DNA of 64,000 nt from Octopus sinensis (taxonomy: Eukaryota). The position numbers were made by a program, and so were the translations under genes. The notes under the pieces are model-generated. The model saw only the letters and a program-made list of their open reading frames with translations. It did not search any database and was not told the origin of the DNA. Below, in pieces: positions 1 through 64,000 of this stretch (the stretch's first letter is position 1; each line of letters begins with the position of its first letter). The stretch lies in contig NC_043013.1 in NCBI RefSeq assembly GCF_006345805.1, positions 37,014,001-37,078,000 on the forward strand, given 5' to 3'.

Positions 1-119
1 GGATCGATAGCTTAAGTACAAGGGAAACACTGGAGTAAATGCAATCGACTAGCTCCCTCCCACGAAATTTCAGGTTTTGCGCCTTAAGTTTAAAGGATTA
101 TTATTATTGTTGTTGTGAG

Positions 120-303
120 GGCGGCAATTTGGTAGAATCGTTAGAACGCCGGGCAAAATGCATAAACTTAACCGCCTGTCGCTACGTTCTGAGTTGAAAT
201 TAGGACAAGGTCGATTTTGCATTAACCCTTTCGGGGTCAATCGATGTAATCGTCTAATCCCTTCCCTTAAAATTTCAGACATTGTCAATATAGGAGAAAG
301 GAA
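120..303 (+). mobile_element. tRNA-derived SINE, family A (degenerate copy)
   Basis: Head GGCGGCAATTTGGTAGAATCGTTAG and central GTCGATTTTGCATTAACCCTTTCGGGGTC match better copies at 1956-2188, 26992-27224 and 31065-31291. Confidence 0.75.
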
Positions 304-1064
304 TATCAATATAATTGTTACGGCGGTGAGCTAGCAGAATGTTCAGCTCTCTGGACAAAATGCTCAGCGGCAATTCTTGTATCTTTTTGCTCTGCATATT
401 CTTGAGTCTTTTTGCTTTGCATATTCGCGCAAAGTAGACTTCTAATCATCTTCATTATTGAATGACGATATAATACGTATCACATAATGGGGTCGATGAG
501 TATATATATATATATATATTATATAAAATCCGTATTGTCTATGTGTGTGTGTATGTGTCTTCTAGGATTTCGAGCTTCCTCCATCCGATTGCGCTCAAAT
601 TTGATATGTAGATACCGACGGTATCAGGGCGTGTATGTCTTGAAAAAATCGATTCCAGGTAAGAATGCGATCAACAAAGCCGTGGGAATGTGCATTTGTA
701 CGCGCAAGTGCATCAGCTGTTGCAATTGATACTACGTGTACGCGAGACAAAGTCTATCGTTATTTCTTCTTTTGCTGGTGTCTCAAATTTAGGTTAAATC
801 AGCGTTTCGCAGAGGGGAGGCCAATGGGACGGTCGGACATGTTCTTTTGGGAAAATTTGGTTTAAACGTTTGACAACTCAGCACTGTCCATTGTGCGTGG
901 GGCGTTTTGCTCGTAAATATATATATCAAAAAAATGAATACAAAATATATTAGAAACATCTAATTATTAAGATTGAAAAAGTATCAGAAAAGCCATTTCT
1001 ATTCGATTTTTCAAATATATGATTCTGTATAAAGGACTTTCTATTTCTTATTCTTATTCTTCTT

Positions 1065-1104
<40 letters not shown>

Positions 1105-1211
1105 ACACACATACACATGTACATATATGAATAAATAAATAGATAAATGCACACACACACACATATATTTGTTTGCGCGCGTGTGTGTATGAGTAAAAGA
1201 TTTTGATTGTA

Positions 1212-2704
1212 CCAGGTTGGTGCGAAGCTAATGGCCGACATTTTTAGAAAATATTTTTAGAAAGTATTTTATTAAAATGTGCATCTTGCAATGTTTTAAG
1301 AATGTCACAATGAGTAAATTATACATTTTTTTTTCAGATTCTGACTGTATTGGCCATAATCCTCTGCTATATTCGCATCCATGTTCTTCCCCAAAATAGA
1401 TCAAATTAAATATGTCTTTCTCTATGAATTTCATAAAGGCGTCAATGCAAGCACAGCAGCAAAGTCTCTTCGGAGAGATTATGGGGATGATGTAGTAAGT
1501 GAAAGAAGTTGCAGGAGATGGTTTACTCGTGTCAGAAGTGAGTTTGAGAGACGAGTCAAAAAAAGGTCGTTCAAAGTAACTTGCTTCCGAAGAGTTGGAC
1601 ACTTATCAAGAAAATATAACCACTATTTGTAGAGAACTCGCAGAATGTGTTTAAGGTAGCCGATACGATTATTCTACGCCAACTGAAAACTCGGAAAAAT
1701 TTCAGTGGCAGGAAAATGGGTCCTACACGAACTGTCTCCAGAGAATCTGCAACTGCACGTTGTCTGTGGTCAGACATTGCTTTCACGACACCTTAAGGAA
1801 CCATTTTTAGGATGATGAGAAGTGGATCATTTACCATAACGTCAAACGCTGCCGATCGTGGATCAGTCGAGGAGGAAGATCTATTCAACAACTAAGAGGA
1901 GGACGTCATCCAAAGAAAACCTTGTTGAGTCTATGGTTCGATATTGAAGGATATATATATTTCTTTACTACACACAAGGGGCTAAGTACAGAGGGGACAA
2001 GCAAGGATAGACAAACGGATTAAGTCGATTACATCGACCCCAGTGCGTAACTGGTACTTAACTTATCGATCCCGAAAGGAGGAAAAGCAAAGTCGACCTC
2101 GGCGGAATTTGAACTCAGAACTTAACGGCAGACGAATTACGGCTACGCATTTCGCCCGGCATGCTAATGTTTCTGCCAGCTCGCCGCCTTCGATATTCAA
2201 GGATATAGTCTATTACGAAATGTTAAACAACAATCACACAATCACTTCTAATCTCTACTGTGATCAACTTCATCTATCTGAAAAGAAAGTGACCCTGCTT
2301 AATCAACAGAGAGGGTGTCATCTTCCACCATGATAATGCTCGTTTCACACAGCCTGATTGACAAAAGATTTCTTGGAAGCGCTTGGTTGGGAAATATAGC
2401 TTCATCCCCCATATTCCTCAGACCCTGTTCTTTCTGATTAGCACTTGTTTCGGGGACTACAAAACCATTGGAACGGTCTTCGACAGACATCAAGGGAAGA
2501 GGCTGTAACTGAGTTGGATTAATATTTCGCATCAAACACTAAACAATTCTAAAATGGTGGGATTTATAAGCTTGATGACAGATGGAATGTTGTTCAAGAA
2601 GGCAAAGGGAAATTAATATTAATGGATTAATATTGTCTTAATCATGGGCGTTTTCATTTTTAATAGAGGCCTTAAAAGCAGTCATTACTTTTGCTCCAAC
2701 CTGA
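1212..2704 (+). mobile_element. Decayed mariner (Hsmar1/SETMAR-like) DNA transposon with TIRs and transposase pseudogene
   Basis: TIRs TA|CCAGGTTGGTGCGAAGCTAATG and CATTACTTTTGCTCCAACCTGA|TA. Translated fragments QIKYVFLYEFHKGVNASTAAK...ERSCRRWF, DEKWIIYHNVKR, HDNAR and PYSSDP..D.HLF, with frameshifts and stops. Confidence 0.9.
1956..2188 (-). mobile_element. Full-length SINE family A inserted in the mariner transposase
   Basis: Complete reverse-strand copy. 19-bp TSD TTCGATATT(G/C)AAGGATATA at 1937-1955 and 2189-2207, one mismatch. Confidence 0.9.
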
Positions 2705-2822
2705 TAGATTTATACAAATACATCTACATATATACGTTTATTTTCTGAATGCAGCGCAAAATTCTGTCCTTTGTGCAAGCTTCCATGTTGGTATGCGCAT
2801 ATAAATATAAATAAATATATCT

Positions 2823-2913
<91 letters not shown>

Positions 2914-3168
2914 TTACATATAGATGTACATATATACATACATCACACACACATATATATATGTGCGTGTATAAGTGTGTGTGTGCGTGTATGTATGTAT
3001 CTATATACGTTTCAATATACTTGTACATGTATGAAACACGAGAGGTTATGTCATCTTTGTTCAAAACGTCTTTGTTGGCAGCTGCGTCTCATCGAATGAA
3101 TTATTCATAAGAACTCAACCAAGGCAAAAAGATAATCTAAAAAGACCAACAAGTAGAAACTGTAGTAT

Positions 3169-3230
<62 letters not shown>

Positions 3231-3807
3231 ACAATAACAATAGTAGTATTTGCAGTCTGTTAAATCAAAAAAAAATATTTTGAGTTGAAATTAAAGTAGG
3301 TAAGGAAACTATAGAAAAAAATGCACGACGGCTGATGAGCGTAACTTACTGACTGCTTTTGGTGTCTTAGTGTCTATGAAAATGAAAAGCAAGTAACTAC
3401 CTTAAAGGCAGAAGATGTTTCTGTAGGTATGAAACTGTGAAGCACTTCACTCTACCCCACATCAACGACTGATGAAGGGAATGTTACACCTATGAAGCAT
3501 ATGAAAATTTAATTATCTGTTACTAACTTCGTCAGATTTCGGGTGGATTAAGCACTAATCTCCTATTTATTGACTACGTTTGCTAGTCTCAAAGGGATAT
3601 AATTTCATAAGTGAGTATATTTGTTGTTATTTTTGTTTGAAGTTATTTTGTGTTCATATACTTTGTATGTTTTTTTTTTATTTAACACATCGTAAAAGAA
3701 AAAAAAACAAGACATAGGGTGTGTGATGGTGGAAGGTGATAATGATATTATAGTTAAAAAGTTGAAGTATATCTCGAGTCCACAAGCCAGGTCGGCCGGA
3801 GCCTCAC

Positions 3808-3940
3808 CCTGTTTGTGTGAAGATTGGTCGGTTGAAATTACAAGACACCAGCCCGATGTAGTAGATCTGACGCGAGTCTGACGCGGGTCTGGTGCGGGTC
3901 GACGCAGGTTTAATACCCCGTTGTTGCTACTGGTGTCCAT
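3808..3940 (-). CDS. Candidate first coding exon of an unidentified gene (MDTSSNNGVLNLRRPAPDPRQTRVRSTTSGWCLVISTDQSSHKQ)
   Basis: ATG at 3940 opens a GC/CpG-rich non-repetitive frame ending at a donor-like AAACAGG|GTGAGG. No family recognised. Confidence 0.3.
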
Positions 3941-4401
3941 TTTCAGCTAGAAAGTCGGTAGATCTAAACACGAAATCACGCGACTTCATAATAAAACAAC
4001 TCTCTTTATCTAACCATCTGCGCAAAGAGACGAGCTTCTGAAAAGTAGGAAAAAAATTCGGATCTTGATTTTACAGGGTTTAATACGATTTAGATACTCG
4101 AGCAGACCCTTCTTTGTCTAAACAATAACGGAAAAAAGGTACCGAGCTTCATGGCGCATTCGGAAGGATAAGCAAACGTGTTAAAGTATAGGATGATGAA
4201 ATGCTACTCGCGCTCCAGAGGCAAGTAAAATGTTTTGTCATACATAACGCTGTTTCAAAATACGCATGTTTCAGCTTCATCTTTCGCCTTTCGGGGGTCG
4301 ATGAATAAGCACTACAATTTAAAGCTTGCTTTTTCTCTCTCCCTAACTCACTTAAATTCCCTCTCACTCTTTCTCTCTCTCTCTCTCACTCTCTCTTTCT
4401 A

Positions 4402-4454
<53 letters not shown>

Positions 4455-4895
4455 AAGATAAATGCGATACAATAAAATTAATTATAATCGCCGGTGTACC
4501 AGTACACGCCATATTTATACATATATCATTACATTCAAGGCGAAGAGTGCACTAGATACACAATAGCTGGATAAATTTAGTGAGATGAAAATTAAAAACT
4601 TTTACAAACTTAACTTTTCTTATACTGCAGTTTCGCCAAATTCAGTAATAAAAATAGTATTTATTTACTCAGGCTGGCTCTTCAGTAAGATTCCTGTTAA
4701 TGATGGGAGGACCATATCAATAGACCCATGTGCGTCTATCGAAATGCTCTTTCTAAACTATTCAAAACACTGCGCAGACTCAGAACAAACCCGACAAAAT
4801 AGGGGGTTGTGGTATATCGTCTAACGGTCAGAAATTTATCGAGAGAATATGTAAGCAAAGATAAATGCGATACAATAAAATTAATTATAATCGCC
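4455..4895 (-). mobile_element. Retrozyme-like element: 403-bp unit plus 38-bp terminal direct repeat, carrying a hammerhead ribozyme
   Basis: AAGATAAATGCGATACAATAAAATTAATTATAATCGCC at 4455-4492 and 4858-4895. Flanking ATATACC at 4448-4454 and 4896-4902 (candidate TSD). HHR inside. Confidence 0.7.
4618..4690 (-). ncRNA. Type I hammerhead ribozyme with long stem II
   Basis: Minus strand reads UCUUA-CUGAAGA-GCCA..(36 nt)..UGGC-GAAA-C-UGCA-GUA-UAAGA. Stems I, II and III all pair; predicted cleavage between 4623 and 4622. Confidence 0.8.
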
Positions 4896-4918
4896 ATATA
4901 CCTATATATATATATATA

Positions 4919-5253
4919 GGCGCAGGAGTGGCTGTGTGGTAAGTAGCTTGCTAACCAGCCACATGGTTCCGGGTTCAGTCCCACTGCGTGGCATCTTGGG
5001 CAAGTGTCTTCTACTATAGCCCCGGGCCGACCAATGCCTTGTGAGTGGATTTGGTAGACGGAAACTGAAAGAAGCCTGTCGTGTGTGTGTGGTTGTATGT
5101 CTGTGTTGGTCCCCCTAGCATTGATTGACAACCGATGCTGGTGTGTTTACGTCCCCGTAAAGAGACTGATAGAATAAGTACTGGGCTTATTATAAGAATA
5201 AGACCCGGGGTCGATTTGCTCGACTAAAATCAAATGACTGAAAAGAGTAAAAG
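4919..5253 (+). mobile_element. SINE family B (tRNA head, CORE-like segment, CR1-like tail), tail partly deleted
   Basis: GGCGCAGGAGTGGCTGTGTGGTAAG head and GGCATCTTGGGCAAGTGTCTT CORE-like motif. Matches 41649-42056 and 42506-42917. Confidence 0.85.
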
Positions 5254-5282
5254 ATATATATATATATATATAACGTGTACAG

Positions 5283-5376
<94 letters not shown>

Positions 5377-5385
5377 TATATATAT

Positions 5386-5423
<38 letters not shown>

Positions 5424-5925
5424 TAATTAAGGTGGCTAGACGCAATTTAAAACCAAAAAGAAACTAACTGACCGTCACTACAAAGTCACCATCGGTGCAG
5501 GGACCACCGCCATTCATAGAAATAAGAGTCATACATTCTTTAGCGACAAAAAAGTACACGTTCTATTTAACTGACAAGGGAAACATACATTCGTACATAT
5601 AAATATATATATATCGGGAAATGTTTTGTTAAAAATGCATCTAAATGTCAAAACCTCGTAAATGTTTAAAATACATTTATTTACATATATACCAAACTAG
5701 TTTTGGCAATGTTTTTTGTTTATCAATGGTAAAAGTTCCAATTATGAATTACAAAAACATGTTTAAAAAATTTCAATATTGACAAATCAAAATGTTTCAA
5801 TGTTGAAAAATTAAACATGTTCAAAACAGATAAATTTACCATTAGGAATCAGGAGGACAGGTGTCAGTTTGAATGTAAATAATATTAAGACTGTATATCA
5901 ATTTGTTTGAATATATATATATATA

Positions 5926-6222
5926 TCACGTGACCATCACGTGACCGACCAGTCCATCAGATGTAGTTACACATCGCTGGTCACAATGCGTTCACATTGA
6001 TTTAGCCTTCGAATGACGCCACCCCGCTGGCTAAGCGAGCAGGCCAACAGAAGAAAGAGTGGTGAAAGAGTACAGCAGGGATCACCACCCCCTGCCGGAG
6101 CCTCGTGGAGCTTTTAGGTGTTTTCGCTCAATAAACACTCACAACGCCCGGTCTGGGAATCGAAACCGCGATCCTACTACCGCGAGTCCGCTGCCCTAAC
6201 CACTAGGCCATTGCGCCTCCAC
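5926..6222 (-). mobile_element. tRNA-derived SINE, family C
   Basis: Minus-strand head GTGGAGGCGCAATGGCCTAGTGGTTAGGGCAGCGG...GGTTTCGATTCCC with A- and B-box-like motifs. A related head occurs at 52858-53038. Confidence 0.8.
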
Positions 6223-6238
6223 ACACACACACACACAT

Positions 6239-6326
<88 letters not shown>

Positions 6327-6559
6327 ATCTATGTTTGTATGTATGTATGTATGCATGCCCGTATGCATATATGGGTAGTGGGCTCCACGAACAGTAAACA
6401 ACATGAAATGTGCAAACAAATGAATTCAATACGCAAGCAACTATAGAAACAAATGGAAAACAGGACAATGAACAGTATGAACGACCCGCCATCAGTTGTC
6501 GGCAGTCTGTCTACTGCTGATTCCGAGCATTGGACGACTTGACCACAAGTTATGTTTGT

Positions 6560-6715
6560 TCTCATTCTGTATATTTCCTCGTCTACCTTTCTGTTTAGGA
6601 GCATAGGTTCGAAACGTAAAAGACTTTCTCACCATTCCCGAGCGTCAAATTAACATACCTTCTTGTTGTTTATGCACCAGTATTCGTCTTTTCATTTTCT
6701 GTAAATTTCAACTAT
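6560..6715 (+). mobile_element. Short dispersed repeat 'family P' with degenerate minimal HHR-like motif
   Basis: CTTT-CTGTTTAGGAGCATAGGTTC-GAAACGT-AAAAGAC at 6587-6624 aligns with 26310-26345, 32003-32037 and 48332-48364. Confidence 0.5.
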
Positions 6716-6877
6716 ATATATATATATATACACAAAAATATATGCATATATATATATATCCACACCCACACACACACACATATATATATATATATTTGTG
6801 TGAGTGTGTGTATATATATTTATATATTTGTGTGTATTATCTATCTAATGATATTTGTCTACACATACACATACATA

Positions 6878-7150
6878 TACGTTGTCTGATCAAAAATTAT
6901 CCGGACTGTTGTCATAGTAACGAACCTAAACCACTCAGTGCAAAGCCGCTTGGCTCAGATTGACTTCGAAATCTGCTTTTCGTGCTCACTAACTTTTAGC
7001 TTCTAACTCACTTCCGCTTAGAAGAAAGGTGTATAGCGTGTGATCATCGCATTGACAATGAGAGAGAAACCTGAGCAGAAAGTCTGCATCAAATTTTGCA
7101 AAAACCTTGGCGATACTTGCTAAGAGGCTTATACAAAGTTTTCAAAAAGT
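6878..7150 (+). mobile_element. Mariner 5' fragment (TIR plus transposase N-terminus)
   Basis: TA-CGTTGTCTGATCAAAAATTATCCGGACT TIR-like start; MREKPEQKVCIKFCKNLGDT resembles the mariner N-terminal helix-turn-helix. Confidence 0.7.
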
Positions 7151-7189
7151 TTTCATCGATCTCGAAATAATCAAGATTTTGTGCAACTG

Positions 7190-7690
7190 AAACTTCAGTG
7201 ACTTCTTGGACAGCTGAAAGCAGGTTTGGCAGACACGCGTCTCGTACCAATATCTTCTATGATAATGGACTGATCTGAACCAGATTTTTCCAGATGTATA
7301 TCATTGCTTATCTTTTCCACCTTCTTTCTATGAAACAGACTCCCATTTGCGGACATACCGCATTGAGACAATCTACTATATGTAGCTTCACTGGATTGCT
7401 TCGAGTTCCGTTCTTAATTTCACACGGTATGGTGATATTTGGAAGCAGGAGTCTAAATGGCTACGGACAAATATCTTAGAGGTGACCTTCAAAATTTCCT
7501 GTTCTTTTGTTCTGAATGTGCTACGAATCCAGCCGTCTACATTTTAATGCCAACTTAATAATATTCTTCGAGAAAGATGCATCATTACTAATGTCAATGC
7601 CCAGCTCACGCACTGATTTTAATTCAGGGATTGCAATCGCTTCTGTGCCAGTGTTTCCTGTCTGCACTTCATTCAACTTCGTGATGCAGT
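7190..7690 (-). mobile_element. CR1-clade LINE ORF2 C-terminal fragment
   Basis: Minus-strand translation includes VRELGIDISNDASFSKNI, FVRSHLDSC and ELEAIQ, typical post-RT CR1 motifs. Related to 43968-44375. Confidence 0.75.
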
Positions 7691-7910
7691 ACGACCGTTT
7701 CGAATATATATATATATATATTGTTTTATTTCAGGACTATCATTTTTTCTTTTTTGGCAAATACACACATGCAATATCTATTTTCTCCTCATCCGTTTAT
7801 TACCTTCACATCAGGAATCTTGCAAAACGAATTGATAAACGTGTACAGACATATACACACACTCACATGTATATACGTATACACACACACATACACACAC
7901 AGACAGGCAT

Positions 7911-8553
7911 TACAACGTGAAGTGTTGCCAAATTTTTCTACTGAGGCGGAAGTAAAAAATTAGCCGCACTTTCACCATAATATATTGTCACATTGTCACA
8001 TTGTGTTCTGCGCATGTGTGCTTACAGCTGGTACTGTTATGATCACGTGATCGAAGTTTGAGCGTGTTTGCTTCATTTTTCTCTGTGGCTTTACAGTGTA
8101 AGCATGGCTGCTCCAATATCTATGTGCACCAAAGAAGAACAAAGAGCAGTGATCCGATTTCTCTGGCTGGAATGTGTGTCAGTTGCTGAGATTCATCGGA
8201 GACTTCTAGCACAATACGTGGAAAGTGCACAACCGCGTAGAAATGTGCATGAGTTGATCGAAATAGTTTAAAAGTGGCTGGACAGGTATGACGCACGGAG
8301 AGGGAGCAGGACGCCCGTCAATCTCAGGAAGGTCGAGAGACGGTAATGGTGAAACGGTTCACCATTACCCTATGTTCTTTGGTGCACATTGCTTACGTTG
8401 TAAAGCCAGGAGGAAAAATGGTATGATCAGGCTCAAATTGTGATCACATGACCCCAATAGTACCAACTATATACACGCATGCGCAGAAGGCAGTGTGACA
8501 ATAATAAAGATATATTATGGCGAAAGTCCGGATTCCTTTTGGCATCCCACGTA
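7911..8553 (+). mobile_element. Non-autonomous fold-back mariner derivative with ~180-bp inverted arms
   Basis: 7965-8140 is inverted at 8374-8553. Interior encodes KEEQRAVIRFLWLECVSVAEIHRRLLAQY..GRPS (mariner N-terminus). Confidence 0.75.
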
Positions 8554-9527
8554 TATATATATATAAAACACATGTACACGCATATTTTCATAAACATCTG
8601 CATATGCCAAATCAGAACCAAATGTATATTAATGTATGTCACATATAACGGAAAAATAAAACGTATCCGCCCTCTGAAAAGGGTGGCGACCCCATACACT
8701 AAAATCATGCCTCCACCCCCACTCGCTCTTTGATTCTAACGATCTCTGAACAAATGTACTTTTCATGGGCGTACGCAAATACGAAGTGAAAAATCCTCCA
8801 CCCTCACTTGCGAGTTAATGATTGTCTGGCTAACACATTAACTGTAATGAGCTATAATAGGCTGCATTTCTAATCTCCTGAAAGCGGATCTATTTCAACA
8901 AGTAGTAATGTCATTCTTGAAGAAAGATAAACTTTGATCAATCTTATAAAATCATGAAACTTGAGTACCCCTGAATAAACTGTACCCAGTTTAAAATTGT
9001 ACATAGCTGTCATCAAATTTGTATTTCATTCTTTGTAATATGTTTGTTTAATGAATGCATCTTACTGGGACGGTTGATCGTGAGTACATATACTTATCAC
9101 TATGTTGTCACATAAAGCCAGATAAAGATTACGTTATACATTTTCGAGTTCCTTTTACAAAATCTCCCGCTGTTTTCATAAGTATGTGATTTGTAAAAGT
9201 TTAGTAAATACACTTAGGGCTGCATTTGATATAAGCGGGCAGAGAGCTTATTATTTTGATTAAAATAATAATGAGGATTTCTAAATCAGACACAGGATCT
9301 TAACAGGATATCTAAATCTGGCACAGGATCCCATTTTCTCAAAACCCCAAAACTTGAAGACAAGTTAGACAGCGGAAGAATTTGATCAAAGCGCTATGAA
9401 GGATTTTGCACACTATTTTATGGTTCCTAACATAGCCAACTGATCATATATATAACTAAACATAATTGCCTCTGTATGTGTGTGCAAATATTTATGCATA
9501 TATACAAAGGTACATATGTATATATAA

Positions 9528-9562
<35 letters not shown>

Positions 9563-9687
9563 CGTGTGTATGTGTGTATGTGTGTGTATATGTGCATGTC
9601 CTGAAATTAAGCAACACTGAACCTAGTTAGAACTTCGATGTGTGAGCACTTTAGAAGCATAGGTGCTGTAAGCACCTCTCACTTTAA

Positions 9688-10008
9688 GTGAAGGCGCATG
9701 GCCCAGCGTTTTGAGTGTCGGGCTCACAAATATGAGGTAGTGAGTTTGATTCCTGATCCGGACTGTGGGTTGTGTTCTTGAGCAAGACACTTCATATCCC
9801 TTTGTTCCAGTTTAGTCAGCTGTAGAATTGAGTGCCAACCTGTACCGACTTTGCCTTTGCCTTCAATAACATCAGTGGCAAAGAAAGGAGAAGCTGGTAT
9901 GCATGGGCGAGTGATGGTTTTGCATAAACCACCTTTCCCGGATTCTTGTCTTGGACGGGAAGTTTCCAGGTGCAATCCCATGGACATTCATGAGCAAAGG
10001 GGTGCTTT
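9688..10008 (+). mobile_element. tRNA-derived CORE-like SINE (distinct, old)
   Basis: GTGAAGGCGCATGGCCCAG head, GAGTTTGATTCC B-box-like motif, TGTGTTCTTGAGCAAGACACTT CORE-like motif. Confidence 0.65.
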
Positions 10009-11922
10009 ACATACATACATACTACATATACGAGGAGTGTATGAAAAATATACTCCATTGAATCTCCTTGTATTCTCTATTTAGACCTAATATCTCCCAC
10101 AACGAAAAGCTAGCACTAAAATCGTCGTTTTAATTATTCTTACAACTGTTACTCCTTTGGAATTTTGTCCTTGTTCCCAAAGAAATCTGAGCATGAACTG
10201 TTGCCACACTGAGCCTTCCACATCCATGCCAACTCAAAGAATAAATTTGAAACCCAAGGCCTTGGTTTACTAGAATCTTAGTAAAATGTGCTTAATAAAA
10301 CCTTACTAAAATCTTAGTAAAATGTACTTCCAAGTATACCGTATTTAATGAGTGTATACATGGCAATCTTTGGCGCATAACTGTTCAGGTCAGCCTGATA
10401 TCGGTAACGACAACGTTACTATTCCAAAATCTCAAGGAAAGCTAAAGTCAATGCTTTCCATCTCCGGAAAAAAACGAAAATTGTTCTTGTTTGAACAGAT
10501 GTCTAATCAAAAGAGCTATTTTCATGATCAAGCTGATGTAAGGTAATAAAGATTTACATTCCTATAAAAAAACCCGGATGAATTAGTTGCTATTTTTTGT
10601 AGATTGATCTGCCATGTAGAGGCTCACACATTCGCTCGATAGACGAGGTTGAAGAGTTCGACTGTGAGGCAATACAACTCGATACATCTAAGGGATAGCT
10701 TTTCATATCAGTTTTGATCGGAATAACCGAGGTACATTACGAGACATATTTTATCGACAAGTAAATCATTATTAGTAAGTTGTTACTGAACATCATATAT
10801 ATATACATAAAACAAAAAAATCAATGCATTAAACCGTGTGGAAATTTGGAGGAAAAAAAAATAAAACGCTTCTTCATTTTCCACAAGGCTTAGCACATTC
10901 ATGTTTTATTTAAAATAAAATTTACTTTCTTCTGGATTCCTTGAATTTTGGAGTTTTTATCTATATACACGACTAACTAATAATCCAAACTCAACTACCT
11001 ATTCTTCTGTAGCAATTAAAGTACACAAGAACAAGTAAATATTCCAGTTCCAAGCAGTATTTAATTCTTTAGTGAAGAACCAATCGATAAAAAAAAAAAA
11101 TGTTTGTTAGGCAAGACTAGTGTATGCTATTTAAGATAACTTTGAAATCGCGATGACAGCTTATCGCTATCAAAATCACGTGACTGCTATTTCAGCTTCT
11201 TCAGCGTCACATTAACTATTGAACTCTGCATAGACGTTTGGGCACATATATGAATCATATTGACAGTTCGTATTTTAGCAGAGTTAGCTGACGTCTTTTA
11301 TGATTTGAACAGAGTCAACTTAACCAAATTTTTCATGTATGAAGTAAAAACTAATGGACATTAAATATATATATCACAAATCACAGCAAGAGTTTGAGGT
11401 TAACAAAGACTTCAGTCGCATGTAAATCATTTTGATGGATTTTTTCATATAATAAATCATCATGAAGACCACCGATACTTTTTATTATTATTTTTACTCA
11501 CTGCTCCAAAATGAAAAGGTGTGTTTATAGTTGGTGTATGTCTTTTAGTTATGTGATCGTAATTTCACTGCCTATTCTTAGAATTATTCAATTTCCCAAT
11601 GGATTTAATATTTTTGAATAAATGAACCAACAAACAAATAAGTAAATAACAATGTATAATGCGTCGAGTGGTCGGAGAATTTCTATTTATTTATTTCAGG
11701 TTTCCCAAAATTAAATTAGGTCATTGTAATTATTCTTCAAATTGTTATTTGTTTGTGGACAACACACTACATCGAAGACAATTTTTCCCCGCTTAACCCT
11801 TTGAAATTAAACAACTTTTATTTAACGTGGCAATCTTTTACTGCATCCACTAAATGCGTTCACAAATAACGTAATTCCGAGTAAAAGCTGAACTTAAGGA
11901 CATCAAATTAATGAACTACATA

Positions 11923-12050
11923 TACTCTTTTACTCTGTTACTGTTTCAGGCATTTGACTGTTGCCATGCTGGAGCACCACCCTTTATCGAGCAAATCGAC
12001 GCCAGGACTTATTCTTAGTAAGCCTGGGGAACAAACACAGACACACAAAT
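11923..12050 (-). mobile_element. SINE family B 3' fragment
   Basis: Matches the B tail TTTCAGTCATTTGACTGCGGCCATGCTGGAGCACC. Confidence 0.75.
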
Positions 12051-12329
12051 ATACACACACGCGCACATACGCACACACACACACACACACACACATACAC
12101 ACACACACACGCACACACACACACACATACACACACACACACACACACACATACACACACACACACGCCTATGTTTTAGTATTAAACATAGGCGTGTTTA
12201 ATAGCCTATATATATATTGGCTATTTTTTGCTTCTATACTGCCTTTAAGTCTAAAAATCTTAACCGGAGGAGAAAATGGTAATATTGCTTTCAAATTTTT
12301 TAAAAAGTCCAGTAGTTTTGCGGAATGGG

Positions 12330-12498
12330 CTAAATCGGTTACGTCCGCCCCAGTGCTCAAATGGTAATTATTTTATCGAACATGAAAAGATGAAACCAAA
12401 GTCGACCGCGGCAGAATTCGAAACTACAACATAAAGACAGACGAAATGCCACTAAGCATTTCGGCCGGCGTGTTAACGATTCTACCAGCTCACCACTC
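12330..12498 (-). mobile_element. SINE family A (degenerate)
   Basis: GTCGACCGCGGCAGAATTCGAA...CGATTCTACCAGCTCACC matches the A consensus in reverse. Confidence 0.7.
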
Positions 12499-13691
12499 CT
12501 AGGATATAGTAACATCAAATAGTTAGCTTCCATTTACAAGATTGTCACAGTCCATTATCATATCCAAAGGTTGATTAATCCTGTCTCACTACATAACTGT
12601 TGAAACGATTCAAACATATGTATCCTCTATGAAAATGATGTTATACGAAGGCATATGTAAGAAATATTTTACAGTATGGCAAGCATTATCATTATATTTT
12701 TCGCTATATTATTATACTGCTGTAAATGTTGTTAGATGTAGAATCAGTAAAGGGTAAAAATCCATTGCGAATTGATTGCCTGTAACTTTTGTCTTCGCAC
12801 ATTGCCGTAATTCGGTCTCGTTTAGGCGTCGGACAAAATCCCTATAGTTATTTTTCGGACACTTTAGGTTCCCAGTTCAAATTACTGTGGGTTCAGTGTC
12901 GTCTTTCATTTATCCTGGGTTGATAAAATAAAGTAATATTTAAACACTTGGATCGATGGTGTCGAACTACTCCTGGCCCTCTGATAAATTAGAAACCAGT
13001 AAACCATTATGGTGAGGTAACTTACTAGCCACCGACATAGGTTTTATGTTAGTTTTATCTCCTCAGGATTGAATTCCAGAATTCAGAGGACCAATATGAG
13101 CTTGCATCGGAAACGCACAATGCAAAGCAGTTAGTAATACAAATATATATATATAAATACATTTCCGCGAAGAAAAAAGTAAATTTTAAATTTTCTAACA
13201 AAGAAAATGGCTCTATTCCGAGTCGTTGGAAATTTTCATTTCCTTCATCGGAAAAGCATTTACATAATACATATTTTCACTACTATTTTCTTTACTTATT
13301 TATCTATATCATTTGTTTCTTTCATCCAATTTTGTATTATGCATGAAATTTATATAGCGTTGTTAACAATTCATCTGTTATACTTCTCTTTTATTCATCT
13401 CTTCAAATACCATCAAAGACTGCCTTCATTTTTTAAATATATAGTCAGGGTGCAGGAAATTGATGACATGATGCTTTCAACTGTCATGTTTACACTGGAA
13501 AGAATATATTACATTGGTTGCGCGGCACGGCATACATTGCTTGCCAGAGTTATTGTTTTTTATTGATACTATAACGATGATATGCTAATATATTAGTACG
13601 TTGCATTTTATGGTGCGGAAAATACATCATATCTACAAGCATGCGCGTGAGTACGCAAACATAGTTACATAGATACATACATACACACACT

Positions 13692-13735
<44 letters not shown>

Positions 13736-13831
13736 CACTTATCTGTCTATCTATCTATTTATCTATCTACCTATCTCATTACTCACTCTCTTTCACTGCT
13801 GTATGTGTGTCTGTCTCTCTATCTATCTAGC

Positions 13832-13867
<36 letters not shown>

Positions 13868-14084
13868 AAGAGAGAGAGAGAGAGATACATTTTACACATA
13901 TATATGTATATATGAATATACATGCATAAATATGTACATGTATATTTATGTATAAGTATATATATATGGATGTGTATATATATACATATATGTGTATACA
14001 TATATATAAATATATATTTGTATATATGTATACATATTTGTATATATATATATCTATGTATATATATGTGTCTATATATATAAT

Positions 14085-14194
<110 letters not shown>

Positions 14195-14726
14195 TTATGG
14201 GGGTATCATTTTAAATGCTTCTTGAGAATATAGACAACTATTTTATACTTAGTAAACATCTATTTTATACGCAACAAACATCTGGTTTCAATAACCTTAC
14301 ACATGAATCTTACCTTCTGTTTGGCAGCGAAGCCGATGGCTCTATCATGATATTTCTGTTATTTTTGTTTATTAAAGGGTGGTTTTAGTGTTGTTTTAGA
14401 CTTTCTGTGTACTCGTTTAGTAACTTATTATCACAGCTACTCCTCTCTCGAACCTCGTATGCTTGTATATATTTTTGTAACTGAAGGCATCTTTAGTTCT
14501 AAGAAATCTTAAACGAAAGCTTGAGTAAAGTTTTGATGACAAGCGATATTCTGTGTACATATATATATATATATACGTATACATATGTATAGGAATATAT
14601 ACGTATCTACATATATGCATGTATGTTGAAATATAACGAAATACATATATATATATATGCGTGTATATATCAAAGTATGTATGTATATGGGTATATATAT
14701 ATAGCTTGATATATGTAGAAAGTAAT

Positions 14727-14768
<42 letters not shown>

Positions 14769-15366
14769 CACCACAGCACCCCACTCATATAAGGGCACTC
14801 ATTTTGGCAAATTATACTTGCCTCTAGCATATACATATGTGCAGTGTTTATTATGATTTAGTTCAGTGTTAATATCATACGAAGAGGATGGCGACAAAAC
14901 GAAGGTTTGGAAGGTTAGACTTCAATACAGCATAATACTCCAGGGTCTCTTTTCGATGTTGTACAGCTATTTGATTTTTGTCTAATGAGAAGTAATAACA
15001 ATATACAATTAGCAACTCAGATATAGGCAAAAACCAAAAAAATAAAAAAATAAAATAAGGAACAGAATTTGTTCGTTAAATCAACTGTGTGTGTGGAAAC
15101 AAACTGTGTCAGTGAAAACGTGACTCTGTAAATAAGAATTATAATAAAAATATATTTCATGATTTGTTATTTAGATATTAACAGAAGGAAGGAAAGATTT
15201 TTAATTCTACGGTTTACAGATGCTTTCATCAAATATGAAGGACGCGGACACAGCTGCGAGATGTTAATATTTCATTTGAACTCTTACGTTGAGTGGTTGA
15301 GGACAAAACATTTGCAAGGTGGAATTTTCACATGGATGTGATTACTCGTTACAATTACACACACAC

Positions 15367-15440
<74 letters not shown>

Positions 15441-15924
15441 ACGGTTTCACACACAAACACACCTACATAAACACATACACACACACGCACATACACATAC
15501 ATACTGATATGTGTATATGTAAAGTTCTATATATATGTGTATGTATTTATGCATGTGTATATATATATACATTTATATATATATATACACATATCTATAC
15601 ATATATATATAAGCATATGTCTATATATATGCATTTATATATATATATATGTGTGTGAGTGTGTGTATGTGTGTGTATATGTATGAATATAGACATGCAT
15701 ATATTTATACATACATACATATATATATGCATACATGCACACACGTATGTGCATAATATATATGTATATATATGTATATATATATATATATATATACATA
15801 CAAATATATATATGTATATATGTATATATATATATACACACACTAAGGCAATGAACAGAGTAAGGCACATAAAAATTGAGGGACAAGTTTTAAGAAAGGA
15901 AGACATGTATTAGCTGAAACCTCA

Positions 15925-15993
<69 letters not shown>

Positions 15994-16037
15994 AGGGGAG
16001 AGGGAGAGAGACTGCGGCTATGCTGCAGCAACTCTTT

Positions 16038-16215
16038 TAGTTTAACAAATCGACCTCAGGACTTATTCATTCTAAGCCTAGTATTTATTGTAGCACTCTC
16101 TTGTGCCGAACCGCTAATGATACGGGGACATAGACACACCAGCATCGGTTGTCAAGCGACAGTCGAGGGACAAACACAGACACGCAAGCACAAATACACA
16201 CACAGACACACACAG

Positions 16216-16282
<67 letters not shown>

Positions 16283-16283
16283 A

Positions 16284-16364
<81 letters not shown>

Positions 16365-16506
16365 CATACGTATATATATGTACGACAGGCTTCTTTCTGT
16401 TTGCGTCTATCAAATCCATTCATTAGGTTTTAGTCGGCCCGAGTGACGCGCAGTGGGATTGAACCCATAACCTTATGGTTGGGAAGTAAGCTTACCACGC
16501 AGCCAA
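16038..16506 (-). mobile_element. SINE family B with expanded internal (CA)n/(TA)n
   Basis: Tail at 16038-16190 and head at 16381-16506 separated by ~190 bp of microsatellite. Confidence 0.8.
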
Positions 16507-16811
16507 AAGTTAGGCACGATAAAGAAAAATAGACGAAAAGTAAGTGAATCGACTTAATCCGTTTGTCTGTCCTTGTTTGTCTCCTCTATGTTTAGCCCCT
16601 TGTGGGCAATAAAGGAATAGGAAACAATAAAGTGAAACTCTGGGTAACAGTCTTTGTGATGGTTTTGTAGCTTTAAGAATAAAATAATTTTTTGTACATT
16701 CAATATTCGAGTACTATTTTTTCCACCTTGTTTTGCATTTATGTGCTTATTCGGAGTGGAAACTACATATATGTATAGTTGCTGTTGCATAGAAGCTTGT
16801 TTGTGGGTATA

Positions 16812-16975
16812 TACAAGGAGGTGCTGAAAGGTTCTCGCCTTTAAGGGTAGCGCGACAGCCTGTTTAGAAGCCACATCTTTCGAGTTATTTTACAGGGCTC
16901 AGAAAAACTGAAGGACCACTGCCACAAGTAAGTGGATCTGCGATAGGAATATGTTGAGTAAAAACATAAATAACT
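16812..16975. mobile_element. Mariner-derived MITE fragment
   Basis: TA-CAAGGAGGTGCTGAAAGGTTC TIR-like start, followed by sequence resembling a mariner C-terminus (EK...G.YVE*). Confidence 0.5.
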
Positions 16976-17004
16976 ATACATTATTTACATTTGACGGATA
17001 TTAG

Positions 17005-17114
17005 TCCTCAACTTGTTAACACAACGTTTCGGCTGATATACCCCCCAGCTTGGGTTCTAATTCCTAAGGTATTTTTTGATGTTGTTGTTGTCATCATCAT
17101 CATCATCATCATCA

Positions 17115-17162
<48 letters not shown>

Positions 17163-17227
17163 TCACTGCTTGGAATCGAACTCGGAATCTTGTGGTTAGT
17201 AGCCTGCGCTCTTAACCACTACGCGAT
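17005..17227 (-). mobile_element. tRNA-headed SINE with internal (AAT/GAT)n and a tail carrying half of an HHR-like motif
   Basis: Minus head CGCGTAGTGGTTAAGAGCGCAGGCT..GAGTTCGATTCC; tail contains GCTG-GGGGGTATAT-CAGCC-GAAACGTT-GTGTT. Confidence 0.6.
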
Positions 17228-17644
17228 TCTGCTTGCTTAGTCCATTATTTTCACCGCGCGTTTACGTATTTTTTCTATTTAAAAAAAAAAATTACTTTTT
17301 GTTTTTTTTTGTTTTCTCTCCACATAGGCAGAACAGAAAGCCATAACAGACCGCCGTTCCATGAGCACGCATGTGATACAGGTCTGAAGAAGTGCTATTC
17401 TAATTTTTAAACCCGCGAGTGTTATGCAACCTTTTCACTTGAAACCTTCTGCGTGTGCTGACGGCGAAAACAAATTTGTTAAAGAAACAGTTGCAATCAT
17501 TAGTTGTTCTCTAATCCCTACTATAATTTACTCTTTTACAGTTGTGATCTATGGATTTTCTACACCTGAAAAATTTCGATATTAGTCTGGAATCCAACAG
17601 TTTAGAGAGAATAAATCTCAGGTTGAGTGCTGCATTGGGAATAC

Positions 17645-17911
<267 letters not shown>

Positions 17912-17936
17912 AAGATAGATAGATAGATATATATAT

Positions 17937-17968
<32 letters not shown>

Positions 17969-18829
17969 ATATATATATTATATATATATATAAAACTGAG
18001 AATGTGTCTGTCTTCCTGTCAGTGTTTTTCCCTAAAACTGAAGAACTACACAACCAATTTCATTCATATTGTACGTGCCTTACTTAAGGTCCGGGGAGTG
18101 TCATCGGCAAAAAAATGTTGAACTTCATGCCTAGAGCGAGTCCATAGCAAAATCATATCTTCTCCACTATTTCAGTATTACGTGTTAAAATTGAAACAAA
18201 AACTTTTCTCTATTTTATGTCAGATACTTTCACTTTAATAATAAAAATTAGAGATAATGATAACAATTGAATTATATGTAGTAAGTAATAATTAAAATCA
18301 AACTAAAGTATAATATAATAATTAAATCGTAACATAATTAAAAGTAAAAATAGTTATTCGTATAAAATTGCATCAATGACTTGAACTTGAATAAGTGGTT
18401 TCACATGAATAGTAATAAATAAAAAATAAAATTTAAGTGCAGAAATGGAATAGTCCAGATGGAGCTGTGCACATACCCTTTACCACGGCTTTTACATTAT
18501 ATTATCTATTAATTAGCTAGCATTAAGTATCTATATGAAGTTTGGCTGTATGTAATGTATGTTTTCCCGAACAGACGCTTCTACTGAGTACTGTTGTTGG
18601 TTTATTTCTGATCCATAAAGGACTATAGTTTCAACTGAGTACTGAATTTAGATTCACCGTAAGGTTTCTTGTTATTATTATTACTGTTTAACTATTGTTA
18701 TCACGTTTGTTGGTTCCTCGTAAGGAAAGCGTTGTTGTGTTGCATTTGTTAAATAATTATAAACCGTAACCCTCCCCCTTTAGGAGAAGGAGATTTGGTT
18801 ATTGTTTAAAAACTGAATTGTGTCCCTGT

Positions 18830-19400
18830 TGGGGGAAATTGACAATATTTGTACCGTTTATACGGGAGCATTTATGCTAAAATGTCTTCGATAGAAGAAA
18901 GTCCAAAAATGAATTTCGTTGCAGCCGTCGGCAGGTGCGAACTAATTAAAATTAAAATTAAAGAAATATTTCGGATTGATCACCGACAAAGACGGTGAAT
19001 CTAGGACAACACCACCACGAAATAAAATATAAAATTAAAGAAAAGACTATTGTCTATAAAGTATACAATGTAGAGTAAAAAAGAAGATTTGAACAACTGG
19101 AGGAAAGCACCATTGAAAACTGTCTTGATGCGATTATGAAAGATATCAAGTATCTAACCAGAGGCGGTAAATTCGCCACAATAGAAGCAAGGTTCGAGTC
19201 AACGGAGCGAGCAAGGGAGTACTCGACTCGAACCTTGCAAAGTGGAAATATTTTAATTTTACCTTTATATCTGGGACGTAGGACGTCCCGGATAAAAATT
19301 TAAAATGTTATCCCATAAGCAGAGGTAGGCTGGATTGTAGCCACACTTCTATACAAGAGGGAGAACAAAATACAATTGGTCGAAATTGTAAGAAACGGGC
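18830..19400 (+). mobile_element. LINE ORF1 fragment (L1/Tx1-like, RRM-like)
   Basis: Frame 19088-19303 reads FEQLEESTIENCLDAIMKDIKYLTRGGKFATIEARFESTERAREYSTRTLQSGNILILPLYLGRRTSRIKI. Resembles Tx1/L1 ORF1 by pattern only. Confidence 0.5.
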
Positions 19401-19540
19401 CTACAATTCCAGTCTGTTATATATTTTGAGTATTGTTATCACTATCGATATCAAGATATAAATTTGTATTTTGTATTTTATGTGTAGATGTATATATATA
19501 GATGTACATGTAATATGTACACACACACACACACACACAC

Positions 19541-19617
<77 letters not shown>

Positions 19618-19927
19618 GTGAAATAGAAAGATGAATAATCTTGTAGTAGATTAATCAAAAGTTTAACCGATACCTTAGTAGCAAAAATCACAGCAGTAAA
19701 CAGCACGGTTGGAGGTACAACCATATGGTGTTGCAACCGTGCGTTGGTGCGGATAATTGAATTTAAAACATTATTGGTGAATTGAAGAAATGGAGCTGAA
19801 CGCAGATTGAACAGAAATCGTTTTATTTCATTCTACACGTGTTTCGAAAGGCACAAATTACCAAAATCCGATTGCTAGTATATAAATAAAAGTGATGATA
19901 TATATTTATATACATATATATATATAT

Positions 19928-20090
19928 GAAGGGTTTCTTTCAGTTTCCTCCAACCAAATCCACTCACAAGGCTTTGGTCGGCCCGAGGCTATAGTAGAAG
20001 ACACTATGCCAAGGTTCCACGCAGTGGGACTGAACTCGGAACCATGTGGTAGGTAGGTGAGCTTCTCACCACACATCCACTCCTGCACCT
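19928..20090 (-). mobile_element. SINE family B 5' half
   Basis: Reverse match to the B head and CORE-like segment. Confidence 0.8.
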
Positions 20091-20104
20091 ATATGTGAGT
20101 ATTT

Positions 20105-22130
<2,026 letters not shown>

Positions 22131-22717
22131 CACCCATCACCTCTATCACATCTCACACCACCAAAGCCGAGCACAGCAGAACGTTGCAGACCACAATGAA
22201 GCCCTCGTTTTCCAGTTTTATATTGGTAATGATTCGAATTGATTGCAGATATAAGAAACACGACATAAATGACACTAGTAACGGATTTGAGTAAGGCAGG
22301 CGGTTTCCGGTTCTTTCTGTCTATGTTCGACAGTTTAGGCAACTGTCGACATTAATCAATGGCACGATAATAATCACCAGCAAATTTATCAATTGTCTCC
22401 CAGCGGTGAAGGAAATCAATTGGAGGATACGATCTGGTCAAGTCTGGACAGGTCAACTAAGAACAACACCCCATGTATGTCTATGTATGTATGTATGTAT
22501 GTATGTATGTATGTATGTATGTATGTATGAATGTATGTATGCATGTATATGTGCATATGTTCAAATATATAAATGTATATATATATATATATATACGTAT
22601 ATATGTATACATATACCTATATATATATGTATGTATACGTACATATATATATATACATATACATATACATATATATATATGTATATATATATGTACGTAT
22701 ACATGTGTATGTATATG

Positions 22718-22748
<31 letters not shown>

Positions 22749-23316
22749 GCATATATAAATGTACATATATATCTATGCATGTATATCTATATATATATAT
22801 GTATTATATATATATATATATATATGCATATATAAATGTACATATATATCTATGCATGTATATGTATATATGCATATATATTTACATAAATATATGCACC
22901 TATATATATATATATATATATATACATATATAAACATTATATATATATATATGAATGCAAATGCCTGTGTGAGCTTTAGTCCCTTTCTGTAAATAAAGGA
23001 GTTCATATCTATATATACACAGACACCTCCTCTGTGTATGTATGTGTGTGAATGTGTGTGCCTGTGTGTGTTTTACTGTGTTTACGTATTAGTTTTTGTC
23101 AATAGACAACATAGAGTTTTCTAATGAAATTTTTAGAGGTTGCTACGATAACAAAAGCAGTTTTATGCCTTGCAGACCTAACAACAGGTCCTAAGTGAGA
23201 GTATGATGTAGAGAACAATTAAATGGAATTATAGCTAATCAGGTAATATTTTGCAGAAATGTCGAATGCAAACATACAAAGGCAATAGTAATTATGCTAC
23301 TGTTACAACAGCAATA

Positions 23317-23319
<3 letters not shown>

Positions 23320-23347
<28 letters not shown>

Positions 23348-23433
23348 TACTACTACTACTACTACTACTACTACTATTATTATTATTTCCGCTGTTGCTG
23401 CTCCTGCTACTGATAATAATAATGATGATGATG

Positions 23434-23475
<42 letters not shown>

Positions 23476-23664
23476 GTAATGATAATAATAATAATAATAA
23501 TGATGATAATAAAAATAAAAACAACAATCATAATAGTAATACTTCTACTGCTACTGCTGACACTACCACTAACTAAGAATGATGATGATTATGATAATAA
23601 AAATGATGATGATGATGATGATGATGATGATAATAATAATAATAATAATAATGATAATAGTAAT

Positions 23665-23705
<41 letters not shown>

Positions 23706-23751
23706 CAACAACAACAATAATAATAAGAAGAAGAAGGAGAAGAAGAAGAAG

Positions 23752-23783
<32 letters not shown>

Positions 23784-23786
23784 GAA

Positions 23787-23821
<35 letters not shown>

Positions 23822-23840
23822 AGAAGAAGAAGAAGAAATT
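23320..23840. repeat. Compound trinucleotide microsatellite (CTA/ATA/GAT/AAG)
   Basis: Directly visible. Confidence 0.95.
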
Positions 23841-23887
23841 TTGCCACAAGGGCAACAACTTAGTCGAAGGGGATAGGGCGATCACAT

Positions 23888-24069
23888 CGACACCACCTGC
23901 AGGGGTCATGTGCTATTTATCTTGATATACGATCAGAACGTCACGTACATATGGTTGTGATGCATGTGCCTGGTGCACCCTTATCAGAAGGGTAGTCATG
24001 AAGGGTATACTGGGCTTCGTATATTTTACCCCAGTGTCACTTTGATGGCATGTCCAATTCTCTCACTAA
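23888..24069 (-). mobile_element. Fragment of the unclassified repeat also at 61740-62258
   Basis: Reverse complement of 61740-61915 (GCCATCAAAGTGACACTGGGGTAAAATATACGAAGCCC...). Confidence 0.8.
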
Positions 24070-24070
24070 T

Positions 24071-24118
<48 letters not shown>

Positions 24119-24349
24119 AACTACTACTGATGATAATGATGATGATGATTATGACGATGATGATGATGATTTCAGTTTTTTGCGACAACGGCAACTTGGG
24201 TGAGGGAATTAAGTCGATTACATCGACCACAGTTCGTGACTGGTAATTAGGAATAAATAAATTAATGTTCATGCTAACTTCTTCACAAGAGAATCTGTGG
24301 GAGAATTGGATGGAGAACTATCGGAAGTTATTCAGACTGCTAAATCTTC

Positions 24350-24640
24350 CATCCTTTGAAATTTAAGTCATCAAACTGATAGGTAAATTCAGGCAAGCTG
24401 ACCAGATAATGTTGCGCAAATTCTTCTTAAAAACACGAGTCACTTGCTGGATGTCGCAGTACCAGCTGAGAAAAACGCATCTCTGAAAATGTTTGAGAAA
24501 TTAAGCGAATATGGAGAATTGCATATAGAAATCAAAACAATGCGATACTTCAAAGCAATGACGTTATCTATCGCTTTTGGGGTCATTAATGATTATGATA
24601 CTCTAAAAGTGAATATAATCAAAGAATTGAAAGCCATAGA
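24350..24640 (+). mobile_element. R4/Dong-like LINE C-terminal restriction-like endonuclease remnant
   Basis: LDVAVPAEKNASLKMFEKLSEYGELHIEIK parallels DMTVPIDINVSVKTYQKLSKYKDLEIEIS at 61098-61520. Confidence 0.65.
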
Positions 24641-24689
24641 TCTCAGTATGGGCCACCGATTGTAACACCCAAAAGTTAAATTTGATTAT

Positions 24690-25699
24690 CAAACAACATC
24701 GATAATAAATAGCATGTTCCTGGCCGTCACAGAACTAATAGCCACAGAAACAAATGTTAATATGACCAGGTTAGATAATACAATATATGCAGCAGCCTCT
24801 GTGACCACAAACGAAGCAGGATACCACCTCAAACTCATCCAAACAGGAGTATCACTACCCAAACAAACCTAATAGACAAATAATATCGAGAAAAATAGAA
24901 AATAAAAGGAATGATCTGTCAATCCTTAATGGAACTAGAAGACAATCGATACTACTAATAAACAAATATACTACGTAAATACAAAATTACAAAACAAGGT
25001 ATACCTGAAATTTAAGAACAACTAAAGCAAGATATCCTCGCCAAAGCACAAAGAATCCGCCGGTATGAGAAACGCCAGCTTTTCTTTGAACAAAACAAAC
25101 ATTTCATCTCCAACGAAAAAGATTCTGCGAAGAACTTGGCAAAGATAACGTACAAATCAATGCAACAACAACAGTAGAAGAGAAAGATTTTGGAAAGAAA
25201 TATAGTCGGCGAAGGAACAACCTCAGAAATGATCTATCAAAACAACAAACTCAGCAACTGAACAACACTGGACTCCTATAACAACGGAAGAGGTCACCTA
25301 GTCACTGCAAAAATTAAGCAACTCGATGGCACATGGTTACGACAATATCCCCAACTTCTGGTTAAAATATCTAACCTAAATACATAAAAGGCTAGCTGAG
25401 AAATTTAATGAAATACTAACAATGCCAGAGAAAATACCAGAATGGCCCACTGAAGGGAAAACTATTCTAGTTCCCAAATCCATTGAAACTACAATTTATA
25501 AAGCCTTTACTGCAATAAAATCGCAGGGAATGATCAAGCATCTGGAAGAAAACAACCGGTTTCCGGAAGAGCAGAAGGGATGCTGCAAGGGTTTATACGG
25601 CTGTAAAGACCAGCTACTGGTCAACAATGCCATAACTGGAGACAAGCGTAGAACGAAGGATCTAAGTAAGGCTTGGATCGATTATCGAAAGGCTTTTGT
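24690..25699 (+). mobile_element. R4/Dong-like LINE: N-terminal region and start of RT, pseudogenised
   Basis: AKAQRIRRYEKRQ, PEWPTEGKTILVPK and HLEENNRFPEEQKGCCKGLYGCKDQLLVN...AWIDYRKAF are RT motifs of RLE-bearing LINEs. Confidence 0.85.
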
Positions 25700-26254
25700 A
25701 TTTGTATGCACGTGACGTGCTTTTATCTTTCTCTTCTCAACGCTCGATTTTCTTGTGTCCAGCATTTCACAACGTCTTGACTTAACAGCCCTCACCGTCT
25801 GTTTTTACTGTTTTGTTCTCACTGTCCTGTTTTGGTTACGACTTTCACCCTCTGCAAAAAATCCCAAGTTTTATTTAATTTTATTTGCGGGAAGGACTGT
25901 TTTAATGAGGAGTAGATAACACAACGGACAACTGATGAAACGAATGTTCTTTATGTTACATGTCTCGTTTCTCTGATGTTCGCTTTTTTTCGTTCGAAAA
26001 ATTCATTTTTCTATATTTTTGTTTTTCCTGTTCTCATTTCGCATTCTGTCACGTTTCTTCGATATGCTGTATATATATGCATGTATATATACATATATAT
26101 GTAGGTATGTACATATATGTGTGTATATAGACGCCCTCTTTCACACATACTCTCTTACACACACGCGCAGCTTCGTTTTGGGATCACCACTACTTTGTTA
26201 TCTCCCCTACTTCTTCGCTCTCCTGTGTGATCCTTCTATCCGGCATTTGCCATG

Positions 26255-26435
26255 ATAGATCGGTAGCCACTACACACATTTTTTTCTCTCCTTGTTTCTT
26301 TCTGTGTTCCTTTCTGTGGAAGAGCGCAGGCTGGAAACGTTAAAGACTTTTTTCAATTCGCGAGCATCATACTAATACATATGTTGTTTTCTACACAACC
26401 TGTCTTCGTCTTTTGCTTTTTTCGTGAATTCTCCC
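26255..26435 (+). mobile_element. Family P repeat with minimal HHR-like motif
   Basis: CTTT-CTGTGGA-A-GAGC-GCAG-GCTG-GAAA-CGT-T-AAAG at 26310-26345; homologous to 31950-32097 in reverse. Confidence 0.6.
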
Positions 26436-26559
<124 letters not shown>

Positions 26560-26571
26560 TCGACTAAACTC

Positions 26572-26903
26572 TCAGTAACGGTGCTCTAGAGTAAAGATTA
26601 TTTGCCAATATAACGTGGCAGTCCTGGTTAGGGTAAATGTTAGACCTATTTAAACCTAGTAAACATCATCTCCATCTAGCTATATGACGCGCAATTTGTG
26701 TCCTTATATTTTCGAACAAGGGAGTTTATCATTCCCACTCAGCACAAAACAATATCTGTGTATCATGTTTTTAGGTTATTTCTGTTCATGAGTACAAAAT
26801 AACTGCTCAGTTAGAGCTGGCACTTCTAAATTCTTGTTCCATATATATTGGCCTTACCACGTTATTTTGGCAAATAATCTTTACTCTCGCGTACTGTTAC
26901 TGA
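26572..26903. mobile_element. MITE with ~48-bp imperfect TIRs
   Basis: TCAGTAACGGTGCTCTAGAGTAAAGATTATTTGCCAATATAACGTGG versus the reverse complement of 26857-26903. Confidence 0.75.
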
Positions 26904-26991
26904 ATTTCTCTTATTGCGTAATTTTCTATCTTATTAGATCAGTAACTGTGTGTCTATATGAAAACTAAATAATCTAAGTGAGGCGTATACC

Positions 26992-27224
26992 TATTTCTTT
27001 ACTATCCACAAGGGGCTAAACACAGAGGGGACAAAGAAGGACAGACAAAGGGATTAAGTCGATTATATCGATCCCAGTGCGTAACCGGTACTTATTTAAT
27101 CGACCCCGAAAGGATGAAAGGCAAAGTCGACCTCGGCGGAATTTGAATGCAGAACGTAACGGCAGACGAAATGCGGCTAGGCATTTCGCCTGGCGTGCTA
27201 ACGTTTCTGCCAGCTCGCCGCCTT
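26992..27224 (-). mobile_element. Full-length SINE family A
   Basis: Perfect 15-bp TSD AGTGAGGCGTATACC at 26977-26991 and 27225-27239. Confidence 0.92.
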
Positions 27225-27535
27225 AGTGAGGCGTATACCGCCGTGCAAGGATATCTTGCTACTTTGTTGCAAGGAAATATATGTGGTCCGGATTTCCCAT
27301 TCCGTAACACTTATATGTTTTCTTTCGCACATTCAGCAACCCTGGTTGCTTACCGAGGAATATAAAAAGAACTTTAATTACAGTTCATCATCCTTCGACA
27401 AAATTTAAAAAATCTGCAAACTTCCGTCTCAATAAACCACAATTGTTTTTTTTTATATATTCACTACAGATTGCTCGAGGCTAACCTCCTTCCTACACCT
27501 CGATTCCTGGATCTTACCTTTATATATATACAAAT

Positions 27536-27582
<47 letters not shown>

Positions 27583-27673
27583 GTATTCAGGTATGTGGTA
27601 AGTTGTTTCTGCTGTCGGTGACCACTCTTCTCTCTCCAGTCATTTCGATGAATATTATCATTATAGCTAGAGA

Positions 27674-27890
27674 AGTGAGCTGGCAGAATCGCTAGGACGT
27701 TGGACAAATGCTTAGCGACATTTCGTCTGCATTTACGTTTCGATTTCAAATTCCGCCACGGTCGACTTTGCTTTTCATCCCTTTCCGGTCGATTAAATAA
27801 GTACCAATTGAAAAATGGGGCCGATGTAATCGATCTACCCCACCCCCACCGAAATTGCTTGCCTTGTGCCAATCTTTGAAATCAATAATA
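27674..27890 (+). mobile_element. SINE family A variant with a different tail
   Basis: GTGAGCTGGCAGAATCG head and GTCGACTTTGCTTTTCATCC central motif. Confidence 0.75.
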
Positions 27891-28639
27891 TTATTATAGC
27901 TGTAACAACATATCTCTTTTCTATACCTTTCCAACCGTGATAAAGCTATACTGATGTCAGGTGGCGTATATGTAGGACTGCTGTTTAACATTAGGCTGTT
28001 ATATTAAGTATAGCACACATCCACGAAGAAGAGACATCCTCATTAATCTAGAATGTTAAGTAAGTTTTAAAATTAAAGCACCAATTGTATGAATGACAGA
28101 TTCCAGTTACTGGAAAGTTCAAACTGATAGAAAAATTAAGGTTAATGACGGCAGGTGAGGGTTGGGAGTTTGTAAAGACCAATCACGTTAAGGCGTTACA
28201 TTGGACGAAAAGAAATTAAGTAAATAGTAAAATATCTTGTCATCAACTTTTACTTCAAATGCTGTAAAGATTCTTGATAAAAGGAAGATAATTTTATGGA
28301 TGCATGTCTCAGTTTTGACCTGAATCTGTCAGTTCAAATAGTCCTGCCGCCATTCAAGCCCTGTCTGGAGCTGTCGTTTTCTCGTACGTTTACCGTTATC
28401 TCCATTATCCTCCAAACATTCCGCAAAAACTCTCTTGATGTGTTCCATCGTTTAGAAGAAAGTGTGATATATTTGATAAGACTTACTTGATTTCTACTTC
28501 CACTCAACTTGGAATTCTTTAATCAAGAAATATGTGTCGTGCACTCAAACATGCCAGCCAACAAAGTGAATATGTACATGTTTATATATATATATATGTA
28601 TGTATGTATGTGTGTGTGTGAGAGCGCGTATGTGTAACA

Positions 28640-28685
<46 letters not shown>

Positions 28686-29784
28686 TATATGTATATATAT
28701 ATAGATATATATATAAAGTATTTAGTTCTTTATTTAGGGAAATACCTACATACCTTAATATTTATTGGAATAAATTTGCTGCCTACAAAAGGCGATATTA
28801 CTCTGCATTAGCTTTCCCAATTTGCTGGACACTGCACACATGCACAATATATAACACCGAGCACGTTACGCATAAGCACGCTCATACACAAACACAGACC
28901 CACACGTACACGTACATATTTATACTCCCCGCCACACACACATGTGCACATATGAGGGTTTATTGCTAATAAGACAGAATTGCTTAGCATCTTTGATAGA
29001 CCACTCGAACCATCCTATTAGTTTCTGGATTTTTCTAATGTGCATCTCAATATTTGCTATTCATCGCTTCGATGTCCATAAATAAAATGGTGCCTAAAAA
29101 TAGGGACAGTTTCTCATCTCTCTCTGTCCCCTCCTTCCTCAGCTTCCTGTTCGTATCTTTCTCTCTTCCCCTGAATCAGTAACGTTGAAAGAGTAACCAG
29201 AACGCGCCACATCGCCTCTCCATTCACTTCCATTCTACAGAGCGACTAAATAATCTAGACCAAATATCGAGCTTGAAATTTAGTGTAAAGGGTCTAAGAG
29301 TCGAATGAAGAAAACTAGATGAAGCGGACACATTTATTTGAGAATATTTTAGCTAATCAGTATTGCAATGATGACAGCGAAAGCTAACTCAAGATTTGAC
29401 CTATCATAGAAAGCTATTTCATTTGGCTACGTACCATTAATAATAATCATTTCAACTGCCACTGTATTATTCCATTCTATAAAAATGGACTGGCTCTCCG
29501 TCGGTTACGACGACGTGTTTTCCATTTGATCCGATCGAAATAAAGGCGCTCACATCTGCGTACTCCACAACCTTGCGTACCCTTAGTTTTGCTCTGAGGA
29601 AGATTCAGGCTGACACACCGAATGTGAAAAGGCAGAGTCTTTGGATCACACACACACGCGCGCGCGTGCACACACACACATGTGGATACCCATACAAATA
29701 CTTATATAGATACAGAAATGGAAAGATACACACATACATATATATACAAGAAAAATATGTAAAGTACTTATACAACCTGTTTAA

Positions 29785-30125
29785 TAGTTTCAAGGTTCAT
29801 ACAAGGCTGGGACCACAGGCCATACATCCCCTACCCAATTCAGGATCACAGCATATAATTTGTTTTCCTCAACAAGCGCTGCCCTGTTTAACATTGTCCC
29901 GAAAGAGATCAAAGAAGAAAAGGATCCCATCACCTTTAAACGGAGTCTGGACATATTTCTTCAAGGAATACCGGAAAAGCCACCCATACCTGGTTACAAA
30001 TCACTCAACAGGTACTCGGTACTTGAATGCACCACAAACAAAAGTTGACTTAAGCGGTATTTAGATAATCTTATCAGGTGGTGCTATTAAGTTAGACATA
30101 GCCTGGACCAATCTTTCGTCGAAAC
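29785..30125 (+). mobile_element. CR1-clade LINE 3' end
   Basis: ALFNIVPKEIKEEKDPITFKRSLDIFLQGIPEKPPIPGYKSLN parallels GPQLFNILPK...LDLFLSGIPGEP at 44057-44293. Confidence 0.75.
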
Positions 30126-30486
30126 ATATCTAAGTTTTATCTAAGTTTTTAGAACATACTCAATACATGTATTCAGTCCTATTATTTCATTCGAATCTGA
30201 TAACTCAGTCGATGCGACTCGGTGTTTCTTGCCAAATCTGATGCTTCGTAAGAAAAAGAAATCCCCCAATCAAAGCACCCTTGTATTACGAAGTATTCCC
30301 TGTGTGCGATATGATATCCCTCGGCATTTATTCATTCGTTCTGCGTTCTCGACTGATATGTTACCCATTGACTTTTGCGGTTGATAGACGCAAATCAGAA
30401 GTCTTTAGTGTTTGTGCCTGCTGCATTCTAAAGGGAAAGGAAACCTATTAGCGAATGCATGGTACAATCACACTAGCCTGTATGCT

Positions 30487-30537
<51 letters not shown>

Positions 30538-30585
30538 CACACACACACAACACACACACACGCATATATATATTAAGGACATTAC

Positions 30586-30748
30586 TACACGTAAATGCCT
30601 CACGCTATTAGGGAATCTTAAAGTCAAAGCTACCATAGTAAATATACAGTGTATCGAACGCGAAGGAATGTAAACCCTTAAAAACAGATTCAGCCGCATA
30701 TCATTAGGGACTTTAAGAGTCCGTAATAGCGTGAGGCATTTACGTGTA
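30586..30748. mobile_element. 163-bp Tc1/mariner-type MITE
   Basis: 40-bp near-perfect TIRs TACACGTAAATGCCTCACGCTATTA... at 30586-30625 and 30709-30748, TA at both ends. Confidence 0.85.
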
Positions 30749-31064
30749 TACACATAAATACGAAGTTGACTACATTGAGATAGAAGGGTCAAGAAAATTT
30801 GAAATTCAAATAGTCACTAAGTTAAAACAAGAAAGAAAAAAACACTACCAGCCATGCATTGCGTGGGATCGCACGTGAAAGGTAAGTTCTGTTGTGGAAA
30901 TCAGCTGCACACTGGACATATGTAAGTTCAACAAATATTGGTCAAACAGCTCATCAATGGCTCATTGATAAGGTTTTTGCAAATGTATCATCCAAGACAG
31001 ATGGCTCATAAAATTAGCATGGTATGGTAATTTAAATTAAATATGAATAATCTTTTCTACTATA

Positions 31065-31291
31065 TTTCTTTACTACCCACAAGGGGCTAAACACAGACGG
31101 GACAAACAAATACAGACAAACGGATTAAGTCGATTCCATCGACCCCAGTGCGTAACTGGTACTTATTTATCGACCCCGAAAGGATGAAAGGCAAAGTCGA
31201 CCTCGGCGGAATTTGAACTCAGAACGTAACGGCAGACGAAATACGGCTACGCATTTCGCCCGGCGTGCTACCGTTTCTGCCAGCTCACCGC
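31065..31291 (-). mobile_element. Full-length SINE family A
   Basis: 13-bp TSD CTTTTCTA(C/T)TATA at 31052-31064 and 31292-31304. Confidence 0.9.
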
Positions 31292-31887
31292 CTTTTCTAT
31301 TATAGTCACATGGCCTTAAATTTTGGGTGAGCAGGTTAGTCAATTATATCGATCCCCCCAGTGCTTCGCTTGCACTTATTTTATCGACGCCGTAAGAATG
31401 AAAGGCGAAGTCGACCGCAGCTTCTATTAAGCGTGTAAAGTATAGGAATGAAAGTGATTGCAAGTGTTGACGAAAAGAAAAGACCTTCAAGATTGGTACT
31501 CGTCTAATTCACTATGAAACCAAAACTTATAAATTAGGAAGACGAACAAATATGTACACATTTTAATGAACAAACTTCGCATTCCCGTTCGTAGACGCAA
31601 ATACGCACACACACAATTACACACAATTATGCATATATATAAAGAGGCAGTGGGATTTATATGTTTTTCATTCAGTTTAGATTTGCGTTTGACCGTGTGC
31701 CTTATATATCTTGGCTTACATGGATGTCAAAATTGCTTTACTCGCAATTTTCCCATTTGTATGCACTAAATACAAGGTTTATTATATTATTTTGATCGAC
31801 CTCTGAATATATGAAAGTATGTATGTATATGCATTTACATATATATTTAAAGACATGTATCTATCCCTTTATCCATCTGTCTGTCCG

Positions 31888-31925
<38 letters not shown>

Positions 31926-31949
31926 ATTATATATATATATATATATGGA

Positions 31950-32093
31950 TGGAGAGCAGAATTCACAAAAACAACAAAAAAAGGCGAAGACAGGGAAAAA
32001 GTCTTTAACGTTTCGAGCCTACGCTCTTCACAGAAAGGAAAACAGAAAGAAACAAGGAGAGGAAATAAAGAATGTGTAGTGGCTAGCGATCTG

Positions 32094-32097
<4 letters not shown>
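31950..32097 (-). mobile_element. Family P repeat with minimal HHR-like motif
   Basis: Minus strand CTTT-CTGTGAA-GAGC-GTAG-GCTC-GAAA-CGT-T-AAAG at 32003-32037. Confidence 0.6.
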
Positions 32098-32158
<61 letters not shown>

Positions 32159-32263
32159 CATATATATGCGTGTTTCTATATGTGTGTATGTATAAATATA
32201 TGTATATATACATATATATATAGATAAATGTGTGTGTATGTGCATATGTGTCCCACTAATTCG

Positions 32264-32295
<32 letters not shown>

Positions 32296-32746
32296 CATAT
32301 GTATGAGTCTTCGTTCATCTATAGTCATCAATGTACTCTTCAAGAAACATTTCCAAAACCAATGCTGGAATCATCTAAATGGAAAGTGCGTGTTATACGT
32401 TATACTTGCTCTGCGATACTTGCACGACGACTTTCTCACTTCACACATACACATGCACGCACACCACACCACATACAAATACGCACACACAACACACACT
32501 CTCCATCATACACTCACACGCAGACGCACACATTTTAGACGTGTCAGACAGCGTTCCTTCGCAACAACAGACAAGTTCTATGCAAACCCTTACAACTCGG
32601 GAGGTTTCACCCCTTTCACACTTCTTCCACTTCTCCTGTCCTTCCATAGTGCATCGGGTTTTCTTGAATATTTTATTATTCTTTATTAATTTGTATTCGT
32701 AACATACATATACACATAAATCTATGCTCACGCTACACACACACAT

Positions 32747-32838
<92 letters not shown>

Positions 32839-33084
32839 CATACATGTATACGTATATACATATATATACACATGTGTATATAAATGTGTGTGTGCATCTG
32901 GTTTTATGTTTATTCCTGTTACGTACGTGTGCTTCTGTTTGTACGTATTTCTTCCTTATTTGAAGAATCTGTTATAAACCAGATTTTAATTACTTAGAAA
33001 CTGCTTAAGGGGAAGTTAATAGCTTTGAGCTGATTAATTGTAGTGGAGTGAAATAAGCAAAGTTTAAAAAAAAGAGTGAATAGT

Positions 33085-33121
33085 AATAACAATAATATTG
33101 ATAATAATAATAATAATAATG

Positions 33122-33152
<31 letters not shown>

Positions 33153-33248
33153 TGATAATAATAATTAAAAATAATAATGATAATAATAATAATGATAATA
33201 ATAATAATGATAATAATAATAATAATAATGATAATAATGATAACAATG

Positions 33249-33304
<56 letters not shown>

Positions 33305-33341
33305 TATAATAATATTGATGATGATGATGATGATAATAATG

Positions 33342-33372
<31 letters not shown>

Positions 33373-33383
33373 TAATAATAATA

Positions 33384-33436
<53 letters not shown>

Positions 33437-33485
33437 AATGATAATGATAATAATAATAATTATAATAATAATAATAATAATAATG

Positions 33486-33556
<71 letters not shown>

Positions 33557-33560
33557 TCGT
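33085..33560. repeat. (AAT)n/(GAT)n microsatellite
   Basis: Directly visible. Confidence 0.95.
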
Positions 33561-34093
33561 GATGATGTGTGTTGTGTAGGATAGATTAAGAATTTGGTAT
33601 TAAAATAATATAGTTGGTGGTGTTCTTGGAAATGGTTAATGATGTCTTCGATCGTGTTGATGATTTCGGTGGGGAATGAGCAATTTTTTTTTTGTTTTAT
33701 AATTTATGCTTTTTTATAGGTGTGGGGAGGGGGAAGTAAATTTAAATGAAATACACTGGTGGTAGAGAGAAAGAAAGAAAAAGGGAACAAAAGATTTAAA
33801 TAAATAGAATAAAAAATATAATGAAAAAAAAATTTGGGTAAATTGATGAAAATAGCTGCTGTGGCATGATGCTTGTGTGAGTGACAAGAGAGATAGATGA
33901 GAATGATGTGGGGAGAGAGATGTATGAATAAATATACACATATAAAGTCAAACATTTGTAAATGAGTGTATGTATACACGTACACATTTAAGTATATGTA
34001 CGCATTTGTGTTTGTAGTTAAGGGCAGATAATTTACTTAGCATATATATACATAGATACAAATCTGTTTACATTCATCTATGGCATACATTTA

Positions 34094-34131
<38 letters not shown>

Positions 34132-34329
34132 CCCACGTTCAAAGTGAAGTATATAGATAACATTGTATAACACATGCGTATGTATATAAATTGTAAATGG
34201 CAAATGATACATACTGAGATACATACATACATGCACACACATACATATATACAGAAATGTACACATATATTTATAGATGTATGTAAACATAAAATGTGTT
34301 GGGTATAATACGTTGCTGTATGCATTCAT

Positions 34330-34399
<70 letters not shown>

Positions 34400-34457
34400 A
34401 ATATATGTGTGTGTATATTTATATATGTATATATCCATATCTATATCTATATCTATA

Positions 34458-34495
<38 letters not shown>

Positions 34496-35078
34496 ATATA
34501 TACACATACACAGACACACATTGATGCTATGTTAGAAAAGGTAAATTGAAAAGAAATGACAAGGGTAACCTGAAAGCCAGAGATGAAGTTAATTCACATT
34601 AGAAAGACAAAGAGTCAGAAAGAGAGAGTGTGAGAGAGAGAGGGGGGGGCGAGATTGCAATAAAGGTAAAGAGAGAATAAGTAAGAAATAAAGAAAAAAA
34701 GGACAAATGTATATTACCATATGTAACTGTATAATGGAAGAAAAACGAAAATAAATTAAAAAATTAATAAAGCAAAGCAACGTACAAACAATAAATATAT
34801 GTAAGGCAATAAAAATGGCAGATTCCTCTGACAAGATGTTGGAAAGTTTAAATGAGTTAATGTTAAAAATGTAAAAGAATATTCATAAAATAAGGTGGAA
34901 AAATAGTGCCGGTAGTGCGACATTGTTATAGAAATTATGCTTCAATGTATTTTTTTTTTTACTGAAGGAAAGAAAAGAAACATATTTTAACCAAAGTATT
35001 TGGCCTTAATGTGTGTTTTTGGATCATTAAACATTTGTCCGTGCGTAGACATCGTAACATTCATTGTTCTGCATGCGG

Positions 35079-35117
<39 letters not shown>

Positions 35118-35261
35118 TGAACGTATATATAAATGTGTATAATATATATATATAAATGTATGTGTATATATATAAATGTCCATATATATATATATATATA
35201 TCTATATAAATGTCCATATATAGGTACGCATACACACGAACGTGTATCTAGGTATCTATCG

Positions 35262-35376
<115 letters not shown>

Positions 35377-35667
35377 CATACATATATAAATATATAATAT
35401 TCATATATATATACATTCATATATGCATACATATATCTCGTTAGACAAAGGAAGAAGTTATACACATATACATACATACATATATTTGTGTGCATGTGTG
35501 TGTGTATGTATGTGCGTGCTTATTTAAATTAGTTTATTGATCTAACTATGTATATATATTTAGTTTTGTATCATCCTCCATTTAACGTCCGCTATCTGTC
35601 TGTCTATCTATCTATCTGTTTATATATCTATTTATTTACCTACCTACCTACCTACCTACCTACCTAC

Positions 35668-35743
<76 letters not shown>

Positions 35744-36401
35744 GTAATGATACATATATACATATACGTACGTACATAAAATACATGAATAAATGTATAT
35801 GTGTATGTGTATGTGCGTGTATACATAAGTACATTCATACATACGCGTACTACACGGATTATGAGTGATTTTATACACTTTTCGAATAATATGTTCAAGG
35901 AGATGAACTACATCGGTTTCTACTTTAGAAATAGTGTTTAGGTGTAAATTGCCCGAACCTTTAGACCTACATCGATTACATAACCAAACGAAGATGAAGC
36001 ACATCGATTATAGAATTGTTTTTCGAATTTTAAACATATTCAACATTTGACAAAGAAATATATATTGCTATGATGCACATTTTAAATTATGGATTGAAAT
36101 AGCGGTAGGATTTTACCAAGTTGCCCATTTTGAAAACCCAAATACGGCAATGATTCAAGAACGAAAGTGAATTTTTTCATAGGAATGTGTAATATGAAAC
36201 TCGAACAAAGGACGGTTTTACGTTATTTACTATAAATATTGTGTCTTTATATTAATAAATACGTCACGATGTGTTACCGCTACTGTATATAACTCACTTT
36301 GATATTTATCATTGTTTGATTTCACTTTTTCAATATCAGCGACAGTGGACGCTGGAAAAAGTATAAGTATTTGTGAAGGAAATCTAATTCTCGGCGACAA
36401 C

Positions 36402-36461
36402 TATGATTGTCACACGCTGACGAGAGGTCATACCTCGAAACTCGAGTCCGTGTGTATCATA
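36402..36461 (+). ncRNA. Type I hammerhead ribozyme (353-bp family, copy 1)
   Basis: CACACG-CUGACGA-GAGG-UCAUA-CCUC-GAAA-C-UCGA-GUC-CGUGUG; stem I extended by UAUGAU/AUCAUA; cleavage after 36448. Confidence 0.9.
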
Positions 36462-36752
36462 AGTTGAAGACGGAAGGATGACTTCCCTTTGCAAATACTG
36501 ACAGGACACAGATAGTGTGCCTATGGCCAGCTGGAGGAGTGTGTCCTCCTGGGGCTAAAAACTACAGTAGCATCCACCCTTAGGGGTTAGCCATATTGAA
36601 ATGGCAAAAATACGTCACGATGTGTTACCGCTACTGTATATAACTCACTTTGATATTTATCATTGTTTGATTTCACTTTTTCAATATCAGCGACAGTGGA
36701 CGCTGGAAAAAGTATAAGTATTTGTGAAGGAAATCTAATTCTCGGCGACAAC

Positions 36753-36813
36753 TATGATTGTCACACGCTGACGAGAGGTCAATACCTCGAAACTCGAGTC
36801 CGTGTGTATCATA
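36753..36813 (+). ncRNA. Type I hammerhead ribozyme (353-bp family, copy 2)
   Basis: Same fold with loop II UCAAUA; cleavage after 36800. Confidence 0.92.
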
Positions 36814-37105
36814 AGTTGAAGACGGGAAGGATGACTTCCCTTTGCAAATACTGACAGGACACAGATAGTGTGCCTATGGCCAGCTGGAGGAGTGTGTCCT
36901 CCTGGGGCTAAAAACTACAGTAGCATCCACCCTTAGGGGTTAGCCATATTGAAATGGCAAAAATACGTCACGATGTGTTACCGCTACTGTATATAACTCA
37001 CTTTGATATTTATCATTGTTTGATTTCACTTTTTCAATATCAGCGACAGTGGACGCTGGAAAAAGTATAAGTATTTGTGAAGGAAATCTAATTCTCGGCG
37101 ACAAC

Positions 37106-37166
37106 TATGATTGTCACACGCTGACGAGGGGTCAATACCTCGAAACTCGAGTCCGTGTGTATCATA
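37106..37166 (+). ncRNA. Type I hammerhead ribozyme (353-bp family, copy 3)
   Basis: Stem II GGGG/CCUC (A to G change giving a G-U wobble); cleavage after 37153. Confidence 0.9.
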
Positions 37167-37567
37167 AGTTGAAGACGGGAAGGATGACTTCCCTTTGCAA
37201 ATACTGACAGGACACAGACAGTGTGCCTATGGCCAGCTGGAGGAGTGTGTCCTCCTGGGGCTAAAAACTACAGTAGCATCCACCCTTAGGGGTTAGCCAT
37301 ATTGAAATGGCAAAAATACGTCACGATATTAATAAATACTTATATATCTACATGTTCATAGGAATGCGTAAACATTTCTCCCTCCCTCAATATAAATATA
37401 TATAGATATATATAAAATAAATATAAGAGAGTGGTCACTATATGGCTCACTCTAGCACCAGTTAATCCAAAAGGTTTCCAACCACAAAAATACTGTTTCC
37501 CATGAAAGCCAGTACGATTGTTAGCTCACACGGACAGGGCAATAAAAAATAACAAAAATACAGATTA

Positions 37568-37649
37568 TTTTGGGACAATTGTTTCGCTATTAATGAATTA
37601 AATGTAATTTTACTTACAAAAAAAATCCACTTGTAGCTCCCAGCCAAAA
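37568..37649 (-). ncRNA. Hammerhead ribozyme, 530-bp family, core-mutant copy
   Basis: Same fold as the other two copies but CUGAGGA reads CUG-GGA (1-nt deletion or sequencing error). Confidence 0.6.
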
Positions 37650-38090
37650 CTATCTGGATGAAATCACACGCCAGATTTTACCATAACGATAAATACGCGT
37701 GTGGTTCAATTGATTACATCCGACGTTATAATTCAAATGCCCCAACTAACAGCGCGCCAAACTTTCACGGAAAACAAATACAGCATTTAGAAATAAATGC
37801 AGCATATTATAATTAATTAATAAGGGTGAGAGAATTAGATACTAATTTAATAGTATATCTATTCAACACCAAGTGGCCTAGTGCTCCGAGAAACCTGGAT
37901 TATTATAATATTTTATAATATATTATAATATTTTTACAAAATAAATAAGAGAGTGGTTACTATATGGCTCACTCTAGCACCAGTTAATCCAAAAGGTTTC
38001 AACCACAAAAATACATGTTTCCCATGAAAGCCAGTACGATTGTTAGCTCACACGGACAGGGCAAATAAAAAATAACAAAAATACAGATTA

Positions 38091-38170
38091 TTTGGGACAA
38101 TTGTTTCGCTATTAATGAATTAAATGTAATTTTACTTACAAAAAAATCCACTTGTAGCTCCTCAGCCAAA
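38091..38170 (-). ncRNA. Type I hammerhead ribozyme, 530-bp family
   Basis: Minus strand UUUGG-CUGAGGA-GCUA...UAGC-GAAA-C-AAUU-GUC-CCAAA. Confidence 0.85.
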
Positions 38171-38911
38171 ACTATCTGGATGAAATCCACTCAATCACAC
38201 GCCAGATTTTACCATACGATAAATACGCGTGTGGTTCAATTGATTACATCCGACGTTATAATTCAAATGTCCCAAATAACAGCGCGCCAAACTTTCACGG
38301 AAAACAAATACAGCATTTAGAAATAAATGCAGCATAATTATAATTAATTAATAAGGGTGAGAGATTAGATACTAATTTAATAGTATATCTATTCAACACC
38401 AAGTGGCCTAGTGCTCCGAGAAACTGGATTATTATAATATTTTATAATATATTATAATTATTTTTACAAAATAAATATAAGAGAGTGGTCACTATATGGC
38501 TCACTCTAGCACCAGTTAATCCAAAAGGTTTCAAGGTTTATTTTTGTGGTTGAAACCTTTTGGATTAACTGGTGCTAGAGTGAGCCATATAGTGACCACT
38601 CTCTTATATTTATTTTGTAAATATTATAATATATTATAAAAATTATAATAATCCAGGTTTCTCGGAGCACTAGGCCACTTGGTGTTGAATAGATATACTA
38701 TTAAATTAGTATCTAATTCTCTCACCCTTATTAATTAATTATAATTATGCTGCATTTATTTCTAAATGCTGTATTTGTTTTTCGTGAAAGTTTGGCGCGC
38801 TGTTAGTTGGGGCATTTGAATTATAACGTCGGATGTAATCAATTGAACCACACGCGTATTTATCGTTATGGTAAAATCTGGCGTGTGATTGAGTGGATTT
38901 CATCCAGATAG

Positions 38912-38994
38912 TTTTGGCTGAGGAGCTACAAGTGGATTTTTTTTGTAAGTAAAATTACATTTAATTCATTAATAGCGAAACAATTGTCCCAAAA
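38912..38994 (+). ncRNA. Type I hammerhead ribozyme, 530-bp family (inverted arm)
   Basis: UUUUGG-CUGAGGA-GCUA-(AGUGGAUU/AAUUCAUU and UGUAA/UUACA helices)-UAGC-GAAA-C-AAUU-GUC-CCAAAA; cleavage after 38988. Confidence 0.88.
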
Positions 38995-39394
38995 TAATCT
39001 GTATTTTGTTATTTTTTATTTGCCCTGTCCGTGTGAGCTAACAATCGTACTGGCTTTCATGGGAAACATGTATTTTGTGGTTGAAACCTTTTGGATTAAC
39101 TGGTGCTAGAGTGAGCCATATAGTGACCACTCTCTTATATTTATTTTGTAAAAATATTATAATATATTATAAAATATTATAATAATCCAGGTTTCTCGGA
39201 GCACTAGGCCACTTGGTGTTGAATAGATATACTATTAAATTAGTATCTAATTCTCTCACCCTTATTAATTAATTATAGATATATATATATACATATACAT
39301 ACACACACACGCACACACACACACGCACACACACATACACACACACATATATATATATATATACATAATATACCTACATGTGTATATATATATG

Positions 39395-39497
<103 letters not shown>

Positions 39498-40543
39498 GGA
39501 TAGATAGATAGATAGATAGAGAGAGAGATAGATAGATAGATAGATAGACAGACATATACATGTGTGTGTGTGTTTGTGTGTGATTATATAATGAAGACTA
39601 TGAATATTGAGACGTTCTTTTGATTCTGGGCGTTGATCGTAACACATGATGACAGAATACATACATCGAAAACGTCGTGTATTACGATCAAACTTCACAT
39701 GCTGTGATTGTAATGTAAAATTCTTAATATATTTTCAAACTATATAGCATTTACTTTGAATAAAGTCGGAGATTGTTCCTTTATTATCCGTGTTCTTCTG
39801 TATAAGACAATTTACATGATTCTGAAATTTCAGTTTTAACAATGAGATATAATTAAAATGACGATAAAACTAGAAATTTTTTGCGATGGAGTTAATGAGA
39901 GGTGACAATATGAATCCTACTTTCAATATAAATAACCATTGGTTGATAGTTGGACATAAGACCTATCTAAACGGTAAAACGAGAATACTATTGCGTAATA
40001 GAAGATGGCTTGTTACTCATCGAACAAATTCTCACCAGTTTGAATGCAATGTGCTGTGGAAAGCATTTGATGAACGTCTCGAAGTGTGGACTCTTCTCTA
40101 TTTCACTGAACATTTTGAGCACATTTTGATTCAACATAATCATATTCATCCGTAAACTGTGTCAAATATATATGAAAACTGAAAAACTCCTCTACAGGCG
40201 ATAGGTTAAAACGGCACAAAGTTATAGAAAATATTATGCCTTATAGTCAAAATTAATAGACATTAAATGAAAATGTTTACGTGATACTATAAAGTAATAA
40301 AGTATGCAAAATTTTAAGTTATGCTTCGCATTGAGTTTTAACACCACGCCACCAAAGAGTAAATACTATTATGTAGAAATGATGAGAAAAACGTTTGACC
40401 TCGCTCAAGAATTCAAATTATGAAGGGGTTTTGTTACAACTTCTGTGAACCGAAAGGAGGAAAATAGCGAACTTTTCTTCTCGAAAGAAACAGGGGAATA
40501 AAAAGGATATGTTACGTATATATTACAAATCATATAATACATA

Positions 40544-40588
<45 letters not shown>

Positions 40589-41098
40589 TATATATGAGTG
40601 TATGTGTGTGGGGGTGGATGCTGACTCACATATACAGTCATATTTATGTATGTACATACGTCTATGTATCTCTCTCAACTTATCTATGTATTTATACATG
40701 TGTTCCCCTGTGTGTATATGTGTGTACGTGTGTGTGTGTTTGTGTATTTGTGTGCGTGCGTGTGACTAGGGTACTTTAAGAATTAAACAGAGCTCTCAAC
40801 CTTGTGTGTGACTATCGAACAAAACCGTGGTTAAAGCTAGAATGTAACCCACCGACTTTCTGAATATCCCTGAGTCCCAGGGACGGCTAGTATGTATAAA
40901 AATTGATCATTATAAGAAATTTGGTTCGTAACAATTTGGCCGAATGTTTCATAGTATCTAAACTTTGATCATTTCCTTAATTTTCCTCAATATTTCTATT
41001 CTATTTAATCGATTATATATTTACTCATTAATTTATTTCTCAAACTATCTATTTTTTATCATATGGTTTATTCATTTAGCTAGGTTTATATATTGCAG

Positions 41099-41118
41099 GA
41101 TGGCTAGCCAATTCCTCG
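41099..41118 (+). CDS. Candidate 20-nt micro-exon containing a start codon (MASQFL-)
   Basis: TATTGCAG|GATGGCTAGCCAATTCCTCG|GTAAGT: canonical acceptor and perfect donor. No partner exons identified. Confidence 0.3.
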
Positions 41119-41648
41119 GTAAGTAAACTTTTATCCTAGATTTATTTTTCGAGATATTTATAGCAGAGTCCGATGTTTTAACGTGCCGTGTTATGTTCTA
41201 ATGTGTAGTCTGTTCGTTATGTTACAGCATTCTACTTATGTGTGTGTATATATATTTATAGGCATATATATTTATATATGTAAGACGGATAATGTAGCAT
41301 CACTTATGTAACTAAGCTGCTGTGGCCACATGGAAAATAGCAACTATTCTCTCATTTTCTAATCTCATCACATCCTTATGGAAGAGAAATTTCACGTCAT
41401 CATACAATTCTTTCGTTAATAGAAATATAATGATCTTCAAGACCCCTTGGTAGAATAGAGAGTTGAATATGATTATAAGGAAACCTTTGGTTTTAAACAT
41501 TTCATTTGTCGTGATTACATCAATATACTGGACTTCAATCCATTGGCGTTCATTTATTTCTCAAGCCAGACTTGTTTGCGATCCAGCGTCATATTCACGC
41601 ATTGAATGAGTGCCAAAGAAAACGTTATAACAGATTCAGGTGTTAGAC

Positions 41649-42056
41649 TCTCTTTACTCTTTACTCTGTATTTGTTTCAGTCATTTGACTGCGGCCATGC
41701 TGGAGCACGGCCTTTAGTCGAGCAAATCGACCCCAGAGCTTATTCTTTGTAAGCCTAGTACTTATTCTATCGGTCTCTTTTGCCGAACCGCTAAGTTACG
41801 AGGATGTGAACACACCAGCATCGGTTGTCAAGCGATGCTTTTGGGACAAACGCAGACAAACATATACACACACATACACATATATACATATACGACGGGC
41901 TTCTTCCAGTTTCCGTCTACCATATCGACTCACAAGTCTTTGGTCGGCCCGAGGCTATAGTAGAAGTCACTTGCCCAAGGTGCCACGCAGCGAGGCTGAA
42001 CCCGGGACCATGTGGTTGGTAAGCAAGCTACTTACCACACAGCCACTCCTACACCT
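41649..42056 (-). mobile_element. Full-length SINE family B
   Basis: Head to (GAGTAAAA)n-type tail, reverse strand. Confidence 0.9.
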
Positions 42057-42505
42057 AGACTGCTGAGTTTTCTTGAGCTCTTCCGACTAATGTTGGAGCT
42101 TCAGCGGACAGAGTTTTTGAATATCTAAACTTTATCCTCCATAAGGATTTCGCACATACATACTGTAGAATAACATCTACTACCACAATTGTTCATCATC
42201 CCATCAACCACCCTTATTGGACTGTAAAAAAAAATTTGAACCGAGCGTCATAGACTTTCTAAACTAAACTCTATAGCGGCTATTCTCGACTGGAGTTCAT
42301 ATAAGATTTAGCTGGTTATACTTCTATGATACACAAAATATTTAACAACTTGTTATTAAATATTATTAAGAACAAATTATTATTAATTTTATCAATATTT
42401 AATCATAAAAACACATGTTTCTTAAACATCGAATAGCTGGGAGCGTTTATCCAAGAAAAACTGGATACAGAAGTGTCCATTGGTAAAAGATATATATATA
42501 TATAT

Positions 42506-42917
42506 AGGTGCAGGAGTGGTTGTGTGGTAAGTAGCTTGCTAACCAGCCACATAGTTCCGGGTTCAGTCCCACTGCGTGGCATCTAGGGTAAGTGTCTAGC
42601 GCTATAGCCCCGGGCCGACCAATGCCTTGTGAGCGGATTTGGTAGACGGAAACTGAAAGAAGCCTGTCGTATATATGTATATATATGTATATGTATGTGT
42701 GTGCGTGTTTGTGTGTCTGTGTTTGTCCCCCTAGCATTGCTTGACAACCGATGCTGGTGTGTTTACGTCCACGTCACTTAGCGGTTCGGCAAAACAGACC
42801 GATAGAATAAGTACTAGGCTTACAAAGAATAAGTCCAGGGGTCGATTCGCTTGACTAAAGGCGGTGCTCCAGCATGGTCGCAGTCAAATGACTGAAACAA
42901 GTAAAAGAGTAAAAGAG
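42506..42917 (+). mobile_element. Full-length SINE family B
   Basis: Head, CORE-like segment, short (TA)(TG), A-like segment, tail GCGGTGCTCCAGCATGG..CTGAAACAAGTAAAAGAG. Confidence 0.92.
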
Positions 42918-42968
<51 letters not shown>

Positions 42969-43141
42969 GTAGGTCCCGGGTTGAGTCGGGGTTAACCACA
43001 GTAAATAAGGTACTCAATACATAGCAGAGTAAATTAATTTATTTTATAGAAGGAGCTTCTACAGGACTAGAACTGTTTCATATATATATATATAATATAT
43101 GAAACAGTTCTGGTCCTGTAGAAACTCCTTCTATAAAATAA

Positions 43142-43143
<2 letters not shown>
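42969..43143. mobile_element. Short dispersed element ending in a 45-bp hairpin
   Basis: Near-identical to 56101-56269; arms 43037-43081 and 43099-43143. Confidence 0.8.
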
Positions 43144-43198
<55 letters not shown>

Positions 43199-43221
43199 TT
43201 GACCAACACTGGTCTCTAGTA

Positions 43222-43420
43222 CAGTAATCCCTCGACTATCGCGGGTGTTACGTTCCAAAACCCCGCTGCGATAGGCGAATATCCACAAAGTAGAAACAGT
43301 ACACTGAACTGTATATTTTTTCGTATTATTTTTATAATTTGTACATATTTATTTTATTATAAATGCAAAACAACCCCACGGAGGAATCGACGTAAGCCTA
43401 AATAATAAACCGCGATATGG
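43222..43420. mobile_element. Tigger/pogo-like MITE fragment
   Basis: TA|CAGTAATCCCTCGACTATCGCGGG terminus typical of pogo/Tigger TIRs; second TIR not clear. Confidence 0.5.
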
Positions 43421-43668
43421 CGAGCTTTCTCTGTATTAAAAATTATTTGGTCAGTCTGTAGTCAAGCTTGAGTTCAAAGCTGGTACTAAAATCAACTGAA
43501 ATTAGCTAATTACATACAGATAAAAACACAAGCACACACACTCACACATACGCACACATATATGTACATATACACATACAACTATACAAATCATTTGTAG
43601 AGGAAGGTATAAATTAGTAAATATGAAGACCGGTACTCTAAATCATAACATTTTCACTCATATATTTG

Positions 43669-43858
43669 TAGGCGCAGGCGTGGTTGTGTGCCTAGGCACA
43701 GGCGTAGCTGCGCGGTAAGCTGCTTGCTTCCAAACCACATGGCCCCGGGTTCAGTCCCATTGCATGGCACCTTGGACAAGTGTCTTCTACTATAGCCTCG
43801 GGCCGACCAAAACGTTGTGAATGAATTTGGCAAGTGGAAACTGAATGAAGCCCGTCGA
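43669..43858 (+). mobile_element. SINE family B 5' half with duplicated head start
   Basis: TAGGCGCAGGCGTGGTTGTGTGCC followed by TAGGCACAGGCGTAGCTG..., then the CORE-like segment. Confidence 0.8.
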
Positions 43859-43880
43859 AACTATATATATATATATATAT

Positions 43881-43961
<81 letters not shown>

Positions 43962-43967
43962 CATATA

Positions 43968-44375
43968 TGCCATAATATACATCTGGAAGATCCTAGATCG
44001 AGAGTTACACAAATGTCAGAACCGGGCGCCATTGCATAGTTCCAAGGACTCCAAATTTGCCATCAAGATGTAGGACGAGATACTGTGATTGCCTGGGCTT
44101 CCGAGGCCCACAGCTCTTCAATATCCTCCCGAAGAACCTAAGAGACCTGTATTGGGTGGATGCAGATGTCTTTAAAACAAAACTGGATCTCTTCTTATCA
44201 GGTATTCCAGGTGAACCAACTTCACGGCAGATGAGAGCAGCTCCATCGAACTCTCTCATGCACCAAATGACAGTTGCTAAAAAGCATTCGTGAAGTAAAA
44301 TCATGTAGCAACATCAAATGTCGGTGCCTAAGCATGGCCACAGCTTGTGAGCTGAAACTAGATAAAAACTAAAAA
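43968..44375 (+). mobile_element. CR1-clade LINE 3' end including 3' UTR
   Basis: IIYIWKIL, LGFRGPQLFNILPKNLRDL...FKTKLDLFLSGIPGEP..RAAPSNSL; tail CGGTGCCTAAGCATGGCCACAG..CTGAAAC. Confidence 0.85.
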
Positions 44376-44889
44376 ATGAATAAAATAATATACATAGATA
44401 TATGCAAATGAGCTGCTACTAACTATATTTGATATTCGCACTTAACTATCAGTTTTATTGACAAATTTGCGTTATTCTAAAATGTTCTATGTGTTGGATG
44501 TTACGAGCCGAAAGTTTTGGATACTTAAATGATCCTTAAATGGAAACCATAAATGTTGGCTTTAACAAGAAAATACTGAGAAGAGATCAGATTTCTTCAG
44601 CTTAATACTATTGAAATTTTACTGTTGACACTTAACTGAAAACAAAATATCCACTTTATTTTAAATACTGCACTTATCTCAATCGCACTTATACATACAT
44701 ACATACATACATACATACATAAATACATATATACATACATACATACACACACACATACACACATACACACATACACACATATATATGCATACATATATGC
44801 AGACATGCATACATATATACATTCATAAATGCATAGACTGATAGACAGATACATATAAATATATGTATATATATATATATATATATAAT

Positions 44890-44937
<48 letters not shown>

Positions 44938-45054
44938 CCTACATACATATATACCTACATATATACATATATATATATGATATATATACACATATACATA
45001 TCTATCTACCTATCGTACTTTCTCTGTATATGTGTGTATGTATATATATATGTG

Positions 45055-45141
<87 letters not shown>

Positions 45142-45244
45142 TTGTGTTTCTGTCTGTGTTTGTCCATCACTTGGCACCCGATGTTGGTCTGTTTACGTAC
45201 CAGTAGTAAGTAAAGGAAAAAGAATAAAAACGGAGTATATATAT

Positions 45245-45290
<46 letters not shown>

Positions 45291-47965
45291 TACGTATTCG
45301 ACATTGCATTCCGTTGTGAACATAAGCTGTAGAGGTAATTATGAAAGCGCTCCTATCGTGACAGACACTTTTTGTTCGTAGACCCACGTTATATTATTTC
45401 ATGTGCCCTTGCATTTCAGTGAATAGACACATGAATGAAAAGAACAAAATTATTATTATTATTGCTAGCAACCACGTACATGGTACTTAATACAAATGTA
45501 AGTGATTTAGAAAACCGGTTAAAACATCTGTATAAACCCAGTTAAAATATTTTAGGGTTAAGCTTACATGTTACTATAAAGTTGTTTTTTTTTAATATTT
45601 TATATATCGTCTATATGTTTTGTGAGCCACGCATGAGATTTAAATATAATTCTGGAGACAAATACAAGAAGCCATATAATTGTAAATGACACATATGTGA
45701 CACCACACATATATACATACGCACATACAGACATACAGACACAAACACATGCAAACATATATATATGTATATGTGACTGCATAAATATATACATTTATAT
45801 ATATTAATGCGTATACTTATATATATATGTACATACATGTATTTATGTACATGTGTGTATGTGCGTCTGTATGTATTTTTTTGTGAGGTTTGTGTGTGTG
45901 CGTGCATGTTTATGTATATAATTTGCTGAGTGTTTCAAGATGCCTGTTTGGTGTCGCTTTTAATGTATAAAACAGTTGGATTCTAATGTTCAAAATCACC
46001 AGACAGTCTCGTGTCTCATTCGAAGAAAAGAAATGCCAAAGAAGAGAGAGAGAGAGAGAGAGAGTTAGAGAAGGGGTGGGTACAGCAAGAAATTGAGAGC
46101 TGGAATTGGAAGAAAAATGAAAAACAATGAGGTGAGAGAGAGAGAGAGAGAGAGAGAACGAAAGAGAGAGAGAGATTGATAGATGGAGAGATAGATGAAT
46201 AGATATTTAGAGATAGATAAGATATATATATATAGAGAGAGAATGAGAGATAGAGAAAGATTGGTAGATAGGTAGAGAGTAAGACTAACGTACAGTGAGA
46301 AGGAGGGAGTGCAAGACAGAGAAACAAAAATTTTAAAGAGAAAAAGGTTTAATAATACGAATAGGAAAATGGGTGTGAAAAAATTGGAATGCATGCTTAG
46401 GTGAGTGCCAGATAAAATATACATACATGCAAACAAACAAACATACACACATAATAGATACATAGCCACGCATTGTAAGTATGTGTATATATGTGTGTAA
46501 GTATATAAACACACACATACGTTTATATATATATATAGATATACACATTTATATACATGAATATACTTACACGTACACATATATGTTTATATATTCGTAT
46601 ATACGTATGTATAAATATATACACAGACACACATGCACACACATATATATACATATATGCAGATATGCACTCGTACATATATTTTTATCCGTATGTTTGC
46701 TTCTGTGTCGTCGTGTACGTTTGGGTCTATATATGTACACATACACACACACACACATACACACATACACACACACATATATATATATATACATTTACAT
46801 ATATATATACATATATATATCCATATATATATACTTATATACATAGATATATATTTATATGCATATATACATATATATGTATATATGTATATATACATAT
46901 ACATACATAAACATATACATAAACATATACATATACATGTATACATACATATATATGTGTATGTATGTATGTTTATGTATGTAAATCTTGCACATACATA
47001 CACACAGATACATATAAGAGGGCAGCGTTTCGTCCTAAGGAAGAAAAGAAAAAAAAGGAAACAAAATTATTCCGTTATATTAGTTTTTTTTTGTTTTCTT
47101 TCTCATACTCGATCATGTCTTAGAAATCTTTATGGTTTTATAGCTCTCTTGAGATATGTATCTCAGCAAAATTAACTTTGCTTCGTACAAATCTATTGAC
47201 AAAAACCCCACTCGTTCATCATCTAATACCTACTTCAATCTAAAGACCAAACACCCAAAAACTTAAAGAATCAAAATCCAGATTCCACCATTGTAAGGTT
47301 ACAAGTGGGGAACGTGATCGCTAATGCCTTGGAAATTCCGTTAAGTATTACACGTTGTTGTAGCTGTTTTTTTTTTTTTTGTTTTGTTATTATCCTTATA
47401 ACCATTATTAGTATTATCAATTATATTATTTTCATTATTGTCATTCTGTGCTTTTAGTATCTGAATTATTTATAATTTTTCTATGCTCTTATTATTATTT
47501 TTTCTTTTTGATGCCACTGATCAGATATGGAAGACGGACATGTGAAGAGAAATAAAATGAACTGTTAGACGAAATAAAATAAAATTACCTTCTATTCACT
47601 GTCCCTGTGTCTGCCGTTTATCAGTCTTTGTCTGTCTGTTCGTATGTCTGCATCACTGTGTCCTACATATATATGCATACATATATACACAGACACACAC
47701 GCATATATCTTTGTATGTACGTATTTATATGAATGTATATATATATATAAGTGTATGTGTATACACAGACACTACACACACATACACAAACAAACACACA
47801 GAGCACGAACACACGCACACACGTGCACATACACACACGCATACACGTGCACACACACACACATATATATATATATCACTGACGAACATGCGCACAAGCA
47901 CATAGCGCATATAAATAGAGTCGTCGTAACTATATAAATTCACATAAGATGACATCTATCAATCC

Positions 47966-48044
<79 letters not shown>

Positions 48045-48192
48045 CATATATGTATATATATATATATATATATTCATAAATACTTATATATACCTCTGTA
48101 CACACATATATGAGCATGTCTATGTATATAGATATGTACATGTATGTGTGTATATATGTATATATGTATATAAGTATACATGAGTATATATG

Positions 48193-48229
<37 letters not shown>

Positions 48230-48269
48230 ATATTATATATATATATTATATATATATATAATGTGACCG

Positions 48270-48470
48270 CGTGTGTACCGTTGGCGATTTTTTTCCTATC
48301 TTCCCTTCTCTGGATCTTTCCTTCTCCTATATTTCCGACGAAGAGTTCCGCTCGAAACGTTAAACCCTCCTTCTTTCCTTCTTTCCTGAGCGTCCAATAA
48401 AGCTATATCTGTTCCACGTCTTCGCGTTGTTGTGTTCTTTTTTGTGCTTTGATGTTTGGATTAACTTTAT
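48270..48470 (+). mobile_element. Family P-related repeat with minimal HHR-like motif
   Basis: TTT-CCGACGA-A-GAG-TTCCG-CTC-GAAA-CGT-T-AAA at 48332-48364, followed by the CCTGAGCGTC-type sequence seen in other P copies. Confidence 0.5.
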
Positions 48471-49360
48471 ATATATATATATATATATAACATTGCTTGC
48501 ACAATTCCGTACACCATTATGAACACTCTGTAATCTTATAAAAGTCATTATACAAATACTGTTCCGTTATCATTGCTGTCTATACCGACCTGTTTCTTCA
48601 TATAAATGTTAGAAGTGCTGAATGCCAAATAAATCCTATCTTCTTGCTGTTCCTTACTAATACAGTGAAACATAATTATACTGAGATTGGTACAATCTTG
48701 GCTAAGTGGAAACATAAAACACCAAAACACAATGTAGGATAAGTTCCAAAAACAGACATTCGTACGACATTAGAGTAAGAACCAAGAACTTACCACAGGA
48801 ATACACCGATACCAGAAATGCAGGCATACCTGGAAATGTTGCATCAACGGACTAATGAATTTGAACTAAGAATGTGTTGACGTACCTATCAGGTTCATAA
48901 AATGCTGCCAACAAATTAGAGATAAACTTGAAGATGATTTCTATAGATTTATGCACTACACAAGGCGTTACATTTTTAGGGCTACTCCACATAGTTCGAA
49001 GCATGCATTCTCCCATATATACGCTGTAAAGAATATATATATGTAGTCGAAACTTTCTTTTGTTTTTTTGTATTCGTAATTGTGTACCATGCGTACCATA
49101 TTCTCCGTTTTTCGTCTTTGTTGTCGTATACAGTCGCTCGCTTTCTTAGAAACGGGTATAATGCTCTTAGCTTAGGCGTTTTGCGGGGGGGGGGGGCAAC
49201 CAGATCGAAGCATCTCAAGTGTAACTTCTGGTACTTGGCTGAGGAAAGAAGGCCATGAATGACCCGTCATTTTTTGTATGTCCTAATTGTTGTTTCTCTT
49301 GTCTGCCTGTTGTATCGTCTACCTGTCCGAATGTTTTATCATGCTGTATTACATTTATTT

Positions 49361-49413
<53 letters not shown>

Positions 49414-49675
49414 ATATATGTTTGTAGGTATATAAATATGTGTTTTCTGTTAAGGTCCTCTCTACAGATTTTGTATAGGTTAACTATAGCGAAAATATTA
49501 GCGAGTGAAGTAATAGCACTGCTAACACAGTAGAACATACTACTGCTTTATAAAACCGTTTCATATACTTTTTATAGTATATCATGTTTGCATGACAAAA
49601 TACAAGGCCCTTACAGGTCATATAAATATCTGTGTGAGCTTTCTTTGCACTAAAACTGCTATCTATCCGTCTAAA

Positions 49676-49713
<38 letters not shown>

Positions 49714-50536
49714 CGTTCCTACTTACCTACCTCCATTCCTCCCTCCTTACCAACCAACCAACCAACCTGCCTGCCTACCTACATACCTACCTACATAAAA
49801 CATATCTACCTACATAAAACCTACCTACCTACCCACCTACCTACCAATCTACTGATATCTCTCTCTCTATCTATCTATCTATGTCTCTAATTGTCTCTCC
49901 TACTTCTTTTTCTAGGTATCAAAATGTTTGCGGCATTATCTAACAACATCACACCTTCAATTTACTCTGAGCAGCAGTTCTGGCCCATTCTGTAGCGCTT
50001 ATCTCGATTTGTTCGTGCATACATTTGTCAGAACCAACTGGGTTTATCATTCAGTAACTATTTCCGTAACTAAGCCTATCGCCCAACAACTGCTATCATA
50101 TTTTATTTTATGATTTATGCTTTGTGAATTCATGTGGCATATCCAGATATGAAAAAGAGAAAGAGGATAATTACTCTAGCTGACGAAAAAACTATATAGC
50201 AAAAATAAGTTAAAATTAAAATTACATCGTATGCCCTTGGAGACTGGGAATGTCGCTGATATTTAAATCAAGAAAAAATAATGGTAACAATTATGTTGGA
50301 TTAAATTTCTGGAGAAACGAATAATCACGAAATTGTTGAGATTCCCCTTTCATGCGTTTGTTTCCTCTCATTTAATGTGTCTATGACTTATACTTTCCAC
50401 AAGAACTCACTCTGCGGTCACTCGATGTGCTAGAAATAGGAGTCTAAACTTCGTGAAATAACATCGTACCATTATATGGAAGTCAAATCAAGCTCTGTGT
50501 ATGCGGAATATTTATATACATACATACATATATATA

Positions 50537-50590
<54 letters not shown>

Positions 50591-51640
50591 AAGAATAGAA
50601 AAGTGTGAAAAAACTACAGAAGGCTTGTTTTATAAGGTTAAAGAATATATTTGAGTCGTTATGTTAGAAAAATGTTATAAAATTTTGCATATCGTAACAT
50701 AGATTTTGGAGAAATTACCGGTTTCGTGTTAACTTTTCAAATTTCTCAAATGTCTTTACCTACATCGTGTCATGTCTTCGTTACGTCGTGCAAAGAAGAC
50801 TTCCAGGCAGGGGGAGGTAATAAACGATTTCTTCCGGTATAAGGGAAATAATCGCTTTATATTTCTTTTCCCCTTTTTTAATGAGATGAGTTTCTCTGTA
50901 TAAGAATGTTAGGGTGGTTAAGTTCAGGCTTATATTTTTCAATGAAGAATGTTTCCTTGTTTAATCTAATTTGTGTTGGTGTTCCAATAGCACATTGATA
51001 GAATGGAAAGATTAAAATTGTGGTAGTAGTTGCTTTGCGCATTTCTCAATATGCTCACTAAAGGGTATTATTCTGTATTCTGGGAATGCAATCTGTTGTC
51101 GACGCAGAGTGCATCTACATCTGAGTGATAATCCCGTGGACCTACGTAGTTTTAGTGGCAGCCCGAGCACCTTATGACATAAATTATGTTTTCAGATCTG
51201 ATCAGATCTAATTTTACTTGTGCTTCTTAGAGGAAACACAAAATACCTGAAAACACGAAAATTTAATCTTAATACACTTTTAGTCCTCTGTTTTTCTGGG
51301 GAAGAAAATTCAAATGTTGTTTTCAATCTTACCCCTTTCTAGCAACAAATTTTCCCTAAACAATAATGGTTAGGTAACGAGGACAGATGCTTATACAGAT
51401 CCCAGTAATTTAATAGAATTTTCCTCCGGTTTCCAAAATCAAGAACTAACTGGGCGCGAGTTGAAATCAGATAGGTAGCTAAATAGCCCAAGATAATTTG
51501 ACCGATGCCCTGCATATTTAGATACTTAATCTTAATATAAATACGATATTTAGGTCGTAGGAATAGTAGGTTAAGATGATAATATTCTAGTGGTTCTTAG
51601 TCTATCGACGCTTGGTAGATGAAAAGCAAAAGGGTGTTAC

Positions 51641-52194
51641 TTTTGGGTTGTCCGCATCTTTACAGGAAAGAAAAAGGTCAATAAATACTTGCCATTACAT
51701 TTTTAATCAACCAAATATGAACCATTTTGTTGCACCATGCGTCTCCATTTTTCCTTTAACTTGAAAATACCCTCTTCCCAGAATTGAGTTTCGTGGCAAA
51801 GAATTCATCAAGGTATCTTTTTACGTCATCCAAGGAATTGAAATTTTTACCATTTAGACTATTCTGCAGAGACCCAAATAAATGGAAATCCGAAGGAGCA
51901 ATATCTAGTGAATATGGAGTGTTGGGTAACACATCCCAGTCGTGGTGCAGCAATATTTGTCTGGTTCCGAAACTATCAACTGTCGAAAATGAACGTTCTC
52001 ATCTTCCATTTTAAAGGGTTTCAAAATTAACACAGTTTATAGGAACATAAATCTTCTTCCACGAAGAGATAGCTAAAACTGTGCTCTAAATGGAGGAGCG
52101 GTGAAATCCTATTTTATGGACTCAATCATATTCTAAAATAAGTCGAAATGTAAGCTACTATAAATCGGCACGAACTTACCGACACAACGCAATA
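51641..52194 (-). mobile_element. Internally deleted mariner with both termini
   Basis: WDVLPNTPYSLDIAPSDFHLFGSLQNSLNG (YSPDLAPSD motif) fused close to the MEDENVHFR start; TIR-like TTGGGTTGTCCG at left and its inverse at 52160-52194. Confidence 0.85.
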
Positions 52195-52857
52195 AATGAA
52201 GAAAAAGATTTTTCCCCGCGCGCTATGCAACCTGGCATTCACGTACATCATTAACTCTAGACAATAATAATGAAACTTAATTAATTTATTGAATTGATTT
52301 TGTATCTGTATTTTGACTGGGTGTAATTTTGACGGGGAACTGTATCCTGTATCACGCTAAGAAATACCTTGCTGCTTTATTCACTAGATATATATACATG
52401 CTCCGCCCTTTTCTACTTAAGAAGTTATCTATCCATATTGGTGGTAAGCTTGATAGAATGACGAATAGATAATTAGATAAACATAAACACAAACACACAA
52501 ACACATACACAGGCACACATACACACCCACACACGCTCGCACTCGCGAAGTTGGTATATTCAGTTATCTAAACAACTTATAACACAATTCTATCTTTTAG
52601 AACAAATTTCAATATTACAGAGAGGCCTACAAGATAGTGAGGTGGCACACCGGGTAAAAAGCTCAGTGGCACTTCGTCCGTCTTCCCGTCCTGAGTTGAA
52701 ACTACGCCGGGGTCACCTTAGCCTTTTATCATTTCGCCGTCGATGAAATAAGTACGAATTAAGTAAGAAGATTGAGCCCTCCATGTAAACGTTTGTCTTG
52801 TGCCAAAATTTGTAACAAATATTAAAGACAGGTAAAAATGTATTTGTTTGTTCCTTC

Positions 52858-53038
52858 TCGAGCTACGCTTGACTCATTAGGGCCGGTTTCCCGGTTTCCT
52901 TGGCGTATAGGTTCCCCACCTGGACGTAGAGCTTAGGTGATTCGCTCATAAACACACACATAGCCTAGTCTGAGATTCGAACCCGTAATCCCTCGATCGC
53001 GAGTCCGCTGCACTAACCACTAGGCCATGTGCCCCCAC
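52858..53038 (-). mobile_element. tRNA-derived SINE with family C-like head and a different body
   Basis: Head similar to 6120-6222 (GGACTCGCG...GGTTCGAATCTCAGAC). Confidence 0.7.
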
Positions 53039-53216
53039 AAAAGTTTATTTAGTTACGGATTAATATAAATGTGAAGGTTTCATTCCACGTGTGCGTGCAG
53101 GTCACGCATCACCGATTATTGACTATTTATGTTGAATGAATTTTCGGAAACATGTCTTTTTCTATATTGGTTTGAAGAAAGGAAAACGTCGCTGGAGTAC
53201 GTAAGAAACTTTCTCG

Positions 53217-53277
<61 letters not shown>

Positions 53278-53538
53278 TGTATGTATGTATGTATATATGT
53301 ATGTATGTATGTATGTATATATATATATAAATATATGTGTGTGTGTTTGTGTATTCTATATTTAAATTCTCTGTCCAAATACAGTATCTCACAATAGCAT
53401 TAGTTATAGAGCCAGTAATTGACGAATTAGATGTAGATTGCGCGTATGTTAAAAAAACTCCACGTCTAGTTGATTTAAAATTGTATTGCACGGATTGTAT
53501 TTGTCTAATCACCATCCGTCTCTCTCTCCCCCTTTCTC

Positions 53539-53571
<33 letters not shown>

Positions 53572-53618
53572 TATATCTTATCTCTGAATCTCTCCTTTCA
53601 TCAGTATACATGGGTGTT

Positions 53619-53660
<42 letters not shown>

Positions 53661-53669
53661 GTTGGGTTC

Positions 53670-53723
<54 letters not shown>

Positions 53724-53751
53724 GATCTATCTATCTATCTATCTATCTATA

Positions 53752-54337
53752 TCAGCTGAGTCTATCGTCAATATTGTCACGCCTCCTTCCTTCAAACGGG
53801 AAGGAGAGCTATTTTCATCATCCTTGTGGCTATGGCGAAAGAATGTATCTGGTGACGCGTCTGAAAGGATTGGAGACAAACACTTTCCTCTCTGGTCAAT
53901 CTCATCAACAACTTCTTCAAGTACCACTTGAAAAGGAAAGTGAGTGTAGAGGCAAGTTTTGTCTAGCGAATGTTAAAAAAAGAGGGTGAATGTAGCAAGA
54001 ATGGCACGTATGAATGACGAAGCCACCTTGAGCATAGTAGTCCTATGAACCCAGAAATCGAAAACAAGAGTTGCTTATTTGCAAAAAAAAAAAAAAAAAA
54101 AAAAATATGAAATGACTTCATTGACCGAGGTTACCGTGGTCTTTTCCGCAGGCTTTTCTTTCCACGGGTAAACCTCACCTGTCCTCCCCTTTACACTTCA
54201 TATTGACATTTCTGTGATAACGATCCATTGATCATTTTTTTTTTTCCTCTCCCCCCCCTTTTTTTTTTTTTTTTAACCCCCCTTATTTTTGTCCTCCTTC
54301 TCTCCTTTTACGATCCCTTTGATCGAACCTCCCCCTT

Positions 54338-54375
<38 letters not shown>

Positions 54376-54450
54376 CCTTCAAAAGAAAAGCTCTACCTTG
54401 TAATTTGTTCTATCTGTGTGCAGCCCTGTGTGGCTAATAAAGAAACATAT
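53752..54450 (+). mobile_element. Tx1/L1-like LINE 3' end (ORF2 C-terminus and 3' UTR)
   Basis: IILVAMAKECIW..LSSLVNLINNFFKYHLKRKVSVE with in-frame stops; pyrimidine-rich UTR ending AATAAAGAAACATATCTATC. Confidence 0.6.
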
Positions 54451-56100
54451 CTATCCACCAATTTATTTCTCTATCTTTCAACCTCTGTACGCGTCTGCGA
54501 TCTCACGCGTTCGTGTGTATGCACAAGTGTATAAATTCGGAACGAGGCAGTTTAAGAAATATCTAAAATTAATTCTTAGAATATATCTATGTTGACTGTG
54601 TTCTAAGTACTGTCTAGGAGGCCACACACATAATGAAATGTAATTTGGAAGGAGAAGTCTTTTCTCCCGCAGCTTACTGATTTGGTTTTTGAAGATTTCA
54701 TTTCTTGCCTGCACTCAATGACTTGGTTCAAACACAGATGAAGATATTAAGTAACCTAACAAATACAAACAAACAATACCCTGTAAACTTGTACACATAC
54801 ACACAAACATTGAATAATTACATATACGCACTTACAGTTGTGTACATACGTACGGGCACACACACATATATACGTATACATACATACAAACATACACATA
54901 CACACACACACGTATATAATTTGTGTGTGTGTGTGTGTGTCCGTGCGTATGCGTGTGTAGTGTGTGAGTACGATTGTATTGGCACATTCTTATCATCGCA
55001 TTCATTACTTATGTTTCTGAACGTAATTTTTCATACAGATTTATATAAACAAACACCGATAAACATACATACATACACACATACATACATACATGCATAC
55101 ATACATATATACATACATGCATGCATGCATACATACATACATACATACATACATACATACATACATACATACATACATGCATACATACATATATACATAC
55201 ATACATACGTACATACAAACATGCATATATAATGCATACATATATATGCATGCACACACATATATAAATATATACTTATAAATACATATATATATATATA
55301 TGTGTGTGTGTGTGTATGTGTGTGTGTGTACATACATTCAGACAAACACTCACACCCTCAGTTGCACACGCGCGCACACACACACAAATATAATTACATA
55401 TATACATGTGTATGTGTGTGTTTGTGTATGTGTACATATGTAAACATAATGTGTATTCTCGTAGTTTATTGATTAATGTTTTCATGTATAAAATAAGAAA
55501 TTAGTTTAGCAGTAAAATAAAAACCGGAATACGAATAAATATATGGAACAGCTGCATCAGAAGCAGCAGTTGTGATAGCAGCAGCAGCACCAGTAGCAGC
55601 AGCAACGGCAGCAGCAGCAGCAGCAGCAGCAGCAAACGAAGCAGTATAATTAATAACGACTTTAAGAATAGCCAAAAACCACCAAAGCAAATGAAACTAA
55701 CTGAGAAGAAATAATACGAGTAGAAATAATTTACATATGTAAACATATATGTTAGGACTGGAAAAAAAGAAAAGTAATTTGGTCAACAGCGAGTATAGAT
55801 AGCATATACAAAAAGTGAAGCTAATAATATGTTAAGAAAAACAAAGGGGAATTATCCGATCAGACAGAATAACAACTGCATCTAAAGTAACAATGACAAT
55901 AGTAGAAATAAGAAACTGGTAAAAGAAAAGCGACTTTGAATATCAATAATCCACTCAAATACTCTGCTATTCTAGAAGCTAAAAAGAAACGAAATATTTC
56001 ATTCCAAACACTCTGTCTTTTATTGCTTCTCCTCTCTCGCATTCGCTCTCGATTTCGACGAGAATGTTTGTCTCTTTTATATATATATATATGTATATAT

Positions 56101-56269
56101 GTAGGTCCCGGGTCGAGTCGGGGTTAACCACAGTAAATAAGGTACTCAATACATAGCAGATTAAATTAATTTATTTTATAGAAGGAGCTTCTACAGGACT
56201 AGAAATCCTGATGATTTCTTTTGAATGAAACACTTCTAGTCCTGTAGAAGCTCTTTCTATAAAATAAAT
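56101..56269. mobile_element. Second copy of the hairpin element; loop contains CTGATGA...GAAA
   Basis: Arms 56169-56204 and 56234-56269; CTGATGA at 56208-56214, GAAA at 56227-56230. Confidence 0.8.
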
Positions 56270-56270
56270 A

Positions 56271-56314
<44 letters not shown>

Positions 56315-56429
56315 ATGTGTGTGTGTGTGTGTTGTGTGTGTGTGTGTGGTGTTGTGTGTGTGTGTGGTGTGTGTGTGTGTGTGGCTTTGTACGTATGTAT
56401 ATATGTATATTTGGTGGTTGTCTACTCTT

Positions 56430-56600
56430 TATGCTAAGTTTGACCACCTCCTACGCTTACACCTTAGCACCATCATGGCATCTGATGTGGCTTTTTAAAC
56501 CAGAAAATGCTCTGAAAAGACACCCACATAGAGTGCAGATCCGATTTGGACTACCAAGAGCTGCAGATAAGTTCTGATATTTATGGATCACTAGCGTCCC
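56430..56600 (-). mobile_element. RTE-clade LINE 3' end (terminal C2H2-like finger)
   Basis: Minus frame RICTLCGCLFRAFSGLKSHIRCHDGAKV*, stop at 56457-56459. A terminal CxxC...HxRxH is typical of RTE elements. Confidence 0.6.
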
Positions 56601-57049
56601 TGAGGGTAATATTTTCTGAGAACGCACAAAAGTCCTTTTCAGAGTTATTTACTTTGAATTGCTACTATCTCCTATCTGATTAGCCTGTTATTACGTAACA
56701 TGCTTCATGATTATAGTATAGATACCTTATGAGTATTTCCTCCTATGTTCTATATACTCTGGGAACGCATGAAAGCCCTTTTCGGGGCTACTTTATTTGA
56801 ATTATTACTATCGGGTAACTAATTTCATGCTATTAATATAACTCACTTCACAATTTGGATATTCATAACTTATTGCTAATTCCTAAAAACAAGATCCTGT
56901 ATAAGTCAGTTCGGTATTCTCTGTAATTATACAAAAAACATTTTAAGGGCTACACACTTCGTGTTGTTATTGGATTAGCGAAATAATTATGATAACGCAA
57001 TCAAGGCATACGCTCCGGTTTCCCGGGAATTATCGCGTATATCAGCTAG

Positions 57050-57098
<49 letters not shown>

Positions 57099-59406
57099 CA
57101 GATGTTAGGCTATTTGCTTTACAGCTAAGGTTTATCTCTTTCAGTGCTCAAGGTTTTCCGATGGATGCTAATCATGTAACTTATGAAGTTACATTCTCAA
57201 CTATGACGTAATAGCACCGGGCTATTTTTGCAGTTCACTATTTAATTACTCACTAGAATTTTTATTGAATACTTCTTGCTTTAGATTATAGCATTCAATT
57301 AAACATAGCCTTTCTTTTTTGCTACTATTCTATAATGGAAATAGTTTTCGAGACACTCTATAATTGTATATTGTTGAATTTAATATTGTCAGATATTTGT
57401 TTAGTGATTGCTCAGATGATAGACGCGAAGTGGCGTTGACGTCATTGAATAAAATATTATATAACATTAATCGACTATAAATCACAATGACTGTACTCAT
57501 TTATGCCTAACATTAATAACATAAGCAGCAGCAACATAATACTTGTGTGATGAGGCTGGATAAGAAGTGGATAAAGCGGCTATAAAACGTCGAATTACCA
57601 AATAGTGCGGCTCTGCTGGTGGTCATAGAATCAATAATGATAAAAACAGCTATAGGATAAGAAAATAAAAATAGAAGACACTCGCTACTGTTAGGTACAA
57701 ACAACAAAGGGCGAGTCAAAGAAGCCCTCAGAGCCAGGGTTATCTTGATTATCAAGGACAAGTGCCCTCTTTCATCCGGGTCCCCATTTAACTGACGCAA
57801 ATTGAGAGTAGGTACATTCCAGGAGACCATGCTCATAGCTCTCACAAATTTTCAGTAATTTCAAGGGCGACTGATGATTCCCTTTGCAATGTCATGTTCT
57901 TGAGTTCCACGTAAACATGTGAAAGATATGTAAAAGAAAGTGTTTGCTTTCATTGCTTTCGATTATATTCAAAATACGTTCATTTTCAAAATACCCGGAC
58001 AAAAAACTGTGTGCTCTTCATTCCTTCCGGATACCAAAAGGTGATGGGGCAATCTTCAGGTTGATTTGTTGGTTAACTAGACAAGTTCTACATGCGACAA
58101 ATATAGTTCAAGTTAAAGTCATATCACTAATGTTCAGATACACTGTTTAAACATTCTATCATCATAAATCTGGTAATTTTTGGAGCGGTGAAATACACCG
58201 AATACATGGACCCCAGGCTCAACTGTTACTTCTTTTATCAACTCCGAATCGAGGAAACGCAACGTCGACCGCAGAAAAATTTGAGCAATAATTCGAGATT
58301 AAGAAAAGATGAAGAATAATGTTTTTAAATTTTGGAACAAGGTTAGCTATTTTAGGGGTATTGAGGTTAATTGATTACATCCAACCTGTTATTTCCCTGA
58401 TTCTGCACATTATCGACTCCGAAAAAATGGAAGGTAATGTAGACCAGGATGTTATTTGAAATTGAAAAGTCAAGATCCAAAATAAAGCGGGTAAGAACCT
58501 TGTCAGACACTCTAGTTATTCTGCCAACTCAACAAGTCAAAAAGTTACTCTCTGCAGTACACGAATTAAATAACATACGTGAAAAGGTTAAAAGGTAAAG
58601 TAAGGGTTTTTTGGTCATAGAAAAGATGTAGAAGATACAGGTAAATAACGTTTTCCGTTAACAACAGATATATATGTATGGTCTAACAATAACTATAATT
58701 CTTAATATTCTTTGTTCTAGAAGGTGCCAGCGTCTGTAATTATGGATATTTGTTATAGATATTAACCTATATCCGTTTTTATATGTAACGTGTAAATCTA
58801 TGTACTGGTATATTTTTCTATCCAATTATGTCATCTACTGATGGGTTAAGAGAAACATTGGCCGCTGCTATAATATTTCTAATTCAACGGCTAGTTCAGT
58901 GAAATGTCTGTCTTCATATAGCAACAGCAGAGCATCACAGCCATTTGATATTACTGTGTCAATAACTTGTACGCCAGTTTCAGTTTTGTCCTAGAAAACG
59001 ATGTCAAGTTTAATATGCTTTACCTGATAGCATGTCTATGTGCAAAACTATGTCATTTTATAAGACAGGCAGGTACATGAGTACCAGCATGTTCTATTTT
59101 TGAAACAAGAGAAATTATGTCGCTTGGCGTATGCTGAACAGTTATTCCTACGGTATTTTACCACGAAGTATTTTAGCAGACTAGTATAAGTGTACTTATA
59201 CAAAGTTTGAATATTCAGAAATTACTCCGCATAGACAAAAGTTTCTCAGCTGCATCATAAGAATTTCATATTTTACTTCAAATATATCTAGTGGTGATGA
59301 TGACCTCTTCCATTGTCAAGCAGGTCGTTGACACTCTCGCGTCATTTAATACGCATGCGCGCACACACATACACACTGAGGCACATACACTCACACATAA
59401 AACATA

Positions 59407-59998
59407 TCGAGCTGGCAGAAACGTTAGCACGCCGGACGAAATGCTTGACGGTAATTCGTCTGCCGCTACGTTCTGAGTTCAAATTCCTCCGAGGTCGACT
59501 GTGCGTTTCATCCATTCGGGGTCGATTAAATAAGTACCAGTTACGCACTGGGGTCGATGTAATCGACTTAATCCGTTTGTCTGTCCTTGTTTGCCCCCTC
59601 TGTGTTTAGCCCCTTGTGGGTAGTAAAGAACTAGGTAATTCGTCTGCCGCTACGTTCTGAGTTCAAATTCCGCCGAGGTCGTCTTTGCCTTTCATCCTTT
59701 CGGGGTCGATGAAATAAGTACCAGTTACGCACTGGGTCGATATAATCTACTTAATCCGTTTGTCTGTCCTTGTTTATCCTCTCTGTGTTTAGACCCTTGC
59801 AGGTAGTAAAGAAATAGGTATTCCATCTGCCTTTATGTTCTGAGTTCAAATCCCGTCGATGTCGACTTTACCTTTCATCCTTTCGGGGTCGATAAATTAA
59901 GTACCAGTTACGCACTGGGGTCGATGTAATCAACTTAATCTCTTTTTCCTTGTTTGTTCCCTCTATGTTGAGCTCCTTATGGGCAATAAAGAAATAAG
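59407..59998 (+). mobile_element. Head-to-tail SINE family A trimer
   Basis: Copy 1 at 59407-59633; copies 2 (from 59634) and 3 (from 59817) both begin at GGTA(A)TT..TCTGCC. Confidence 0.9.
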
Positions 59999-60062
59999 AT
60001 ACGTTCATATGTACAGGTACATTCTCATATATCTGTTTATGTATAAGTGTGTGTATGTATGT

Positions 60063-60096
<34 letters not shown>

Positions 60097-60498
60097 GTGT
60101 GTGTGTACGTGATTAAGCACATAAATGTAAAAAAAAAAGCGGTGGCAAGACAGTACTTGAATACCGGAGGTAGAGTAATGTGCGATATTATTAAAGCTGC
60201 AAAATCATCACAAAATATCACAAAAACAAAATTGCAAATCAAAGTTTCACGCTCCCGTTCGTCGGGCACTTGTGATCTAGAATGGAATTAAGACTGTGCT
60301 TGTACATATAATGTATATTTTGATATGATTCGCAAAGACCGTTAGTGAAATCAACCAATCAAATTCAAATGTGTATCTGGCAATGTCAGTAATAATAATA
60401 ATGATGATAATAATAATAATAATATAATAATAATAATAATAATATAATAATAATATAATAATAATAATAATAACTAACAAACACAACAACAGCGCAGC

Positions 60499-60550
<52 letters not shown>

Positions 60551-60586
60551 TAATAATATATTAATAATAATAATATTATTATTATA

Positions 60587-60620
<34 letters not shown>

Positions 60621-60640
60621 TATTATTATTATTATTATTA

Positions 60641-60785
60641 TAGGCGTAGGAGTGGCTGTGTGGTAAATAGCTTGCTTACCAGCCACATGGTTCCGGGTTC
60701 AGTCCCACTGCGTAGTATCTTGGGCAAGTGTCTAGAGCCGGCCTTGTGAGTGGATTTGGTAGACAGAACTGAAATCAGCCCTTCG

Positions 60786-60847
<62 letters not shown>

Positions 60848-61066
60848 GTATGTGGTTATATTTTCGTGTGTCGGTGTTTTGTCCCCTCAACTTTTGCTCA
60901 ACAACCGATGCTGGAGTTTTGCGTCCCCGTAACTTAACGGTTCAGCAAAAGAGACTGATAGAATAAGTACTAAGCTTACAAAGAATAAGTCCTGGCGTCG
61001 ATTTGCTCGACTAAAAAGCACTGCTCCAGCATGGCCACAGTCAAATAATTGAAACAAGTAACTGAG

Positions 61067-61067
<1 letters not shown>
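60641..61067 (+). mobile_element. Full-length SINE family B
   Basis: Head, CORE-like segment, internal (TA)n and tail all present. Confidence 0.88.
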
Positions 61068-61097
<30 letters not shown>

Positions 61098-61520
61098 AGC
61101 AAGTATTTTGCGTAGGATATGAGCAGTTCCCATGAGCACTATCTTCTGAATTTCTGCCATTCTTGGGTTTCCTGCTATCTGAGTTAGGTAGCAATCAGCC
61201 CCTTTTGCTATCATTCCCAGGGCACCTATGACAACAGGTATCGTTTTAGTCTTCAGGTTCCACATTTTGCTGATTTCTATTTCAAGATCTTTATATTTGC
61301 TCAGTTTTTGGTAGGTCTTGACAGATACGTTTATATCGATTGGGACAGTCATATCAGTGAGGAGGCATGTACTTTGTCTGAAGTCTTTCAATATGATGTC
61401 TGGCCTATTTGCATCTTTCTTTCTGTCAGTTTGAATGGTGAAGTCCCAGAGGAGTGAGATGTGGTCATTTTCAAGCACTGGAAATGGTTTGTGTTCCCAC
61501 CAGTGTTTTTCATGGGGCAA
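61098..61520 (-). mobile_element. R4/Dong-like LINE C-terminal fragment (restriction-like endonuclease) within (TAA)n
   Basis: Open frame LLWDFTIQTDRKKDANRPDIILKD..LLTDMTVP..KLSKYKDLEIEISKMW..PVVIGALG; TAA repeats on both sides. Confidence 0.9.
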
Positions 61521-61563
61521 ATTATTATTATTATTATTATTATTCTCATTATTATTATTATTA

Positions 61564-61681
<118 letters not shown>

Positions 61682-61685
61682 ATTA

Positions 61686-61738
<53 letters not shown>

Positions 61739-61739
61739 G

Positions 61740-62258
61740 AGTGAGAGAGCAGTTCATGCCATCAAAGTGACACTGGGGTAAAATATACGAAGCCCAATAT
61801 AACCATCATGACTACCCGTCTGATAAAGGTACACCAGGCACATGCATCACAACCATATGTGCGCGACATGGTGATCTCATATCAAGATAAACAGCACATG
61901 ACCTTGCAGGTGGGGCCCCAGTTAGAATTTTCTTCAGGTTGAGTAACCCATCCCGCTCAAACGGTCCCTGAATATGGGTTGCTTAAGGATGTTGAAAGAA
62001 CACCCATTGTTTTCCAGAGGTGAACTATTCAAACCCCAAAGAATCCCTCTCAACACATGGCTATGTGATGCCCCCCACTACTTCTGCTCGTGATCAGAGA
62101 TGCACATATCGTCAGCCACTAAGGGACATGCTCAACTGGTTATGGTCAAACAACTGACAAGCAAATCTGTGGTATTGAGCAGAATATTTGCTGTAGCCCA
62201 TCTTTTATACCAACTGTAGCCCATCTTTTATACCAACTGTAGCCCATCTTTTATACCA
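61740..62258 (+). mobile_element. Unclassified ~520-bp dispersed repeat with a triplicated 23-bp end
   Basis: Second copy at 23888-24069; CTGTAGCCCATCTTTTATACCAA three times at 62191-62258. Confidence 0.7.
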
Positions 62259-62639
62259 TTATTATTATTATTATTATTATTATTTTAAAATGAATGACGT
62301 AACTCTTCTCAATAGTAAACTGAGAAGACGAAAAGCGCGATGCAATTGTAGAAGATATTTTATTGGCTAAACGATATTTCGACTTCAAGCTTTTATTTGT
62401 CGAGGTCATAATGTGAAGTGATAAAAATTCTAAATTATAGAAATTTAAATTTAAATTATGAAAGAGAGTAACCAGCGTCCACACATTGATAGAATAACAT
62501 CATCAGCTTTGAAATTTCGATATTATAACAGACGAAAAGAAAAAGACAGAAGAACAAGGCAGTAAAAAAGAGGAGAGAAAAAAGAGAAAAAGAAGAATAT
62601 TTAATGAAATAATTTTGTACAAATTTGATGATTTTCTCC

Positions 62640-63175
62640 TGTCATTTTATTCATTCATTCAGGGCGTGATATTAATAACAAGCAAACATATTTCTCCTCA
62701 TGCATTTTGAGTGAAAGCAAAGCTGATTCGGAATATTTTATGAGAATAACCACCTTCAAGTCTTTTTCAAAATTGCAGATGTTTGAATCAAAATGTTCGG
62801 CTACTTCTGTCGAACAACTCTTATTGTGCCTGACGTCATATCTGGGCACATTTAGTCTTATGTTTAATTGTTCTGTTGTTATACAACTAACATAAATCAA
62901 GTTGTGTTTTATGCATTCTGCCGCGTACACCGAACGGGAATCTCAACATGTCCCGCCTTCTGTATAAATCATAACATTTCCGTTATGTTTCCTGATGGAA
63001 TTCACTCGATTCCTGATGATGCACAATGAACTGGGCTTATCTCTCCTGCGGCTGCTTTGCAAGGTACAGCGTGCAGATACTGCATGTTCATTTTCTTGGA
63101 GTCAGGAATACAGGTTAATAATTCTCTTATGTTCTTATTCTGTCTAAAGGCTACAATAGGCGGCTGATATTTCCT
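62640..63175 (-). mobile_element. Penelope-like element remnant (GIY-YIG endonuclease region)
   Basis: PPIVAFRQNKNIRELL (linker motif), then VYAAECIKHNLIYV..TTEQLNIRLN..R.D...VAEHF...DLKVVIL..E.KY...L.SRP (GIY-YIG pattern); frameshifted. Confidence 0.8.
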
Positions 63176-64000
63176 ACACATATACATACATACACACATA
63201 CATTTACTCATACAGACATGCATAGATACTGCTAATTATCGAACGAAGCTTATTCAAATGGCACGAGAATCTAATGATCTATTTCACACACACACAGACA
63301 CACACATACACACACACAGACACACATACACACACACGCACACACACATACACATACTAATAATAAATGATATTGCATGTTGATACTCTTGTAATTGGTA
63401 AAGAAATCACTGGATAGTTTCATAGATCTATTTGTAAACCTCGCGTAAATTGGCGGCAACATTCCATGTTATTCTCATTAGATTTCAAAACCTCTCGTGC
63501 TCTAAAGAGTTTTCAAAGAAATATTATTTATGTTTTCATTTCAAAATCATTCAAAACAAAAATTAAAGGTTTTATAAGAACTGGAATTGTCTTAGGGCAA
63601 AATCTTGAAGCAAAGAATTAAATACATTTTTGTGAGGAGACAAATACCAGAGGCAGAGTTTAACTATTATGCTTTTTTAAATTTTTTATATAGTTTCACT
63701 AATTAGTACTTTGTATCCTGGAAGTTTTTCTCCTGTTTATTGCATTTCGAAATAAAGTGCAGAATACCAGAGAGTATATATATATGTGCACGCGTATGCA
63801 TGTGAGTGTTTGTTAGACTGTGAGAGTGTGAGAGTGTCTATGTGTGTGTATGCTAATGAATGCGAGAGAGGATTAAAAAGTGGTAATGCAAGAAATTGAA
63901 TGACTTTTATTTTTATTTTTTTTAATATTTGTTAATCAGAGATTTTAGGTACAACAGTGTTGTTGAAGAGAACGAATGAATTTCAATGCCTAGTAGGTTA

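What the first reader, a model, noticed from the sequence alone, without database searches (positions are those of the whole stretch)
36249..37339. Young 3 x 353-bp hammerhead array with 14-bp TSD: candidate non-LTR retrozyme
Seen: three near-identical non-coding units (about four differences in total), each with a textbook type I HHR. Cleavage sites are 352 and 353 nt apart, and several further hairpins are present (GGAGGA/UCCUCC, GCCAU/AUGGC). The flanking ATATTAATAAATAC duplication has microhomology to the unit at both junctions. Established: HHR-bearing tandem repeats in other animals are processed to unit-length linear and circular RNAs. Inference: read-through transcription releases 353-nt monomers that circularise and reinsert using a borrowed reverse transcriptase.
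Basis: partly seen in the sequence, partly recalled or inferred. Interest (0 to 1): 0.92.

Follow-up and report, generated by a model that had tools for sequence, protein, structure and literature searches.

The report
Octopus hammerhead retrozyme, three-copy insertion
This is a young three-copy insertion of a 353-base non-coding repeat that carries a self-cutting hammerhead RNA motif, in what looks like an octopus genome; it is a clean new example of an already described class of small mobile elements (animal "non-LTR retrozymes") rather than a new kind of thing.

Summary
There are three 351-353-nt units at 36257-37327, with four differences in total. Each unit carries a type I hammerhead with an intact catalytic core. 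Cleavage sites lie 352 and 353 nt apart. An exact 14-bp duplication (ATATTAATAAATAC) flanks the array and shares 6 nt and 2 nt with the unit at the two junctions.

The window is probably octopus DNA.

New points:
- Helix III is only an 8-nt palindrome, and a two-unit transcript folds spontaneously into a double hammerhead, so processing probably needs tandem copies.
- The array is not phased on the cleavage site and has a 6-14-nt terminal redundancy, so its template was a circle or a multimer.
- The window holds two more, unrelated hammerhead repeat families. One is a 522-nt family lying 61 nt away, arranged head-to-head and also flanked by a 14-nt duplication. The other is a 403-nt single copy inside a (TA)n tract.
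- Tandem and inverted layouts plus TA-rich targets resemble Penelope-like element integration.

RNA expression, circularisation and genome-wide copy number could not be tested.

The parts
36249..36262 (.). Left copy of the 14-bp target-site duplication ATATTAATAAATAC. Its last 6 nt (AAATAC) are also unit sequence, i.e. junction microhomology.
36263..37325 (+). Family A insert: 1063 nt, made of three units (351, 353 and 353 nt) plus 6 nt. It begins and ends with GTCACG. Homology to the unit runs 36257-37327. The 5' end maps about 186 nt before the first cleavage site and the 3' end 172-174 nt after the last.
36411..36454 (+). Hammerhead 1. Loop 2 is shortened to UCAUA. Cleavage falls after C36448.
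36762..36806 (+). Hammerhead 2, the consensus copy: CACACG CUGACGA GAGG-UCAAUA-CCUC GAAA C-UCGA-G UC|CGUGUG. Cleavage falls after C36800.
37115..37159 (+). Hammerhead 3. Helix II has A>G, which keeps the pair as G.U. Cleavage falls after C37153.
36449..36800 (+). First predicted unit-length RNA (352 nt) released by cleavage at hammerheads 1 and 2.
   Evidence: for the sites; release is inferred
36801..37153 (+). Second predicted unit-length RNA (353 nt). As a circle its minimum energy is -114.5 kcal/mol, z = -5.6 against 200 dinucleotide shuffles, with 63% of bases paired. Helix I extends into a rod of about 18 bp with a 1x3 internal loop.
37326..37339 (.). Right copy of the 14-bp target-site duplication. 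Its first 2 nt (AT) are also unit sequence.
37415..38534 (-). Neighbouring family B, left arm: 2.15 tandem copies of an unrelated 522-nt unit. The hammerhead sense is on the minus strand. The hammerhead with cleavage after 38096 has an intact core (CUGAGGA). The copy with cleavage after 37574 has a deleted core base (CUGGGAG).
38539..39273 (+). Family B, right arm: 1.4 copies in the opposite orientation, 97.5% identical to the left arm. Its hammerhead lies at 38912-38994 (GUUUUGG CUGAGGA GCUA..43 nt..UAGC GAAA C-AAUU-G UC|CCAAAAU) and cleaves after 38988. The two arms meet 5'-to-5' at about 38536. The composite is flanked by TATAGATATATATA at 37401-37414 and 39274-39287.
4455..4895 (-). Family C: a single 403-nt unit plus a 38-nt terminal redundancy, inserted in a (TA)n tract. 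It is flanked by ATATACC at 4448-4454 and 4896-4902. Its hammerhead lies at 4617-4691 on the minus strand (UCUUA CUGAAGA GCCA..UGGC GAAA C-UGCA-G UA|UAAGA).

Best explanation
What it is. The array is a recent insertion of a non-autonomous, non-coding retroelement of the metazoan non-LTR retrozyme type, in an octopus-like genome.

Shown by the sequence:
- Three near-identical 353-nt units each carry a type I hammerhead with an intact core.
- An exact 14-bp target-site duplication flanks the array.
- The array ends are not at the ribozyme cleavage site, and they overlap by 6-14 nt of unit sequence.
- A two-unit transcript folds into a double hammerhead, in which the two ACUCGAGU helix III halves pair with each other.
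- The unit-length circle is unusually stable.

Inferred mechanism:
1. A source array is transcribed as a multimer.
2. [quoted passage not shown]
3. A host RNA ligase circularises these RNAs.
4. A reverse transcriptase with an endonuclease, supplied in trans, nicks an AT-rich target with a 14-bp stagger.
5. It primes on the circle, or on an uncut multimer, with 2-6 nt of microhomology, and copies a little more than three turns.
6. The cDNA is joined to the other target end through microhomology.

Likely helper. A Penelope-like element is the most likely helper, ahead of a LINE. The reasons are the tandem and head-to-head layouts of the three hammerhead families in this window, their TA-rich or (TA)n targets, and the absence of a poly(A) tail. 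This last step is the least certain.
For: Array, differences, hammerheads and duplication.

Non-coding: the longest ORFs are 63 aa or less, and the longest has no homologue among 5.8 billion proteins. There is no purine tract longer than 8 nt and no A run longer than 5.

Double hammerhead: the isolated 45-nt core prefers an inactive fold (-14.5 against -7.8 kcal/mol for the hammerhead fold). Two cores cofold into a double hammerhead at -33.9 kcal/mol. The unconstrained minimum-energy fold of the 441-nt stretch 36390-36830 pairs the two helix III palindromes over 8 bp, with helices I and II formed.

Circle stability: z = -5.6.

Permutation and terminal redundancy.

Two further hammerhead repeat families in the window:
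- My generic descriptor gives 6 hits, all with a palindromic helix III, against a mean of 0.11 hits and no palindromic hit in 100 shuffles.
- Rfam Hammerhead_1 independently aligns to family B (28.4 bits, E = 1.4e-5) and family C (21.2 bits, E = 0.003).
- Their insertions are also terminally redundant, not phased on the cleavage site, flanked by duplications and placed in TA-rich DNA.

Helix covariation: across six hammerhead families, 100% of 91 cells pair, 10 of 13 pairs show compensatory changes, and 0 of 500 shuffles reach the observed values.

Host: a LINE-like ORF at 61044-61604 is 78-91% identical to Octopus bimaculoides proteins.

Literature:
- The class definition and the circRNA model that yields tandem cDNA copies are in PMC7229834 and PMC7761336.
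- The retrozyme-PLE link is in bioRxiv 10.64898/2026.07.22.740005.
- Penelope-like insertions form partial tandems with an inverted 5'-truncated copy at the 5' end; the Naiad clade prefers (TA)n and occurs in Octopus spp. (PMC8557442).
- O. vulgaris has 31 recently active Penelope-like families (PMC13282606).
Against: - No RNA evidence of any kind is available here.
- No second copy of the 353-nt family exists in the 64-kb window. No octopus genome could be searched, and the exact hammerhead pattern found nothing in the metagenome or viral collections.
- All Rfam scores are below the gathering threshold.
- In isolation the monomeric hammerhead is predicted to misfold.
- The strand of the RNA template is ambiguous. 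The 6-of-6 (7-of-8) match at the left junction would suit priming on a minus-sense copy as well as 5'-end joining of a plus-sense cDNA.
- Three copies could have arisen after insertion by unequal crossing-over from an initial unit plus a few bases.
- No reverse transcriptase or GIY-YIG ORF lies in the window (which scanned 10 ORFs only). No sequence similarity to any Penelope-like element could be tested.
- The Naiad elements documented in Octopus spp. lack canonical hammerheads.
- The family B duplication is low-complexity sequence and occurs three times in the window.
Confidence: 0.7

Rival explanations
1. The element is the same, but the tandem layout does not come from rolling-circle copying of a circular RNA. 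Either the template was an uncleaved linear multimeric transcript primed internally, or the reverse transcriptase built the tandem by template jumping, as Penelope-like elements do when they make pseudo-LTRs.
For: Penelope-like insertions and their non-autonomous derivatives routinely form partial tandems and multicopy head-to-tail insertions from linear RNA (PMC8557442). The monomeric hammerhead is predicted to fold poorly, so uncut multimers should exist. Array ends that are not phased on the cleavage site fit this reading as well as a circle.
Against: In other animals the circular form is the most abundant retrozyme RNA (PMC7229834). The unit-length circle is unusually stable. All three units are near-identical, as expected from repeated copying of one molecule, though a homogeneous source array would give the same result.
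Confidence: 0.2
2. A shorter piece, about one unit plus a few bases, was inserted. The three copies arose later at this site by unequal crossing-over or replication slippage, so the copy number says nothing about the template.
For: Unequal exchange between tandem copies preserves the outer ends and the flanking duplication. Family C shows that insertions of 1.09 units occur in this genome. Published surveys report monomers, dimers and multimers for one family.
Against: Even the minimal starting insert must have exceeded one unit, so a circular or multimeric template is still required. The near-identity of the units does not discriminate between the two readings.
Confidence: 0.15
3. The spread was DNA-mediated. 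A piece of extrachromosomal circular or rolling-circle-amplified satellite DNA was captured at a staggered double-strand break by microhomology-mediated end joining, with no reverse transcription.
For: There is microhomology at both junctions, 6 nt and 2 nt. There is no poly(A) tail. The insert is terminally redundant.
Against: A clean 14-bp duplication indicates two nicks 14 bp apart, the usual footprint of endonuclease-initiated, target-primed insertion. Family B has the 5'-to-5' inverted layout expected from priming at both target ends. A conserved, structurally intact ribozyme in three unrelated families points to selection at the RNA level.
Confidence: 0.08
4. The array is part of the pseudo-LTR of an autonomous Penelope-like element, or an assembly artefact that inflates the copy number.
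For: Type I hammerheads occur in the pseudo-LTRs of Penelope-like elements. Tandem and inverted repeats are prone to misassembly.
Against: No ORF longer than 63 aa lies in the array, and no RT or endonuclease domain was found in the window ORFs scanned. The units are contiguous and directly bounded by the duplication. The units differ at four positions, so they are not a simple collapse or expansion of identical reads.
Confidence: 0.05

Closest known systems
Metazoan non-LTR retrozymes (Cervera and de la Peña 2020, PMC7229834), for example the Mytilus galloprovincialis Mg353 repeat
   Same: - Tandem non-coding units of 170-400 bp, each with a type I hammerhead.
- Low GC.
- Target-site duplications longer than 4 bp.
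- A predicted highly paired circular RNA.
- The mussel unit is also exactly 353 nt, and its hammerhead likewise has an 8-nt palindromic helix III (ACGCGCGU).
   Different: - There is no sequence similarity to the mussel unit outside the hammerhead core (local alignment z about 0).
- No cephalopod member is described in the papers I could search.
- Expression as circular RNA is shown for coral, mussel and axolotl but not here.
Amphibian retrozymes and newt satellite 2 hammerheads, the seed-like consensus of Rfam RF00163
   Same: Helix III is weak, and the motif is expected to work as a dimer (double hammerhead) in tandem transcripts. Loop 2 ends in AAUA as in the Rfam consensus.
   Different: The amphibian families reach up to about 120,000 copies in the axolotl genome. 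Here there is a three-copy array with a clean insertion footprint. The Rfam score falls below the family's gathering threshold.
Penelope-like elements and their non-autonomous derivatives
   Same: - Type I hammerheads.
- Partial tandem, head-to-tail insertions.
- An inverted copy joined at the 5' end (family B).
- Variable target-site duplication length (7 and 14 bp).
- Preference for TA-rich or (TA)n targets.
   Different: - No RT or GIY-YIG ORF is present.
- No 30-40-bp 'tail' extension was seen.
- Similarity to a pseudo-LTR could not be tested.
- The hammerheads of Penelope-like elements are usually minimal variants, whereas the family A motif has full-length helices I and II.
Plant LTR retrozymes (PMC4918200)
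   Same: Both are non-autonomous, non-coding, hammerhead-processed elements thought to spread through circular RNA.
   Different: The plant elements have type III hammerheads inside LTRs of about 350 bp, a tRNA-Met primer-binding site, a polypurine tract, 4-bp duplications and a Ty3/gypsy helper. None of these is present here.

Membership tests
Hammerhead ribozyme, type I (Rfam RF00163) | Conserved catalytic core: CUGANGA, GAAA, and a cleavage triplet NUH with the A15.1-U16.1 pair | tested here: met
   All three copies read CUGACGA ... GAAA ... GUC|.
Hammerhead ribozyme, type I (Rfam RF00163) | Three helices around the core, with helix I open (the 5' and 3' ends lie in helix I) | tested here: met
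   Helix I is CACACG/CGUGUG, helix II is GAGG/CCUC and helix III is ACUCGAGU. The Rfam alignment marks no non-standard pair. Helices covary across six families. That test is partly circular, because my descriptor required helices I and II.
Hammerhead ribozyme, type I (Rfam RF00163) | Score at or above Rfam's gathering threshold (34 bits) | tested here: not met
   Scores are 26.9-32.2 bits, and nothing is reported at the gathering threshold. The shortfall lies in helix II and loop 2, which differ from the newt-like consensus, and not in the core.
Hammerhead ribozyme, type I (Rfam RF00163) | Self-cleavage activity | not testable with these tools
   Only folding predictions are available. The monomer core is predicted to misfold, while a dimer forms a double hammerhead.
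Metazoan non-LTR retrozyme | Tandem repeats of about 150-450 bp with a type I hammerhead in every unit | tested here: met
   3.0 copies of 353 bp, each with a hammerhead.
Metazoan non-LTR retrozyme | No LTR, primer-binding site, polypurine tract or coding capacity | tested here: met
   ORFs are 63 aa or shorter, and the longest has no homologue. The longest purine run is 8 nt. There are no terminal repeats other than the units themselves. A primer-binding site was not searched for explicitly.
Metazoan non-LTR retrozyme | GC below 50% and, when present, a target-site duplication longer than 4 bp | tested here: met
   GC is 43%. The duplication is an exact 14 bp.
Metazoan non-LTR retrozyme | The unit-length circular RNA is predicted to be stable and highly self-paired | tested here: met
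   -114.5 kcal/mol, z = -5.6, 63% of bases paired.
Metazoan non-LTR retrozyme | Expressed as unit-length linear and circular RNA | not testable with these tools
   No transcriptome data are available.
Metazoan non-LTR retrozyme | Multiple dispersed copies in the genome | tested here: inconclusive
   No second family A copy exists in the 64 kb, and no cephalopod genome could be searched. Two other hammerhead repeat families do occur in the window.
Metazoan non-LTR retrozyme | Co-occurrence with Penelope-like elements in the host genome | not tested
   Literature only. Naiad elements occur in Octopus spp., and O. vulgaris has 31 recently active Penelope-like families. None was found in this window.
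Plant LTR retrozyme | Type III hammerheads within LTRs, a primer-binding site, a polypurine tract and a 4-bp duplication | tested here: not met
   The hammerhead is type I, there are no LTRs, and the duplication is 14 bp.
Autonomous Penelope-like element | An ORF with reverse transcriptase and GIY-YIG endonuclease between the repeated ends | tested here: not met
   The array has no ORF longer than 63 aa. Pfam found only a mariner HTH domain among 10 window ORFs.

The most novel reading that the evidence does not exclude
The three insertions in this window would be locus-level footprints of how animal retrozymes integrate. Family A shows more than three turns of a circle, with 2-nt and 6-nt junction microhomology and a 14-bp stagger. 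Family B shows two arrays primed from both target ends and joined 5'-to-5', also with a 14-nt duplication. Family C shows 1.09 turns inserted in (TA)n. Read together, they would indicate target-primed, partly twin-primed rolling-circle reverse transcription by a Penelope-like GIY-YIG/RT enzyme that prefers TA-rich DNA. That would extend the retrozyme-Penelope link, so far argued from vertebrate pseudo-LTR similarity, to cephalopods. It would also give a sequence signature by which the helper could be identified genome-wide.
Probability: 0.3. Interest if true: 0.55.

Novelty: new member of a known kind. Interest (0 to 1): 0.4.

Why it matters
Animal retrozymes are abundant sources of small circular RNAs. 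How they integrate, and which element mobilises them, remains unsettled. The published descriptions state that the repeats show no conserved motif that reveals the helper.

A very young insertion with intact junctions is the kind of copy from which the integration mechanism can be read. This one has an exact 14-bp duplication, microhomology at both ends and a permuted, terminally redundant array. It also has two neighbours from other families.

The window shows as well that default Rfam annotation misses all three octopus hammerhead families, because they score below the gathering threshold and two carry long helix II inserts. Retrozymes are therefore probably under-counted in cephalopod repeat annotations. 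The recent O. vulgaris repeat paper does not mention them.

Beyond that, the finding confirms a known class in one more animal group and does not open a new question.

Tried and rejected
- Related copies outside the window: the exact family A hammerhead pattern gave 0 hits in metagenome contigs and in viral contigs.
- A looser pattern (CTGAYGAG...CGAAACTCGAGTC) found 18 metagenome loci. These are other type I hammerhead families that share only the core and the helix III palindrome, with no similarity to the octopus unit. I used them only for the covariation test.
- Homology with the mussel Mg353 retrozyme, which has the same 353-nt length: rejected, because there is no similarity outside the hammerhead.
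- A helper enzyme nearby: Pfam on 10 ORFs found only a mariner HTH domain. The LINE-like fragments in the window are degraded.
- A default Rfam scan of the whole window reports nothing. An E-value scan of 37340-39800 returned only spurious microRNA hits on the family B palindrome and missed its hammerheads.
- Chance as the origin of the flanking duplication: identical 14-mers at a given spacing occur at about 2e-4 per position in this window, but essentially all are microsatellites, and this non-periodic 14-mer has a composition-based expectation of 0.006 per window.
- A tandem duplication of the flank as the origin of the 14-mer: rejected, because a second copy would have to be 1077 nt long rather than 14.
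- A whole-window repeat finder was swamped by microsatellites and was of little use.
Full report
**1. The observation**

The region 36257-37327 is a tandem array of period 353 with 3.0 copies and 99% matches. Aligning the three units shows exactly four differences:
- unit 1 lacks one A in hammerhead loop 2;
- unit 1 lacks one G further on;
- unit 3 has A>G in helix II, turning an A-U pair into G.U;
- unit 3 has one T>C.

A hammerhead-shaped pattern occurs three times in the 64-kb window, only here, against 0.03 expected and none of 100 shuffles with three. Rfam's type I hammerhead model aligns end to end to each copy with no non-standard pair, at 26.9-32.2 bits and E-values from 9e-6 to 5e-4 in a 1.4-kb search. 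These scores are below the family's gathering score of 34, so a default scan of the window reports nothing.

The cleavage sites, after GUC, are at 36448, 36800 and 37153, that is 352 and 353 nt apart.

The 14-mer ATATTAATAAATAC occurs exactly twice in the window, at 36249-36262 and 37326-37339, abutting the array. It is not a microsatellite, and its composition-based expectation is 0.006 copies per window. Its last six bases (AAATAC) and first two (AT) are also unit sequence.

**2. Anatomy of the ribozyme**

The motif reads CACACG CUGACGA GAGG-UCAAUA-CCUC GAAA C-UCGA-G UC|CGUGUG. The core is canonical. Helix II has 4 bp and a 6-nt loop that ends in AAUA, like the Rfam consensus. Helix I continues beyond a 1x3 internal loop into a rod of about 18 bp.

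Helix III is the weak point. It is either 2 bp closing a UCGA loop or, read differently, the 8-nt palindrome ACUCGAGU. Folding gives three results:
- On its own, the 45-nt core prefers an inactive fold, at -14.5 kcal/mol against -7.8 for the hammerhead fold.
- Two cores cofold into a double hammerhead at -33.9 kcal/mol.
- The unconstrained minimum-energy structure of a 441-nt transcript spanning two neighbouring motifs pairs the two palindromes with each other over 8 bp, with both helices I and II formed.

This is the behaviour described for amphibian retrozymes and many type I hammerheads, where a weak helix III allows cleavage as a dimer but not as a monomer (PMC7761336). Tandem copies are therefore probably a functional requirement, and 'textbook' is a slight overstatement.

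**3. The unit as RNA**

The unit is non-coding. Its ORFs are 63 aa or shorter, and the longest has no homologue among 5.8 billion proteins. As a circle, the 353-nt RNA has a minimum free energy of -114.5 kcal/mol, z = -5.6 against dinucleotide shuffles, with 63% of bases paired. GC content is 43%.

**4. The insertion footprint**

Between the two 14-mers lie 1063 nt: three units plus 6 nt. The insert begins and ends with GTCACG. If the microhomologies are counted, the terminal redundancy is 14 nt. The 5' end maps about 186 nt before the first cleavage site, and the 3' end 172-174 nt after the last.

The template was therefore not a ribozyme-cleaved linear monomer primed at its end. It was longer than one unit, either circular or multimeric.

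A 14-bp duplication implies two nicks 14 bp apart. If the hammerhead-sense RNA was the template, the events would run as follows:
1. The bottom-strand 3' end (...TTAATAT-3') primed on the AU of CACGAUGUG.
2. Synthesis ran a little more than three turns.
3. The cDNA end was joined to the top-strand end ...AAATAC-3' through 6 nt (7 of 8) of homology.

The reverse assignment, with priming by the 6-nt match on a complementary RNA, cannot be excluded. There is no poly(A) tail.

**5. Host and age**

A LINE-like ORF at 61044-61604 is 78-91% identical to Octopus bimaculoides proteins. The window is 34% GC and extremely rich in TA, CA and CTAT microsatellites. It is therefore probably from an octopus.

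The octopus literature calibrates a Jukes-Cantor distance of 0.09 as about 25 million years (PMC13282606). With two to four differences in 1063 nt, the insertion would be roughly 0.5-1 million years old. This is an order-of-magnitude estimate, and it assumes the units were identical when inserted.

**6. The surroundings: two more hammerhead families**

The neighbouring 522-nt repeat (family B) turned up in a self-BLAST of the flanks.
- It starts 61 nt to the right of the family A duplication.
- It forms 2.15 direct copies (37415-38534) followed by 1.4 inverted copies (38539-39273). The arms are 97.5% identical to each other, and the two direct copies are 95.6% identical.

A generic hammerhead descriptor of my own then found motifs in family B and one more elsewhere. 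The descriptor requires the core, helix II of at least 3 bp and helix I of at least 4 bp. It gave six hits in the window, all with an 8-nt palindromic helix III. Shuffled windows gave a mean of 0.11 hits and none with a palindrome in 100 shuffles.

Family B hammerheads:
- The motif is GUUUUGG CUGAGGA GCUA..43 nt..UAGC GAAA C-AAUU-G UC|CCAAAAU.
- It lies on the minus strand in the left arm and on the plus strand in the right arm. One left-arm copy has lost a core base.
- The two arms therefore meet 5'-to-5' at about 38536, with their 3' ends at the flanks.
- TATAGATATATATA occurs at both flanks, at 37401-37414 and 39274-39287. It is low-complexity sequence and occurs three times in the window.

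Family C (4455-4895, minus strand):
- It is one 403-nt unit plus a 38-nt terminal redundancy.
- It is inserted in a (TA)n tract and flanked by ATATACC.
- Its hammerhead has helix III ACUGCAGU.

Supporting tests for families B and C:
- Rfam's model, given short slices, independently aligns to B (28.4 bits, E = 1.4e-5) and to C (21.2 bits, E = 0.003).
- The three families share no sequence outside the core.
- I excerpted the helices of six families: A, B and C, two from metagenomes, and the mussel Mg353 clone from the supplement of PMC7229834. Every one of 91 cells pairs, 10 of 13 pairs show compensatory changes, and no shuffle reaches the observed values. This test is partly circular, because the descriptor required helices I and II. 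The palindromic helix III was not required.
- The 3' ends of the four arrays map 172-174/353, 285/522, 159/522 and 168/403 nt after the cleavage site. None is phased on it.

**7. Mechanism**

The best-supported reading is the published retrozyme cycle:
1. Multimeric transcription.
2. Hammerhead cleavage, here as dimers.
3. Circularisation by a host ligase.
4. Reverse transcription of the circle into tandem cDNA by an enzyme supplied in trans, followed by integration (PMC7229834; PMC7761336).

The sequence shows the ribozyme, the tandem units, the duplication, the permutation and the terminal redundancy. Transcription, circularisation, the identity of the template strand and the helper are inferred.

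For the helper, the footprints resemble Penelope-like elements more than poly(A)-dependent LINEs:
- head-to-tail multicopy insertions;
- an inverted copy joined at the 5' end;
- variable duplication length;
- TA-rich or (TA)n targets.

These are the features described for Penelope-like elements, and the (TA)n preference is described for the Naiad clade that occurs in Octopus spp. (PMC8557442). O. vulgaris has 31 recently active Penelope-like families. A 2026 preprint derives vertebrate non-LTR retrozymes from Penelope-like pseudo-LTRs.

Against this, Naiads lack canonical hammerheads, no helper ORF lies in the window, and I could not compare the units with any Penelope-like sequence.

The rival readings are given with the report: template jumping on linear multimers, copy-number change after insertion, DNA-mediated capture, and artefact. 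The first two modify the mechanism rather than the identity of the element.

**8. Comparison with what is known, and novelty**

All sequence-testable defining features of metazoan non-LTR retrozymes are met. Expression and genome-wide dispersal could not be tested. The Rfam gathering score is not reached.

The closest described relative by host is the mussel retrozyme. It is also 353 nt long and also has a palindromic helix III, but shows no sequence similarity. I found no description of cephalopod retrozymes in the searchable literature.

This is a new member of a known kind. Its value is as a clean, young integration footprint with two informative neighbours, and as a reminder that default ribozyme annotation misses these families.

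**9. Limits**

- No eukaryotic genome collection was available, so copy number, target preferences and empty sites remain untested.
- Folding results are thermodynamic predictions.
- The age estimate is rough.
- The family B duplication is low-complexity sequence.

Noticed in passing
window 37401-39287: A second, unrelated hammerhead-bearing repeat (522-nt unit) lies 61 nt from the reported array. It has 2.15 copies on one strand and 1.4 on the other, joined 5'-to-5' around 38536. It has two intact type I hammerheads and one dead one, with a 43-nt insert in helix II and helix III ACAAUUGU. TATAGATATATATA flanks it on both sides. The predicted circle has z = -4.8.
   Followed up: yes
window 4448-4902: A third hammerhead element: a single 403-nt unit with a 38-nt terminal redundancy, on the minus strand, inside a (TA)n microsatellite and flanked by ATATACC. 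Its hammerhead lies at 4617-4691 with cleavage triplet GUA and helix III ACUGCAGU. The predicted circle is not unusually stable (z = -1.2), so the copy may be older or decayed.
   Followed up: yes
window 36176-36192 and 37355-37371: A 17-nt imperfect direct repeat, TTCATAGGAATG[T/C]GTAA, occurs only twice in the window. In the reconstructed empty site the two copies lie about 102 nt apart and bracket the retrozyme target. They may be the duplication of an older insertion of about 85 nt.
   Followed up: partly
window 59450-59940: A tandem of 2.7 copies of a 183-nt unit (89% matches). It overlaps a dispersed SINE-like repeat of about 230 nt that is also present at 1958-2183, 26988-27217 and 59408-59637.
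   Followed up: no
loci L001-L018 (metagenome contigs, mostly Ga0126336): Eighteen contigs carry type I hammerheads with the same ACUCGAGU helix III but different helices I and II. L001 has two copies 662 nt apart. They are presumably from animal DNA in host-associated samples and are unrelated to the octopus units outside the core.
   Followed up: partly
window 1360-1629 (+), 51759-51998 (-), 25380-25712 (+), 29788-30045 (+), 43997-44290 (+), 61044-61604 (-): Degraded transposon fragments. The first has a mariner/Mos1 HTH domain (Pfam PF17906). The second looks like the C-terminal part of a mariner transposase. The others look like pieces of LINE reverse transcriptase or its C-terminal region. 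The last is 78-91% identical to Octopus bimaculoides proteins.
   Followed up: partly
protein P0030 (hit of window 61044-61604): A UniRef entry labelled Escherichia coli is 80% identical to this octopus LINE-like fragment. It is probably contamination or a mislabelled record.
   Followed up: no
window 36801-37153 compared with the mussel Mg353 clone (supplement of PMC7229834): The octopus and mussel retrozyme units are both exactly 353 nt long, yet share no sequence outside the hammerhead. The equal length appears to be coincidence.
   Followed up: yes
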